From Tolypothrix carrinoi HA7290-LM1 (lineage in GTDB: Bacteria; Cyanobacteriota; Cyanobacteriia; Cyanobacteriales; Nostocaceae): DNA of 64,000 bases. The notes below the pieces were generated by a model. That model searched no databases. It was not told where the DNA came from and saw only the letters and a list, made by a program, of their open reading frames with translations. Shown here one piece after another: positions 1-64,000 of this stretch. Position numbers and translations under genes: made by a program. Numbering within the stretch: position 1 is the stretch's first letter; every line of letters begins with the position of its first letter. The stretch covers positions 1-64,000 of the forward strand of contig JAHHIK010000014.1 in assembly GCA_019358935.1 (NCBI GenBank), read 5' to 3'.

Positions 1-125
1 TTCCCGGAATCTACTTGATTCATTTCTATCAACAATTCTAAAAAGGGCTGATTTCAGAAATACTTGTTTCTAGTACTAAATTACTACTAATTGGCGATCG
101 CAATGTGCCAGTTGCGTAAGTCCTG
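1..125. mobile_element. Probable right end of an IS/MITE ending in TGCGTAAGTCCTG, inserted in the cheA-like gene; the rest lies outside the window
   Basis: TGCGTAAGTCCT at 113-124 also occurs at 34334-34345. The cheA frame is open downstream but hits TAA at 77-79 upstream. Confidence 0.55.
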
Positions 126-2749
126 ATGAATATAAAAACGCTGATAGCATACCATTAATTCAAACAATACAAAATCAAATTAGTAAGTTAGCAAAAGAAT
201 ATAAAAATTATCCTTCTGTAACTCCTCCAGAAAAAAATTGGCTTGTTCATCAGAAGTTACAAAAACTGTTAGAAATCAAAGAAATATCTACACCTCTTGA
301 ATCAACCGATAACGCATTAGACGCAATATGGGGAGAAGAAATCACCCCTGCTGTAATTGTAACAACGCAAACTGAAGCCGAAACTAACACTTACGAGCCT
401 TCAGAAAATACTGACTTATTAACTGTTAGTCAGCAAGATATTACTGAAGCGATTGTTGAAGTCCTCCCTGATTCAACCACAAGAATTAACAGCCAAATCG
501 AAGAAAAGCCCCAACCTACCCCAACTAAAAATTCTCGGCAACGTTCATTTGTGAGAGTGGATGTAGAGGGACTGCAACGCCTCAATTATCTAGCAGGAGA
601 ATTACTAATTTATCACAAACGCCGGACTTTGCAAGATGAACAACTCACAGAAAAAATTGAACAATTATTTCAGCAACTTAACAGACACCAAACGACTTTA
701 AATGAATTACGCGATTTACCACTACAGTTGCAAAATTTCGCTCGACAAAATCGACAAAATTTTTCAACGGTGGACTTCGACTCTTTGGAAATGGATGAAT
801 ATACAGAATTTAATCTGGTATTGTATTCAGCTTTAGAAGAGACACTGCAACTGCTAGAAACTACAGAATCCCTTGATTTACTGCTCAGACAATCGGTTCA
901 AATTCACGAGAAAAAACAGCGTTTAGCATTAGGTATTATTGATAATCTCGTGGAAGCGCGGATGTTGCCTTTGGGGAATATTTTGGAACGCTTTCCCCAA
1001 ATGGTACAGAATTTGGGGAATGTCTATAGGAAAATTGTAGAATTGAAACTTACTGGCACAGCTGTGTTAGTCGATAAAGCGATCGCCGAAAAGTTATACG
1101 ATCCTTTATTGCACTTGGTACGTAATGCTTTTGACCACGGGATTGAACCTCCGGAAGTTCGACGCGATCGCCAAAAACCCGAACAAGGTGTTATCCGCCT
1201 TCGGCGGAAGGCAGAAGGCAGAGGGCAGAGGGCAGAAGGTATAAATTATGTCTTTGATTCAGCCTTCTGGCTGGAGCCAACTGGGTATAAAACCCCACCG
1301 TCTACACGGTGGATTCAATCGGTTGGGGTTTGAATCCCCATCCGATTGCTCCTTCTGCCTTCTGCCTCCTGCCCTCTGCCTTTCTTCAATGAAATTTGTG
1401 CTTATCATCAAAGTAGTCAAACTATCATTGAAGTTCGCGATGATGGTCAAGGTTTAAATTTAGAAAAAATTCATCAGAAAGCGATTGAATTAGGTCTTAT
1501 ATCCGCTAACGAGAAAGCTAGAGGCTATACTTATAACCAGACTGAATCAGTTCTATTAGAACTGATGTTTTCACCGGGATTTTCCACCGCTGGCAAGGTA
1601 AGTGAAATTTCTGGACGCGGTATGGGATTGGACATTGTACGCTCTCAATTGCTGGCACTTAATGGTTCTATTTCAGTTCAATCATTGCCTAACCAAGGAA
1701 CAACTTTTACACTTAAAATTCCTTTTTCTATGACTACTGACCGATTAATGTTAGTTCAAGCGGGTAGTGCTGTATATGCCTTGCTGTTGGACAGTATCGA
1801 AAAAATCTTGATTCCTTCTAGCGAGCAAATTAAGGAATTTGAAGGCAAAAAAGTCTTGCACTCAAACACAGGCAAGGATGAGCGGATGGTTAGCCTGCGT
1901 AAACTTTCAGAGTTGATAAACTATAATGGTTCATTTGCTAGCGGGAATATATCGCAGAATCACATAACGAATTATGACACAGTAGTAAAGTCTAATCCTG
2001 TACTTTTGCTACGGCGAAATCAAGAAGTTTTGGGTTTAGAAGTTGACCAAATAATTGGTGAACAAGAGTTGGTAATCAGACCTTTAGGAAATGCGATCGC
2101 TCCCCCAAAATATGTTTATGGTTGTAGTAGTTTAGCGAATGGTACTCTCATCTTAGTAATTGATAGTGCGCTGCTGTTACAGTCTGGCGAAATGCAAGCA
2201 ACACTTGATATCATGACGCAGCCAACAGCGCATTTGTTAAAAAAAAAAGCTTTACCTTCAGGTTTAACTGGTTCTACTACACCGCTACTCAATCCATCTG
2301 CTGCAAGCAAGCAGCCTAGTCAATTAGTGCCAAATAACAACTCACTAAAAGTAATTTTAGTAGTAGATGATGCAATTAGTCTCCGCCAAACCCTTTCTCT
2401 CACCTTACAAAAATCTGGCTACCAAGTCTTACAAGCCGAAAATGGTGTAGATGCTTTAGAAAAGTTGCAGCTGCATCCGGAAATTCAAGTTGTAATTTCC
2501 GATTTGGAAATGCTGCGAATGAATGGTTTTGAGTTATTAAGTAATATCCGTCAAAACCCAAAATTGATAAAAAAACCTGTAGTAGTTCTTACTTCTCGCA
2601 GTGCAGAAAAACATCGCCAATTGGCACAAGCATTAGGCGCAAATGCTTACTTGACCAAGCCTTATTTAGAGAATGAGTTTCTCTCTACTGTCGAGAGTTT
2701 AATTAGCAGGAATGTTGATAATTTTACTCAGTTACTTTTGCATAATTAA
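126..2749 (+). pseudogene. CheA-like hybrid chemotaxis histidine kinase (dimerisation, HATPase_c, CheW, REC), interrupted
   Basis: ORFs 551-1333 and 1346-2749 share one frame. Motifs RVDV, HLVRNAFDHGIE, DDGQG, FSPGFST, SGRGMGLDIV and a C-terminal receiver are present. A 195-bp insertion carries TGA at 1331-1333. Confidence 0.85.
1195..1389 (+). mobile_element. 195-bp non-autonomous element, IS200/IS605-like ends, copy 1
   Basis: Matches the reverse complement of 57309-57503. Removing it restores GGT GTT ATT GAA ATT (G-V-I-E-I). It follows TGTTAT, ends in TTCAA and has no TSD. Confidence 0.9.
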
Positions 2750-2820
2750 CATTATGTATAAGCGGAGAGACGTCAATTTTTTTTAAAGTCTTTGCGTGAT
2801 TAATTGTAGATTTGTTTATA

Positions 2821-3070
2821 TTTTATTCCTAGGGTGAAGCGTCATCAAACTTAATTAGAATTACGCCAAAAACCTTGCCAATTCCTTAATTTACGAGTGC
2901 GATAATTCATCAATTATCGCTATAGAAGATATGTTTTGCGCTCCCAACTGTTAATTCAAAGCGCGATCGCGCTTTCTGACAACTAAAATTATTGCCATAC
3001 TTAAACCCGAACCAAACCCCGAATTTTAGGTGGTTCCGAGAAACTAAGTGTAAATTAACCGTGCGGCAGC
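2821..3070 (-). pseudogene. Degenerate duplicate of the potB 3' end
   Basis: Aligns by eye to 7296-7445 (shared AAACTTAATT, AAAGCGCGATCGC, ACAACTAAAATTATTG, CCGAGAAACT) and is interrupted at 2857-2950. Confidence 0.75.
2857..2950. mobile_element. ~90-bp MITE-like dispersed repeat, copy A
   Basis: Imperfect reverse-complement match to 34261-34345. It has the internal palindrome GCGATAATTCATCAATTATCGC and is flanked by TTAATT at 2851-2856 and 2951-2956. Confidence 0.65.
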
Positions 3071-3250
3071 TTATTCATCTAGATGGTTGCGGCTAAGAAA
3101 GCAGTAATTTGTTTACCTCACCCTAGCTGACAGACCTGGAAAGGCTAAATAGACAAGATTTTTCGTCATATATTTAAATTTAAATAATAATATTTATCAT
3201 TAATTATCCCTATAATAATTTTTTACTAAGATTGATAGCGCCAGACAACG

Positions 3251-4268
3251 ATGATGAGAATCATTAAAGACAGTGAGTTTGATGAACTGTGCAAAGCAAG
3301 TTACCAGAAGGGAGAAGCTACCTACTACGAGAATGATTATGAACAAAGCGGTGAAGTACCACCACAGTTTGGAAGAGCAGGTCATCAGTTCATCAAGCTT
3401 CGCCACGGACTCGATATCCAGCGATATTATGGTGAGTTTCGGCAACCGTTAAACCTGGATAGGGAGCATACTGAGTCTATACCCTTGATCTCAAAGTTCT
3501 ATCTGTCAGGCAGTTCTAGAGTACTTTCTCCAGGGTTCAAAGGTGTTGAAGATGACTATGAAGAGATTTCTGGTCATAACTACCTGTACTATCTTCCAGA
3601 TATGCGGGAAATTGAACAGTGGCGTTCAGGACAACAGATTCAGGTCATCATGATCTATATGACACTCGACTGCATCAAGTCGTTTAGTCAAGGTTTAGAA
3701 CCATTCCCCAAAAAGTTGCAGCAATTGCTTGAAGATAAGGAGGTACAGCGTTTTCACCAACCTCTTGGCAGAACAAACCGCGCCATGCAACAGATACTGC
3801 ACCAAATTCTCAGTTGCCCTTATCAAGGATTGATCCGGCAGATGTATCTTGAAGGCAAAGCTTTAGAACTGGTGGCGATCCAGCTAGCGCACTGGAGTGA
3901 AGACGAGAAAAAATACAATACCGTAACCGTTTTGCGACCAGATGACATTGAGCGGTTGCATTACTTCAAAGGATATTTTAATACACAACTTGAACAGTCC
4001 CCCATCCTTATTAGACTTGGCACGACAGGTAGGATTGAACGATCGCAAGCTGAAAGAAGGTTTCCTTTTAGTTTTTGGTACTACTGTCTTTGGGTATCTT
4101 CAGACACATCGTATGCTGCAAGGGAAACAACTTTTGGCAGAGCGATCGCTCTCGGTGGCTGGGGTGGCTCACGCGGTTGGATATACCAGTCCCAGCCGCT
4201 TCTGCGATGCCTTCAAACGACAATTCGGTATCACTCCCAAAGCTTATCAGATTCGCCTGCATTCCTAG
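3251..4268 (+). pseudogene. AraC/PchR-type transcriptional regulator, frameshifted near 3965
   Basis: The N-terminal ORF (YLEGKALEL...DDIERLH) continues in another frame as KDILIHNLNSPPSLLDLARQVGLNDRKLK...VGYTSPSRFCDAFKRQFGITP, an AraC HTH. Confidence 0.8.
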
Positions 4269-4276
4269 TCTTGTGC

Positions 4277-4318
4277 AAAGTCCGGCTCAGGCAAAAAAAA
4301 GTCCGTTTCGGGCAAAAA
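4277..4318 (+). promoter_or_regulatory. Tandem 21-bp direct repeat, candidate AraC-family binding site
   Basis: AAAGTCCGGCTCAGGCAAAAA and AAAGTCCGTTTCGGGCAAAAA lie between the araC-like gene and the TonB receptor. Confidence 0.5.
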
Positions 4319-4411
4319 GTAAATGCTTCCACCACATACACTTCAATATTAAACTAAGTTTTTTGATAATTATTCCTGGCAATATTGCCAGCCAAATTGG
4401 TGTGTAGAGTG

Positions 4412-7048
4412 ATGTGGAAGCAACAGCAATTGCTGATTTTGACCGCGATGGCAGGAGTGCTGATTGCCGAGTCTGCCTGGGCTTGAGAAAGTAGAGATGG
4501 GCTTATTTGTCGTTCTATTACAACAATTTCTCGCCTGCGTGAACTGGATCGTCCTGCTACCACCGTGAAAGAGTGGCTCTCTCAATCTTCCACTCCTGAT
4601 TCTCCAGTCGAGGTAAAAAGTGTACGCCTGAACCAAGTCACTAATGGTATTTAGTTGTTATAGAAACCACTGAGGGGACAAAACTACAAGTTACCACTCT
4701 TACCGAGGGAAATTCAGCGATCGCCACAATTAATGCTGTGTTGGTGCTACCTCAAGGTGATAATATATTTCAACAAGATAAGCCTTTCGTCGGAATTGCT
4801 GCTGTCACAGTGACAAATGTTGAGCCTAACAGTATCCGCGTCACTGTGACGGGTGAAGCAGGTGTGCCAAAAGTTGAGTTGTATGACAGTGACGAAGGTC
4901 TTATCTTCGGGTTTACACCGATTGCATCTGCGACACAAGCAAAACCAACACCACCACAACAGCCGAAGCAACCTTCAGCACAGACTGATGAACCGATTGA
5001 ATTGGTAGTGACGGGTGAGCTTGATGGGTATAGTGTCCAAAATGCGACGACAGGAACCAGAACAGATACCCCGTTGCGTGATATTCCCCAATCAATTCAG
5101 GTAGTTCCTCAGCAGGTACTCCGAGATCAGCAAGCGATCCGACTTGATGAAGCGTTACGCAATGTGTCAGGTGTCACATTCAGTGGCACGACTGGAGGCA
5201 CCGAAGTTGAATTTAATATTCGTGGTTTTGATAACGCTCCAATTCTGCGAGATGGTTTCAGGCAGTATGGTAACGGTGATTATGAGGGAATTCCAGAAAC
5301 GGCAAATCTTGAACGTATTGAAGTTCTCAAGGGTCCTGCTTCAATTTTATATGGCGAGGTTCAACCGGGTGGTGTGATTAATCTGGTGACTAAAAAACCT
5401 TTGTCACAGCCTTTCTACCAAGGAGAACTTCAAGTTGGAAACTATGGTTTAATTCGTCCTAGCCTTGATATTTCTGGTCCTGTGACTTCAGATGGCAGTT
5501 TGCTTTACCGATTAAATGCGTTGTACCAAAAAGGTGAAAGTTTTCGGGATTTTAACACGGATATTGAGCGCTTCTTTGTTTCGCCTGTATTGAGTTGGCA
5601 GATTGGAAAACAGACAGACCTCACCGTTCAATTGCAGTATTACCATGATGAGCGACCGTTAGATAACGGAATTGTTGCGATCGCAAATCGAGTTGCTGAT
5701 GTTCCTCGCGATACTCCTTCCCTTCGGGACGCTCCGCGAACGGAGTCACTTCGTGAACGCATTACTGGTGAACCCGATGACTCTGTTGAAAGCGACTCTA
5801 TAGATGTCGGGTATGATTTGGAACATCGCTTTAGCAAAAACTGGACACTCCGCAATGCATTTCGATATGTCAGTCGGAACTTCTTAAATAAAGGTTTTCT
5901 TCCTTTTGAGTTTGATGAATCCACTGGTGTTGTAACTCGTTACTTTGGTCAGCAAGACATTGACTCTCAAAGGTACTCATTGCAATCTAATTTAGTGGGT
6001 AAATTTGCTACAGGGTCAATACAACACACGCTCTTGTTTGGTGTCGATCTCAACCGCTCTGAATTTAAAGAGTTTACAGGACTTGATTTCTTCACACCAG
6101 CGCTTTTAAACATCTTTGACCCAGTTTATGGGGCTTCTAGACCTTCTCAATTACCGCTTGCCAGAAATACTCAGGATCGCCAAGACAGGTTAGGTGTTTA
6201 TCTACAAGATCAGGTTGCACTTTCTGACAATCTCAAACTGCTGGCAGGTTTGCGTTATGACACCGTAAAACAAACAACAGAAAACAAGCCAACCGATTTC
6301 GATTTAACTCGTTCGGAAACGACTCAAAATGATGATGCACTCACCCCACGTATCGGCATCGTTTATCAGCCGATTCCAGAAGTTTCGCTCTATGCCAATT
6401 ATTCGCGATCGTTTACTCCCAACACTGCTACAACTGTCAATCGCGATCCTTTAGAACCCGAACGCGGTGAAGGTTATGAAGTTGGAGTCAAAGCCGAACT
6501 ACTCAGAGGCAGACTTTCTACAACGTTGGCTTACTTCGACATTACCAAACAAAATGTTGCCTCAACAGACCCTAACTCTCTGTTAGATTCAGTCGCAACG
6601 GGTGAGCAACAAAGCCGAGGCATTGAACTCGATGTTAGGGGACAAATTTTACCAGGATGGAATATTATCGCTGCTTACGCTTACACGGATGCCGAAGTCA
6701 CCGAAGATAAATTCATCGAGATTGGCAACCGATTACCAGGCACTCCTAAACATAGCGCCAGTCTATGGACAACTTATGAGTTTCAACAAAGTTTGCAGGG
6801 ATTAGGCTTTGGCATTGGCTTCAATTACGTTGGAGAACGCCAAGGCGATTTGGACAACAGCTTTCGGGTAGACAGCTACTTCCTCACTAATGCCGCCATA
6901 TATTATCGGCGCAACAATTGGCGGGCAGCCCTCAATTTCAAAAATCTCTTTGACATCAACTATATCCAAGCAGCTTCCAATAGATTGTTTGAAATCGAAA
7001 AGTCGTGAACCCTTCACGGTGATTGGTTCTGTTTCCGTGCAGTTTTAA
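4412..7048 (+). pseudogene. TonB-dependent siderophore receptor (AMIN + plug + barrel), disrupted
   Basis: Signal peptide MWKQQQLLILTAMAGVLIAESAWA is followed by TGA, with further stops or a frameshift near 4650. ORF 4738-7008 has plug motifs (TDTPLRDIPQSIQVV, ERIEVLKGPASILYG). The C-terminal EPFTVIGSVSVQF is in another frame near 7005. Confidence 0.85.
5713..5757. repeat. 45-nt in-frame nested small dispersed repeat splitting a HIP1 site
   Basis: GCGAT|ACTCCTT[CCCTTCGGGACGCTCCGCGAA]CGGAGTCACTTCGTGAA|CGC; removal restores GCGATCGC. Confidence 0.7.
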
Positions 7049-7297
7049 ATTTTACTTATTGCAACTAATGGGCAGCGCTTAGAAACATTTGTCAATCCGT
7101 ATACAGGTAAAGTACTTTCTTTCAAGAATTTGGGAGCGATCGCTTATTGGTTTTCTATATACCCTGCATCACGATTTGTTTGCAGGCAAAGTCGGGCAAA
7201 TTGTCGTGGGCATTACAGGCTTTTTACTTTAGAGCGATAAATCGCTCACTACGACTTATATTTAATTATGTAAACCTACTTAAAAATTGTTTAATTT

Positions 7298-8215
7298 TTA
7301 TCGCTTGGGTGCAGCATCGCCAAACTTAATTAAAAGCGCGATCGCAACACTAACAACTAAAATTATTGTCATACTCAAAGCTGAACCAAAGCCCCAATTT
7401 TGGGTAGAGCCGAGAAACTGATTATAAATCAATCTTGCGGCTGTCATACTCGAAGCACCACCGAGTAATTCTGGGTCAACAAAATCCCCCAATCCGGTAA
7501 TGAATACCAGCATTGAACCAGCAGCAATTCCTGGCAAAGTTTGCGGTACAGTCACTTGCCAAAAAGCTTGCACAGGATTTGCACCTAAATCTGCTGCGGC
7601 TTCTAACAATCGCTTGTCTAGTTTTTCTAAAGAGGCGTATAAAATTAAAACCATGTATGGCAGCAATCCATAACTCATGCCAATTAATACTGCTGAATCC
7701 TGGTTTAATAAATCTAAAGTAGGCAAGCCTAAATTGCTGAGTAAACTATTAAGTAAACCAGTAGGACGGAGAATTGTAATCCAAGCGTAAGAACGAAGTA
7801 AAGAAGAAGTCCATAAAGGTAAGACAAAGCCTAATAAAAGTAGATTTCGCCAGCGCTTAGGTGCTATTTGAGCAATCCAATAAGCGACGGGTAAAGCGAA
7901 AATTAAACAAATTATTGTCGTGGCGATCGCCAAAAAAAGCGATCGCTTAATTACTTGCAGATAAAGTGGGTCAAATATCCGAATATAATTATCAAATCCA
8001 CTCGGATTTACCAAATCTCCCGGTCGAATATCCGGTACTAAACTTAATTCAAAAATTATCAGTGTGGGTAACACCAGCAAAAGTAACAACCAAACGCCAG
8101 ATGGCGCAAGTAATGCCAACGGTTGCAGCCAGTTAAAATTTGAGCGATGCACTTTTGGCAATTGAGCGATATCGCTTGACGAATTTAGTTGAGAACGACG
8201 AGTTTGACTAGACAC
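7298..8215 (-). CDS. potB: Polyamine ABC transporter permease
   Basis: Hydrophobic protein with LPLWTSSLLRSYAW and the EAA motif LLEAAADLGA; sits in an operon with potD and potA. Confidence 0.88.
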   Translation of the reverse strand: MSSQTRRSQLNSSSDIAQLPKVHRSNFNWLQPLALLAPSGVWLLLLLVLPTLIIFELSLVPDIRPGDLVNPSGFDNYIRIFDPLYLQVIKRSLFLAIATTIICLIFALPVAYWIAQIAPKRWRNLLLLGFVLPLWTSSLLRSYAWITILRPTGLLNSLLSNLGLPTLDLLNQDSAVLIGMSYGLLPYMVLILYASLEKLDKRLLEAAADLGANPVQAFWQVTVPQTLPGIAAGSMLVFITGLGDFVDPELLGGASSMTAARLIYNQFLGSTQNWGFGSALSMTIILVVSVAIALLIKFGDAAPKR

Positions 8216-8229
8216 AAAATTGAGGAGCG

Positions 8230-8414
8230 TTGTTAGTTGTTAGTTGTTGGTTGTTAGTTATTAGTTGTTAGTGAGCCAGTGCGTTGGAAAGGCTCTGCCG
8301 ACTTGAAGCACCTGGCGAACCCGAAGGGTTGTTAGTTGTTAGTTGTTAGTTGCTGGTTGTTCCATTAACTCCTAACTCCTAACTCCTAACTACTAACTTA
8401 TAACTCCTAACTAT
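8230..8414. repeat. STRR heptamer arrays (TAGTTGT/TAACTCC) with a structured insert at 8273-8329
   Basis: Visible heptamer tandems interrupted by a GC-rich hairpin unit. Confidence 0.8.
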
Positions 8415-8415
8415 T

Positions 8416-9501
8416 TTACCCGCTAGTTAATTGTGTCCAGTAGCGTTCGTAAACTTCTTCAAATTCTCCTAAAGGAGTCGCGCGTTCGCACTTCTCTAAA
8501 ACCGACTCTGAGGGAAATAAAGTTGCATTGTTCTGTAAACTTTTTGGTAATTGCTCAAATCCGGCGCGATTGGGGGTGGAAATGCTAAAACGTTCACTCA
8601 TTTGTGCGGCTACTTTTGGTTGTAAGAGAAAGTTAATCCAAGCATAAGCTCCATCGATATTCGGGGCTGTTTTGGGAATTACAATTGTATCAGTCCATAA
8701 CGAAGAACCACTGCGGGGAGCTACATATTTAAGTTTAGGATTTTCTTTAGCGATTTTTACCGCATCTGCTGAGTAACACATTGCCAATATTAAATCTCCT
8801 GCCAAGATTTGATTTCGCCATGCATCAGTATCAAAAGCAGCGATCGCCGGTTTGAGAGATTTCAATTTTTCATAAGCTTGTTTGATTTCACTTTCGTTTT
8901 TTGAGTTGAAGGAATAACCCAGCATTTTCAAAGCTGCACCCATCACTTCTCGCACATCATTTAACAATGTCATCCGCTTTGATAATTGCTTTTGATTTTG
9001 CCAAAGATAGTCCCAATCTTCCGGTGGGGGGTTGAGTATTTCGGAATTATAAAGTAAGCCGGTTGTCCCCCAATTGAAGGGGATACTGTAGCGGTTGTTG
9101 GGATCGTAACTGGGATTTTGAAATTGGGGAAACAAATTATCTAAACCAGTCAGGCGATCGCGTTTTATTTCTGCTAACAACCCCAAGTCAACCATCTTCT
9201 GCACCATGTAGTCAGATGGGTAAATCGCGCTGTAAGTACCACCTCCACCAGCTTGCAGTTTAGCTAACATCACATCATTGGAATCATACACATCTGCAAG
9301 CACTTTTACACCAAATTGGTTAGTAAAACTTTGCAGCAATTCTGGATCGGTATATTGTGCCCAGGTGTAAATATACAGTTGGTCACGGGAACCTTTATTG
9401 GTAGAATTAGCTCGCACTTTTGCAAGTCTCCAGCCACAACCAGCCAAAGATAAACTAGAAAGTGCTGTTACTCCTTTTAAAAATTTTCGTCTGTTAGTCA
9501 T
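8416..9501 (-). CDS. potD: Spermidine/putrescine ABC substrate-binding lipoprotein
   Basis: RRKFL...LAGC signal; motifs YTWAQY, YDSNDVM, PSDYMV, WTDTIVIP. Confidence 0.9.
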   Translation of the reverse strand: MTNRRKFLKGVTALSSLSLAGCGWRLAKVRANSTNKGSRDQLYIYTWAQYTDPELLQSFTNQFGVKVLADVYDSNDVMLAKLQAGGGGTYSAIYPSDYMVQKMVDLGLLAEIKRDRLTGLDNLFPQFQNPSYDPNNRYSIPFNWGTTGLLYNSEILNPPPEDWDYLWQNQKQLSKRMTLLNDVREVMGAALKMLGYSFNSKNESEIKQAYEKLKSLKPAIAAFDTDAWRNQILAGDLILAMCYSADAVKIAKENPKLKYVAPRSGSSLWTDTIVIPKTAPNIDGAYAWINFLLQPKVAAQMSERFSISTPNRAGFEQLPKSLQNNATLFPSESVLEKCERATPLGEFEEVYERYWTQLTSG

Positions 9502-9666
9502 GAGGAGCAAAGTTAAAAAAAAGCGGAGTTAGGAATTAAGAGGAGCAAAGTTAAGAGGCGCGGAGACGCGAAATTTAAATTAAAAATTAGAATTAGGGAT
9601 TAGGAATTAGAAATTTTTTTAACTCATAACTCATAACTCCTAACTCCTAACTCCGCTCCTCATAAC

Positions 9667-10803
9667 TCATAACTTATAACTTGATAAAGCCAAACAGTCA
9701 GTTTCTGCCCACCAGACGTAAATTGGTTTGTCACGGTCTGGTAAGCTGCCAAAGGTATTGGGTTGCAAAACAGTGATAGTGATACCATTGGTTAATTCCA
9801 CAACGTAATTAACGTGGGTTCCCAAATACATTACATTACCAAGTCGTCCTTCAAAGCAGTTAGTCGGCAAATTTGGCGGATAAAGTGAGAGTTGAATTTT
9901 TTCTGGACGCACACTCACCATCACTGCTTGCGATAATTGAGTTGGTGTATCTTCAAAGCGGTTGACGACAATTGAAAGTCCCGATTTTGTGATAATTCGC
10001 ACAGCAACAGCGTCTACTGCCGCGATTTCACCGCTGAATAAATTGGTATCGCCAATAAAATCAGCGACAAACGGTGTCCGTGGATGTTCGTAAATTTGGC
10101 TGGGAGTACCAATTTGTTCAATTTTGCCTTGATTCATGACTGCAATGCGATCGCTCAAAGATAGCGCTTCTTCTTGGTCATGTGTCACCATGATGAAGGT
10201 CAACCCCAAATCTTTGTGTAAATTCGACAGTTCAACCTGCATTTCCTTACGCAGTTTTAAATCTAAGGCGCCCAAAGGTTCATCCAGCAACAGCACGGCG
10301 GGACGGTTGACTAATGCCCGCGCTAATGCTACTCTTTGCTGTTGACCACCTGATAATTGACTGGGAAAGCGCGATCGCAAACTTTCCATTTTCACTAGCT
10401 TTAAAGCATCTTTAACTCTACTTTCAATTTCTGAAAAGCTTAATTTCCGCAAACGCAGACCGAAAGCAATGTTATCCCACACATTCAAATGGTTGAATAG
10501 AGCGTAGCTTTGAAATACAGTATTTACAGGTCGGCGGTAAGCAGGGACATTAGTCATATACTGACCCCGAATCAATAGCTTGCCAGCATCCACCCTTTCA
10601 AATCCAGCAATTAAACGGAGTGTAGTTGTTTTGCCGCAACCGGATGGACCGAGAATACTAAAGAATTCTCCCTGTTTTACATCCAAATTTATTCCGTGTA
10701 CTGCTGCTTCAAAGTTAAAAAACTTATAAACATCATGCAGTTCAATATCAAGCGGCTCAAAAGCCGCCATCCCCCCCTGATTCTGCGTTAAAGTTTGAGC
10801 CAT
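9667..10803 (-). CDS. potA: Polyamine ABC transporter ATPase
   Basis: [34 protein letters not shown] and a TOBE-like tail. Confidence 0.92.
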
Positions 10804-10889
10804 AATTCTCAGTAGACTACCGTGATAATACTAGATGAGAGTAAATTGATGTAGTCTATTAACCAGACTACATGTAACACTTTGGTTTT

Positions 10890-11131
10890 TGGGGCATAGG
10901 GCATAGGGCATGGGGAATGGGTAATGGGTAATGGGTAGTGGGTAGTGGGTAGTGGGTAATGGGTAGTGGAAAAAGCTTTTTATTTTTTTACCGTTTTCCC
11001 CTTACCACGTTCCCAATTCCCAATTCCCAATGACGGCAGGTGCTTCAACGCGACGCCAGTCCGCTCAACGGAGGGAACCTCCGCACGCGGCTGGCTTGGG
11101 AACCCGCGCAACGCACTGCCTCCCCAATTCC
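10890..11131. repeat. STRR arrays with two nested 45-nt hairpin units (11033-11122)
   Basis: GGGCATA/GGGTAAT/CCCAATT heptamers; inner unit 11053-11097 sits inside the outer unit. Confidence 0.8.
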
Positions 11132-11218
11132 CAGTCTTCAAATTTGCACTCTTGTCCTGCTTGGTATTTAGCGCAATTGTATACAGTTAATACTAATCTT
11201 GAAATTCTTATTTGTCTT

Positions 11219-13060
11219 ATGTCTATTTTACAATCCTTTAATATTGGCGGTAAAAAAGATACACGTACAGTCGGACGAAGTTCTCAGTCGATATTTTTCA
11301 TCATATTTACCCTCGTCATGATGACGGGTGTTGCCGCTCGTTTGGGATATTTAGAAATTGTTCAAGGACCGCAACTCCGGAAACGAGCAGAGGCAAACCG
11401 AATTAGAATTATTTCCAAACAGCCGGAAAGAGGTAACATTTTTGACCGTAATGGCAAACTTTTAGCTAGTACTCGCTATCCTCGCTCTGTCTACTTGTGG
11501 CCTATGGCTCACACAAAACCAGAGTGGTCAATTGTTGCACCGCGTCTATCTCAAATTCTGGAAATTTCTACTGAAGATATGGAAGAGAAACTTATACAGG
11601 CAGGTCCCAACTCTTCTTCACTTGTACGGATTGCTCGCGATTTGAACGACGCACAAATTACGGCACTCAAAGAGTATGAAACCGAACTCAAAAACGTAGA
11701 AATTCATACAGAAGCGGTGCGTTATTATCCTCACGGTCAAGCTTTGGGTCATGTGCTGGGTTATACGCGAGAGCTGACTGCCGACCAGTTGAAAGAAAGA
11801 AAGAAGGATGGCTACAGGCTGGGAGATGTCATAGGTCAGATGGGGGTAGAAAAGGCGTATGAAACAACACTGCGGGGTGAATGGGGCGGTCAGCAGGTAG
11901 AAGTAGATGGCAGAGGTCGTCCGTTGCGGGTATTGGGAGAGAAAGAGGCAAAAGCTGGTAACGATTTGCACTTGACTGTAGACATAAACGTGCAAAAGGC
12001 AGCAGCAAAAGCTTTAGGCACTACTAAAGGTGGAATTGTGGCAATCGATCCGAGGAATGGTGCTGTTTTGGCAATGGTGTCTTATCCTACCTTTGACCCA
12101 AATATCTTTTCTAAGCAAAAACTCTCTCAGAAAGACTGGCAAAGCGTACAAGGTAAACAGCATCCGTTAGTTAATCGCACCCTCAGTGCCTTTCCACCTG
12201 CGAGTACGTACAAAATTATCACTACAACAGCGGGATTGGAATCGGGTAAATTTACTCCAGACACGGTGTTGCAAACTTTCGGTTCGCTAACTGTCGGTGG
12301 GGTGACTTTTGGTGAATGGAACCACGCTGGATTTGGTCCATTGGGATTTCCGAGAGCGATGGCTATGAGTAGTGATACCTTCTTTTATCAAGTTGGTAGA
12401 AGAGTCGGTGGTCCAACTTTGATTGAATGGAGTCGCAAATATGGCTTTGGTCAAAGAACCGGCATTGAGTTTGCTTCGGAAGAATCAAAAGGCTTGGTTC
12501 CAGATGAGTCATGGAAACAGAAAGCTTGGAAGATACCCTGGACTGTCGGTGATACCATAAATATGTCAATTGGTCAAGGTGCTTTGCAAGTCACACCACT
12601 GCAAGCTGCGATTATGTTTTCTGTTCCTGCTAATGGTGGATACCGAGTTAAGCCGCATTTGCTCAAAGACCATGAAGAAGCAAAAAACTGGCGCACATCC
12701 TTAAACATGAAACCGACAACCATCAAAGTTCTGCGCGATGGTCTGCGAAAGGTAGTAACTGAGGGGACGGGTCAGCGTTTGAACGTACCAACAATTGCCC
12801 CATCATCTGGAAAGAGTGGCACCGCTGAAGCCGGTACTGGTCGCCCAAATCACACTTGGTTTGGTGCCTATTCTCCCAGCGATAAGCCGGAAATTGCGGT
12901 TGTAGCGTTTGGTGAAAACTCCGGGGGACATGGCGGAACCGATTGTGGTCCGATGGTTTTACAAGTGCTAGAAGCCTATTTTCAATCGAAGTATCCAGGC
13001 AAGTATCAAAAACCTGTAGTTGAAGGTGCAAAACAAGAGGCTACCGATCTATCGCATTAA
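11219..13060 (+). CDS. mrdA: Penicillin-binding protein 2, paralog 1
   Basis: RGNIFDRNG, SxxK (ASTYK), SSD and KSG motifs. The upstream ORF extension is repeat-derived. Confidence 0.9.
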   Translation: MSILQSFNIGGKKDTRTVGRSSQSIFFIIFTLVMMTGVAARLGYLEIVQGPQLRKRAEANRIRIISKQPERGNIFDRNGKLLASTRYPRSVYLWPMAHTKPEWSIVAPRLSQILEISTEDMEEKLIQAGPNSSSLVRIARDLNDAQITALKEYETELKNVEIHTEAVRYYPHGQALGHVLGYTRELTADQLKERKKDGYRLGDVIGQMGVEKAYETTLRGEWGGQQVEVDGRGRPLRVLGEKEAKAGNDLHLTVDINVQKAAAKALGTTKGGIVAIDPRNGAVLAMVSYPTFDPNIFSKQKLSQKDWQSVQGKQHPLVNRTLSAFPPASTYKIITTTAGLESGKFTPDTVLQTFGSLTVGGVTFGEWNHAGFGPLGFPRAMAMSSDTFFYQVGRRVGGPTLIEWSRKYGFGQRTGIEFASEESKGLVPDESWKQKAWKIPWTVGDTINMSIGQGALQVTPLQAAIMFSVPANGGYRVKPHLLKDHEEAKNWRTSLNMKPTTIKVLRDGLRKVVTEGTGQRLNVPTIAPSSGKSGTAEAGTGRPNHTWFGAYSPSDKPEIAVVAFGENSGGHGGTDCGPMVLQVLEAYFQSKYPGKYQKPVVEGAKQEATDLSH

Positions 13061-13070
13061 TTGTGAATTT

Positions 13071-13117
13071 GTAGTGAGCACTTTAGTGCTCTCTTTAAGC
13101 ACTAAAGTGCTCACTAC
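13071..13117. repeat. GTAG-type REP-like perfect inverted repeat with 20-bp arms
   Basis: GTAGTGAGCACTTTAGTGCT-N7-AGCACTAAAGTGCTCACTAC. Confidence 0.75.
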
Positions 13118-13245
13118 TGATAGAAAATTCTGATAGTTACCCTTGGGTTTTTTCAATACATCCTGTGTGCGAGTTTAGCTGACATAGTGACAATTTTGTT
13201 GAATTATATACAAAGAAGATTTATCTAGATATTACTCTTAGTGTT

Positions 13246-15027
13246 ATGACCCCATTACAGTTATCGCCCTTGCTGAAAAAAGATACACTTACAGTCGGAC
13301 GGGGTTTTCAGTCAATATTCTTCATCGTATTTACTTTATTAATGACGGGTGGAATCGGCGCTCGTTTGGCATATTTGCAACTTGTTGAAGGAACGCAGCA
13401 CCGCAAGCAAGCAGAGTCCAACCGGATTCGCATTATTCCCAAACAACCGGAACGAGGCAACATTTTTGACCGCAATGGCAAACTTTTAGCTAGCACTCGC
13501 TATCCTCGGTCTGTGTATTTGTGGCCTATGGCTCACACTAAACAAGAATGGCATAAAGTTGCACCGCGTTTATCGCAAATTCTCGATATTCCGCAAGAGG
13601 AAATTGAAAAGAAATTACAAGAGGCTGGTTATAAGTCTTCTTCGCTAGTGCGGATTGCTCGTGATTTGAATGAAGCGCAAGTTACTGCATTGAAAGAGTA
13701 TGAAAATGAACTCCACGATGTAGAAATACATACCGAAGCAGTTCGCTACTACCCGCACGGTAAAGCCTTGGCTCACCTACTCGGTTATACGCGGGAACTG
13801 ACTGCCGAACAGTTGCAAGAAAAGCGGAAAGATGGCTACCGATTGGGAGATGCGATCGGTCAGATGGGGGTAGAAAAAGCGTATGAGAAAACGCTACGGG
13901 GCGAATGGGGCGGTCAGCAGTTAGAAGTAGATGGTAGAGGTCGTCCGCTGCGGGTTTTGGGCGAGAAAGAGGCAAAAGCTGGTCACGATTTGCACTTGAC
14001 TATAGATGTGGATGTGCAAAAGGCAGCAGAAAAAGCTTTAGGAGGTCGCAACGGTACGATTATCGCACTTGATCCAAACAACGGTGCGGTTTTAGCAATG
14101 GTGTCTCATCCTACTTTTGACCCAAATATCTTTTCTAAACAAAAAGTTACTAAAAAAGATTGGGAGACGGTACAAGGTGAAGATTATCCTTTGCTAAATC
14201 GCGCTCTGAGAGCTTATCCCCCTGCTAGTACTTTTAAAATAGTTACTACGGCTGCTGGGTTGGAATCGGGTAAATTTTCTCCTAATACAATATTGCAAAC
14301 TTACGGTTCGCTGACTTTCGGGGGTACTACATTTGGTGAATGGAACCATGCAGGGTTTGGTCTGTTGGGATTTACGGGAGCGATCGCTAACAGTAGTGAT
14401 ACCTTTTTCTACCAAATTGGTCAGAAGGTCGGTGGTCCAACTTTAATTGAATGGACTCGTAAGTTTGGATTTGGTGAAAAAACTGGGTTTGAGTTCGTTT
14501 CTGAAGAATCGAAAGGCTTGGTTCCAGACGAGTCTTGGAAACAGAAAACTTGGAAAATGCCTTGGACTGTTGGCGACAGCATTAATATGTCAATTGGTCA
14601 AGGAGCATTATTAAGTACACCGTTGCAAGTCGCCGGCATGTTTGCCATACCTGCTAATGGTGGCTATAGAGTTCAGCCGCATTTGCTTAAAGACAATCAA
14701 GAAGCAAAAACCTGGCGCGAACCTGTAAATATGAAATCATCAACCGTGAAAATTCTTCGTTCTGGATTGCGTCAGGTAGTCACAGAAGGTACGGGTAAGG
14801 CTTTGAATGTGGCAACACTTCCGCCAATAGCTGGTAAAACTGGCACTGCCGAAGCATGGAAGCGTCAAGGTGTCAAAGCAAATCATGCTTGGTTTGGTGG
14901 TTATGCGCCAGCTGATAAGCCGCAAATTTTAATTGTAGCGTTTGCCGAACATTCCGGTGGTGGCGGTGGTAGCATTGCTGCACCGATGGCGTTAAAAGTT
15001 ATGGAAGAGTATTTTCAAAAGAAGTAA
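13246..15027 (+). CDS. mrdA: Penicillin-binding protein 2, paralog 2
   Basis: ASTFK, SSD and KTG motifs; clearly similar to 11219-13060. Confidence 0.9.
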   Translation: MTPLQLSPLLKKDTLTVGRGFQSIFFIVFTLLMTGGIGARLAYLQLVEGTQHRKQAESNRIRIIPKQPERGNIFDRNGKLLASTRYPRSVYLWPMAHTKQEWHKVAPRLSQILDIPQEEIEKKLQEAGYKSSSLVRIARDLNEAQVTALKEYENELHDVEIHTEAVRYYPHGKALAHLLGYTRELTAEQLQEKRKDGYRLGDAIGQMGVEKAYEKTLRGEWGGQQLEVDGRGRPLRVLGEKEAKAGHDLHLTIDVDVQKAAEKALGGRNGTIIALDPNNGAVLAMVSHPTFDPNIFSKQKVTKKDWETVQGEDYPLLNRALRAYPPASTFKIVTTAAGLESGKFSPNTILQTYGSLTFGGTTFGEWNHAGFGLLGFTGAIANSSDTFFYQIGQKVGGPTLIEWTRKFGFGEKTGFEFVSEESKGLVPDESWKQKTWKMPWTVGDSINMSIGQGALLSTPLQVAGMFAIPANGGYRVQPHLLKDNQEAKTWREPVNMKSSTVKILRSGLRQVVTEGTGKALNVATLPPIAGKTGTAEAWKRQGVKANHAWFGGYAPADKPQILIVAFAEHSGGGGGSIAAPMALKVMEEYFQKK

Positions 15028-15037
15028 TGCAGGCAGT

Positions 15038-15258
15038 TGAGGGGATGGGGAGAGGGGGGGAGGGGGAGACAAGGAAGACAAGGGAGACAAGGGAGATGGG
15101 GGAGATGGGGAGATGGGGGAGACAAGGGAGACAAGGGAGATGGGGGAGACAAGGAAGACGAAAAGACAAACTCCCCCTGCAAGAGTGCAAGAAAGCCCCT
15201 TGTCCACCTTGTCCCCCTTGTCCCCCTTGTCTCCTTGTCCCCTTGTCCCCCTGCCCCC
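15038..15258. repeat. Inverted STRR-like arrays (GGAGACAAG / CTTGTCCCC)
   Basis: Purine-rich then complementary pyrimidine-rich tandems between convergent genes. Confidence 0.8.
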
Positions 15259-16079
15259 TACTGGGGTATTTTCGCGGGTTTGATATTCTTGGCTTTGTAG
15301 AAGGTTTCTAAACTATCGCGATCGCCTACAAAACGCCAGTGCCAAGGCTCATAACTCACACCTTGCGGATTATCCTTGGGAAAGGAGATTTCAAAGCTGT
15401 AACGCGCTGCATTTCCTTCTAACCACTGATAAGCTTTTGTCTTGTCAAAAGTTGTTTGCAGATTAGTTGCTGGTGTTGCCCCGTCCCCAATATCTACAGC
15501 GTAACCTGTATGATGTTCGCTATGACCGGGAGGAGCGCTCAAAGCAGCTCGTTGTGCTGGGGTTTGATTCCGCTGGGCACCAACGTCAAAAAACAACTGT
15601 TCTTGGTCTTTCACTGACCGAAAGCCGGAAATTGGCATCAATATTACACCCGCACTCCGCGCTGCTTGTACCATCGCTTGATACTTTTCGGCAGCAGCTT
15701 TTCGCATTTTGATGCGTCCATCTCTAGAAATTGGTGCTAATTCTGATTCCGGTGCTTCTGCGTATGTCAGATGCCCCAAAACAGTGTCAGCGTTATCTTG
15801 GGGGTTGACAGAAGTGCCACTTTGTGCAGTACCAGGAGTGGAGCTAGTTGGGGAAGGTTGAATAGCAGTTTTTTTCGGTGCAGTGAGGAAAAATAAAAAA
15901 CCACTAATAACAGCCAGCATAATAAATCCTACCACGCCGCCGATCGCTAAAACCATAGGTTGCAAGTGAGGCACCTTGTTAGGTGTTGCTTCCGGAGTAT
16001 CGCGTAAAGCTGGCGGAATTTCGTCACCAGACTCAGCAGATGAGTTTTGCGGTTTTTCAGAAAACCCAGGATTATTCAA
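15258..16079 (-). CDS. D-Ala-D-Ala carboxypeptidase, M15B/VanY family
   Basis: SGFRS, PPGHSEHHTGYAVD and EPWHWRF motifs; N-terminal TM. Confidence 0.9.
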   Translation of the reverse strand: MNNPGFSEKPQNSSAESGDEIPPALRDTPEATPNKVPHLQPMVLAIGGVVGFIMLAVISGFLFFLTAPKKTAIQPSPTSSTPGTAQSGTSVNPQDNADTVLGHLTYAEAPESELAPISRDGRIKMRKAAAEKYQAMVQAARSAGVILMPISGFRSVKDQEQLFFDVGAQRNQTPAQRAALSAPPGHSEHHTGYAVDIGDGATPATNLQTTFDKTKAYQWLEGNAARYSFEISFPKDNPQGVSYEPWHWRFVGDRDSLETFYKAKNIKPAKIPQ

Positions 16080-16182
16080 GGGTCAACTCCTGATGATTGT
16101 TGAATCGCCATAACAGATTGTAGACTGGATAAAAATAAACGCGATCGCGAAAATTTATACATTTGAATTTCTAGGCACAATT

Positions 16183-17100
16183 TTGACAAATATCCTAGAA
16201 CTATACGTCAAGCTGGTGGGATTAGTCCTGGTAGGATTTATCTTGGGACGCAAGCTACCAGCTCCAGTTCCCACCCGTTTGGCTCAGTTTCTTTTCTGGG
16301 TGGGTGTACCGATAGGGATTGTAGCTTTTTTACGAAAAGCTGATTTATCGGGACAGATTTGGATTGCACCAGCGATCGCCTACCTAGCTATTTTACTTGG
16401 AGCATTTTTAGCTTGGTTAGGCATCAAAGGTCAAGCCTATTTTACAAATACTATCCCTCAACAACCAACTCAGGGTAGTTTTATTCTTGCGTCAATGGTG
16501 GGTAACACAGGTTATCTTGGTTATCCCATCACTTTAGCAATGGTAGGACAAAAATACTTTGCCTGGGCGTTATTTTACGACATGTTGGGGTCACTTTTCG
16601 GGGCTTATGCTTTTGGTGTAGCGATCGCGGTTCGTTTTGGGGGTGGAGTGCAGAATTATTGGCAAATTACTAAAGCAATTGTCATCAACCCAGCGCTGTG
16701 GAGTTTCGGGTTTGGTTTGCTGTTTCGACAGGTGACGATTCCCGCATCAGTTGAATTTTTCTTGGATAAATTTGCTTGGAGTACAGTTGCTTTATCTTTA
16801 ATGTTAATTGGGATGCGATTGAGCAATCTTAATTCTTGGCGTAGTTTACCACAAGCGGGGATGAGCTTAGGAATCAAAATGCTGTTAGTTCCCCTGATTT
16901 TGGGCAGTATTTTACCATTTTTTGGTTTAACTGGCGCAACAGCACAAGTGATGGTCTTACAAATGGGGATGCCACCAGCTTTCGCTACACTGGTAATTGC
17001 GGAAACTTTTAATCTCGATCGCGATCTGGCAGTTACGGCATTGGCAGCAGGGTCTATGGTATTGTTAATTACTCTGCCAATTTGGTTGTGGCTGTTTTGA
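16183..17100 (+). CDS. AEC (auxin efflux carrier) family transporter
   Basis: About 10 TM segments; GNTGYLGYP and MPPAFATLVIAE motifs. Confidence 0.85.
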   Translation: MTNILELYVKLVGLVLVGFILGRKLPAPVPTRLAQFLFWVGVPIGIVAFLRKADLSGQIWIAPAIAYLAILLGAFLAWLGIKGQAYFTNTIPQQPTQGSFILASMVGNTGYLGYPITLAMVGQKYFAWALFYDMLGSLFGAYAFGVAIAVRFGGGVQNYWQITKAIVINPALWSFGFGLLFRQVTIPASVEFFLDKFAWSTVALSLMLIGMRLSNLNSWRSLPQAGMSLGIKMLLVPLILGSILPFFGLTGATAQVMVLQMGMPPAFATLVIAETFNLDRDLAVTALAAGSMVLLITLPIWLWLF

Positions 17101-17101
17101 T

Positions 17102-17208
17102 AAACCTCTCCCTCCCAACCTCCCTCTCCTTTTAGGAGAGGGAGGAGCAAGAAAGAATGGGGTTTTAAGCCTCTCCCCGCGTCGGGGAGAGGTTTACCAG
17201 AGGGGTCA
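17102..17208. repeat. REP-like hairpin pair flanked by a 26-bp direct repeat
   Basis: Hairpins CCTCCCTCTCC-TTTTA-GGAGAGGGAGG and CCTCTCCCCG-CGT-CGGGGAGAGG; flanks 17076-17101 and 17209-17234 match 25/26. Confidence 0.65.
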
Positions 17209-17250
17209 GCCGATTTGGTTGTGGCTGTTTTGATTGATAAGTTACGGGAA

Positions 17251-17595
17251 ATGCACGTTAGAAATGAAGAAGAAAATGAAAAAGCTTTGGCTCTTGTCGA
17301 AGAACTAATGCATCGCTCAAATCGCACACCTGAAGAAAATGAACTTTATGAATTGCTAATTATTTTAATTGAAAAATTTGAACACAAACATTATTCTCCA
17401 GGTGAAGCATCTACACCTGATTCTATGTTACTTTTTCTGATGGAACAAAAAGAGGTTAAGCAGTCAGATTTAGTAGGTGTGATTGGTTCTAAAAGAATTG
17501 TTTCCGAAGTTGTAAATGGTAAACGAGAAATTAGCAAAATTCAAGCCAAGGCTTTAGGAGATTTTTTTCAGGTTGATTTCAGTTTGTTTACTTGA
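17251..17595 (+). CDS. HigA-like HTH antitoxin/regulator, probably 5'-truncated, with no adjacent toxin
   Basis: EENEKALALVEELM...LIEKFE...LMEQKEVKQSDLVGVIGSKRIVSEVVNGKREISK. Confidence 0.7.
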   Translation: MHVRNEEENEKALALVEELMHRSNRTPEENELYELLIILIEKFEHKHYSPGEASTPDSMLLFLMEQKEVKQSDLVGVIGSKRIVSEVVNGKREISKIQAKALGDFFQVDFSLFT

Positions 17596-17631
17596 TTGCG
17601 AAGGTGATAAGTAACAATACCTTAGCTTCAC

Positions 17632-17757
17632 CAAACGCCCACAGGCTATAAGCCTGGGGCTACAGGAACAAAGCCCACCTGCGTGGGCTAAAATCAAATG
17701 CAGGCTGCGGAGGCAGCCTTTGTTCGTATAGCCGCACCCTTCTAGGGTGTGCGGATT
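17632..17757. repeat. Palindrome-rich REP/MITE-like repeat
   Basis: Consecutive hairpins CCACAGGCT/AGCCTGGGG, AGCCCAC/GTGGGCT, AGGCTGC/GCAGCCT and CCGCACCCT/AGGGTGTGCGG. Confidence 0.55.
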
Positions 17758-17764
17758 TTTTAAC

Positions 17765-20700
17765 CTATTTCTTAAACGCACTCCAATCACCAGAAGGAAC
17801 AAAACTTGCCCAATAATAAGGATGCTCATATCCGGGTGTTTTCAGCAACTGCATCTGCGCTTCTCGTAAAGCTTCATGTCTACCCTTACCCGTTTTCAAA
17901 TGTTGGTAATACTTCACCATCAAATCTTTTGTCCCAGCATCATCTACAATCCACAAACTTAAGACTTGACTTTGAGAACCTGCAATTACCAAAGCACGAC
18001 GCAAACCGTAAAGTCCATCTCCGACTTTGACATCACCCAACCCAGTTTCACAAGCGGAAAGTACTACTAACTGCGTTCCGCGTAAATTTAATCCTGCAAC
18101 TTCCAAAGCTGTGAGAACACCATCGTTGTTATTTGATAAAGCTTTAGTGCGATTGTTGATACCAGCTAAAGCTAAACCGGAACGCAATAAAGGATTTTCC
18201 AGGTTCAACGCTTTTGGTAATTGCTTATTAAAATTATCCGCTATTAGGTCTACTTGTTGGTCGGGAACAAAGAAACCGTGAGTCGCTAAATGCAATATAC
18301 TCGGAGCTTGAAGTTGTTTAATAACAGCTTCCGTCGCTTGCTTACCAGAAATGATTTTTGTATCTGGAAAAATCCCTTTTATTTTATTTGCTTCTTCTAA
18401 AGTGTTACCAAGTGAGCCAAATTGCAAGGAAGCTAAATCAGCGGAACGTCGATTTTCTGAACCACGCATAGCAGATGCTGTGGCTATTTCTTGCTGGTCG
18501 TAATCAATATTTGCAAAAACTACCGGATTATAACGGCTGTTAGCTGGTAATTGAAAGCGTAATAAATCCCGTCCGCTGGTAAGATAAGAAAAAGCGTAAC
18601 GTTGAATTAAATATTTATTTTGCTCGTCTTTGAGCGCTTCAAAGGGAATTAGTGTTAACTGTCCATCTGGTGATAATAGCAAATGACGTGCATCGCCTAA
18701 CAATGGACGAATCGGAGCCATAACTTGCCGATCTAATTTGCGAGCGAGTTGCTCAAGTGATTGGGTAGGTTTGTTTACAATAGTAGGAGCAACATTGAAA
18801 CCTTTTTTCGGACTTGTTGCTAACACTTTTCGCAAACTAGCAATAGAGTTATTAATAGTTGCAGCATCTCCCAAATCAACCCACTTTGGTTCACCTGATG
18901 AACGTAACACCGCAGCAGCATAACGCGGTTTACCCCATGTTTGGGCATCCGATTTAGCCTTGGGATTAAATGGGTAATACAGCACGATTTCTACTAAAGC
19001 CGCATCTTTGGGTATCTGAGTTTGAATAGCTGCTAACTCTACTGGTTGTGTGACAGTGCGGAATTCTGCGCTTTTGGTGCTGATAGCTTCTTCTAAGCGT
19101 TCTTTTTCGGCTTCCAGTTGCTGAAATTGAGTTTGATATTCAGCGGGACTCTGCTTTCCTTGTCCCCTGTATGCTAATGCTGATAGTTGTTGATTGACGT
19201 TCAGCCAATCATCAAATAATTTTTGTGTTTCTGGCTGAGAAGATAGTTGACTGCGAAGTGTTTGTATGTTGTCTGTAACGGCGTCTAGTACAATCCCTTT
19301 GCGACGTAGTACTGTAGTGAGTGCTAACCGTGCGACTGTGGGGTTGTTGGGAGCTTTTTGAAGGGATAGGGAAATGATACGATTGGTTGTCGCTGTAAAA
19401 GTTCTGGCGTAGTCTTGTTTTCTTTGCTCTGATCCTACAGCAAAGATGAGATTTAGGTTATGTTCTCCAATTGCTAGCTCACGACGTAACAAATCAGTGC
19501 TGCGAGTGATATCACCCTGTGCTTCGTATAATACTGATAAATTGTTCAGGCTTCCTGCGACATCCGGATGTTTTTTGCCCAGTACTTTCTCTCTAATTGC
19601 CAGCGATCGCACATACAGAGGTTCAGCTTTTTGATAGTTTTCTTGTACTTTGTACACTAGTGCCAAATTGCTCAGGCTTCCTACGACATCAGGATGTTCT
19701 TTACCCAGTACTTTCTCGTAAATTGCCAGCGATCGCACAAGCAGAGGTTCCGCTTTTTGAAAGCTCCCCTGTACTTCGTACAGTAGTGCCAAATTGTTTA
19801 GGCTTCGTGCTACATCCGGATGTTCTTTGCCCAGTACTTTCTCGTAAATTGCCAGCGATCGCACAAGCAGAGGTTCAGCTTTTTCATAACTCCCCTGTGT
19901 ATAGTAAAGTCTTGCCAAATTACTCAGGCTAGCTGCGACAAGAGGATGTTCTTTGCCGAGTACTTTCTCTATAATTTCCAGCGATCGCACAAACAGAGGT
20001 TCCGCTTTTTCATAGCTTCCCTGTGCTGCGTACAGTTGTGCCAAATTGTTCAGGCTAGTAGCGACATCCGGATGTTCTTTGCCTAGTGCTTTCTCCCAAA
20101 TTGCCAGCGATCGCACATACAGAGGTTCCGCTTTTTGATAGCTTCCTTGTGCATAGTACAATCTTGCCAAGTTGTTCAGGCTAGTAGCGACAAGAGGATG
20201 TTCTTTGCCCAGTGCTTTCTCTCTAATTGCCAGCGATCGCAAATACAGAGGTTCCGCTTTTTCATAGTTTCCTTGTTCCCTGTACAATCCTGCTAAACCG
20301 ATGAGGTCAGTCGCAACTTCCTTATCTTCTCTGCCTAGTGCTTTCTCATGAATTGTTAGTGCTAGTATATACAGATTTTCAGCTTGTTCGTAGCTCCCCC
20401 GTCTTCGGTATAATTGTGCCAAATTACTGAGGGTTTGTGCAACATCAGGATGAACATCCCCTAATGCTTTCTTTCTAATTGCTAGTGAGCGAAGATACAG
20501 AGATTCAGCTTTTTCATAATTTCCCTGTAATTGATGCAGGTTTGCCAGCGTATTGAGGGGAGTAGCGACATAGAGATCGTCTTTGCCCCATACTTTCTCA
20601 AAAAGTGCTAGTAAACGTTCGGCTAGGGGGATGGCTTGACTGTATTTGCCTTCGTTCTGCAACTGAACGACTTGTTGAGACAGTCGCTTGGCTTCTTCCA

Positions 20701-20896
20701 ACTCTACTGACTGTTGCGCTGATGGCGGTTGAGATTGTCCTGTCACCTCTTTTGGTATACTTACTAGCAGCCCTAATGCCAGTGCTGCTGTAATTGAGCA
20801 GGATACCAATTTGATGCAACCTTGGGTTTTGGCTTTTTGCCGGGAGAATCTAGACACGTATTTGTGCTTGCTGGCTGGGTTGGGGGTGTGACACAA
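17765..20896 (-). CDS. TPR-repeat CHAT-domain (caspase-like) protein with a predicted signal/TM segment
   Basis: About 9 42-aa TPRs (HPDVAxSLNNLA); catalytic-type motifs LHLATHG and VVLSACETG; HPYYWASF. Confidence 0.92.
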   Translation of the reverse strand: MCHTPNPASKHKYVSRFSRQKAKTQGCIKLVSCSITAALALGLLVSIPKEVTGQSQPPSAQQSVELEEAKRLSQQVVQLQNEGKYSQAIPLAERLLALFEKVWGKDDLYVATPLNTLANLHQLQGNYEKAESLYLRSLAIRKKALGDVHPDVAQTLSNLAQLYRRRGSYEQAENLYILALTIHEKALGREDKEVATDLIGLAGLYREQGNYEKAEPLYLRSLAIREKALGKEHPLVATSLNNLARLYYAQGSYQKAEPLYVRSLAIWEKALGKEHPDVATSLNNLAQLYAAQGSYEKAEPLFVRSLEIIEKVLGKEHPLVAASLSNLARLYYTQGSYEKAEPLLVRSLAIYEKVLGKEHPDVARSLNNLALLYEVQGSFQKAEPLLVRSLAIYEKVLGKEHPDVVGSLSNLALVYKVQENYQKAEPLYVRSLAIREKVLGKKHPDVAGSLNNLSVLYEAQGDITRSTDLLRRELAIGEHNLNLIFAVGSEQRKQDYARTFTATTNRIISLSLQKAPNNPTVARLALTTVLRRKGIVLDAVTDNIQTLRSQLSSQPETQKLFDDWLNVNQQLSALAYRGQGKQSPAEYQTQFQQLEAEKERLEEAISTKSAEFRTVTQPVELAAIQTQIPKDAALVEIVLYYPFNPKAKSDAQTWGKPRYAAAVLRSSGEPKWVDLGDAATINNSIASLRKVLATSPKKGFNVAPTIVNKPTQSLEQLARKLDRQVMAPIRPLLGDARHLLLSPDGQLTLIPFEALKDEQNKYLIQRYAFSYLTSGRDLLRFQLPANSRYNPVVFANIDYDQQEIATASAMRGSENRRSADLASLQFGSLGNTLEEANKIKGIFPDTKIISGKQATEAVIKQLQAPSILHLATHGFFVPDQQVDLIADNFNKQLPKALNLENPLLRSGLALAGINNRTKALSNNNDGVLTALEVAGLNLRGTQLVVLSACETGLGDVKVGDGLYGLRRALVIAGSQSQVLSLWIVDDAGTKDLMVKYYQHLKTGKGRHEALREAQMQLLKTPGYEHPYYWASFVPSGDWSAFKK

Positions 20897-20975
20897 ATAA
20901 TACCGAATTTCTCAAAGATCTCGGTAAATAATTTAAAAATATTTAGATTTACCAGTTCTCTCCTTTGAAAAGACC

Positions 20976-21071
20976 CTAACTTACAGCGTATTCTGTAAAC
21001 TGCCTCATAAATGGTGACTGAAATCCCAGCACAATATCTTCCTTTGGGACTCCCGCAGCAACCAAATCAGC
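20976..21071 (-). pseudogene. XisI-family 3' fragment
   Basis: The minus strand reads ADLVAAGVPKEDIVLGFQSPFMRQFTEYAVS*, resembling the XisI C-terminus; there is no 5' part. Confidence 0.75.
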
Positions 21072-21081
21072 GCCTGATTTA

Positions 21082-21104
21082 AGTGTATGATTTAATCATA
21101 CACT
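21082..21104. promoter_or_regulatory. Perfect palindrome, candidate toxin-antitoxin operator
   Basis: AGTGTATGATT-T-AATCATACACT, about 35 bp upstream of the antitoxin ATG; AGGAG RBS follows. Confidence 0.55.
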
Positions 21105-21137
21105 GTGATAAGTTGGCTTTAAGTAGGAGAACCCCTT

Positions 21138-21422
21138 ATGAGAACGACACAGGCACTCACGATCACCTTGCCTCTTGACATGCTGGAGATGGTCAAGGCT
21201 AAAGTCATCTCTGGCGAGTATGCTACGGAAAGTGAAGTTATCCGGGACGGTCTGCGTACCCTCCAGGCGCGTGATGCTGCTGTTGAAAAGTGGCTGCGCG
21301 AAGAAGTTGTCAAAAGCTATGACGAATGTGAAGCTGATGCAACGCTGGGTGTCCCCGCAGAGCAGATCATGGCGCGTATCCGCTCTGGATACCACAAGCG
21401 GACTACCGCAGAGCAGAGCTAG
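21138..21422 (+). CDS. ParD-like ribbon-helix-helix antitoxin
   Basis: ITLP...VISGEYATESEVIRDGLR; abuts the toxin gene. Confidence 0.85.
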   Translation: MRTTQALTITLPLDMLEMVKAKVISGEYATESEVIRDGLRTLQARDAAVEKWLREEVVKSYDECEADATLGVPAEQIMARIRSGYHKRTTAEQS

Positions 21423-21737
21423 ATGAAACAATATAGCGTCATCTTCTCGCCACGGGCAGAGCAACAACTCGGCAGTCTCTACGTTTATATCGCCGACCGT
21501 GGGGGAGAGGAGCGGGCAGAGCGTTACATCAGCGGCATCATTGCCTTTTGCCAAGGTCTTTCCACCTTCCCAGAACGCGGAACCAAACGTGATGACCTGC
21601 GACCGGATTTGCGGGTTATTGGGTATGCCAAACGTGTCACCATCGCCTTTTCCGTGAAAGATGACCAGGTGATTATCCACGGTGTTTTTCACGGAGGGCA
21701 GGATTACGATTCTATCATGCAAGAGGAGGAGTTATAA
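21423..21737 (+). CDS. RelE/ParE family toxin
   Basis: YSVIFSPRAEQQL...YIA...FPERG..RDDLRPDLR...VFHGGQD. Confidence 0.85.
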   Translation: MKQYSVIFSPRAEQQLGSLYVYIADRGGEERAERYISGIIAFCQGLSTFPERGTKRDDLRPDLRVIGYAKRVTIAFSVKDDQVIIHGVFHGGQDYDSIMQEEEL

Positions 21738-21768
21738 CTCCTGTAGGGGCGGGATTACCCCGCCCTTA

Positions 21769-22293
21769 CTAACTCCTAACTCTCACCTTCGCTGCTAAAT
21801 CTGCCGGCTTCATGTGTTCGTAATGCTCAAAGGGTTGGTGAATCCAAGGGTTATCCGGTAAATAATCGACGTAGTAATCGGGAACCATCACCGAACACGC
21901 TTTATACCAAAGTACAGCGGTGCGGATTTCCTCAATGGGAAACTCATTATTTTCCTTTAACCAAGGAATAGTTTCTTGCAGCGTCACACCTGAATCTACC
22001 AAATCATCTACTAAGAGAATCCGCGAACCTAACTTTTCGCTAGTCATCGTGATGTGGTGCGAGAAAATTAAATTACCTCTTTCTTGCTTGCCAGAACCAC
22101 TGTAAGATGATGTGGCTAATATTGCTAATGGCTGCTCGTATATACGGGAAATTATATCTCCTACCCGCAGTCCGCCTCTAGCAAGGCAGACAATTTGGTT
22201 AAATTCCCAACCAGATTGATAAATCTCAGCAGCCAGTTGTTCAATTTTCTGGTGATAATCTGACCAAGAAACGTAAAGGTCTGGCATAAACAA
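21769..22293 (-). CDS. Purine-type phosphoribosyltransferase
   Basis: ARGG and the PRPP loop LLVDDLVDSGVT. Confidence 0.85.
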   Translation of the reverse strand: MFMPDLYVSWSDYHQKIEQLAAEIYQSGWEFNQIVCLARGGLRVGDIISRIYEQPLAILATSSYSGSGKQERGNLIFSHHITMTSEKLGSRILLVDDLVDSGVTLQETIPWLKENNEFPIEEIRTAVLWYKACSVMVPDYYVDYLPDNPWIHQPFEHYEHMKPADLAAKVRVRS

Positions 22294-22354
22294 TATAATT
22301 TATAGCTAAAACACGGATAGCAAACTTTTTATTTTAATATAAGCGCAACATATT

Positions 22355-23809
22355 ATGAACGATTCTGACGATAATGCCTATTCTCAACCTGCGGAAACTG
22401 AAAAGCTAAACGTAAGTACCAAACTCGCTTTTGGTGCGGGGGATTTAGGGACAGCGATCGCTGCAATGATTGGCATTTCTTATTTATCGCCTTTTTTAAC
22501 AGATGTAGCTGGCTTAAGTCCCAATTTAGCCGGACAAACTCAACTAGTCGGCAAAGTGTGGGATGCGGTCAACGATCCGATGGTGGGAGTGTTGAGCGAT
22601 CGCACTCAAAGCAAGCAAGGAAGACGTTATCCTTGGATGATTTGGGGAGCAATTCCCTTTGGGATTTTCTTCTTTTTGCAGTGGATTGTACCACACTTTA
22701 GTAATAACGAAAATGTCAATCAGTGGGGTTTATTTTGGTATTACACTGCGATTTCGATTTTATTTAATGCCTTTTATACAGTTGTTAATTTACCATATAC
22801 CGCCCTTACAGCAGAACTAACTCAAGACTACGACGAACGCACCAGTTTGAACAGTTATCGCTTTTCCTTTTCGATTGGCGGTAGTATTCTTGCCTTAATT
22901 ATCAGTTTAGTTATTTCTTTACTAGTTCCAAGCGATCGCCGCCAACAGTATCTTTTATTAGGAGCAATCTGTGCAATTATCTCAGTTTTGCCCGTATACT
23001 GGTGTGTTTGGGGAACCAAAAAACGCGCTCAAGCTGTCGCCAAATTACATCCAGAAACTGAGCAAACTGTTTCTATCCCCATATTGCAGCAACTGAAAAT
23101 TGCTTTTACCAATCGCCCTTTCTTATTTGTAGTCGGTATTTATTTATGTTCTTGGTTAGCTGTACAACTAACTGCCGGCATTATACCCTATTATGTCACC
23201 AGTTGGATGCGTCTTCCCCAATGGCACATTAGCTTAGTACTTTTGGCAGTGCAAGGAACTGCTATGGCTATGCTATTTGTTTGGAATGCTGTCAGTCGGC
23301 GCTACGGCAAACAAGCTGTATACTTTATGGGAATGAGTTTGTGGCTTATCGCCCAAGGTGGACTCTTTTTCGTACAACCGAGTCAAATTGTGTTGATGTA
23401 CGTTTTAGCAGTTTTAGCAGGTTTTGGAGTATCTACAGCTTATCTTGTTCCTTGGTCAATGTTACCTGATGTAATTGAACTCGATGAATTAAACACAGGA
23501 CAGCGACGCGAAGGCATTTTTTATAGTTTCATCGTCTTTGTCCAAAAAATCTGTTTAGGAATTGCCGTCAACATCGTTTTACAACAACTAGGAACAGCAG
23601 GATACATTAAACCCACAACTCAAATTGCCATACCAATCCAACCAAACTCAGTATTAGACGTTATTCGCTTTTCCATTGGTCCCATACCAGCGATCGCTTT
23701 AATTTGTGGCTTGGTTTTAGCTTACTTTTACCCACTTACCCGCGAAGTACACGCAGAAATTTTGCTCAAACTCAAACAACGTAAAGAGGGGGTGGGGAGT
23801 GAGGAATAG
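22355..23809 (+). CDS. MFS GPH (MelB-like) transporter
   Basis: WDAVNDPMVG, PYTALTAELT and RREGIFYS motifs. Confidence 0.88.
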   Translation: MNDSDDNAYSQPAETEKLNVSTKLAFGAGDLGTAIAAMIGISYLSPFLTDVAGLSPNLAGQTQLVGKVWDAVNDPMVGVLSDRTQSKQGRRYPWMIWGAIPFGIFFFLQWIVPHFSNNENVNQWGLFWYYTAISILFNAFYTVVNLPYTALTAELTQDYDERTSLNSYRFSFSIGGSILALIISLVISLLVPSDRRQQYLLLGAICAIISVLPVYWCVWGTKKRAQAVAKLHPETEQTVSIPILQQLKIAFTNRPFLFVVGIYLCSWLAVQLTAGIIPYYVTSWMRLPQWHISLVLLAVQGTAMAMLFVWNAVSRRYGKQAVYFMGMSLWLIAQGGLFFVQPSQIVLMYVLAVLAGFGVSTAYLVPWSMLPDVIELDELNTGQRREGIFYSFIVFVQKICLGIAVNIVLQQLGTAGYIKPTTQIAIPIQPNSVLDVIRFSIGPIPAIALICGLVLAYFYPLTREVHAEILLKLKQRKEGVGSEE

Positions 23810-23897
23810 GGAGTGGGGAGTAGGGAAATAAAACTACAGCAGTCCTAAATAAGAGCGTAAAACTCTCTCCTTCTCCTGACTCTGTGTTCTCTCTCTT

Positions 23898-24029
23898 GAA
23901 AAGGTCTGATCGGAGGTTTCCTCCGCTCAACGCCAGTTCGCCCAAGTCAAGCCAGTGCGTTGCGGGGGTTCCCCCCGTTGTAGCACCTGGCGCGGGAAAC
24001 CCGCCCAAGCGACTGGCTCGACTTTTCGC
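23898..24029. repeat. Three-level nest of small hairpin elements
   Basis: A 45-nt unit (23949-23993) lies inside a 45-nt unit (23930-23948 + 23994-24019), which lies inside a CGGAGGTTTCCTCCG hairpin element. Confidence 0.7.
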
Positions 24030-24103
24030 TGCTTCCTCTGCGGTTCGTTTTTAAATTTTTCCTCACATATCCCACATCTCCCTCTTTACAAAAACGTAAC
24101 TTT

Positions 24104-24709
24104 ATGCATTCAATAGCTAATCCAGAATATTGGGAACAGCGCTATCAAGAGAAAAGCGATCGCTGGGATATAAAACAAGCTGCACCACCCTTTTTGACTC
24201 TATTACAATCGACAACAGCACCCTCACCCGGTCGAATTGCAGTGTTAGGCTGCGGTCGAGGTTATGATGCATTGCTATTTGCCGCACATCAATTTGAAGT
24301 TATCGGATTTGACTTTGCACAATCAGCAATTACCGAAGCGATCGCCTTAGCTGAAACTAGCCAAAGTTCCGCTAAATTCCTACAGCGAAACATCTTTGAT
24401 TTACCAGCCGAGTATGAAAATTATTTCGATTACGTACTAGAACACACTTGCTTTTGTGCCATCGAACCAGCACAGCGTCCAGCTTACGTGCAACTGACCA
24501 AATCAATTCTAAAGCCGCAAGGACAACTAATTGGGTTATTTTTCACACATAATCGCCCCGGTGGTCCTCCCTTTGGAATGACTCCAGAGGAAATTCGCCA
24601 CTACTTTCAGGCAGATTTTCAAATTCATTCTTTGATACCAGTAACGAATTCGATACCCGAACGTCAGGGAGAAGAACATTTAGGACGATTTACCGTTGTC
24701 AAAAATTAA
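24104..24709 (+). CDS. Thiopurine S-methyltransferase-family SAM methyltransferase
   Basis: WEQRY, VLGCGRGYD, EHTCFCAI and GGPPF motifs. Confidence 0.85.
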   Translation: MHSIANPEYWEQRYQEKSDRWDIKQAAPPFLTLLQSTTAPSPGRIAVLGCGRGYDALLFAAHQFEVIGFDFAQSAITEAIALAETSQSSAKFLQRNIFDLPAEYENYFDYVLEHTCFCAIEPAQRPAYVQLTKSILKPQGQLIGLFFTHNRPGGPPFGMTPEEIRHYFQADFQIHSLIPVTNSIPERQGEEHLGRFTVVKN

Positions 24710-24827
24710 ACATATCTCTAATATATATTTCCCAACAGGTACGGAAAAACCTACCATCTGACTTATGCATTGATAGAGCCGTAATGTTACTTATAAAGTA
24801 AAGATAAGTAAAAAAAGCTTAAACTAA

Positions 24828-25499
24828 ATGGCAAATCTAAGCGTACAAGAAATTTCCAGTCGGTTAGAAAGTGAGAATTTAGGCGATCGCATGGTAGCGC
24901 TTGCCAATTTGCGCCATGTATCCAATGAGGAAGCAGTACCTTTAATTAAAAAGGTGTTAGATGACGAATCTCTGCAACTGCGCTCAATGGCAGTATTTGC
25001 CTTGGGAGTTAAAGCGACAGAAGAATGTTACCCCATTTTAGTAAAAATTTTAGAATCTGACCCAGATTATGGTATACGCGCTGATGCCGCCGGCGCGTTA
25101 GGATACTTAGGTGATGTTAGAGCTTTTGAGCCGTTGTCACGAGCATTTTACGAAGATACCGATTGGCTAGTACGGTTTAGTGCAGCGGTTTCCTTAGGTA
25201 ATATTAAAGACCCCCGCGCCCATGATGTACTAATTCAAGCTTTGAAAAGTGAAGAAGTAGTAATACAACAAGCAGCGATCGCCGCACTGGGAGAAATCAA
25301 AGACATTGAATCTGTAGATCATATCCTGCGCTTTGCCCAATCAGAAGATTGGTTAGTGCGTCAACGTCTCGCAGAAGCGTTAGGTAATCTTCCCAGTGCC
25401 AAGACAGTTTCTGCTTTGAAATACTTAGAAAAAGACAACCATTCTCATGTTTCCGAAGCCGCGAGAATTTCCCTCAAACGACTTGAACAAGCAAGTTGA
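24828..25499 (+). CDS. nblB: HEAT-repeat phycobilisome-related protein, NblB-like
   Basis: Serial E-Z HEAT repeats; adjacent to cpcS. Confidence 0.6.
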   Translation: MANLSVQEISSRLESENLGDRMVALANLRHVSNEEAVPLIKKVLDDESLQLRSMAVFALGVKATEECYPILVKILESDPDYGIRADAAGALGYLGDVRAFEPLSRAFYEDTDWLVRFSAAVSLGNIKDPRAHDVLIQALKSEEVVIQQAAIAALGEIKDIESVDHILRFAQSEDWLVRQRLAEALGNLPSAKTVSALKYLEKDNHSHVSEAARISLKRLEQAS

Positions 25500-25528
25500 T
25501 ATAATCAGCATTCAACACATCAAGACTA

Positions 25529-25718
25529 GGGTAATGGGCATTGGGCATTGGGAATTGGGGAGGCAGTGCGGTCTTGGGGTCTCCCCAAGTGGAGCATCTG
25601 CCGTCATTGGGCATTGGTAATTGGTAATTGGGAAAAAAGAATAATTTGCCTTGTCCCCTTGTCCCCCTTGTCCCCCTTGTCCCCTTGTCTCCTTGTCTCC
25701 TTGTCTCCCCACTCCCCT
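25529..25718. repeat. STRR arrays with a 45-nt unit at 25560-25604
   Basis: Removing the unit restores ATTGGG-CATTGGG heptamers. Confidence 0.8.
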
Positions 25719-25789
25719 CTTAATCAACGCCTCCTGCTATTTTTTAATAAGTGGGATTTTTCGCATCTCGATCGAAGGTAATTTCATTT

Positions 25790-26356
25790 ATGAATATTCA
25801 AGAATTTTTTGAATTGAGTGCTGGTAAATGGTTTTCTCATCGTACCAGTCACCACTTAGCTTTCAAGCAATCTGAAGACGGCAAGTCAGATATTGTGATT
25901 GAGATGCTAGCAGCAGATCATCCAGAAGTAGCGAAATTGTGTCAACAGTACGAAATTGACCCAAAACTTGCTTCCTGTGGCGCTAGAGTTACCTGGAATG
26001 GGACAATGGAATGGGATGAAGAAAAACACACTGGTTCTACAGTGTTGGTTACTGTCCCCAATGAAGATAATCCCAATGAAGGTAAGTTGCTGCGAGAAAT
26101 GGGTTATGCGGAGAAAGCTCCAGTCGCCGGCAGCTATAAAATGGGCAGTGATGACGCATTGACACTAATTACAGAATATGAAACCATGTGGTCTGAAGAG
26201 CGTCTGTGGTTTGCTAGTCCCAACTTACGGATGCGGGTAAGTGTCCTGAAGCGTTTTGGCGGTTTCAGCATGGCTTCGTTCACTTCTGAAATTCGCATGG
26301 GTGGTACTCCAGCAGCAGCGAAAGTATCTGAAGCAGCTAATTCAGCGTCAAGTTAG
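25790..26356 (+). CDS. cpcS: Phycobiliprotein lyase CpcS/CpeS
   Basis: [18 protein letters not shown] and [12 protein letters not shown] motifs. Confidence 0.9.
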
Positions 26357-26366
26357 TTTTGTTACC

Positions 26367-26394
26367 TAAACCCCCCCGTTTTCGGGGGGTTAGG
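26367..26394. terminator. Hairpin between convergent genes
   Basis: CCCCCCG-TTTT-CGGGGGG. Confidence 0.45.
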
Positions 26395-26424
26395 GAAAAG
26401 TAGCGCTCACTACGAATTACATTA

Positions 26425-27420
26425 TTAATCAATTCCTTGCGTACTCTTTTTAAATCCTTTGCTCTTTGGTTTGTTAGCTTCCTGCGAATGTGTGAAGCGA
26501 TTTTCCAGATTTGAGGTTACTTGAACTAAATTTTCAAGCTGAGTTTTTACACTTTCAAATCCCTGTAATTTCTTCTCTAGCGTTTGTAACTTCTCTAGTT
26601 GTATATCTGTGTTACTCTGCACTATCTCAGCGATGCTTGCTTTCAGGTGATTTTCTAAATTTGAAGTTGATTGAATCAGACTTTCAACTTGATTGTGCAT
26701 CGTTGCAAATGTATCAAGTTTCTTCTCTAGCGTTTGTAACTTCTCTAGTTGTATATCTTTACTTTGCAGCAAATGAGCAAGATTTTCACTCTTATTCTTG
26801 TCGGCTTCTAGTAACTTACTCAGGCGATTTTCTAGATTTGAGTTGGTTGCAATCAAAGTTTCAACTTGGGTTTGTACAGATGCAAATGTTTCGAGTTTAT
26901 CTCCTAGTGCTTGCAACTTTTGTTGTTGCATCTCTAGATTGCTTTGTAGTAAATTGCCGATAATTTCTTTGAGGCGATTTTCTAAACTGAAATTTCCTTG
27001 AATTAAATTTTCAACCTGCGATGACACAGGTGTAATTATCTCTAATTGATTAGCTAGCGCTTGCAACTTTGCTAGCTGCACTTCTGCGTTATTCTGCACC
27101 AAATGACTGAGACTTTCTCTAGAATTATTGTTAACTTCTAGTACCTCAACCAGACGATTTTCCAGATCCGAACTTCCTTCAATTATACTTGCAAACTGAT
27201 TTTTGACATTTTCAAAAGATTCAATCTGCTTTTTTCGAGCTTCAGCAGTTATCTGATATTGCTCTTTATTTAACTCATTAGCCGCTTCTACAAATTTTAA
27301 TAGTTTTTCTTGCTCTGTTATGCTTTGATTTAAGCTTGTTTTAAGTTGCAGAACCAACACCGCAATTACTGCTATTGATATTGTTGATATTGCCGAAACA
27401 ATTAGTGGCACAATTTCCAT
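26425..27420 (-). CDS. Hypothetical membrane-anchored coiled-coil protein with internal repeats
   Basis: N-terminal hydrophobic helix; repeated QLEKLQTLEKKL...SNLEN. Confidence 0.7.
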   Translation of the reverse strand: MEIVPLIVSAISTISIAVIAVLVLQLKTSLNQSITEQEKLLKFVEAANELNKEQYQITAEARKKQIESFENVKNQFASIIEGSSDLENRLVEVLEVNNNSRESLSHLVQNNAEVQLAKLQALANQLEIITPVSSQVENLIQGNFSLENRLKEIIGNLLQSNLEMQQQKLQALGDKLETFASVQTQVETLIATNSNLENRLSKLLEADKNKSENLAHLLQSKDIQLEKLQTLEKKLDTFATMHNQVESLIQSTSNLENHLKASIAEIVQSNTDIQLEKLQTLEKKLQGFESVKTQLENLVQVTSNLENRFTHSQEANKPKSKGFKKSTQGID

Positions 27421-27673
27421 AGTTCATCGCTCAGTAAGTATACTCAATCTTCATAGTCTTTTAAGCATTTTTTGAAATCCTAAAAAGACTTATGAATCAT
27501 CATATTTTATCTAATATAAGCAATCAAATAATTGAATTATAGCCAGAAAATTATTAAATAAAACTGGGTAAAATATTGATAATCTGAGGAAAAACTTTAT
27601 ATTTTCGTATAATTTACGGCTGGGAGAAAAAAGAAAGAATCTTTTAAGCTTTTATTTTTTCTCCCTGTGCTGT

Positions 27674-29149
27674 TTATATTTGCAATAAGCGGGCGATCGC
27701 TTGCGGTAGTGGCAGTATAATCAACACCAACAAAGCCATTGCTGCTAACCCCAAAATGTCACGTTTACTATCGAGTTCTGTCACATCGTTTAAAGCGGGT
27801 TCATCAATCAGCGGTATAAATAATAAGATAATCGCCCATAAGAAAAATTCCGACTGTACTAAAGAAAGTAGCAACAGCAACAAACGAGCAACTTGACCAA
27901 TTACAATCGCAGTTCTTTGTCCAAACATCGCATGAACAATGTGACCTCCATCCAATTGTCCCACCGGCATCAAATTCAACGCTGTGACAATTAGTCCGAG
28001 AAAACCTGCGATCGCTACTGGATGCAAATCAATCGCTGATTCTGACGTTAACTGACTCGATAGCGCTAATTTCGACAGCAACGCCAGTAAAATGGAATAT
28101 TTAGGATTGAGCGCATCAGTATTTAACAATCCGTTTTTTTCAGCTAAAGGAACCACTTCAGAATGAGCTAAACCCCATATTAATAAAGGCAAAGTCGCTA
28201 CAAAGCCTGCAAGTGGTCCAGCAATGCTAACGTCAAATAAAGCTTTGCGATTGGGTATCGGACTACGCATTTGAATAAATGCACCGAAGGTTCCCAAGAA
28301 AAACGGCATCGGGATAAAGTATGGCAGTGTCGAGCGAATTTTATAGAATCGAGCTGTTAAATAATGACCAAGTTCATGAATGCCCAAAATGGTCATTAGC
28401 GCTAAAGCATAAGGCAATCCTTTTAACAGATTAACTGGGTTAGATTGCCATGTCGCCAAATCGACACCAGCCATCTTTAGTCCCACGAAGGTAGTAGTTA
28501 CTAAAGTACCAAGCAGTAGTAAAAGTGCTAATACGGGTCGCGTTAGCTGTTCCGGGTTGCGTGTATCAGCTTTTGCAGCTTGAGTGTTGGGAGCGAGAAT
28601 AAAGAAAGGTTTGCCATTGAAACCTTCTTGAAAGATTACTAAGAAGCGATCGCCAAATTGTGCTTCAATATTTGCCTTAATTTTTTGATATGCTTCAGTC
28701 GGTGAGGATCGCAACTGTCCCCGGCAAATCACAGCTTGTGGGCGATACTCAATATTTTGGATGTAGTATACAGACCAGGGAAAACAATTTCGCAACTGGG
28801 TTTCTTCTGTTGGCTCAATGGGACGCACTGTCACTGGTTCTGCGGTAGGATGAGTAGCCGATTGTAATTCTGAGGTTTGGGGTTCGGTCTGTGTGTTTTT
28901 TGGTGCTTGACGCCCCCATTGAAACAACAGCCAGTATAACAGAAGGCAGATAACTGAGGGCCAAATGATTAGCGATGGTGGGGGAGTTTGTTTCGCTCCA
29001 TACATCAGCGTCCACCCGGTCAACAGCAATGCTGGTGTCATTAACACCAACCACAACAGCCACACTGGAGTCTTGGTGATATTAGCGACACTGCGCTGCA
29101 CCATTAGATAAGTAAATAGTCCCAGTAAAAGGAGAAACCAAAATGTCAT
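27674..29149 (-). CDS. Site-2 protease (M50) family
   Basis: HELGH, AGPLAG and NLMPVGQLDGG motifs. Confidence 0.9.
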   Translation of the reverse strand: MTFWFLLLLGLFTYLMVQRSVANITKTPVWLLWLVLMTPALLLTGWTLMYGAKQTPPPSLIIWPSVICLLLYWLLFQWGRQAPKNTQTEPQTSELQSATHPTAEPVTVRPIEPTEETQLRNCFPWSVYYIQNIEYRPQAVICRGQLRSSPTEAYQKIKANIEAQFGDRFLVIFQEGFNGKPFFILAPNTQAAKADTRNPEQLTRPVLALLLLLGTLVTTTFVGLKMAGVDLATWQSNPVNLLKGLPYALALMTILGIHELGHYLTARFYKIRSTLPYFIPMPFFLGTFGAFIQMRSPIPNRKALFDVSIAGPLAGFVATLPLLIWGLAHSEVVPLAEKNGLLNTDALNPKYSILLALLSKLALSSQLTSESAIDLHPVAIAGFLGLIVTALNLMPVGQLDGGHIVHAMFGQRTAIVIGQVARLLLLLLSLVQSEFFLWAIILLFIPLIDEPALNDVTELDSKRDILGLAAMALLVLIILPLPQAIARLLQI

Positions 29150-29345
29150 TTTATCTTCAGATATTTTGAGAACAACGTCCCACCAGAGCGTGTTAGCACC
29201 ACAGCACTTACAACACAGTGCAGACCTCAAACCCCAATTTTTCAGGCTAACAATCTTAAAGTGCTTATTAACTCTTAAGTATCAATTCTTAAGAATTTCA
29301 ACACTGTAACCATTTCCAGAACTGCGATGCGCGGTTTTTTTGCTC

Positions 29346-30044
29346 ATGTGCCCCATACCTCAACAGCCAAATCATACAGTTAAGCCACCACAGGCTGTGT
29401 TCTCTTGGGAAGTTTCGATTGAAGAAACCCTCAAATCGGACTTCGCACCAAACAACATTTATGCCTTTCCACCAAATCGGGACACATTAGGGGGAACTTC
29501 TTATTTTATTGTAGGAAATGAAAGTAATATCTTGATAGACTGCCCTGCTCTAGACCAAACAAATCAGGATTTTTTGCGATCGCACTCTGGTGTGCAGTAC
29601 CTGTTCATCACCCATCGGGGTGCGATCGGCAAAACAGCAGAATTTCAGCAAATCTTCAACTGTGAGATTCTCATTCAAGAGCAAGAAGCTTATCTACTAC
29701 CCGGATTAACCGTCACTACCTTCGCTCACGAATACCCTTTGAATAATACAGCACAAGTGATTTGGACACCAGGACATTCTCCCGGTTCCTCTTGTCTATA
29801 CTACAGCGAACTTGGAGGCGTACTATTTTCTGGACGCCATTTAGTCCCCAACCAGCAGGGCGATCCAGTACCATTACGGACAGCCAAAACCTTTCACTGG
29901 AATCGACAAATTAAAAGTGTAAAGTTTTTGTTAGAACGCTTTACACCAGAAACTCTTCAGTATATTTGTCCTGGTGCCAACACAGGGTTTCTCCGAGGCA
30001 AGCGCTTCATAGATAAAGCCTACCAGCGCCTCGCTAATGGGTAA
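29346..30044 (+). CDS. MBL-fold metallo-hydrolase-like protein
   Basis: NILIDCP, LFITHRG, TPGHSPGS and LFSGRH motifs. Confidence 0.8.
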   Translation: MCPIPQQPNHTVKPPQAVFSWEVSIEETLKSDFAPNNIYAFPPNRDTLGGTSYFIVGNESNILIDCPALDQTNQDFLRSHSGVQYLFITHRGAIGKTAEFQQIFNCEILIQEQEAYLLPGLTVTTFAHEYPLNNTAQVIWTPGHSPGSSCLYYSELGGVLFSGRHLVPNQQGDPVPLRTAKTFHWNRQIKSVKFLLERFTPETLQYICPGANTGFLRGKRFIDKAYQRLANG

Positions 30045-30249
30045 TGGGGAATGGGGAATGGGGAATGGGGAATGGGGACAAGGGGCTTTTTTAAGAGGGG
30101 AAAAGGGGAAAGGGGAAAGGGGAGGCAGTGCGTTGCGGGGGTTCCCCCCGTTGTAGCACCTGCCGGGAAAGGGAAAGAATTATTACCAATGCCCAATGCC
30201 CCATGCCCAATGCCCAATGCCCCATGCCCATTGCCCAATGCCCCATGCC
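30035..30249. repeat. STRR arrays with a 45-nt unit at 30122-30166
   Basis: GGGGAAT, GGGGAAA and TGCCCAA heptamers. Confidence 0.8.
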
Positions 30250-31497
30250 CTAATCCCTTCTTGCCACTAGCGAATTACTCAAAACATCCAGTGCTGCTTG
30301 ATACTGCAAATCGTCTTGCGTACCAATTTGCTCGCGGCTAATTGGATGTTGGGAAATCTCTTTATCCGGTTTAATACCGAGTTTATTTATATCTCGGTGA
30401 TTAGGAGTTTCATACTTAGCAATTGTTACCGCCAAGCCAGAACCGTCCGACAATTCAAATAAGGACTGGATTAAGCCTTTACCAAAGGTAGTTTCTCCGA
30501 CTAGTTGGGCACGACTATTATCTTGCAGTGCCCCGGCGAGAATCTCACTGGCACTAGCAGTTCCTTGGTTAACTAAAATCACTAGCGGATCTGGCGTTAG
30601 CGCTGAACCAGAGGCTTCAAAGCTGCCTTGAATGCCTTGTCGGTTAACTGTGTAAACGATGGTGCCTGAATCAAGCCACATGCGGGCAATTTCAATTCCT
30701 GATTGCAGCAACCCCCCAGGATTATTTCGCAGGTCGAGAATGTAGGCAGCAGCGCCTTTTTTTTCTAGACTAGTAATAGCGTGTGCCAATTCCATTGAGG
30801 CGTTGGCATTAAACTGAGTTAGGCGAAGGTAGCCGATGGGCGTACCCTGAGGGGAAGAATGTAATTCTGCTATTACAGGGTTAAGAGCAATGCGCGATCG
30901 CACTACTCTAAATTCCTTTTCGCCTTCTCCGTCTCGTTCTATCATCAAAGTAACGAGACTGCCAGACGGTCCGCGCATCTTTGCCGCAGCTTCGTCAAGG
31001 GTGAGGTTTTCTGTGGAGATGCCCTCAATTTTGACAATGCGATCGCGCGCTCTAATTCCTGCTTTGTCTGCTGGTGAACCGGCGATGGGTGCTACTACTT
31101 CCAACTTCCCCGATTGGGCATTAAGCGCTATTTGTAATCCCACTCCCGTCAGCTCACCAGATGTATTAACCTGTAAACTGCGGTACTGTTCCGGATCTAA
31201 AAAGCGCGTAAAGGGGTCGTCGAGGCTTTTGAGCATCTTCTGAATTGCCCCATAAGCTGCTTCACTGTTCTTCAGCGGCTTCTTCAAAACTTCTTGCCGC
31301 ACCATCGCCCAGTTTTGATGATTAAACGTCTCATCCAAATAAGTACGATTGACAATACGCCATACTTCTGATATCAGTTTTTGTTCATCCGTCAAAGCTA
31401 CTGCTGGTTGCGCGAGTAGCCCTAGAAATAAGCAAAACGCCACTAGCAGTGACAATCCAACCCGAAAAACCTTTTTGTGCATGAACCGCATTTTCAA
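30250..31497 (-). CDS. ctpA: Carboxyl-terminal processing protease (S41A)
   Basis: PDZ domain, DLRNNPGG, TASASEI and TFGKG; divergent from petB. Confidence 0.88.
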   Translation of the reverse strand: MKMRFMHKKVFRVGLSLLVAFCLFLGLLAQPAVALTDEQKLISEVWRIVNRTYLDETFNHQNWAMVRQEVLKKPLKNSEAAYGAIQKMLKSLDDPFTRFLDPEQYRSLQVNTSGELTGVGLQIALNAQSGKLEVVAPIAGSPADKAGIRARDRIVKIEGISTENLTLDEAAAKMRGPSGSLVTLMIERDGEGEKEFRVVRSRIALNPVIAELHSSPQGTPIGYLRLTQFNANASMELAHAITSLEKKGAAAYILDLRNNPGGLLQSGIEIARMWLDSGTIVYTVNRQGIQGSFEASGSALTPDPLVILVNQGTASASEILAGALQDNSRAQLVGETTFGKGLIQSLFELSDGSGLAVTIAKYETPNHRDINKLGIKPDKEISQHPISREQIGTQDDLQYQAALDVLSNSLVARRD

Positions 31498-31897
31498 CTT
31501 TACTCGTGACCCAAATTGGCAAAAACAGCTTAGTTGCCTTCTTGATTGATGAAATCTATCTCTCGACTATGTTACTTTTTTTATATAAGTGGAGTGTTGC
31601 TCTCATCAATTTATTTAGGCAAATGATGACAGTAAATCCCACTCTGAAAACGATAAGATCTACTTTGTGTCCATCATCCCTGGTGTTGAGGTACAAAGAG
31701 AACGCAATATATTCCCTCTTTGTAAAGTGTCTAAGTTTCTTAACAATTCTTAACACTCTGACAGATAACAAGCAGTAAAATGCTCTTTGCTAAAATCCCA
31801 AAATCCTTAATTGGGACAGAAGTGCAAGCAGCGATTAGCCGCTTAAAACTTCGCAAAATTTATCAACCGCAACCGACTTCGAGGAACTTGAGATTGT

Positions 31898-32545
31898 ATG
31901 GCTAACGTTTACGACTGGTTTGAGGAACGCTTAGAGATTCAAGCGCTGGCTGAAGACGTCACCAGCAAGTACGTCCCTCCCCATGTCAACATCTTCTACT
32001 GCTTGGGTGGCATTACCTTAATGTGCTTTCTCATCCAGTTTGCCACTGGATTTGCGATGACGTTTTACTACAAGCCAACAGTAGCTGAAGCTTACTCTTC
32101 CGTGGAGTACCTGATGAACGAAGTGAGCTTCGGCTGGCTTATTCGCTCCGTTCACCGCTGGTCTGCCAGCATGATGGTGCTAATGATGATTTTGCATACC
32201 TTCCGGATTTACCTCACCGGTGGATTCAAAAAGCCCCGCGAATTAACCTGGATAAGTGGTGTCATCCTTGCCGTAATCACAGTTTCCTTTGGTGTAACGG
32301 GCTATTCGCTACCTTGGGACCAAGTAGGCTACTGGGCTGTAAAAATCGTTAGCGGTGTACCAGAAGCGATTCCTGTAGTTGGCGTTTTGATTTCCGACTT
32401 GCTGCGTGGTGGTTCTAGCGTCGGTCAAGCAACTCTAACTCGCTACTATAGCGCCCACACCTTTGTATTACCTTGGTTAATTGCGGTCTTCATGCTGTTT
32501 CACTTCTTGATGATCCGCAAGCAAGGCATTTCCGGTCCTTTGTAA
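31898..32545 (+). CDS. petB: Cytochrome b6
   Basis: Canonical 215-aa sequence ([12 protein letters not shown]...[10 protein letters not shown]). Confidence 0.99.
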
Positions 32546-32721
32546 ACTTAAGTTATTAGCGAAAAAGGTAACAGTTGTCAGTTTTCAGATAGAGATGTTT
32601 GTTTTAAACTTATGAGAAATAAGAAACGAACATTCGCATCTGTAAGCTGAAAGCTAATACCTAATAGCTGATAGCTTTTACAAATGCTTTAACTTAACTT
32701 AAGCACGAGAGCACACAAAAA

Positions 32722-33204
32722 ATGGGAACACAGAAAAAACCCGATCTGAGCGATCCTCAGTTAAGAGCCAAACTCGCCAAAGGCATGGGTCATAATTACT
32801 ATGGCGAACCTGCTTGGCCCAACGACTTACTGTATGTCTTCCCCATCGTCATGATGGGAACCTTCGCCTCTATTGTGGCGCTAGCTGTGCTAGACCCCGC
32901 GATGACAGGTGAACCTGCGAATCCTTTTGCCACACCGTTGGAAATTCTGCCAGAGTGGTACTTGTATCCGGTATTCCAAATTTTGCGGACGGTTCCTAGC
33001 AAACTCTTAGGAGTATTTGCGATGGCTGCCGTACCTCTGGGGATGATTCTCGTTCCTTTTATTGAGAACATTAACAAGTTCCAAAATCCATTCCGCCGTC
33101 CAGTTGCAACCACGGTGTTCTTGATTGGCACTGCCGTTACCCTTTGGTTGGGTATTGGCGCTACCTTCCCAATTGATAAATCTTTGACTTTGGGATTGTT
33201 CTAA
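32722..33204 (+). CDS. petD: Cytochrome b6f subunit IV
   Basis: [17 protein letters not shown] and PEWY motifs. Confidence 0.99.
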
Positions 33205-33224
33205 ATCAGCCGCCAAGAAGCGCT

Positions 33225-33294
33225 TTGACGCCTGTGAGTTTCAAGAGCAAGTGCAGATGGATGTATTGCCTCTTGAAAAATCAACAGGCGTCAA
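33225..33294 (+). terminator. Long stem-loop after petD (terminator or stabiliser)
   Basis: TTGACGCCTGT...ACAGGCGTCAA enclosing TTTCAAGAG...CTCTTGAAA. Confidence 0.5.
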
Positions 33295-33423
33295 TTTTAG
33301 TAATCCAGATCGCATCTGGAATTTTAAATTTTGGAATAGATGAAAATACTATTCCAAAATCTAAAATCTTTAAGCTACAACAGATACAAACATTTTCACT
33401 CATTTATATTTAAGTCACGGTCA

Positions 33424-33867
33424 ATGCTTAGTATAATGAAGCAAGACCATCTGAGGGTTAAGAGCGATCTGAAGCTTCTGAACCAAGTACAACAATGGTT
33501 TGAGAATTTTTGTCTGCAACACTTGTCTCAACTTGGCTGGTCAGAAAGCCAACTTTATCGCCTCAACTTAGCATTGGCAGAAGGGTTTACAAACGCAGTT
33601 CGTCACGCTCATCATGCTTTGCCGCCGGAAACAACCATTGAGATTGATGTTTCTCTATGGATTGATCGGCTGGAAATTAGAATCTGGGATCATGGAAAAC
33701 CTTTTAATCCGGATGCGATAGTAGAGCCAGAACCGGGCACTTTGCAAGTAGGGGGATATGGATGGTTTCTCCTGCGACGCTTGGCAGACAGCGTTGTTTA
33801 CGAACGTGGTGCGGATGGAAGAAATTGTCTGCTCATCGTCAAATATGGTCAAAAAGGGCAACAGTAG
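33424..33867 (+). CDS. RsbW-like anti-sigma/HATPase protein
   Basis: LALAEGFTNAVRHA, IWDHGKPF and GGYGWFLL motifs. Confidence 0.85.
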   Translation: MLSIMKQDHLRVKSDLKLLNQVQQWFENFCLQHLSQLGWSESQLYRLNLALAEGFTNAVRHAHHALPPETTIEIDVSLWIDRLEIRIWDHGKPFNPDAIVEPEPGTLQVGGYGWFLLRRLADSVVYERGADGRNCLLIVKYGQKGQQ

Positions 33868-34260
33868 GCGCGAAAAATCTTAGAACAAGCAAGAAGCGGG
33901 GAGCGCACCTGGTTTAGGAGGAGAATGCATTCCCTGCTGCCCCTAATATGAAAATTGATAATCTTTATATATCCTGCGCCACTATAAAAATACTGAATTT
34001 TGCTGAATTATTATAAAGACTTAAAACATACGTCTGTATCAAAAAAAATACTGAATACCGTAAACACAGCATTCGAGTTGTAGTCACTCGTTTGCTAGGA
34101 TTTGGCTGCGAGAGACTCTTTTGGGTCGAAAACTGCCTGAGTGACTGTAATTTACGGCAGTTTTGAAACCTTTATAAAGAAGCTTCATAATGACTTTCGA
34201 GTTGTAAAAACAGGCACGAAGCGCTTTGTGCTTCATCACTCTAAGTCAATAAGACAGGAA

Positions 34261-34345
34261 TGAGCGCAAAACATATCGTAAGTAGATAATTCATGAATTA
34301 TCGCACTCGTAAACTAAGGATTCCAAGGTTTTTTGCGTAAGTCCT
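34261..34345. mobile_element. ~85-bp MITE-like dispersed repeat, copy B
   Basis: Reverse complement of 2857-2943; ends in TGCGTAAGTCCT; palindrome GATAATTCATGAATTATC. Confidence 0.65.
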
Positions 34346-34404
34346 ATGAGAGTATTTTCATGCCATTTAGTGCCCAAAGAGATAGAAAGGATAAAAAACA
34401 AGAT

Positions 34405-35391
34405 ATGACTAAAACAGCCTTAATTACAGGAATTACCGGTCAAGATGGCTACTATCTCAGCCACTTGCTGCTTAATCAAGGTTATCGAGTTGTGGGATTA
34501 GTACCCCCCCATCGACAACCAAATTTGGCAAAACTGGGAACCTTGGCACACCAGGTAGAAATTTACACTGTTGATTTAAGAGACACTCTGGCACTGTTGA
34601 CAGCAGTAGAACAACTGCGTCCCCAAGAAATTTACAATTTAGCGGCTCCCAGCTTTGTACCCGATTCTTGGAACGATCCTCTGGGAACTTTGGATTTAAT
34701 TACTGGTACCGCTACCAGGCTATTAGAAGCAGTGCGGCAGGTTGGTTTGTCTACGCGATTTTATCAGGCAAGCAGTTCGGAAATGTTTGGGGATGTAGAC
34801 AGATCGCCTCAAGACGAGGAAACCCCCTTTCGTCCGAAAAATCCCTATGCGGCAGCAAAATTGCACGCCCACTGGACAATGGTACACCATCGACAGCGCT
34901 ATGGTCTATTCGCTTGTAGTGGAATTTTATATAACCACGAGTCGCCTTTACGCGCACCGCAATTTGTGCCGCGCAAAATTTCCTTAGCGGCTGCATCTAT
35001 TAAATTGGGTTTAACCGACACCTTGGAAATGGGCAACTTAGATGCCAAACGCGATTGGGGCTTTGCAGGCGATCACGTCGAAGCCATGTGGCGGATGTTA
35101 CAGGTTGACGAACCAGAAGAATACGTGATTGGCACAGGTAAGCTGCACAGTGTTCGCGAGTTAGTTAGCGCCGCTTTTGAGTGTGTCGATCTGGATTGGA
35201 CGCGCCATGTAGTCATTAACACCGATTTGCTGCGACCGGATGAGCATTTTCAACTAGTTGCCAACCCAACTAAAGCTAAAAACAAACTCGGCTGGCTACC
35301 CCAAGTCAGCTTTGAAGAACTTGTACAGAAAATGGTACAAACAGATTTAGAGCGTTTGCAAAGTGGTGCGTTCGCGAAGCGTGCGCCTTAG
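34405..35391 (+). CDS. gmd: GDP-mannose 4,6-dehydratase
   Basis: GITGQDG, YQASSSEMFG, YAAAK and RDWG motifs. Confidence 0.93.
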   Translation: MTKTALITGITGQDGYYLSHLLLNQGYRVVGLVPPHRQPNLAKLGTLAHQVEIYTVDLRDTLALLTAVEQLRPQEIYNLAAPSFVPDSWNDPLGTLDLITGTATRLLEAVRQVGLSTRFYQASSSEMFGDVDRSPQDEETPFRPKNPYAAAKLHAHWTMVHHRQRYGLFACSGILYNHESPLRAPQFVPRKISLAAASIKLGLTDTLEMGNLDAKRDWGFAGDHVEAMWRMLQVDEPEEYVIGTGKLHSVRELVSAAFECVDLDWTRHVVINTDLLRPDEHFQLVANPTKAKNKLGWLPQVSFEELVQKMVQTDLERLQSGAFAKRAP

Positions 35392-35433
35392 CGCATTCGC
35401 ACCTGCTACATCGTCACCGTCAGTATGAATGGA

Positions 35434-35570
35434 CTGGGGAATGGGGAATGGGTAATGGGTAATGGGTAATGGGGAATGGGGAAAGGGGAAAGGGGAAAGG
35501 GGAAAGGGGAAAAGAACACTTCCCAATGACCAATTACCAATTACCAATTACCAATTACCAATTACCAATA
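35434..35570. repeat. STRR arrays
   Basis: GGGTAAT, GGGGAAA and CCAATTA heptamers. Confidence 0.8.
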
Positions 35571-35599
35571 CCCTAATAATTTATATTTTGTAAATAAAA

Positions 35600-36778
35600 A
35601 TGCTAATTAATAAACTGGACGAAACATCACACTTAAGTGATAAATTTGGCAAAAAGACTCAGCATGTTTTCGTATTCTTAGAAATTTTTGAACGCGAAGG
35701 CGGAATTCAATCGTATGTAAAAGATATTTTTCGAGCTTATAACAAGTTGAGAGAACCCTCACAGGCGGAAGTATTTTTACTGCGAGATGGTTCTGAGTGC
35801 GAAAATCCTTTTGAATCGGAGCATTTAAAATTTCATTACTTCAAAAATCAGTCGCCGAAGTTGGGCAGAGTCAAAATGGCAGCAGCATTACTTAAGTGTC
35901 TGCTGCAACAGCGCCCCCAGCAAGTTTTCTGCGGTCATATCAATTTGGCGGTACTGATACAAACCCTGTGCCAGCCGTTGGGTATTCCCTATACTGTATT
36001 AACTTACGGTAAAGAAGTTTGGGAGCCACTTAAAAGTGTAGAACGTCGCGCCCTAACATCAGCATCTGGGATTTGGACGATAAGTCGCTACAGCCGCGAT
36101 CGCGCTTGTGCTGCTAATAATATAAACCCAAACATTGTGCAGATGCTACCTTGCGCCATTGATGGGAATAAATTTACACCAGGAGACAAACAGCCAGAAT
36201 TAATTGAAAAGTATAACTTAACTGGTGCCAAGGTCTTAATGACTGTAGCGCGATTGTGGTCAGGAGATATTTACAAAGGCGTAGATGTAACTATTCGGGC
36301 TTTACCGCAAATAGCCCAGGTCTTTCCGGAAGTAAAATACTTGGTAATTGGACGAGGCGACGATCAACCGCGATTAGCCCAGCTAGCATTAGATTTAGGT
36401 GTGAGTTCACAAGTTGTTTTTGCTGGTTTCGTCCCTACTTCCCAGCTAATTGAACACTACCGTCTCGCTGATGCCTACATTATGCCCTCCCAAGAAGGCT
36501 TTGGCATTGTCTATTTAGAGGCGATGGCTTGTGGAGTGCCGGTGCTATCAGGTGATGATGATGGCTCTGCTGACCCCTTACAAGATGGTAAACTAGGATG
36601 GCGAGTACCGCACCGTAATAGTGATGCAGTGGCGGCGGCTTGTTTAGAAATTCTCAAAGGTGATGACCAGCGTTGTGATGGCGAGTGGTTGCGAGAACAA
36701 GCGATCGCTATATTCGGTATCGAAGCCTTCCAACAGCGGTTGCAACAACTTTCAAGAGTGAATAAGTCAATAGTCTAG
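35600..36778 (+). CDS. Glycosyltransferase family 4
   Basis: GGIQ, YKGVD and EGFGIVYLEAMACG motifs. Confidence 0.9.
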   Translation: MLINKLDETSHLSDKFGKKTQHVFVFLEIFEREGGIQSYVKDIFRAYNKLREPSQAEVFLLRDGSECENPFESEHLKFHYFKNQSPKLGRVKMAAALLKCLLQQRPQQVFCGHINLAVLIQTLCQPLGIPYTVLTYGKEVWEPLKSVERRALTSASGIWTISRYSRDRACAANNINPNIVQMLPCAIDGNKFTPGDKQPELIEKYNLTGAKVLMTVARLWSGDIYKGVDVTIRALPQIAQVFPEVKYLVIGRGDDQPRLAQLALDLGVSSQVVFAGFVPTSQLIEHYRLADAYIMPSQEGFGIVYLEAMACGVPVLSGDDDGSADPLQDGKLGWRVPHRNSDAVAAACLEILKGDDQRCDGEWLREQAIAIFGIEAFQQRLQQLSRVNKSIV

Positions 36779-36905
36779 AGTCAACACTCAACAGTCAATT
36801 GGATGCGTGGATGCGTGGATTATTGACTATTGACCATTGACTCTGGACTATTGACTGTGTTGCAAACTCGCTATCCTAGAAGGAGAGCAGGACAACATTT
36901 AAAAA

Positions 36906-37277
36906 ATGAGCCTTAAATCCTTACAGTTAAATCTTTTAAATCTCCGCCCTTGGCTGACTGTAGTAGCAGTTATCTGGTTGCTGGGGTCATTGGGCTTGGG
37001 CTGGTTGGTAAATTCGCTGCTAATTATTTTTGGGCTGCTATTCTTGGCACCCGTTTTAGCTTTCTTTGGGTTTCGCTGGTGGCTACAACGCAACTTGGTT
37101 AATGACCAGTGTCCCGTCTGTGCGTATCAATTTAGCGGGTTAAATAATACTCCGTTGCAGTGTCCTAACTGTGGAGAGCAATTATTGGTGCAACAAAAAC
37201 ATTTTCGGCGTTTCACACCAGAAGGGACAATTGATGTTACCGCAGTGGAAGTGCCAGCCCAATCGATTGAAGATTAG
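36906..37277 (+). CDS. Hypothetical membrane protein with a Zn-ribbon
   Basis: Two TM segments and CPVC...CPNC. Confidence 0.75.
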   Translation: MSLKSLQLNLLNLRPWLTVVAVIWLLGSLGLGWLVNSLLIIFGLLFLAPVLAFFGFRWWLQRNLVNDQCPVCAYQFSGLNNTPLQCPNCGEQLLVQQKHFRRFTPEGTIDVTAVEVPAQSIED

Positions 37278-37333
37278 TCAATGGTCAAGAGTCAACAGTC
37301 ATGCATCGGCTTCAGTAGACTTTTGACTTTTGA

Positions 37334-37765
37334 CTACTTCTTTTGTTGCGAAAATGAAAGGCTATAGTTATACTGTCGTTGGGATAGCTCACCGACATAT
37401 ATTGAGTAATTCCCTTTTTGCCAGTAACCTGAAATTTCTGGCTTGCCTCCAGAGTAACTATCCGCTAAAACACAGAAGCGCCCTCCAGGACCGTCAATCA
37501 GCAGTGTCGGCTTTCCAGCGCTTTCAACTGTTAATCGCAAGTAAGGTAGTGGATCTGTAATCTGGATAACTTGATTAGGTGCAGTGGCAATGTTACCGCA
37601 ATTGCTTTTTTTTTCTCCCCCTGACTTGCCATTCACAATCAGTGGTTCGGGTTGGGAATTGGGTTTGATTACTACAAGTGGTGCTTCAGCCAAAGTAACA
37701 TTGGTGAAAACCAAACTCATCGCCAATACTGCGGGAACAACCGTAAATAGCTTAAGCGTCTTCAT
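37334..37765 (-). CDS. Hypothetical secreted protein
   Basis: Signal peptide, Cys pair, GNYSIYVG. Confidence 0.7.
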   Translation of the reverse strand: MKTLKLFTVVPAVLAMSLVFTNVTLAEAPLVVIKPNSQPEPLIVNGKSGGEKKSNCGNIATAPNQVIQITDPLPYLRLTVESAGKPTLLIDGPGGRFCVLADSYSGGKPEISGYWQKGNYSIYVGELSQRQYNYSLSFSQQKK

Positions 37766-38066
37766 CTGCTAATGCCCCGATTTAGATAGCGATATTGATA
37801 TACATAGCTTGAGTTGGTAGACACTGGCAATTGATTTTTTGTTTCTAGGTGTGGCGTATAATTTTTTCTTTGCTAAATAAATCACTACATGACTAAAGAT
37901 TCAAGAAGGTAAATGCGATCGGTGATGGCGATCGCCTAAAAACCAACAACAAAAAAACATAATTTTTCCCTGAAGAGAAAGGTATTTTATACACAGAATG
38001 AGAAAATCAATTGTGATTTTCAAAAATCTGTGATTTCACAAGTATCCTAGCTAAGGTAAAAAGTTT

Positions 38067-38417
38067 ATGAATCCTCAAAGAGAAGATGATTTGCAGCATC
38101 GCCTTCAACAACTAGAGGAAGAAATGAATTCCTCGTCTCCAAAAGTAGTTGTTGAGCAGCCAGAAGCACAAAAACAGACATCTCAGTTGAATTTTCTTGC
38201 CTGGAAGCCGCACTTAGAGAGATTTAAAATCTGGTTCAAAAGCCTTTCAGTCACGGGAAAACTTGCTGTAGGTGGCGTAAGCGTTTTATTGGGTTTGGCG
38301 ATGCTGCAAGCGGTTTTCAAACTCGTTACGTCTGTTATCAGTCTGGCAGTGTTGGCAGGGTTAGTGTATCTTGGATACAAATTTTTTGTGTCCGGTAGCT
38401 TTCAACGCAAGCAATAG
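38067..38417 (+). CDS. Hypothetical membrane protein
   Basis: N-terminal coil and C-terminal TM pair. Confidence 0.7.
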   Translation: MNPQREDDLQHRLQQLEEEMNSSSPKVVVEQPEAQKQTSQLNFLAWKPHLERFKIWFKSLSVTGKLAVGGVSVLLGLAMLQAVFKLVTSVISLAVLAGLVYLGYKFFVSGSFQRKQ

Positions 38418-38475
38418 TATTGTTGTCATCCATAATCGATAGTGGTGTGGAAATAAACTTAAAGGGAATTATGTA

Positions 38476-40608
38476 ATGGCGATTCCAAGTGTGAGGAGAA
38501 GTAATCATCAAACTAGCCGCTCAAAAGAACCGGAAAAATCGAATTTTCTACCCTTGGGAACTAAGCGTATTGCCGCTTGGGTAGCTGAAATTACATTGGT
38601 AGTTACCAGTGGGTTGATTCCCTTCGGTATGGGTGTATACGCGAATTCTCGAAGCGATCTAGACCGAGTACCACTCAACCCGGTGCTTGTAGTCACTGAA
38701 AGAGCGATCGCTCAACCTTTGGCTCTACCTATAAGTTACGGTACGCGAAATGTAGCATGGCCCACTAATTTTTTGTGGACAGTAGCTTTGTTAGCCCCCC
38801 TGACAGTCTCTGGCTGGCAATTATATTTACTGGCTAAAACTGGTAGCACTATTCCCAAACGTTGGTTTGGCGTTCGGGTTGTTAACGACAAAGGCGCACC
38901 TCCCGGTTTCGCGGCTGTTTTGGTGCGAGAAGGAATTGGTCGTTGGACTGTGCCCATGTCCATCGCTTATCTGGTATGGAGATACAGCTTATTCTTTCCT
39001 AATTTAAGTGTTTTTACGGGATTAATTGCTTTGCTTTGGTTGGCAGAAGGGATGGGTTTACCGTCGAAGCAGGAGCCTAGGCGGGCACTACACGATCGCT
39101 TGGCGGGTACTTACACCATAGATGCTAATCGCCCCTTTACACCCCCGGTGTTATCAAGTAGTAATCAGCCTAGCTTGACACAAGATGAGGAACAAGCGAT
39201 CGCCTTAGAATATGTCGATCGGCTTAACCTCTGGGGACGGATGCGGCAAAACCCCAGTCTGCCTTTGTTTGGGGTAGCACTTCTCAGCATGGTTGCCGTG
39301 TTAGGAACTTTAGTAGCTACTCAAGTTTACATCCAAACTCAGGAAACCAAGCGCGAAGCCGATCAAGGTAAAAGACAACAGTTTCTCGCACTCCAAAAAC
39401 AGTTAACTCCCAACTCCACCGCTAGCGATGAGGAACGCCGAAGTGCAATTTTAGCAATGGGTACTCTGAATAACCCGCAGGCGATGGAATTTTTGGTGAG
39501 TCTGTTGGCTAAAGAAACTAACCCTATCCTACTTGATACGATTCAACAAGCGTTAGTAAGTATTGGTCCGGAAGCCATCCCCGATTTAAAACGCATGAAT
39601 CAGTTTCTTGCTGGTGAGATGAATGCTAACAGCAACTCGCCCCAAGATAGAGAAATGCGACAAACAAAGTTACATATCAACCAGCGAGCAATTAACAAGA
39701 TTTTAGCTGTCTACAGCAGTCGAATCAACAGCCTCGATCTGAGTCGCACTCAATTGGGACAAAGCGGCACTGGGAATAGTTCCAACTTCAACTTGGTATT
39801 AAACAATGTTGATTTATCGGGAATTAATTTCAAATTCGCAAATTTGAATTCTGCGAGTTTTAAAAGTAGTCGTTTCCGGGGTGCAGGTGAAGATGGACGC
39901 TGGGATACATACGACGATTCAATTGCTGATTTAAGTGGCGCTCAAATCAAACAAGCCAATCTCACCGATGCTAACCTCAGCCGCGTTTTGATGATCGGTA
40001 CCGATTTGAGACGTGCTACTCTCAACAGAGCTAATTTATCCAATGCGCGTTTGGTTAGTGCTAAACTTGGCAGCGCTCAGTTAGTGGGAGCCGATTTGCG
40101 GGGTGCAGTTTTGGAAAATGCTAGCTTGACTGGGGCTGATTTGGGCGAAGCGAAATTAAACGAAGCCAATTTGTATGCTGCTAGTTTAAGTCGGGTGATT
40201 GCGATCGGCACGCAATTATCTTTTGCCAACTTAACTAAAACTAATTGGCAAGGATCGGATTTATCGGGAGCTTATTTGGATCGCGCCAATCTAAGCGATG
40301 CTAACTTAAGTGCGACTCGCCTGACTGGTGCTATATTGCGATCGGCTCAGATGTCTAATGCTAATTTGCGGAATGCCGACTTGAGCCTTGCAGATTTACG
40401 GGGAGCAAATTTGGCTGGCGCTGATTTTCAGGGGGCAATTCTTGCTCCTAGCAAACAAGATCCGGCAGATCAATTTGTGCAAACGCCAGCAATGGGGGCA
40501 CAATCTGCTGTAGTACAGGGAGTTGATTTTACTCAAGTCAACAATTTAGATCCCAAGCAACTGGCTTACATTTGCACTCAAGGTGGCATTCATCCTCGTT
40601 GCCCTTAG
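38476..40608 (+). CDS. hglK: RDD-like membrane domain + HEAT-like + pentapeptide-repeat protein, probable HglK
   Basis: RIAAWVAE...RRALHDRLAGT membrane region and a long A(D/N)Lxx array. Size and architecture fit HglK as recalled; not verified. Confidence 0.55.
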   Translation: MAIPSVRRSNHQTSRSKEPEKSNFLPLGTKRIAAWVAEITLVVTSGLIPFGMGVYANSRSDLDRVPLNPVLVVTERAIAQPLALPISYGTRNVAWPTNFLWTVALLAPLTVSGWQLYLLAKTGSTIPKRWFGVRVVNDKGAPPGFAAVLVREGIGRWTVPMSIAYLVWRYSLFFPNLSVFTGLIALLWLAEGMGLPSKQEPRRALHDRLAGTYTIDANRPFTPPVLSSSNQPSLTQDEEQAIALEYVDRLNLWGRMRQNPSLPLFGVALLSMVAVLGTLVATQVYIQTQETKREADQGKRQQFLALQKQLTPNSTASDEERRSAILAMGTLNNPQAMEFLVSLLAKETNPILLDTIQQALVSIGPEAIPDLKRMNQFLAGEMNANSNSPQDREMRQTKLHINQRAINKILAVYSSRINSLDLSRTQLGQSGTGNSSNFNLVLNNVDLSGINFKFANLNSASFKSSRFRGAGEDGRWDTYDDSIADLSGAQIKQANLTDANLSRVLMIGTDLRRATLNRANLSNARLVSAKLGSAQLVGADLRGAVLENASLTGADLGEAKLNEANLYAASLSRVIAIGTQLSFANLTKTNWQGSDLSGAYLDRANLSDANLSATRLTGAILRSAQMSNANLRNADLSLADLRGANLAGADFQGAILAPSKQDPADQFVQTPAMGAQSAVVQGVDFTQVNNLDPKQLAYICTQGGIHPRCP

Positions 40609-40827
40609 GGGGAGATGGGGGGACAAGGGAGACAAGGGAGACAAGGGAGACAACGGAGACAACGGAGACAACGGAGACAACGGAGACAACGGAGACAAGG
40701 GAGATAGAGAAGTAAGTTTCTTCCTAGTCTCCTTATCCCTGCCCCCCTGCCCCCCTGCCCCCCTGCCCTCCTTGTCCCCCTTGTCCTCCTTGTCCTCCTT
40801 GTCCCCCTGCCCCCCTCCCCCTGCCCT
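40608..40827. repeat. STRR-like arrays (GGAGACAAG/C, CCCCCTG)
   Basis: Visible 7- and 9-mer tandems. Confidence 0.8.
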
Positions 40828-40931
40828 TTTTGCCGGCAAATTTGCTACATTTTGCCAAATACTACAAACAAACGTGCCGATTTTTGCCAAGATAATATTA
40901 TTTCCCAAAAAGTCACTGGGCAATAATCGGC

Positions 40932-41663
40932 ATGAGTGAAAAATCCATAGAAAGCGGCGGGAAGGCTTTTCTCGCTCTACTTTTGCCAATCTCTTTTTTA
41001 ATTATTTTCCTGGTTTCCACCTGGCGAGTTTTGCTGGGTGTTATTTTGCTGATAGCTGGTTTTAATCTTTGGCAGCGCTATAAATGGCAAAAGTGGTGTC
41101 AAGAAGTTAACCCGATTTTCAATAAAATGATTCGGGAAAGCCAGGGCAGAATTACGCCAATGGATTTGGCAATGAAGGGCAATTTTTCTGGGCAAACGGC
41201 AAAACGTTATCTAGATACTAAAGCCACGGAATTTGGCGCTAGCATTTTGAATGAAGACAGCAGTCCGGTCTATCATTTCATCACTGGTAGCATTCTCGGC
41301 AGCATACTTGATAGTAGTGAGCCAATTAAAGAACTTGCATCTTTACCTGTTGCCATTAATGCACAATTACTGGCAGCACCGTTACCTGAGGTACAAAAGG
41401 AAAAAGCAGAAGCTGAATCATTAACACAAACAACTACAGAGGAAGTGAAAAAACCTCTGGAAAAACAGTTAGTTTTTGGCTCTCTCATTCAATCGGAACT
41501 GGCTAAACGGCTAAATGTTTATTCCAGTACGGTATATAAGCGACGAAACGATCCAGATTTTTCTGAGTGGAGTCGCAGCAGAGATCCGGATGGGATTGCT
41601 TGGAGTTTTTCCCGGACAAATAAGGAGTTTTTCCCGTTGGAGGAAGAAGGGAGTAGAAAGTAG
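40932..41663 (+). CDS. Hypothetical membrane protein
   Basis: Two N-terminal TM segments; C-terminal QSELAKRL...WSRSRDPDGIAW. Confidence 0.75.
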   Translation: MSEKSIESGGKAFLALLLPISFLIIFLVSTWRVLLGVILLIAGFNLWQRYKWQKWCQEVNPIFNKMIRESQGRITPMDLAMKGNFSGQTAKRYLDTKATEFGASILNEDSSPVYHFITGSILGSILDSSEPIKELASLPVAINAQLLAAPLPEVQKEKAEAESLTQTTTEEVKKPLEKQLVFGSLIQSELAKRLNVYSSTVYKRRNDPDFSEWSRSRDPDGIAWSFSRTNKEFFPLEEEGSRK

Positions 41664-41818
41664 GGAATAGGGAGTAGGGGCTAGGGGCTGGGGGCTGGGG
41701 GCTAGTAAGAAGTTACAATTTAATAATTTAAAGGCAAAAGTAATTTTGACTTTCCAGCTTCTAGCCTAAGCGCCTAAGCGCCCCTTAATAATTAAAAGGC
41801 AAAAGTAATTTTGACTTT

Positions 41819-42967
41819 CTAGCCCCTAGCCTCTAGCCCTAACCCCTCTTTTCCCACGGCTTCGGAGATGGAATTTAGTCCGTTTTGTTCTAATTTGGAA
41901 AGCAAGCCTTGAAGAATACGGCGTACCATAAAGGGACCTTCGTAAATCCAGCCTGTGTAAACTTGGATGAGACTAGCGCCAGCAGTAATTTTTTCCCAAG
42001 CGTCTTCTGGGGAAAAGATGCCGCCAACGCCGATTATCGGCATTTGACCTTGGGTTTGCGCGGCAATAAAGCGAATTATTTCTGTGGAGCGATCGCCTAA
42101 TGGCACACCACTAATTCCACCCGCTTCTTCAGTGACAGGTTTGCCGGTTTGGTCAATAACCTGCGTTTTCAGTCGATCGCGCCGGATGGTCGTATTAGTG
42201 GCAATAATCCCCGCCAGCTGGTATGTCTGAGCCAGGGAAATTATATCAGCGATCGCTTCCCATTCTAAATCTGGTGCTATCTTGACAAAAATAGGTTTTT
42301 GTGCAGTGTTTTCTTTTTGCAAGAGATCCAAGATAGAACTAAGCATAGCGGCATCTTGAAGCGATCGCAACCCTGGCGTATTCGGCGAAGATACATTAAC
42401 AACAAAATAATCTCCACAATTCTTAAGTAAGCGAAAACTGTTGAGATAATCACATGCAGCTTCTTCTAAGGGTGTTACCTTAGATTTGCCCAAATTTACA
42501 CCTATTGGTATTGAGATTAAATTCTGCTGGCTTTCTGCCAAAAGTTTTGCGATCGCTGCCGCACCACTATTATTAAAACCCATGCGGTTAAGAGCGGCTT
42601 TATCCAACGGCAAACGAAACAAACGAGGACGGGGATTTCCTGGCTGTGGGTGGTAAGTGACAGTTCCTAGTTCGGCAAAGCCAAAACCCAAACTCGACCA
42701 AATAGCAGCAGCAACTCCATCCTTATCAAATCCAGCAGCTAACCCAAGAGGATTTGGGAAATTTAGCCCAAATAAAGTTTGTTCTAAACGTGTATCCTGA
42801 AGACACAAAGACTGCTGTAAGCGGTGATGTATCCAACTAGCGGGTGGATTATTGCTTGTTTGCGACAGCCATTTGAAACTGCGAATCGTTGTGGAGTGTA
42901 ACCACTCTGGATCGGCTTTTACCAGATTAAATAAAAGAGGACGAATAGCAACTTGATAAATATCCAT
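41819..42967 (-). CDS. pyrD: Quinone-dependent dihydroorotate dehydrogenase
   Basis: [24 protein letters not shown] and GVGGI motifs. Confidence 0.95.
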
Positions 42968-43176
42968 TTCAATCCCTGATAGGGATTAACATACAACAGC
43001 CTGCTTTTTTATCTGTTAAACCCGGATATTTTGAGTTTATCAAAATTTTACCACTTTATAATAACGAGAATTACTTTAATTTCCCATAACTGGAGTGCAA
43101 GCACTAGTTGCAATATTAGTCTGAGTGCTTTTCTGGGCATCCTATATATTACAAGCTATATTGACTCATAATTTAG

Positions 43177-46035
43177 ATGGCGCAGAACCAAAAACCTATA
43201 GTCGCCGAATCACAAATTTTTTCCTTGGGTCGCGTCCTGCAAAGCCTTAGGGAAGAAGATAATGTTGACGTTCTGATTGAAACTACTATTTCTTATCTAA
43301 AAGAGCAATTTGACTTTAAATTGATTTGGATTGCTCTTTACGACAGACTTAATCATATATTGTTTGGTAAAGGAGGCTTCACGCCAGGTAATGACACCAC
43401 TGTTTTACAACAGCGCGTGGTTCTCAGTCCTGGAGATTTATCAGAGCAAGTAGTAATTGAACAGCGTGCGTTGGGTGTAGCCGATTTGCGAGCCGAAAAT
43501 AGAGCGGAGGAATGGCAGGAATTAGCAAGAAAATACAACATTCAAGGAACAATTTTTTTGCCAATTCGTTATAAAGACCGTTGTTTGGGTGTGGTGTTGC
43601 TGGGTTCAGAACTTTGGGGTTACTTGCTGGGGGGGGAAGACAAAGCAAAGCTATCAATAGTTTTAAGCGAACTGGGAGCAGAACTGTATCAAAGTGAGAT
43701 TAATTTGCAGCATCAGCAAATTAAGCGTCTCGACGAGCCTTTGATTAAATTGTTGGAGCGAGTGCAAACTTTAAATAACTTAGAGCCAAGGTTAGAAGCA
43801 GTAGTGCAAGCGACTCATCAATTTGTTTCTCCCACCCGCACCAATATTTACTGGTTTGAGCGAGAAGGACGCTACTTTTGGCGACGGGTGAGCAATCAAT
43901 CAAAGAGCATTAGCCATACTAACAATCAGCAAGCTGCGGGAATTACGGTACAGGAGTTTAGCGATTTTTACTACGCTTTATCGGTCAATCAAATTGTCTC
44001 GATTGGCGAGGCGCGTAGTTCTCTCAAAAGTAATTTTACCGGAAAGTTGCTGCAACGGCTGCGAGTGCGATCGCTTTTGGCAGCTCCTATCATCTGGCAA
44101 AAAGATTTGCTTGGCTTTTTAACGGTGGAAGCGAATGAAGCGCGAATTTGGACGGAAGCTGAGACAAATTTCCTTAAAAGTGCTGCTGGGTTAATTTCTC
44201 TAGTTGCTCCCACCCAAAGCATGGAAAGTACTATCAATCAAATTCAACTTGATTCTCAGCTAACTAGCCAAGTTGCCCAAGCTATTTATAGTAATCGCGA
44301 TCTGGAAGAAATTTTACGCAACTGTGCGGCAAAAGTTTTGCAGCGCTTAGAGGCAACTTGGTTTTTACTCTTACAGTACAACCCAGACCAAAATAATTAT
44401 CAATTTATTTACCAAAGCCAGCTTGTTAATCGCCGATGTTTGACATTTACTCTCGATGCTCTCAAAGAAGTTGATTCACAGCTTTTGCAACGTGCTACGG
44501 TAGCAGTGGGGATAGAAAACTTTGAGGAAGATTTGCGGTTTTTTAACTGGCGTTCTCTGTTGCTGGAAAATAACGTGCGATCGCTTTTAATTAGTAATTG
44601 TACTGCCAAACATGCACCAGAAGCGCTTTTAATAATTGCTCACGAAGCCAACCGCGCTTGGACAACTTTAGAAAAAGAGCTTTTGCAAATTGTCGCTCAA
44701 CAAATTGGTGCGATTGTCCGTCAGTGGCAGTTACAGGCAAATACCCACCATCAGCAACAAATTTTACAAACCTTTCAGCAATGTTTTCGGATTACGGAAC
44801 AGGCATACGCCACAGCCGAAGTAGAAGAAAAGCATCTAGAACGTACAGGGCTACAACAAATCGCATCTCTTCTCGGTTGTCCTTTGGCGATACTATTATC
44901 TTGGTCGCCCGGTCAGCGTGTTGCAGAAATTATACCTGGGGTAATTGCTAATAATCGGTTTGCGATCGCTCTTGATGCACCCGTCTTAATTCAAACAGAG
45001 GTTTTGATTCAGTGGGCACTTGCTACAGATGGTCTATTGACTCTGAGCGTGAGTGATTTACCACCTGATACTAAGAAATGGTTAAATGGTGCTGACATCG
45101 GTCAAATTTTGGTGATGGCATTACGTACCAGTCCTGATTATCAACCTACAGGTGTAGTGTTGATGGCTGACTATTTAGAACGGCGCTGGTCAGAACAAAG
45201 TCTTTATACCACAGAAACGTTAGTTTGTCAACTAGCTTGGTCGCGGCGATGGTTGCAAATTACTGAAAGTCTTGAATCGACAACAGAGGAATTACAACAA
45301 CTCAATTGGTACAAACATCGTCGTTTAGAAGACATTCAAAGAACGACAACGTTGTTACTCGGTCAAATTCATGATTTGGGGGTTCCGGCTACGGAACTGG
45401 CTCAAATGCGCTGTCAGCAACTGCTGCGGCAATTAGATCATACAACCGCCTCGATGACAGGACTGTTAAAGCTGGAGCAGTGGCAGTTGGTTTTTAGCTG
45501 TGAAACAATGCCAATAGCTAGTTTGTTCAAGCGATCGCTCGAACGAATTGATAATTTAATTAAACAGCACAAGTTGTGGGTAAGCGTGCATGGTTTAGGG
45601 CAATCTATTGGCATTCAAGAGTCAGAACAAAGCGGTTTAGTTCAGTCTACAGGAAAAACCACAATAGCGATCGCTGGCGACATCGTGAAAATAGAATTAA
45701 TTCTGCATGAATTGTTGCTCGGAGCATGTCATCGTTCTCCAAGTGGTGGCAGAATTGATATTTGGTGTCGCCGTTTAGATGAGCGCTTCTTAGAAGTATC
45801 AATTACAGATAATGGCATCATTGACGCACAGCTACTCCAAGAACTACACCCAGATAGACCCAAAGATTTGCTTGCTTTCTCAAACCTCAATCAACCACCA
45901 GGTTTGCACCTGCTGATTTGCCAAAACCTTATGCAAAAACTAGGCGGAGAATTGCAAATTTATCAATTACCAGATAATCGAGTAGTCAGCCGCTTATTGT
46001 TGCCTTTAACTTGTGGCAATGATTTGTCATATTAA
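43177..46035 (+). CDS. Multi-GAF protein with a degenerate HATPase-like C-terminus
   Basis: GAF-like segments (RSLLAAPII, RIWTEAE); C-terminal SITDNG and LICQNLMQKLGG. Confidence 0.8.
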   Translation: MAQNQKPIVAESQIFSLGRVLQSLREEDNVDVLIETTISYLKEQFDFKLIWIALYDRLNHILFGKGGFTPGNDTTVLQQRVVLSPGDLSEQVVIEQRALGVADLRAENRAEEWQELARKYNIQGTIFLPIRYKDRCLGVVLLGSELWGYLLGGEDKAKLSIVLSELGAELYQSEINLQHQQIKRLDEPLIKLLERVQTLNNLEPRLEAVVQATHQFVSPTRTNIYWFEREGRYFWRRVSNQSKSISHTNNQQAAGITVQEFSDFYYALSVNQIVSIGEARSSLKSNFTGKLLQRLRVRSLLAAPIIWQKDLLGFLTVEANEARIWTEAETNFLKSAAGLISLVAPTQSMESTINQIQLDSQLTSQVAQAIYSNRDLEEILRNCAAKVLQRLEATWFLLLQYNPDQNNYQFIYQSQLVNRRCLTFTLDALKEVDSQLLQRATVAVGIENFEEDLRFFNWRSLLLENNVRSLLISNCTAKHAPEALLIIAHEANRAWTTLEKELLQIVAQQIGAIVRQWQLQANTHHQQQILQTFQQCFRITEQAYATAEVEEKHLERTGLQQIASLLGCPLAILLSWSPGQRVAEIIPGVIANNRFAIALDAPVLIQTEVLIQWALATDGLLTLSVSDLPPDTKKWLNGADIGQILVMALRTSPDYQPTGVVLMADYLERRWSEQSLYTTETLVCQLAWSRRWLQITESLESTTEELQQLNWYKHRRLEDIQRTTTLLLGQIHDLGVPATELAQMRCQQLLRQLDHTTASMTGLLKLEQWQLVFSCETMPIASLFKRSLERIDNLIKQHKLWVSVHGLGQSIGIQESEQSGLVQSTGKTTIAIAGDIVKIELILHELLLGACHRSPSGGRIDIWCRRLDERFLEVSITDNGIIDAQLLQELHPDRPKDLLAFSNLNQPPGLHLLICQNLMQKLGGELQIYQLPDNRVVSRLLLPLTCGNDLSY

Positions 46036-46164
46036 ATTGCACATTTAAACATGAAACTGCAAAGCTTCAATCCTCAGCTTTTGTAAATATTAACCCTGAT
46101 TAATTAATTTAATAAAAGACAACAAAACAATTATAAGTTTTCAAGAGGTATAACCCAAGCTAAT

Positions 46165-46356
46165 TTAACGCCGTGTGCGACTTTTTCTCAAACCTAACCC
46201 CCAATCCCCTTCCCTGTATAGAGAATGGGGAGAACTCAAAGCCTCTCCCAGTAATAAAAGCTGCTCCTCTTCCCTCCCCTCTTAGGGGAGGGTTAGGGAG
46301 GGGTAGGGGAGAGGAATGGAAGTGAGGTCAAAAGAATAAGTTGCACCGAACCGTAA
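46165..46356. repeat. REP/MITE-like nested hairpin repeat
   Basis: Imperfect terminal IR (GTGCGACTT / AAGTTGCAC) around CCTCTCCCC...GGGGAGAGG hairpins. Confidence 0.5.
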
Positions 46357-46373
46357 TTTATTACAATTTGAGT

Positions 46374-46392
46374 CTTAACACCAAGCCTATTG
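46374..46392 (+). mobile_element. Isolated IS4-type terminal repeat
   Basis: CTTAACACCAAGCCTATTG matches the reverse complement of 50716-50734 at 18/19. Confidence 0.65.
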
Positions 46393-46412
46393 GCTTTTAA
46401 GGTGTAACTTTT

Positions 46413-47682
46413 TCACTTTTTACGGGACATTCCACATATACTGAGCGACCACCAAGCGATGTGCGTAAACTGGGCGCACTCAAACCAGGTAAAAGTAAAC
46501 ACGAGGTAGGTGACTACTACTGCCGAAATCCCCCGGTAAGGAGAATTGATAACCTCTACCAGACAGAATCCTATCAGTGCTAAGTAGGGTATTAGTCCTA
46601 GAAATCCTACGGATAAAGTTGTATCTAAAATTAGATTGTGTGCTTTGGTTGTGCGTAGCGGTTCCGTGCGGAGGAGTCCATTCTTGGCTTGAAAGTCAAA
46701 AGTGAAGTCACCCAAGCGAATTACTTTTACGAGTGATTTGCGATATTGTATCTCTGGGTAAGCTGCACCGAATCCATTAAAGCCCCATCCGAGTAAGGGA
46801 CGCTTTTGAATGCCGAGGGATGATAGTTCCCATAGATGCACGCGGTCAGATGTAATTTGTTTGATTAGAGGTAAGTTATTAAGGTGGCGGGTGGTAGTGC
46901 TAATACTGATTATTAACAGACACGCTAATGCAGCAGGAAGTATCAACTTATAATGTTTGCGTCCAAGCAGATAAGCAATTGCAACCATACAGGCTAATAA
47001 TCCTGCCCTGTTTTGAGTTAGCAGCAGTGCTGGGATAATTAAGACAGCAGCAATTAGTGCGTGGAGTGTGTTTATCCACTTCCACTGCCAACCGACAAGC
47101 GTCATAACTGCCACTGCTGCGAGGACAAATGATGCATGTCCGCGATGGGAATACAAACCGATTGGTTGGTGTCCCTGGAAAATGGTACTGGCGAGGATAT
47201 TGTCTTGCATCAATTGCCCACTTGTGGCAGTATAATCGATACGCCAATTAATCACCTGGGGGAAAATGCTCAGGGCTAGGATGACTCCGCCAATCACGCG
47301 CACCGATTAGTTGCGATCGCGCTAGTTCTGGATAAAGTCTTAGCAGTAGGGCATTGCTGAGGGTGAAGACGGCAATTAGCAGCCAGTAAAGTCAGCCATC
47401 ACCCATCTGTTCTTGTCCGAGTAGGGAACGTAAGGGGTAGGGACTAGTGAGGGTTGAGATAAGCCCAATTCCTAAGAATATTTCCCACAGCAGTCTGGTA
47501 ATTTTCCAACTTTGGGGAATTTTTAGGGCGTCTCTTTTTTCCCACAGATAAAGAAAATTGAGTATGCAGATTAGGAGGATGGCGAATACTTTTGGCTGTG
47601 TCCAGATTTCCCCGCGCATTGTACCAATTGGGTTAATGAGAATGATGCTAAGGGAAAATAGCAGGGTGTAAAGACGGTTCAC
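46413..47682 (-). pseudogene. O-antigen ligase (Wzy_C) family membrane protein, disrupted
   Basis: TGA at 47392-47394 and a frameshift near 47300; motifs LLLTQNRAG, R..LW, PLLGWG and AHNLILD. Confidence 0.75.
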
Positions 47683-47684
47683 GG

Positions 47685-49406
47685 TTACTTGTCTTTTTTA
47701 ATTTTTAGCGCTTTCACTATACTCCATGCGCCGAGTGCCAATAGTCCTAGTGCAGGTGTGGATTCGGGGACAGATTTAGACTTTTCAGAAGTGTAGTCCT
47801 TATCGATATCAAAGATTGGCAGGCTCTGGTTTACAGTCCTAAGAGCGAGGGTACGAGCGCACCCACCACCACCGCTTCCACCGCCACCATTACAACCACC
47901 GCCATTGTCACCGCTATCGCCACTTGCGGGCAGATTAAACCAGAAATAGCGGTTGCTGACAAGCTGACTTATCCCTGGTTGTTGGGAGCCATTGAGCGAT
48001 AATTCACTTGGATTAACGCTTGATAATCCGTCACCAAAACCGATGGCTGCCGGTGTACCGCCAAATCCACCTGTTCCTCCACTGGCATCACCTGTTTCCC
48101 ATTGGACATCTTTATAAAAGAAGCCAACGTTGCCTTCATTTGCAGGAGTAGGATAATCGGGTCCGCGCAGTACCAGCTGGAAGGAGGCTAATTTGTCTGT
48201 GTTCTGATTGTAATATCCCACTTTGTCCCATGTAACGATGACTTGGTTGGGAATATCTGTCCGCACTGCTACAGTTCCCGTGCCACGGGTATCTACATCT
48301 GCCCAGTAAGGAGCAATTATGGGAGCAGAACTTTGTGCGCCCACAGAGGTTGGTGTGTATGCTCCAATCGGGTTACCAAAAGAAATATTGCCGTTGTTGT
48401 TGAGGTAGAAACTGTTATATGTGTTGCCAAAAAAGGGCAGTGAAAAACCTAAGGGATAAGAACCGAAGGAGCCATCATCATTTGGAAAATATCCGCTTGG
48501 AGGTCCTCCAATTCCACCACAAAGCACACTATCAAACACACCACCAAGTCCACCACAAAACGCACCATTAAACAGACCACCAAGGTTATCTGTATAGTAC
48601 CCGCGATATTCGTGGAGTACTGGTACTCGCGTGAATCCGAACTCATCCAGTACCTGTTGCTGATAGTTGATGGGTAATTCAGCGTCTTCCCCCAGAGACT
48701 CCAGACGGGTGACATTAGTGGTTTTATCATCCCTAATCCTTGTTGACCATTTAAAACCACTGAGAAAATCATACGTTTGATTTCCAAAATCACCAACGAG
48801 AAAGGTGAGAAAATCCAACTCATTTCCAGCTGGGTCTCCTCCAGGGTAGTCTTGAAAATTTAATTCTGTTCCGTCTACTCTCTCCTCTAGTAAATTACCA
48901 AAATCCCAATCTCTGACATCATTATCATCGTCTGGCTTTTCGTATTCATCAAAGTACCAGGGTTTATCATCTGCCCATCTACCATCTTCATTGCTAGGAA
49001 GTTCGTACCCATTTTTAGGTAAATCGATATACGGTGCAGATAGCAGATTACCATTAACATCATTGGGAGGCGATGTATCATGTGTGATTATCTGCAACCA
49101 ATTAAAGTGAAATTTGTCAAATCCAGTCTCCTGTCTAATTTCATTCTGTAGTTGCTCGATAGTCATTGTCGTACCATTGCTATTTTTTTTAGTGACTTTA
49201 AATGCTCCATAAAGTCCTTCTGAATCGCCGAAATCTAGAGAAATTGTATCAATATCAACGTCAACTAAATCAACTGTTTCGCCCTTTACTTTTACATTAA
49301 CTGTTGCTCTCCCCCAAGCTGTTGTACTCAACATTGTGTTGAGTAAAATAGCTATACCCACTTGGACTATAATTATTTGGCTGAAGTTCAGTTTATATGC
49401 TTTCAT
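47685..49406 (-). CDS. Secreted nidogen-like (NIDO) domain protein with a PEP-CTERM-type tail
   Basis: Signal peptide; NDD...FFGNTYNSFYLNNNGNISF, IIAPYWADVDTR, FQLVL; tail VPESTPALGLLALG...KIKK. Confidence 0.85.
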   Translation of the reverse strand: MKAYKLNFSQIIIVQVGIAILLNTMLSTTAWGRATVNVKVKGETVDLVDVDIDTISLDFGDSEGLYGAFKVTKKNSNGTTMTIEQLQNEIRQETGFDKFHFNWLQIITHDTSPPNDVNGNLLSAPYIDLPKNGYELPSNEDGRWADDKPWYFDEYEKPDDDNDVRDWDFGNLLEERVDGTELNFQDYPGGDPAGNELDFLTFLVGDFGNQTYDFLSGFKWSTRIRDDKTTNVTRLESLGEDAELPINYQQQVLDEFGFTRVPVLHEYRGYYTDNLGGLFNGAFCGGLGGVFDSVLCGGIGGPPSGYFPNDDGSFGSYPLGFSLPFFGNTYNSFYLNNNGNISFGNPIGAYTPTSVGAQSSAPIIAPYWADVDTRGTGTVAVRTDIPNQVIVTWDKVGYYNQNTDKLASFQLVLRGPDYPTPANEGNVGFFYKDVQWETGDASGGTGGFGGTPAAIGFGDGLSSVNPSELSLNGSQQPGISQLVSNRYFWFNLPASGDSGDNGGGCNGGGGSGGGGCARTLALRTVNQSLPIFDIDKDYTSEKSKSVPESTPALGLLALGAWSIVKALKIKKDK

Positions 49407-49444
49407 TGGATTCTCTTGTCTTTTTTAGAAGGATATACAGCAGC

Positions 49445-50134
49445 CTATTGGCTAATTTCTCTGACCTCGTGGGTTGTTAGATCGAACCGCCATAATTTTG
49501 TGACCAAATTATTGTCAGGTAAGGAACGCTTGGTCTTTTTAAAGTTATAGAATCTTGAGTCAGGGGAAAACTTACCTTCCCCAAGTGCTCTCAACTGTGA
49601 AAACTCCTGAATTTCCTGACACGTATCAAGATTGAAAAGCTTTGTGTAAACGTGCGCTGCACGAACGGGATTTCTCCGGGGATAATTTTTCTCGCTGGAG
49701 GGATATCCGGCGGCGAACCAAACGACTAAAAAGCGGTCATCTGGAGAAAAAAGAAAGTGAAAAGGCCCAGGCATTCGTCTCTTCAGCAGTTCACAGATTT
49801 GCGTCAACTCAGGATAGGCATACAAGGACACGCCATCTGGATACTTGTAAGTAAAGAATTTCGTTTCGTCGTGTGAGAAGCCATAAATCCTCTGTTGAAA
49901 ACGGTGGACTTGTTGACCTGTAGCTAAATCCCAAAAAACAGCGTGGTCTTTTTGCGAGGCAGCAACAGTTCTACCATCATCTAGGAGAAATACCTCTCTA
50001 ACAACAATCCCTTCATCCATGCCAAAAATACGGATCACCTCACCGGAACTAATTTCCCTTATAGTTACTTGCCCTTGTCGGTCACCGCAGACTTGGTAAC
50101 CACTTGCTTGAACTGTGTTTACTTGCTCAAACAT
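49445..50134 (-). CDS. Hypothetical protein with beta-propeller-like motifs
   Basis: Repeated FSHD/FSPD and WDL/FNL motifs. Confidence 0.6.
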   Translation of the reverse strand: MFEQVNTVQASGYQVCGDRQGQVTIREISSGEVIRIFGMDEGIVVREVFLLDDGRTVAASQKDHAVFWDLATGQQVHRFQQRIYGFSHDETKFFTYKYPDGVSLYAYPELTQICELLKRRMPGPFHFLFSPDDRFLVVWFAAGYPSSEKNYPRRNPVRAAHVYTKLFNLDTCQEIQEFSQLRALGEGKFSPDSRFYNFKKTKRSLPDNNLVTKLWRFDLTTHEVREISQ

Positions 50135-50715
50135 ATTTCCCTCGCCTTCTATCCCGAATATAATTAAGCGCAAAACCCAACAGGAGATTTTGGCAGCCTG
50201 TCGCCTCATCTATAAGCGTTCATGCAGCAACATTAATTTTCTTTCAAAGCGATTGTAGTCGCATTAAGATGAAAGGCAAATATTTTTTAGCTGAATCACC
50301 AGAAAATTTTGCACGTCTTGGCATTGGTTTAGACGCATAAATTCGATTTTATTTGATGCTAATTCAATGTACTACTGTCTGCAATTGAGTGCAAATATCT
50401 CTATCCTCAGACAAATTGTCGCTCCTATACAGCTTTTTTATATTTAGGTAAAACTCTCTATTTGTGTGACTGGTTAAACATTATTATGATTAATGTTCAA
50501 GAAATAATTATGAATGAAATGTGTTTATCTCAGCCAAAAATATGAATGAAATGTTTAAAACAAGAAAAGCAAAAAAAGTTAATTATTAAAATCATGTAAA
50601 GATAAAGATATAGCCTGACATCAAAGGAGGCGCTATTCTCCAAGCGGGCGTGAGGTTTGAATGCTTACTTTTTTTCTACTTTCGTATTGCGGCATTTCCT
50701 GACCACGACCAGAAC

Positions 50716-51033
50716 CAATACGCTTGGTGTTAAGGCTATGCAGTGCTTGAAACAATAAACACAGTTAAATTCATTTTTGTTCCAGTACCTCTGGGGAATG
50801 ACCTTTTTCGCGCTCGTATTTTGATACAGGCTTTTTCACAACCGTTGGGTTGTTTCTATGAACTCTTTGAGGCAGAACTTGGTCAACAATCTCTACAGTT
50901 AACCAACTCAAAAAAAGGCAAGTTCAAGTGGAAAGCAAACGCGCTCAATTTGGGGAGGGCACTCAGAACAACTCGCAATTAAAGCAAACAATACCTAATT
51001 TACTACTATTTGAGCCTTAACTGAACTGCATTC
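50716..51033 (-). mobile_element. IS4-family remnant: transposase 3' end and terminal repeat
   Basis: The minus strand reads, with frameshifts, LPFF/LSWLTVEIVDQVLPQRVHRNNPTVVKKPVSK.../GTGTKMN...VSSTA*, then CCTTAACACCAAGCGTATTG. A related CTTAACTGAACTGCATT lies near 51016. Confidence 0.65.
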
Positions 51034-51304
51034 GGGTATAACCCACTACAATTTTTCGATTTAGCAGTGGCAAAATAAGATTTTACAGACTCCTGTGCAT
51101 TGCTCTATTACTGTCAAATCAAGGGAATTTCTACTTGTTAGAGCTACCAACCAGATTAAATATCTCCTTCTTCAGATTGGTAAAAAGTCTAGGAGGGGAA
51201 TGACCCCACATTTATTCGCAAAAAGTATTCTACCGTTGTAGCGTTCTGGTTATAATTGTCTTCCATCTGTCTCTAACATTTAACTCAAATCTGCACCGTT
51301 TGAT

Positions 51305-51469
51305 ATGGCACGTACTCGTTCTAAATCTGATTTACCTACAAAAATCTGTCCGGTATGTCAACGTCCCTTCACATGGCGCAAAAAATGGGAAGATTGTTGG
51401 GACGAAGTGAAATATTGCTCAGAACGTTGTCGTCGTCACCGTTCTCAGGCTAAAACAACTGGGGAATAG
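51305..51469 (+). CDS. DUF2256-type small Cys-rich protein (54 aa, absent from the ORF track)
   Basis: MARTRSKSDLPTKICPVCQRPFTWRKKWEDCWDEVKYCSERCRR. Confidence 0.85.
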   Translation: MARTRSKSDLPTKICPVCQRPFTWRKKWEDCWDEVKYCSERCRRHRSQAKTTGE

Positions 51470-51660
51470 GGAATGGGGAATGGGGAATAGGGAATGGGGA
51501 ATGGGGACAAGGGGGACAAGGGAGACAAGGGAGACAAGGGGACAAGGGGACAAGGAGACAAGGAGACAAGGAGACAAGGAGACAAGGAGACAAGGAGACA
51601 AGGAGACAAGGAGATAAAGGGACAAATTCTTTCTCCCACTCTCCCCATCTCCCCATCCCC
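51461..51660. repeat. STRR arrays (GGGAATG, GGAGACAA)
   Basis: Visible 7-, 8- and 9-mer tandems. Confidence 0.8.
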
Positions 51661-51708
51661 TTGGTTAAAGGCAACTTAGTATTAGACGCAAATAGCGCAA
51701 AGGTATAA

Positions 51709-52662
51709 ATGAAATTACATATGCAACCTAAATTAATTATTCATGGAGGAGCTGGAAGTTCTCTCCACGGTAAAGGTGGAGTGGATATAGTGCGGCGATC
51801 GCTCTATAAAGTAGTAGAAGAAGTTTATTCTCTTTTACTTTCCGGTGCAAGAGCTTCTGAAGCGGTGGTGCGGGGTTGTCAAATGTTGGAAGATGACCCC
51901 CGCTTTAATTCTGGTACTGGTTCGGTACTGCAATCTGATGGTCAAATCCGCATGAGTGCTTCTTTGATGGATGGAACAACGCAAAGCTTTAGTGGTGTGA
52001 TTAATGTTTCGCGGGTGCAAAATCCGATTGAATTGGCGCAATTTTTACAAAATTCACCCGACCGAGTGCTGTCAGATTACGGTTCTGCTGAATTAGCGCG
52101 GGAAATGCAAATTCCCAGTTACAATGCTTTAACTGAGTTGCGCTTGCAAGAGTGGATGCAAGAACGCCAAGATAATTTTAAAAGAACAATGGCTGGGGTT
52201 GTGGCAGAACCGGAATTAGTGGAAACTAGCAACGCCCGACGCGGGACGATTGGTGTGGTAGTATTAGATACTCACGGCAGGCTAGCTGTTGGCACTTCTA
52301 CGGGTGGTAAAGGCTTTGAGCGGATTGGACGTGTCAGTGATTCTGCGATGCCTGCGGGTAATTATGCTACAGTAAAGGCTGCCGTAAGTTGCACGGGTAT
52401 TGGCGAAGATATCATTGATGAGTGTTTGGCACCAAAGATTGTGATTCGCGTTACCGATGGTATGTCCCTCAAAGATGCGATGCAGCGTTCATTTAGCGAA
52501 GCAAAAAACCACAAGCGAGATTTTGGGGCGATCGCTCTTGATGCGGATGGGGCGATCGCTTGGGGTAAAACCAGCGAAGTCCTTCTCGCAGCTTACCACG
52601 ATGGCGAAAAAATTGCTGACACTTTGGAATGGACTGGTGAAGAACTGGTAGGTTATTGCTGA
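51709..52662 (+). CDS. Isoaspartyl peptidase / plant-type L-asparaginase
   Basis: IIHGGAG, G-T(nucleophile)-IGVV, TSTGG, GRVSDS and TGIGE motifs. Confidence 0.9.
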   Translation: MKLHMQPKLIIHGGAGSSLHGKGGVDIVRRSLYKVVEEVYSLLLSGARASEAVVRGCQMLEDDPRFNSGTGSVLQSDGQIRMSASLMDGTTQSFSGVINVSRVQNPIELAQFLQNSPDRVLSDYGSAELAREMQIPSYNALTELRLQEWMQERQDNFKRTMAGVVAEPELVETSNARRGTIGVVVLDTHGRLAVGTSTGGKGFERIGRVSDSAMPAGNYATVKAAVSCTGIGEDIIDECLAPKIVIRVTDGMSLKDAMQRSFSEAKNHKRDFGAIALDADGAIAWGKTSEVLLAAYHDGEKIADTLEWTGEELVGYC

Positions 52663-53075
52663 ATTAATTTCAGTGCAAGAGTGATAATTTCTTCTTGGTC
52701 AACCATTACTGCTAATTCTTGGGCTTCATAACGTCCTTCAAAAGCTTCAAGCGCTGCTTTTTTCAATGCCAGTTGATATCCTTGTTGCAGAATATCGATT
52801 AATTCTGTTTGATTCAAGTAAAAACTGCCTGATTTGCGGCGCTTGTTGATTTTGTTAATTTCTCGCACCGCATTTTCTATGGAAATCTCCCAAGAGCGAG
52901 GAGAACGTTTTTCAGCTTTCTGTTTAATTAAATAAATGAGAAGAATTACCCCATAACTATCAATTTTATTGATTTTGTCACTCAGGCTCAGTTCTTCTAA
53001 CTCATCCACCAACAGCAAAGCTTCATAAACTTTGCCTTGTTCTAGAAGTTGCCTCAGTTCTAGTAGTTCTTCCAT
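52653..53075 (-). CDS. DUF29-like protein
   Basis: MEELLELR...EELS...ILLIYLIK...RSWEISI. Confidence 0.7.
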   Translation of the reverse strand: MEELLELRQLLEQGKVYEALLLVDELEELSLSDKINKIDSYGVILLIYLIKQKAEKRSPRSWEISIENAVREINKINKRRKSGSFYLNQTELIDILQQGYQLALKKAALEAFEGRYEAQELAVMVDQEEIITLALKLIQQ

Positions 53076-53127
53076 ATTGAATCTTGAGATTTTGGCTTCA
53101 CTACTAATTTAATAAATCACACATATT

Positions 53128-53156
53128 GTAGAGACGTTCCGACGGAACGTCTCTAC
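53128..53156. repeat. GTAG-type REP palindrome
   Basis: GTAGAGACGTTCC-GAC-GGAACGTCTCTAC. Confidence 0.75.
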
Positions 53157-53205
53157 GACGGTTAGTGTTTCTCCCTCATCTCCCTCATCTTCCTCATCTT
53201 CCCCA

Positions 53206-54573
53206 TCACCCCACGTCCCCATCAGGACGCTTCAACCGCCAACCTGGTTTGACTACTTGACGCGCACGGGCTATTACCAGACAATCATCAGGGACATCTT
53301 CTGTAACAGTTGAACCACCAGCAACTGTGACATCAGAACCGAGTGTCAATGGAGCCACAAGAACGTTGTTGACACCTGTTTTAGTCCGATCGCCTATTTT
53401 GGTAGGATGTTTTTTCACACCATCATAATTGGCAGTAATCGTGCCACCACCGATATTTACTTGATTTCCGGTTGTGGTATCGCCCAAATATGACAGATGT
53501 GCTGCATTGGTGCGATCGCCTAACTTAGTATTTTTTAATTCCACAAAATTACCGATGCGGCAATTTGCCCCCACTTGTGCATGTCCGCGTAAATGGGCAT
53601 AAGGACCAATTCGAGCGTTTTCCTCTACGGTGCTATCTGTCACCACAGAATACATCACCGTGACATTTTCACTTAAGTGGCTATTCTCAATTAAACTTCC
53701 AGGTCCGATGCGACATCCTGTTTGAATGACCGTATTGCCTCGCAGGTGAGTTTGCGGTTCAATAATTACATCTGGCTGTAATTCTACCGTGTCATCAATT
53801 GTAATGCTGATGGGGTCGATGAGAGTGACACCTGCTGCCATCCATTTTTCTTTAATTCGCGTTTGCAAAATATCCGATGCTGCTGCTAGTTGCAGGCGAT
53901 CGTTAATACCCAAAATTTCCTGAGAATCTGACACATCAACTGCCATCACTTTACCAACTTGAGTTACCGCATCGGTGAGGTAGTATTCTTTTTGGGCATT
54001 GTTTGCTTGCAAATGTGGTAACACATGCGCTAACTCTTGCCAGTTAAAGCAGTAAATTCCCGCATTGACACGGCGATTTTGTTTTTGGGCAGTAGTGCAA
54101 TCTTTATCTTCAACGATTTGTTCGACAATATTATCACTGTTGCAAAAAACACGCCCGTAGCCTTTAGCATCGCTCAGATGTGCGGTGAGGATGGTAGCAG
54201 CGTTGTCATTTTCTTGATGAGTTTGCAACAGTTGTTTGAGTGTTTCGGTGCGTAATAAGGGCACATCGCCGTTTAACACCAGCAAATCCCCAGTATAGCC
54301 TTCGAGGTGAGGAAGTAATTGCTGGATGGCATGACCTGTTCCCAATTGTACAGTCTGTTCGACAAACTCCAAATCCGGGTTTGATTGCATGGCTGTTTTT
54401 AGTTGTTCAGCCTGATATCCGACAATCAGCATTTGCCGTGAGGGATTCATCGGTTGTACACTTTCGAGAACTCTCTCTACTAGCGATCGCCCACCCAAAG
54501 AATGTAAAACCTTGGGTAGGTGTGATTTCATCCTTGTGCCGCGTCCTGCCGCTAAAATTGCTACGACTACCAT
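53206..54573 (-). CDS. glmU: Bifunctional UDP-GlcNAc pyrophosphorylase / acetyltransferase
   Basis: [24 protein letters not shown] and HLSYLGD motifs. Confidence 0.97.
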
Positions 54574-54688
54574 AATTAGCTATCAGCTATCAGTTAATTG
54601 CGATGAATCTACACAAATAGTTTGAGATTCCCGCTCAAATGATACCTGATTACGCCCTGAACCAAAATGTTAATTCTTCTTAAAAAGT

Positions 54689-55915
54689 TTATTGCTTGCT
54701 AGAAAGAATAAATTCTCTAAACTGTAGCATTAGTTTGGGGTTGCGCCAACCCTTTGCTGTTTCTTCCGCCATGACGCTGAGAGCTTCTTCTTCGCTGAAA
54801 GCTCTTTTGTAAGGTCGTTCGCTAGTTAGGGCATCGTAAATATCAATCATTTGAAAAACTTGTGCCAGATAAGGAATTTCATCTTCCTTCAGTCCATCGG
54901 GATAACCAGAGCCATCCCAGCGTTCGTGGTGGTGGCGAATTATCGGAATTACACCGCGCATACTGCGTAATGGCTGGCAGATTTTTTCACCAATCAAAAC
55001 GTGTTTTTTCATAATATCCCACTCTTCGGGGGTTAGTTTACCACGCTTTAGTAGCACCACATCAGGAATACCCACTTTACCGATATCGTGGAGATAACCC
55101 CCCCACATCAAATTCCGAATTTGGTTGCGTGAGAGATTGAGGAATTCTGCAAAAGCTTCTCCCAATGTTACCAATCGCTCGCAGTGGTCGCCAGTATTGG
55201 GATCGCGACTTTCAATTGCTCTGGCAATAGAAAATAACACTTTTTCGGCATGGTCTAAATCTTCGTTTAGACGCTTTTGCCTGACTAAAGATTTAACCCG
55301 TGCTGCCAATTCTAAACGGTCAAAAGGTTTGGTTAAAAAATCATCTGCCCCAACTTCGATTCCCTGGATGCGCGATCGCTTATCATTTAAAGCTGTAATG
55401 AAAATCACCGGGATTAACCTGGTATGTTCATCCTGCTTAAGTAACTGGCACACTTGAAATCCATCCATCCCCGCCATCATTACATCTAACAAAATTAGAT
55501 CCGGTTGTTTTTGTGTTACCAGTTCTATGGCAGTATAACCACTGTCTGCCTCAATCACTTCGTAGCCTTCCATCGCTAAAAGCGCGACAGCAGTCAGACG
55601 ACTGGCAGGATGATCGTCTACTACTAAAACTTTCGGCGCATCACAATCAAAGCCATTCACTGTTGACCCTTTGGCTTGTCGCGTTCTAGAGACCAATGAA
55701 TTATTACTTGTATTAACATCAGGATTCATCCAAGAAGACAAGACTTCGGTTTCTTCAGCCATCACGTTTTGTTCAGATAAGCTCAAGGAATTACCCTCGG
55801 CTTTGTTCAATGCTAAGGCATGATTTGAACCGATACCATTGACATTGTTTGAGGGGTTTAACCCACTAACAATTTGTTCGCCCTTGGCAGTATACTTGGA
55901 TTTCCATTGAGTCAC
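54689..55915 (-). CDS. Response regulator with an HD-GYP phosphodiesterase domain
   Basis: Receiver domain (VVDD, LLDVMM, KP), LHDIGK and HHERWDGSGYP. Confidence 0.92.
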   Translation of the reverse strand: MTQWKSKYTAKGEQIVSGLNPSNNVNGIGSNHALALNKAEGNSLSLSEQNVMAEETEVLSSWMNPDVNTSNNSLVSRTRQAKGSTVNGFDCDAPKVLVVDDHPASRLTAVALLAMEGYEVIEADSGYTAIELVTQKQPDLILLDVMMAGMDGFQVCQLLKQDEHTRLIPVIFITALNDKRSRIQGIEVGADDFLTKPFDRLELAARVKSLVRQKRLNEDLDHAEKVLFSIARAIESRDPNTGDHCERLVTLGEAFAEFLNLSRNQIRNLMWGGYLHDIGKVGIPDVVLLKRGKLTPEEWDIMKKHVLIGEKICQPLRSMRGVIPIIRHHHERWDGSGYPDGLKEDEIPYLAQVFQMIDIYDALTSERPYKRAFSEEEALSVMAEETAKGWRNPKLMLQFREFILSSKQ

Positions 55916-56289
55916 AAAGGCACTCCAATAAAAAACTTCACTGCGGTTAGAGAAAAAACAATTTTAGAATTTGACTATATTTGAGTTTGCATTTTCACAA
56001 GCTTTATGCATCATAACTGTAAAATGTTGGTTTTAATGCATAGCATGTGTTTTTTACGTGTTATTGGAACAATATAAATATAGCTATTAAATTCCCCACT
56101 GGTCTAATTACAGTATGAGCAATTTTTACAAATGTTAAATCAGGTTTTTTACGGAGATTTCTTAACATCGCAGCCCCAGAAAATTTTGTCCTCGCTAAAT
56201 TTATATAAAAGTAAAGGATTTTTAGGAACTAAGTTTTTATTTTCCGCACTATCACACGCGCATTTTTCGCTTTATGAATGGAAAACATC

Positions 56290-56433
56290 TAACTATGATT
56301 GGCAGAGTGTCGCAGTCATAACTTACTTATATTTTAGTGATTTGTATTACATAAATAACTCTTATTTAACTATGATTGGCAAAGTGTCGCAGTGATAACT
56401 TACTTATATCCATAGTGATTTGTATCACATAAA
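56290..56433. repeat. Imperfect tandem duplication of about 66 bp (77-bp period) containing CRP-like sites
   Basis: TAACTATGATTGGCA.AGTGTCGCAGT.ATAACTTACTTATAT...AGTGATTTGTAT.ACATAAA occurs twice. Confidence 0.75.
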
Positions 56434-56489
56434 CGCCTACAGTTTTCTTTGAAATTAGAAATTTTGTGAAAAAAAGATAGATTTTTGGA

Positions 56490-57695
56490 TTAACTTAAGC
56501 GCAGCCAGCGTTTTCAAAAAACGAGAGGTAGGTTCGAGCGTACAGGTTTGCTGCTCTTTTTCTCGTCTTTTAATGATGACATCAGCGCGATCGCGCTACT
56601 TGCGGATCGCGGTAAGGAATAGCAGCACTCATAAATGCAAATGTTCTTTTTCTGCCTGGGAAAGGGTGGAGGAGGGGGGGAGAGGGGGGGATGGGGGAGA
56701 CAAGGGGGAGGGGGGAGACAAGGGAGATGGGGAAGACAAGGAAGACGAGGAGGCAAACTCCCCCGGCCCCCTGCCCCCTGCCCCCTGCCCCCTGCCCCCT
56801 GCCCCCTCCTCTTGTATGCGCTGCAACAGTACCAGGCGATCGCCTTCCCACTGGTGGGGTAGAACCGATTTGTAAATCGGCTGCCAAAAGTGCTGTGCGT
56901 ACTGCCGCAGCACAGGAATAAGTCGCTAATAATCCATCTACGTGTAAACACATAGAGACTTTTTTAATAAATTCAATTGTCCACAATTGCGGACATTGAG
57001 GTGGTGAAAAAGGATCGAGAAAAATTGCACACTAAGCGAAAACCTGAGTGATATACTTGCCCTATCGTGCTTCTAGCATCGCCAATTAGTAGCCTTGCCG
57101 CTATATTGTCTCGAAATACTTGATGCTCACTCGCCGTCATTAGTCAAAATTTCCGTATATTCGTAACTCCAATTGTCGAATAAGCGCTAAGAGCGATCGC
57201 CGCAATTGGCACAGATGCATTCAACTCTAAACCGATTACTTCCACATAACAATTGGGATTCACTGCCCAAATTGTCTGCAAAGCAGCTGCGGTGTTGTAT
57301 CCTAACCCTTGAAGAAAGGCAGAGGGCAGGAGGCAGAAGGCAGAAGGAGCAATCGGATGGGGATTCAAACCCCAACCGATTGAATCCACCGTGTAGACGG
57401 TGGGGTTTTATACCCAGTTGGCTCCAGCCAGAAGGCTGAATCAAAGACATAATTTATACCTTCTGCCCTCTGCCCTCTGCCTTCTGCCTTCCGCCGAAGG
57501 CGGATAACAAACATCTAACAAACGCAACACTGGTTTATTAGCTTTCAACGCTAGTTGCGTAGGACTGGCAAACTTGAAAAAACTCTCTTGACGCGCTCCA
57601 TAATGACTGTGAAAAAACTTGCCAAACTCTTTGGAAATAAACGTGAAAGAGCCGTCTGCTGTAACTTGTGGTATAAAGTTATCATCATTTGTCAT
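56490..57695 (-). pseudogene. MnmC/MnmD-like SAM methyltransferase, disrupted
   Basis: TADGSFT...FHS..GA, LDVCY|GLGYN, IGDAR, FLDPFSP..CPQLWT, LATYSCA and AAIPYRDP are spread over several frames. It also contains the 195-bp insertion and an internal STRR array. Confidence 0.85.
57309..57503 (-). mobile_element. 195-bp non-autonomous element, copy 2
   Basis: Matches 1195-1389. Removing it restores TGT TAT GGG TTA GGA TAC (C-Y-G-L-G-Y). It follows TGTTAT and has no TSD. Confidence 0.9.
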
Positions 57696-57735
57696 TTGTG
57701 ATTACCTTTTCCCAATTACCAATTATCAATTACCA

Positions 57736-58569
57736 ATGACCAATTACCAATTACCTTTTTCCCAATTTGTTGTTTCTGCCGAATGGTTGTTTGCACACCT
57801 TGACGATCCGCAAGTTGTGATTGTGGATTGTCGGTTTTCACTTGCCGATCCAATTTTAGGACAACAGCAATATCAAGCAAGTCATATAAGTGGAGCTTAC
57901 TATTTAGACTTAAACCAGGATCTTTCTAGTTCTGTGGGAGAACATGGAGGAAGACATCCTTTACCTAACCCCGCTGATTTAGCGCAGAAGTTATCAGCAA
58001 TGGGGGTGAAGTCAGACACTTTAGTTGTAGCTTACGATGACTCCCGTCTTGCTTTTGCATCTCGTTTGTGGTGGCTTTTGCGTTATTTAGGACATGAACA
58101 AGTAGCTGTGCTTACAGGAGGGTTTGCGGGTTGGCAAAAAGCCGGGTATCCCGTCACAGATGTGATTCCCTCTCCTCGGATAGCAACATTCGTTCCACAG
58201 GTACAAACACAAATGGTGGTAGATAGGGAAGAAGTTAAAACTCGCAAAGATTTCTCAGGAGTAGTGTTGGTGGATTCACGGGAAAGCGATCGCTTTTCTG
58301 GCGAACGAGAACCAATTGATAAAATTGCCGGACATATCAGCGGCGCTGTCAACTATCCTTGGCTAGAAGTTACAGATTCTTCAGGCTACCTACTTTCACC
58401 ACAACAGCAAAGCGATCGCGCATCCAACCTTGAAAAAGCCGAGGAAATTATAGTTTATTGCGGTTCTGGCGTTACCGCTTGCGTGAATTTATTATCTTTA
58501 GAACTAGCCGGCATTAAAGGAGCTAAACTTTATGCTGGCAGTTGGAGTGATTGGATTAGTTATATGTAG
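57736..58569 (+). CDS. Tandem-rhodanese sulfurtransferase (SseA-like)
   Basis: HISGA, GRHPLP, YCGSGVTA and LYAGSWSDW motifs. Confidence 0.9.
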   Translation: MTNYQLPFSQFVVSAEWLFAHLDDPQVVIVDCRFSLADPILGQQQYQASHISGAYYLDLNQDLSSSVGEHGGRHPLPNPADLAQKLSAMGVKSDTLVVAYDDSRLAFASRLWWLLRYLGHEQVAVLTGGFAGWQKAGYPVTDVIPSPRIATFVPQVQTQMVVDREEVKTRKDFSGVVLVDSRESDRFSGEREPIDKIAGHISGAVNYPWLEVTDSSGYLLSPQQQSDRASNLEKAEEIIVYCGSGVTACVNLLSLELAGIKGAKLYAGSWSDWISYM

Positions 58570-58620
58570 TTAGGAGTTAAAAGTGAGGAGTTAGTCCTAA
58601 CTTTTAACTCCTAACTTTTT

Positions 58621-60324
58621 TCAAAACTTACCTAATTCCCAATTGTAATTAAGAGTAAAGAACCAGCCATCAAAATTAATATTTTGGTCGGTAGAACCAC
58701 CTAAGCTGACACCACCTTGCAAGCTGACATTAGTGGAGTCAGATATTCCATAAGTTAGGTGAGTATATAACCGATGATATTGGTCTTCTCGTTGGCGCAG
58801 CGTAAAGTCTGACAAATTAAACTGGTAGTCAAGACCAACTTGCAGCGATCTTAACCAGTAGTAGCTCAAAGAAAGTAACAAAGAATTGTTTATCCGATTA
58901 CGACTGTCTGGATCGGCAAAATTAAAACGTAATTCATAAAAGCTGTCTAGCACCAACCTTTGAGTTAGGGGATCTCGCCGTCCTAAAGACAGACGCACAG
59001 AATTTTCATTTAAAAAGCGATCGCCTGCCGAAAAGAAATCGCCATCCTTCGCATAAAACAACTGTTGATTGCTCCAACCGAGTTCACCATACATCCGCCG
59101 TGATAGCTGTTGATAAATACTTAGATAGAATCTCACCTGGTTGTAATTAAATTGTGATTGATCTATATAAAAAATCAAATTGCCATCAATTCCCGCACTT
59201 AAATAAGTCTTAGGTCCCAAGGCTAAAGGTGCAGAGGCTAGTGTCAGCCCAGAAAAAACCAAGCCATCCTGTATGGGATCAACTTCTGACGAAAAAATAT
59301 TATTTGTTGCAAAAAATCCCACATAACCTCGTAGGGAGCCTATGGGCTTAAACTTAGCCACAGGCTGTGCTGGCAGTGGCGGTTGTTCTACTGTTGGTGG
59401 TAATTGTATGGGTCTCGCCCGTATCTCAATTTCCGCAGAGCTATCATAATCAGGTATGGGTCTTGCCCGTATCTCAATTTCCGCAGAGCTATCTGATGGC
59501 GGTAATGTTTCTTTGCCCTCTTGCAGCCGACGTATGAGCCTGTCTAGTCTTTCGGAGTTAGTTAAAGGTGGTTTCTCCAACAATTGCTCTATTGGTGTTG
59601 GGGAAGTTTGGGGAAAATCGTTTGGCTGTCCTTCTAACTGTGGTGGCTCATTGCGCTGAACAGAAGTGCTAGGAATGTTTCTTGGTTCTTCCCTTGGTGG
59701 GGGATTTGGTGGATTTGGTGGATTTGGTGGCGGGGGATTTGGTGGCGGTGTGTCTTTTGGTGGCGGTTGCTGTGAGTATAAAAGCGAATTACAGACTGAG
59801 GAGCCAACGCCGTACGAAGACCAGTTGTAGCCACTGGCGTTGCCCAGTTCAAGCCCATGATTAAAGTTAGCGGTTTCAGACGTTGTACTGAGTTGAAAGT
59901 ACTTGATATTTTCTTTCTCAGCAGCGTAGACGCGAAGCGGTGAGGGGGTCGCAGTCAAGAGGACGCCACTTGCGTGACTGTCGGCACGCGATAGCGCAGT
60001 GGCTCCGCTTCCCGTCGATTGCGATAGCGAAGCGTTAGCGAGTCTTCTCCCAAGGGGAGACGCCAAGGGCGAACGAGCGTCACCCCCTCTCCCGTTGGGC
60101 TTGTCGTCAGACATCGCTTTCAAATTAGTATTTTTATGACATGGCTGATGTGTTTCTTCTTTGACAGCCATAGATGATATGATTGATACGATCGCGTTGT
60201 TACGCTCCGGTGTATCTGAATTTGCAGCTAGCGTCGCATCTACTTGGGTGATGCAACACCAGTTTGCACCACTGTACGCTAAGAAAGTCCAAAATAAGAG
60301 ATTTTTCCGGAACTTGGGTTGCAT
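58621..60324 (-). CDS. Hypothetical exported protein with a probable C-terminal outer-membrane beta-barrel
   Basis: Pro-rich N-terminal half, alternating aromatic beta strands and terminal YNWELGKF. Confidence 0.65.
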   Translation of the reverse strand: MQPKFRKNLLFWTFLAYSGANWCCITQVDATLAANSDTPERNNAIVSIISSMAVKEETHQPCHKNTNLKAMSDDKPNGRGGDARSPLASPLGRRLANASLSQSTGSGATALSRADSHASGVLLTATPSPLRVYAAEKENIKYFQLSTTSETANFNHGLELGNASGYNWSSYGVGSSVCNSLLYSQQPPPKDTPPPNPPPPNPPNPPNPPPREEPRNIPSTSVQRNEPPQLEGQPNDFPQTSPTPIEQLLEKPPLTNSERLDRLIRRLQEGKETLPPSDSSAEIEIRARPIPDYDSSAEIEIRARPIQLPPTVEQPPLPAQPVAKFKPIGSLRGYVGFFATNNIFSSEVDPIQDGLVFSGLTLASAPLALGPKTYLSAGIDGNLIFYIDQSQFNYNQVRFYLSIYQQLSRRMYGELGWSNQQLFYAKDGDFFSAGDRFLNENSVRLSLGRRDPLTQRLVLDSFYELRFNFADPDSRNRINNSLLLSLSYYWLRSLQVGLDYQFNLSDFTLRQREDQYHRLYTHLTYGISDSTNVSLQGGVSLGGSTDQNINFDGWFFTLNYNWELGKF

Positions 60325-60677
60325 CTTTAATCGCGTTTGCCAAACTTAGACCCACAAGCTTACTAGGAAGTTTCTGCTAAAAATGTTAAATTTTTGAGCC
60401 AATTTAACGACGGTATAAGACTTTCTCCTAAGTCATAAAAAAAAATGATAATTACTACACTTTCTTATTCAGTTAAATTATGAATTTATCTGAACAAGTT
60501 AAACGACATATGTAGTATAATAGTACATTTACGTGTTTTACCTTTAAAGTTTTAAATAAAATTTAAGGAAATATGCGTAAATCAACTGGTTATAACAATT
60601 AGCAGGCTTAAACCTTTAATATCAGAAGCTGTGTTGAACTGGCTTGGTATCAGTTAAATATTTAGAGATTCCAAACT

Positions 60678-62309
60678 ATGTTGCGTAAATTATTACCACT
60701 TTTAGTCATTGGTGTGTGGGGAATTACGGTGGTGTCTTTGCCTCTTGAGGCAAGTGCGACAACACCTCTAACTCGTGCGGAGATTGAAAAAATCCGCAAC
60801 TTAGTGCAACTGAAGCCAAAAAATAGACAGCAGCGTCCGGCACGTTCATCAGATGCAATGTTTCCTGGGGATGGAGTGTCCACAGGTAGAGCTTCTCTAG
60901 CAGAGTTGCGTTTCAACGATCGCTCTTTAGCACGAGTTGGAGAACAAGCAGTATTTCAATTTTTGCCGAAGACGCGAAACTTTAAATTGTCCAACGGGAC
61001 TGTATTGCTACTCATCCCACCCAAGCAAGGGCGAACACGTATACAAACGCCAAATGCAGCAGCAGCAATTCGCGGTTCCGCATTATTCGTGCGCTATGAC
61101 GAACAAACAGATACTACAGTAGTTGGCGCACTGACAAATAGCGGTATTGAAGTTTCTAATAAAGATGCTTCCCAAAGTCGGGTTCTAGAAGCCGGACAGA
61201 TGCTGGTTATAGTTAAAAATAGAATTCAGGGATTATACGAGTTCGATCTGAGAAATTTTTATGAGAGGAGCGATTTAGTTCGGGGACTTGATTTGGCGAG
61301 AAAAACCGGTGAGCCTAGTCCAGATCCGGCGATCGCTCAAGTTCAAGAGGAAACCACCGCAGCTTTAGCAGCACAGAAGCCAATCACCGGCGCGGGAGTC
61401 ATTGAAAACCCATCTTTTGTAAAGCTTACAGAGAGTTCGCCTACTTCGCCAAGTGCTGCCGATAACAACATTATTAATAACAATTCCGCAGTAGAACCCT
61501 TGGTGGACATAGGACAAATCCTGTCAAATAACGATAAGAAAAAAGACAATTCAAGCGGATCTACACCCGTTACAAATCCACCGATTACAAATCCACCGAT
61601 TACAACTCCACCGATTACAACTCCACCGATTACAAATCCACCGGTTACAACTCCACCGATTACAACTCCACCGATTACAACTCCACCGACTACAACTCCA
61701 CCGATTACAACTCCACCAGTTATACCTCCACAGTCTGAAAGTCCAGGAGAAAGACCACCAGTTACAACCCCACCGATTACAACTCCACCAGTTACAACTC
61801 CACCGGTTACAACTCCACCGATTACAACTCCACCGATTACAACTCCACCGATTACAACTCCACCGATTACAACTCCACCGATTACAACTCCACCGATTAC
61901 AATTCCACCGATTACAACTCCACCGATTACAACTCCACCGATTACAACTCCACCGATTACAACTCCACCGATTACAATTCCACCGATTACAACTCCACCG
62001 ATTACAACTCCACCGATTACAATTCCACCGATTACAACTCCACCGATTACAACTCCACCGATTACAACTCCACCGATTACAACTCCACCGATTACAACTC
62101 CACCGATTACAACTCCACCGATTACAACTCCACCAGTTATAACTCCACCCCAGATAGAGTCACCTACAACTCCACCAGTTATAACTCCACCGATTACAAC
62201 TCCACCGATTACAACTCCACCAGTTATAACTCCACCCCAGATAGAGTCACCTACAACTCCACCAGTTACAACTCCACCAGTTATAACTCCAGTCAAACCA
62301 AGCACATGA
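60678..62309 (+). CDS. FecR-domain protein with a long PPITT repeat tail
   Basis: Signal/TM segment; GDGVSTG..SLAELRFND, IQTPNAAAAIRGS; 15-bp tandem repeat. Confidence 0.85.
   Translation: MLRKLLPLLVIGVWGITVVSLPLEASATTPLTRAEIEKIRNLVQLKPKNRQQRPARSSDAMFPGDGVSTGRASLAELRFNDRSLARVGEQAVFQFLPKTRNFKLSNGTVLLLIPPKQGRTRIQTPNAAAAIRGSALFVRYDEQTDTTVVGALTNSGIEVSNKDASQSRVLEAGQMLVIVKNRIQGLYEFDLRNFYERSDLVRGLDLARKTGEPSPDPAIAQVQEETTAALAAQKPITGAGVIENPSFVKLTESSPTSPSAADNNIINNNSAVEPLVDIGQILSNNDKKKDNSSGSTPVTNPPITNPPITTPPITTPPITNPPVTTPPITTPPITTPPTTTPPITTPPVIPPQSESPGERPPVTTPPITTPPVTTPPVTTPPITTPPITTPPITTPPITTPPITTPPITIPPITTPPITTPPITTPPITTPPITIPPITTPPITTPPITIPPITTPPITTPPITTPPITTPPITTPPITTPPITTPPVITPPQIESPTTPPVITPPITTPPITTPPVITPPQIESPTTPPVTTPPVITPVKPST
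61567..62291 (+). repeat. Coding 15-bp tandem repeat (CCACCGATTACAACT)
   Basis: Roughly 40 near-identical units. Confidence 0.95.
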
Positions 62310-62315
62310 AATTAT

Positions 62316-62340
62316 CCGACTGAATCAAACATTCAGTCGG
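62316..62340. terminator. Hairpin between convergent genes
   Basis: CCGACTGAAT-CAAAC-ATTCAGTCGG. Confidence 0.55.
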
Positions 62341-62444
62341 GTTAAGTGAAGAAACAATTCAAGCAAAGCTACTTTGCAGTTCGCATTTAGCGTTTCAATG
62401 CTGAAGTGCTAATTGCGAACTTTAATTTATTGATGTCCAGCTAA

Positions 62445-64000
62445 CTAATTTTTTCTCTCGAATTTGTCAAATGGTCGTGGAAGAATTGATGTGGAAGATG
62501 GTGGTTGCGGGGTGTCTTCATCTAGCCAAGGTGTGGTGGGAGTGTCTGTATCTTCTAAAGATAAAGTACTTGCCTCATAGTGTCTTTGTTTAGAACTTCT
62601 CAACTCATCAAGCGCTTCCAGAGCTAGGGATGCAGATTGATAGCGTTGTTTAAAGTCATCCAGCACCATTTTACTAAGAATCTGTGCCAAGGCGTGACTG
62701 ACGTTTGCTTTGTCGATCCATTTCAATTCTTCCTCTTCTCTATCTAATTCATGGGGATGTTTGCCAGTCAAGGCTTTAATACCAATCATCCCAACTGCAT
62801 AGATATCACTACTGTATTGCGGACGCCCAAAACATTGTTCGTTTGGTGCATAACCTTTAGTACCAATACCGATGGTAAAGGCTGTTTGCTCTGGATTATC
62901 AAGCAGTTGTGTGGTGACTTTTTTAACGGCACCAAAGTCAATTAGTACGAGTTTACCGTCATCTCGGCGCATGATGTTGCTGGGTTTAATATCCCGATGA
63001 ATTACGCCGTTGTCATGAACAAATGCTAATGTTTGCAATAAGTCACGCAACATCTCGATAACTGCGGTTTCGGGTATGAGTCTACCTGCTGGAAGTTCCT
63101 GATTGAGAGGATGACCGATTATGTATTCTTGAATTAAGTAAAATTCTTCGTCTTCTTCAAAATAAGCCAATAACTGAGGAATTTGGGGATGTGTTCCTAG
63201 TTTTTCTAAAGTTTCCGCTTCTGATTTAAACAAACGTCTGGCAATTTCTAAGCTTTCTGATTTGGTATTGCCTGGTTTTAACTGCTTAACAACACATAGC
63301 GGGTTTTGCGGACGTCTGGTATCTTCAGCAATGTAGGTTTCGCTGAATCCTCCTGATCCGAGAACTTTGACAATTTTGTAGCGTCCGTCAAGTATTTTAC
63401 CCGCTATTGCTTTTTCTCTTTGCAGAAGCAGGTCTTGCAGGTCATCTTGCATACTGATAATTTCTTGGGCAAGATGATTAGATGCATGTTTCTGAAGAAT
63501 ATTAACTAATTGGCTTTTTCTTAACTTTTCTTTAGCTACTTCGGTTCCGAGATAAGAAAGTCCGATCGCACCCATCGCCATCATTGGCACTGTAGTCGGT
63601 AAAATTAACTGATTATATAAAAAAATAGAATAACTAATTCCGCCCCAAATCGTTGCTAGGGCACTCATCGCGAAAAATCTAATTATGCCTCGCTTGCTGC
63701 GAGTAACTATCAGCGCACATCCACCAACTAACCCCAGCACAAACAATCCTTGCAGAAATGGATTTTTAATTGCTTGAGCGATCGCTTTTCCTTGCATTAA
63801 AGTGGCGATCGCATTCGCATGAATTTCTACTCCTGCCATTTCTTTACTACTTGGGGCAGCAGCTACTGCATCATAATCATTACTTAACTCGTCGGTTGCC
63901 CCAATCAAAACTATTTTGTCTTTGAAAATTTTTCCTTGCTGTAAATAAGAGTTCCAATTTTCCGGATCGAGTACGTACCAGAAAGGAATATGCTCAAATG
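62445..64000 (-). CDS. CHASE2-domain Ser/Thr protein kinase (5' end outside the window)
   Basis: KIVLIGAT and MAGVEIHANAI (CHASE2 end), three TM segments, LGSGGFS, HRDIKPSN and DFG. Confidence 0.9.
   Translation of the reverse strand, partial: FEHIPFWYVLDPENWNSYLQQGKIFKDKIVLIGATDELSNDYDAVAAAPSSKEMAGVEIHANAIATLMQGKAIAQAIKNPFLQGLFVLGLVGGCALIVTRSKRGIIRFFAMSALATIWGGISYSIFLYNQLILPTTVPMMAMGAIGLSYLGTEVAKEKLRKSQLVNILQKHASNHLAQEIISMQDDLQDLLLQREKAIAGKILDGRYKIVKVLGSGGFSETYIAEDTRRPQNPLCVVKQLKPGNTKSESLEIARRLFKSEAETLEKLGTHPQIPQLLAYFEEDEEFYLIQEYIIGHPLNQELPAGRLIPETAVIEMLRDLLQTLAFVHDNGVIHRDIKPSNIMRRDDGKLVLIDFGAVKKVTTQLLDNPEQTAFTIGIGTKGYAPNEQCFGRPQYSSDIYAVGMIGIKALTGKHPHELDREEEELKWIDKANVSHALAQILSKMVLDDFKQRYQSASLALEALDELRSSKQRHYEASTLSLEDTDTPTTPWLDEDTPQPPSSTSILPRPFDKFERKN

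Follow-up and report, generated by a model that had tools for sequence, protein, structure and literature searches.

The window analyzed here, a stretch of 64,000 nucleotides from Tolypothrix carrinoi HA7290-LM1, carries two copies of a short repeat, each lying inside a gene. Copy A (195 nt, 1195..1389, + strand) is inserted in sense orientation in a CheA-like hybrid kinase gene, and copy B (195 nt, 57309..57503, − strand) is inserted, again in sense orientation, in an MnmC-like methyltransferase gene. Pfam analysis of the ORF downstream of copy A identified HATPase_c, CheW, and Response_reg domains, and the 200 aa left of copy A matched no Pfam family. For the MnmC-like gene, Methyltransf_30 matched the downstream piece, and the two short pieces matched no Pfam family; this gene is otherwise damaged too: its reading frame changes near 57031, and a stop lies at 57144. 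The two copies are 100% identical across 195 nt, confirming an earlier note on this DNA that had found no difference over their full length. Their left flanks have the 6 nt TGTTAT in common, and their right flanks diverge from the first base.

The earlier note had also claimed that the conserved motif interrupted by each copy is restored exactly by deletion of the element and that no target site duplication is present, and clean empty orthologous sites were found at both genes. Three congeners (G008, G010, and G002) lack the 195 nt at the CheA-like site and read ...GGTGTTAT|TGAAATT... there, and the flank matches are contiguous in six more genomes (G001, G006, G017, G013, G015, and G012). At the MnmC-like site, four genomes (G003, G009, G005, and G013) read ...GTTTGTTAT|GGGTTAGG..., and five congeners (G001, G002, G010, G006, and G008) show deletions or no alignment across it. 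Exactly 195 nt are thus absent from the relatives at both sites, with neither duplication nor loss of the target.

Structure of the element

The element starts with a 5′ terminal hairpin, CCGCC-TTC-GGCGG (1195..1207, +), which was obtained in the folds and is replaced by GCCC-TTC-GGGC in relatives. It is followed by a left arm of GGCAGAR heptamers (1208..1239, +), which by folding and by comparison of the arms pairs with a right arm of YTCTGCC heptamers (1351..1382, +). Aligned without gaps over 32 positions, the arms form 28 Watson-Crick pairs, and the remaining mismatches (2 G-T vs 2 A-C) favor neither strand. Between the arms lie an internal TTAT (1246..1249, +; element positions 52-55) and a hairpin CAGCC-TTCT-GGCTG (1260..1273, +), which is supported by folds and kept in the related element L157 from another Nostocaceae genome. 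Next comes the L-motif GGGTAT-AAAA-CCCC (1283..1296, +), recognized by its conservation and covariation; across 15 sequences from 9 genomes, no variation occurs in its G, G, T, A, A and CCCC. Its AAAA (1289-1292, +) is the putative left guide G_L, which covaries with the left flank across families.

The hairpin CCACCG-TCTACA-CGGTGG (1295..1312, +), a candidate left TnpA-binding palindrome, shows both-sided changes in 4 of its 6 pairs, and in one family-2 copy the loop is altered with the stem retained. Both-sided changes were likewise observed in 7 of the 12 pairs of the hairpin ATCGGTT-GGGG-TTTGAAT-CCCC-ATCCGAT (1318..1346, +), the loop of which contains the putative right guide G_R, GAAT (1332-1335, +). 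The final four nucleotides, TCAA (1386..1389, +), form the right cleavage site C_R. The core structure is well conserved, with 90% of cells paired vs 76% in shuffles and a covariation score of 0.394 vs 0.135, which was reached by 0 of 500 shuffles. The fold of the element has a z of −9.3 as DNA and −11.4 as RNA. Where the earlier note counted two internal hairpins, the folds give a core of one mini-hairpin and three hairpins.

Copies and target sites in the genome

In the source genome, 37 full-length and 5 partial copies of the element were found. Six of the full-length copies are 195 nt long and 31 are 196 nt long, the longer variant having CAGCATAGCTG within the right arm (1351-1382 of copy A). 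The boundaries given by the earlier note, CCGCC-TTC-GGCGG at the start and TTCAA at the end, proved invariant, and all 37 copies end in CTTTCTTCAA. The right flanks are unrelated among copies, as had been noted for the window, and differ from the next base after TCAA. TTAT lies immediately 5′ of the element (positions −4 to −1) in 37 of 37 copies, at 1191..1194 (+) for copy A and at 57504..57507 (−) for copy B. At copy A this tetranucleotide, the left cleavage site C_L, is host sequence and is kept in the empty sites. The hexamer TGTTAT, previously proposed as the target, holds for both window copies, but only its TTAT is constant: position −5 is T in 21, A in 9, G in 7, and C in none of the 37 copies, and position −6 is mixed. 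Since TTAT occurs at a frequency of only 0.0059 per position and strand, chance is excluded as the source of these flanks. The ends CCGCC... and ...TTCAA are unrelated, so that the element lacks true terminal inverted repeats, as the earlier note had it; hairpins are present, and the long subterminal arms are atypical. The terminal inverted repeats and target site duplication of a classical MITE moved by a DDE transposase are therefore both missing.

Eighteen of the 37 full-length copies are identical to one another, and near-identical copies were found in none of 10 other genomes of the genus, in line with the recent activity suggested by the earlier note. The element burst recently in this lineage and knocked out genes, the CheA-like kinase gene and others among them. 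Contiguous empty paralogous sites were found for 3 of the 37 insertions. By a crude ORF rule, 16 copies lie in ORFs in sense, 7 lie in antisense, and 14 lie in no ORF (23 of 37 inside long ORFs), compared with 1304, 701, and 995 of 3000 random TTAT sites, and no orientation bias of insertions in genes was detected beyond that of TTAT itself. The reading frames through the element meet stops, and it has no tnpA or tnpB of its own.

A shorter form, comprising positions 56-195 and lacking the left arm and the 5′ terminal hairpin, was found alone directly after GATTAT at C2:120242-120382, and a tandem array [1-195][56-195][56-195] was found on C52. Judging from these arrangements, the 140-nt sub-element appears to have moved on its own, with the internal TTAT at element positions 52-55 serving as the alternative left end. 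The heptamer arms would thus be dispensable for movement.

Guide-like motifs and the candidate transposase

Published work on IS608 (PMC5027513, PMC3201880, PMC5934647) pairs the guide G_L AAAG with the cleavage site C_L TTAC, and G_R GAAT with C_R TCAA; the guide base-pairs with positions −3 and −1 of its site, and T-4 and A-2 contact each other. Under this code (−3, −1), AAAA-CCCC of the element matches the flank TTAT and GAAT-CCCC matches the end TCAA.

We compared these motifs among families from the source genome and from other filamentous cyanobacteria. Left guides AAAA, AAGA, or AATA accompany TTAT in family 1 (37/37), family C (7/7), and family 2c (5/5), whereas AAAG accompanies TTAC in family C′ (4/4) and cluster 5 (5/5), CAAG accompanies TGAC in the 7 copies of family F, and GAAG accompanies TCAC in 2 copies; further left pairs are AAGT or AAAT with TTAA, and GAGT with TCAA. 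The right guide/end pairs are GAAT/TCAA, CAAT/TGAA, AAAT/TTAA, GAAA/TCAT, CAAG/TGAC, and GAAG/TCAC. In the two sub-lines of family F, both guides, the flank, and the end have switched jointly. Covariation was read from the printed sequences with guides picked by eye, and this yields six classes of left site and six of right site in which guide and site change together, with exceptions. Many of the families are single-copy, with ends placed by likeness, and the 111 scan loci were read only where the end was visible, the arm match often being internal or the motif mis-picked.

The exceptions are as follows. Family C has the right loop TCAT, yet ends in TCAA; one CAAG copy (C54) lies at TTAC; cluster 27 combines CAAG with TCAC, and cluster 33 combines ATAG with TGAC; in clusters 21 and 37 the code fails on the right side; and TTAT is missing at the left arm of L127 and L132. 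In clusters 11 and 30 the motif can be read as either CAAT or CAAG.

The positions of the guides differ from the IS608 geometry, in which the guide lies directly 5′ of the palindrome foot, with the cut 19 nt to the 5′ side at the left end and 10 nt to the 3′ side at the right end. In the element, 94 nt separate G_L from the left cut, and G_L is succeeded by CC and a hairpin; G_R occupies a hairpin loop at ~50 nt from the right cut. Relatives in Okeania and Microcoleaceae that lack the arms have a left spacing of ~18 nt. In the minimum-energy fold the arms keep both cut sites ~30 bp from the guides, and we speculate that the G-rich arms might form quadruplexes that draw the cut site near the guide.

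Seven Y1_Tnp loci are present in the source genome. One IS605-type element lies on C133, copies of its left end are present at the termini of C41 and C50, and TTAT precedes it in 3/3 copies. Its left signal reads ...GAAAA-CCCCGG and its right signal AGAAT-CCCCG...CGGGG-AGTGTCAA, and its TnpA is intact (HVH, C-terminal Y, Pfam Y1_Tnp positions 2-121 of 121). Both guides, the flank, and the end are thus common to the element and to an IS with an intact TnpA. A longer element with identical ends was found neither in the source genome nor among 29 tnpA loci taken from relatives, no similarity to the 7 resident tnpA loci exceeded 11 nt, and a search for the arm and core motifs over 36 tnpA loci returned only one motif match. 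The ends of the element are not those of a resident autonomous IS, and nothing beyond the 8-mers AAAACCCC and GAATCCCC is shared with one. Because no autonomous element with the same ends, arms, or core was found, the helper is proposed solely from its matching signals.

Given that the element lands only at TTAT and that internal tetranucleotides match its cut sites, its mover is probably a borrowed transposase that acts on single-stranded DNA. The constant flank, fixed boundaries, lack of target site duplication, empty sites, and guide-like tetranucleotides all support the earlier reading of a PATE-like element, and we are confident that it is a non-autonomous IS200/IS605-type transposon (PATE), moved as single-stranded DNA by a Y1/HUH TnpA encoded elsewhere in the genome. 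By analogy with IS608, the top strand would be cut at two points, 3′ of the flanking TTAT and 3′ of the terminal TCAA, the element would leave as a single-stranded circle with the donor resealed exactly, and the circle would reinsert 3′ of another TTAT. The cut sites would be read not by the enzyme but by the core tetranucleotides, through AAAA-TTAT and GAAT-TCAA pairing at −3 and −1. We infer the identity of the acting TnpA, the single-stranded circle, and the protein-bound hairpins.

The same chemistry could be performed by a domesticated RAYT-like Y1 protein, which would make the elements REPIN-like passengers of the host rather than IS parasites. Two of the 7 Y1_Tnp loci (L006 and L007) are indeed unlike IS copies, being single genes with no tnpB and with weaker Pfam scores (87 and 75 bits), and no IS shares the arms. 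However, no GTAG or CGTC tag, a feature of REPs, was seen by eye in the printed element ends, insertions in genes are as frequent as for random TTAT sites, and the four signals match the resident IS605/IS608-type elements L004 and L001, so we regard a RAYT-like mover as unlikely. Still less probable is another route, namely an unknown recombinase or replication slippage at TTAT with coincidental guide-like motifs. The guides do lie away from the IS608 positions and the code has exceptions, but six left and six right classes, by reading, each satisfy two Watson-Crick constraints, and the four-place switch between the sister sub-lines is coordinated. To our knowledge, no other bacterial mode of transposition uses a tetranucleotide on the 5′ side only and leaves no duplication.

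It is highly improbable that the insert is a structured RNA (a small intron or ribozyme-like insert) removed from transcripts of still functional host genes: although it folds very stably as RNA (z −11.4), its core hairpins covary, and both window copies are sense in their genes, no Rfam family exceeded threshold (the best, a plant miRNA model, scored 26.9 of 85 bits), 7 of the 23 copies within ORFs run antisense, equal to the chance expectation, 31 of the 37 copies have a length of 196 nt and the reading frame meets stops, and the flank rule fits DNA targeting. The Rfam scan of 1000-1600 with E up to 10 gave sub-threshold chance matches only and no intron family. A group I intron or IStron was rejected on the lack of any intron model match at E up to 10 and on the 7 antisense in-ORF copies.

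Tandem heptamer arrays have long been noted in filamentous cyanobacteria. The heptamer-armed PATE described here belongs to a known class, within which its build is odd. The earlier note had called its long inverted-heptamer arms unusual; they are present and pair, but to judge from related sequences they characterize an entire superfamily across filamentous cyanobacteria. We tentatively suggest that the heptamer-armed PATEs of Nostocales and some Oscillatoriales form an undescribed superfamily, in which the guides might sit in GGG/CCC-clamped loops and have diversified naturally to at least six left and at least six right specificities within single genomes, and heptamer arrays might have been built and spread as arms.

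Comparison with known systems

Like REP/REPIN-RAYT systems, the proposed mechanism uses a Y1/HUH enzyme acting on hairpin DNA with a short 5′ tag. REPs are described as extragenic, 20-40 nt long, and tagged with GTAG or CGTC (PMC3733652), in contrast to the elements here, which are 125-300 nt long, lie in genes, and have paired guide/cut-site signals. REP/REPIN was rejected as a classification of the element, no GTAG/CGTC tag being seen by eye in the printed ends and 23 of 37 copies lying in long ORFs.

Hairpin repeats of Nostocales genomes are also represented by the 'Type II' MITEs of Anabaena sp. 90, here compared by description only. The genome paper (PMC3542288) reports 147 of them, of 77-541 bp and in three inverted-repeat sets, 15 being inside ORFs, with no likeness to IS ends, no IS200/IS605 link proposed, and no target rule; they were left there without a transposase. 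Our results offer a mechanism for the hairpin repeats that break genes and fragment assemblies in filamentous cyanobacteria. In a full-text literature search, with most subscription journals and ISfinder outside its scope, no work tying cyanobacterial heptamer-armed repeats to IS200/IS605 was found.

PATEs are described as keeping the ends of a resident IS. The element differs in that no resident IS shares its sequence beyond AAAACCCC and GAATCCCC. Both are short, non-coding, and multicopy, and both would be mobilized in trans by TnpA via IS200/IS605-type ends. PATEs are palindrome-associated transposable elements, non-coding IS200/IS605 derivatives reported from Haloquadratum walsbyi and listed for further hosts (PMC3119063, PMC7290912).

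The element resembles IS608 of Helicobacter pylori and the IS605 group in its insertion 3′ of T-N-A-N without duplication and without terminal inverted repeats. Unlike IS608, it has no tnpA/tnpB and bears 32-nt heptamer arms, its guides are clamped by GGG...CCC with the right one in a hairpin loop instead of 5′ of a palindrome foot, and its guide-to-cut distances are far longer (94 and ~50 nt vs 19 nt left and 10 nt right, from the palindrome foot). Signals placed within loops and at a long distance from the cut sites would remain functional, or at least able to spread, a point relevant to how far TnpA depends on the IS608 architecture. The covariation of guide and cut site provides a natural dataset on target-specificity change in single-strand transposons and, if the superfamily reading is true, a natural parallel to the retargeting of IS608 in the laboratory. 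The right end TCAA with its partner GAAT is identical in IS608 and the element, and the left pair (AAAA/TTAT in the element vs AAAG/TTAC in IS608) differs solely by the expected compensating change.

Insertion sites and spread of the element

The two copies of the element in the window, at 1195-1389 (+) in a CheA-like gene and at 57309-57503 (-) in an MnmC-like gene, were identical at 195/195 positions, in agreement with the earlier note, which had described them as indistinguishable and 56 kb apart. The identity continued 6 nt further left (TGTTAT) and ended precisely at the right end, TTCAA. Among relatives' genomes, the CheA-like site lacked the insert in G008, G010 and G002 (...GGTGTTAT/TGAAATT..., slash at the insertion point), and both flank matches were also contiguous in G001, G006, G017, G013, G015 and G012. 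The MnmC-like site was free of the insert in G003, G009, G005 and G013 (...GTTTGTTAT/GGGTTAGG...). Compared with these empty sites, the window held exactly 195 nt more at both places, with zero duplication and zero loss, which bears out the expected clean orthologous empty sites and the claimed lack of target duplication. HIP1-like GCGATCGC words were present in the flanks.

Downstream of copy A, the interrupted gene encodes HATPase_c (profile positions 36-109 of 111), CheW and Response_reg domains, and was thus assigned to a CheA-like hybrid kinase. The piece of the MnmC-like gene downstream of copy B matched Methyltransf_30. Besides the insertion, this gene (56973-57701, - strand) is interrupted by a stop codon at 57144 and changes frame near 57031; five other congeners showed deletions or no alignment spanning the site, and ~415 nt of the gene were missing at the site in G001 and G002. 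Given these lesions, the MnmC-like gene is decaying in the lineage independently of the insertion. In its open 3' piece, a tandem run of six GGGGGCA heptamers precedes a C-rich stretch (56700-56815, - strand), and both are translated in frame as a Gly/Arg/Gln-rich protein.

The window corresponds to positions 1-64000 of contig C14 in the draft genome (7.96 Mb, 184 contigs, 42% G+C). A BLAST search of this genome with the 195-mer returned 37 full-length copies together with 5 partial ones. Of the full-length copies, 6 measure 195 nt; the other 31, distinguished by CAGCATAGCTG in the right arm, measure 196 nt. TTAT, with a genomic frequency of 0.0059 per position and strand, stood directly 5' of all 37 full-length copies, and all ended in CTTTCTTCAA. 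Position -5 was T in 21, A in 9, G in 7 and C in none, positions from -6 outward were mixed, and the right flanks were patternless. Thus the constant 5' flank proposed earlier holds, while the motif TGTTAT shrinks to TTAT, the TG common to the window copies being due to chance. Three insertions lie within genome-internal repeats (C119:7794, C21:45968 and C10:69293; C numbers are contigs of this genome), whose paralogues are contiguous across the site. Contigs terminate within element copies at C175:1-126 and C160:13340-13465, and C41 and C50 terminate within a TTAT-targeting IS; such repeats therefore interrupt the assembly, making the copy numbers minimum values.

The 37 copies collapse to 9 distinct sequences, with 18 copies identical, and none of the remaining 10 genomes of the genus held a copy of >74% identity. 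In a family sample of 60 genera (one genome each, with up to 13 candidates scored per genome), 11 gave matches at E ≤ 1e-15, the best among the matches listed reaching 84-88% identity over part of the length. We deleted each copy in silico and counted an insertion as lying in an ORF when the joint was spanned by 150 or more codons from stop to stop. Under this crude rule, 16 insertions were sense, 7 antisense and 14 outside ORFs, compared with 1304, 701 and 995 for 3000 random TTAT sites, so that neither purging nor orientation preference was evident. An intron-like role at the RNA level is hardly credible, since 7 antisense against 16 sense insertions show no more orientation preference than random TTAT sites. 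The data fit a recent burst of spreading, with which the ORF test is consistent.

Fold, conserved core and sub-element

The predicted fold (ssDNA z -9.3, RNA z -11.4) comprises a 5' hairpin, a ~30-bp stem formed by the GGCAGAR heptamers and their complement, and a branched core, and a comparably good fold is predicted for the opposite strand. An alignment of 15 elements from 9 genomes gave a core consensus of three helices, namely a GGG/CCC-clamped mini-hairpin, a variable-stem hairpin and a long hairpin with the loop TYWGAAT. Both-sided changes occurred in 11/22 pairs, pairing held for 90% of cells (76% in shuffles), and covariation scored 0.394 as opposed to 0.135 in shuffles, with 0/500 shuffles as high and slid controls far lower.

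The element carries an internal TTAT target at positions 52-55, and the 140-nt piece beyond it (56-195) occurs alone on C2, 3' of GATTAT, and in an array on C52, [1-195][56-195][56-195]. Such an array would be expected if the piece were cut at the internal TTAT and reinserted 3' of the same TTAT. Given the solo and arrayed pieces, the left arm and 5' hairpin are probably dispensable, as the sub-element appears to have moved. At C42:52564-52935, two family-2 elements lie head to tail, the right end TTCAA adjoining the left end CGTCGC with no TTAT at the joint, an arrangement as expected of a circle junction; the left end of the first copy is missing.

Heptamer-armed hairpin elements are abundant in the window's genome, where 127 loci fall into 51 clusters; their arms are built of GGCAGAR or GGGGTGT and their cores vary, and relatives carry more. 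One cluster-5 copy sits in a CCCATTA tandem array directly 3' of TTAC, and the array resumes seamlessly beyond the insert. Several different elements carry, within their G-rich arms, a ~45-nt hairpin mini-insert (GAGCCACTGCGG...GCAAGTGGCGT; e.g. C110:11805-11872, C52:13544-13612, C90:14681-14747; 48 BLAST rows) that is found elsewhere in the genome too and resembles a further mobile repeat of still smaller size. A typical superfamily element (TTAT, GAGTCAG arms, CTTCTTCAA) was also found on a contig binned as an Acetobacteraceae MAG, which may be a mis-binned cyanobacterial contig.

Putative guide and cut-site code and the candidate helper

The two most conserved core words of the element are GGGTAT-AAAA-CCCC and GGGGTTT-GAAT-CCCC, and several sister families target TTAC or TGAC instead of TTAT. 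Putative guides, internal tetranucleotides that would pair with the cut sites, were picked by eye; the ends of multi-copy families were set where the flanks diverge, those of single-copy families by likeness. Read in this way, the tetranucleotide preceding the C-run covaries with the flank across families, with exceptions. On the left, AAAA, AAGA or AATA goes with TTAT (the 195-nt family 37/37, C 7/7, 2a 3/3, 2c 5/5, and 12 loci in other genomes), AAAG with TTAC (C' 4/4, cluster 5 5/5), CAAG with TGAC (7 family F copies, plus others), GAAG with TCAC (2 copies), AAGT or AAAT with TTAA (3 loci) and GAGT with TCAA (1 locus). On the right, GAAT goes with the end TCAA, CAAT with TGAA (C', clusters 5, 8, 16 and 28), AAAT with TTAA (family D), GAAA with TCAT (nine single-copy loci), CAAG with TGAC and GAAG with TCAC. 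Sub-lines of family F differ together at both guides, flank and end. Locus L188 combines CAAG/TGAC on the left with GAAT/TCAA on the right, and the two sides thus appear independent. The exceptions are family C (right loop TCAT but end TCAA), one CAAG copy at TTAC, cluster 27 (CAAG with TCAC), cluster 33 (ATAG with TGAC), clusters 21 and 37 (misfitting right sides), and L127 and L132 (no TTAT visible); clusters 11 and 30 allow two readings.

The genome has 7 Y1_Tnp loci, none sharing sequence with the element, and 51 TnpB-type matches. The longer tnpA-carrying relative that the earlier note suggested looking for did not emerge, the element's arms and core being absent from 36 tnpA loci of this genome and its relatives. 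The note's assignment to non-autonomous IS200/IS605-type elements is supported at the sequence level by TTAT in 37/37 copies, the lack of duplication and the guide/site signals. An IS605-type element on C133, whose left end recurs at the ends of C41 and C50, has TTAT 5' in 3/3 copies, ...CGAAAA-CCCCGG... 17 nt inside its left end and the right end ...AGAAT-CCCCGTCGCTTTAGCGCGGGG-AGTGTCAA; it encodes an intact TnpA (HVH, C-terminal Y, full Pfam match), whereas its tnpB is split. Given four signals common to both, we infer that this IS is the likeliest helper. The signals of another IS, L001, are TGAC/CAAG-CCCC and GAAT/TCAA, matching the code seen in L188-type elements.

Comparison with known systems

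As described in PMC5027513, PMC3201880 and PMC5934647, cut-site recognition in IS608 does not lie with the transposase: AAAG pairs with TTAC at the left cut and GAAT with TCAA at the right one, both guides lying 5' of the foot of subterminal palindromes. Within each site, base-pairing with the guide involves positions -3 and -1, whereas T-4 and A-2 interact mutually. The right pair GAAT/TCAA is identical in our element, whereas in its putative left pair, AAAA/TTAT, the last base pair changes from G:C to A:T. Unlike those of IS608, the element's putative guides are remote from the cuts, and the right one, instead of standing 5' of a palindrome, occupies a hairpin loop. The most stable predicted fold has both cut sites kept ~30 bp away from the guides by the arms. 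Sister families C' and D and the TCAT group have a canonical guide-plus-hairpin on the right, and the element's right side looks like a permuted form, with the same CCCC:GGGG helix closed on the guide side. The left arm is missing altogether from related elements of Okeania and of a Microcoleaceae genome, and in these elements TTAT lies ~18 nt upstream of the AATA-CCCC-hairpin, close to the left spacing of IS608.

A full-text literature search of incomplete coverage found no published link between heptamer-armed architecture and the IS200/IS605 mechanism, no loop-borne guides and no natural spread of specificities. Gene-breaking hairpin MITEs are reported in Anabaena sp. 90 without a transposase link (PMC3542288). 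Non-autonomous IS200/IS605 derivatives (PATEs) have already been published (PMC3119063 and PMC7290912), and the present element probably belongs to the same known kind.
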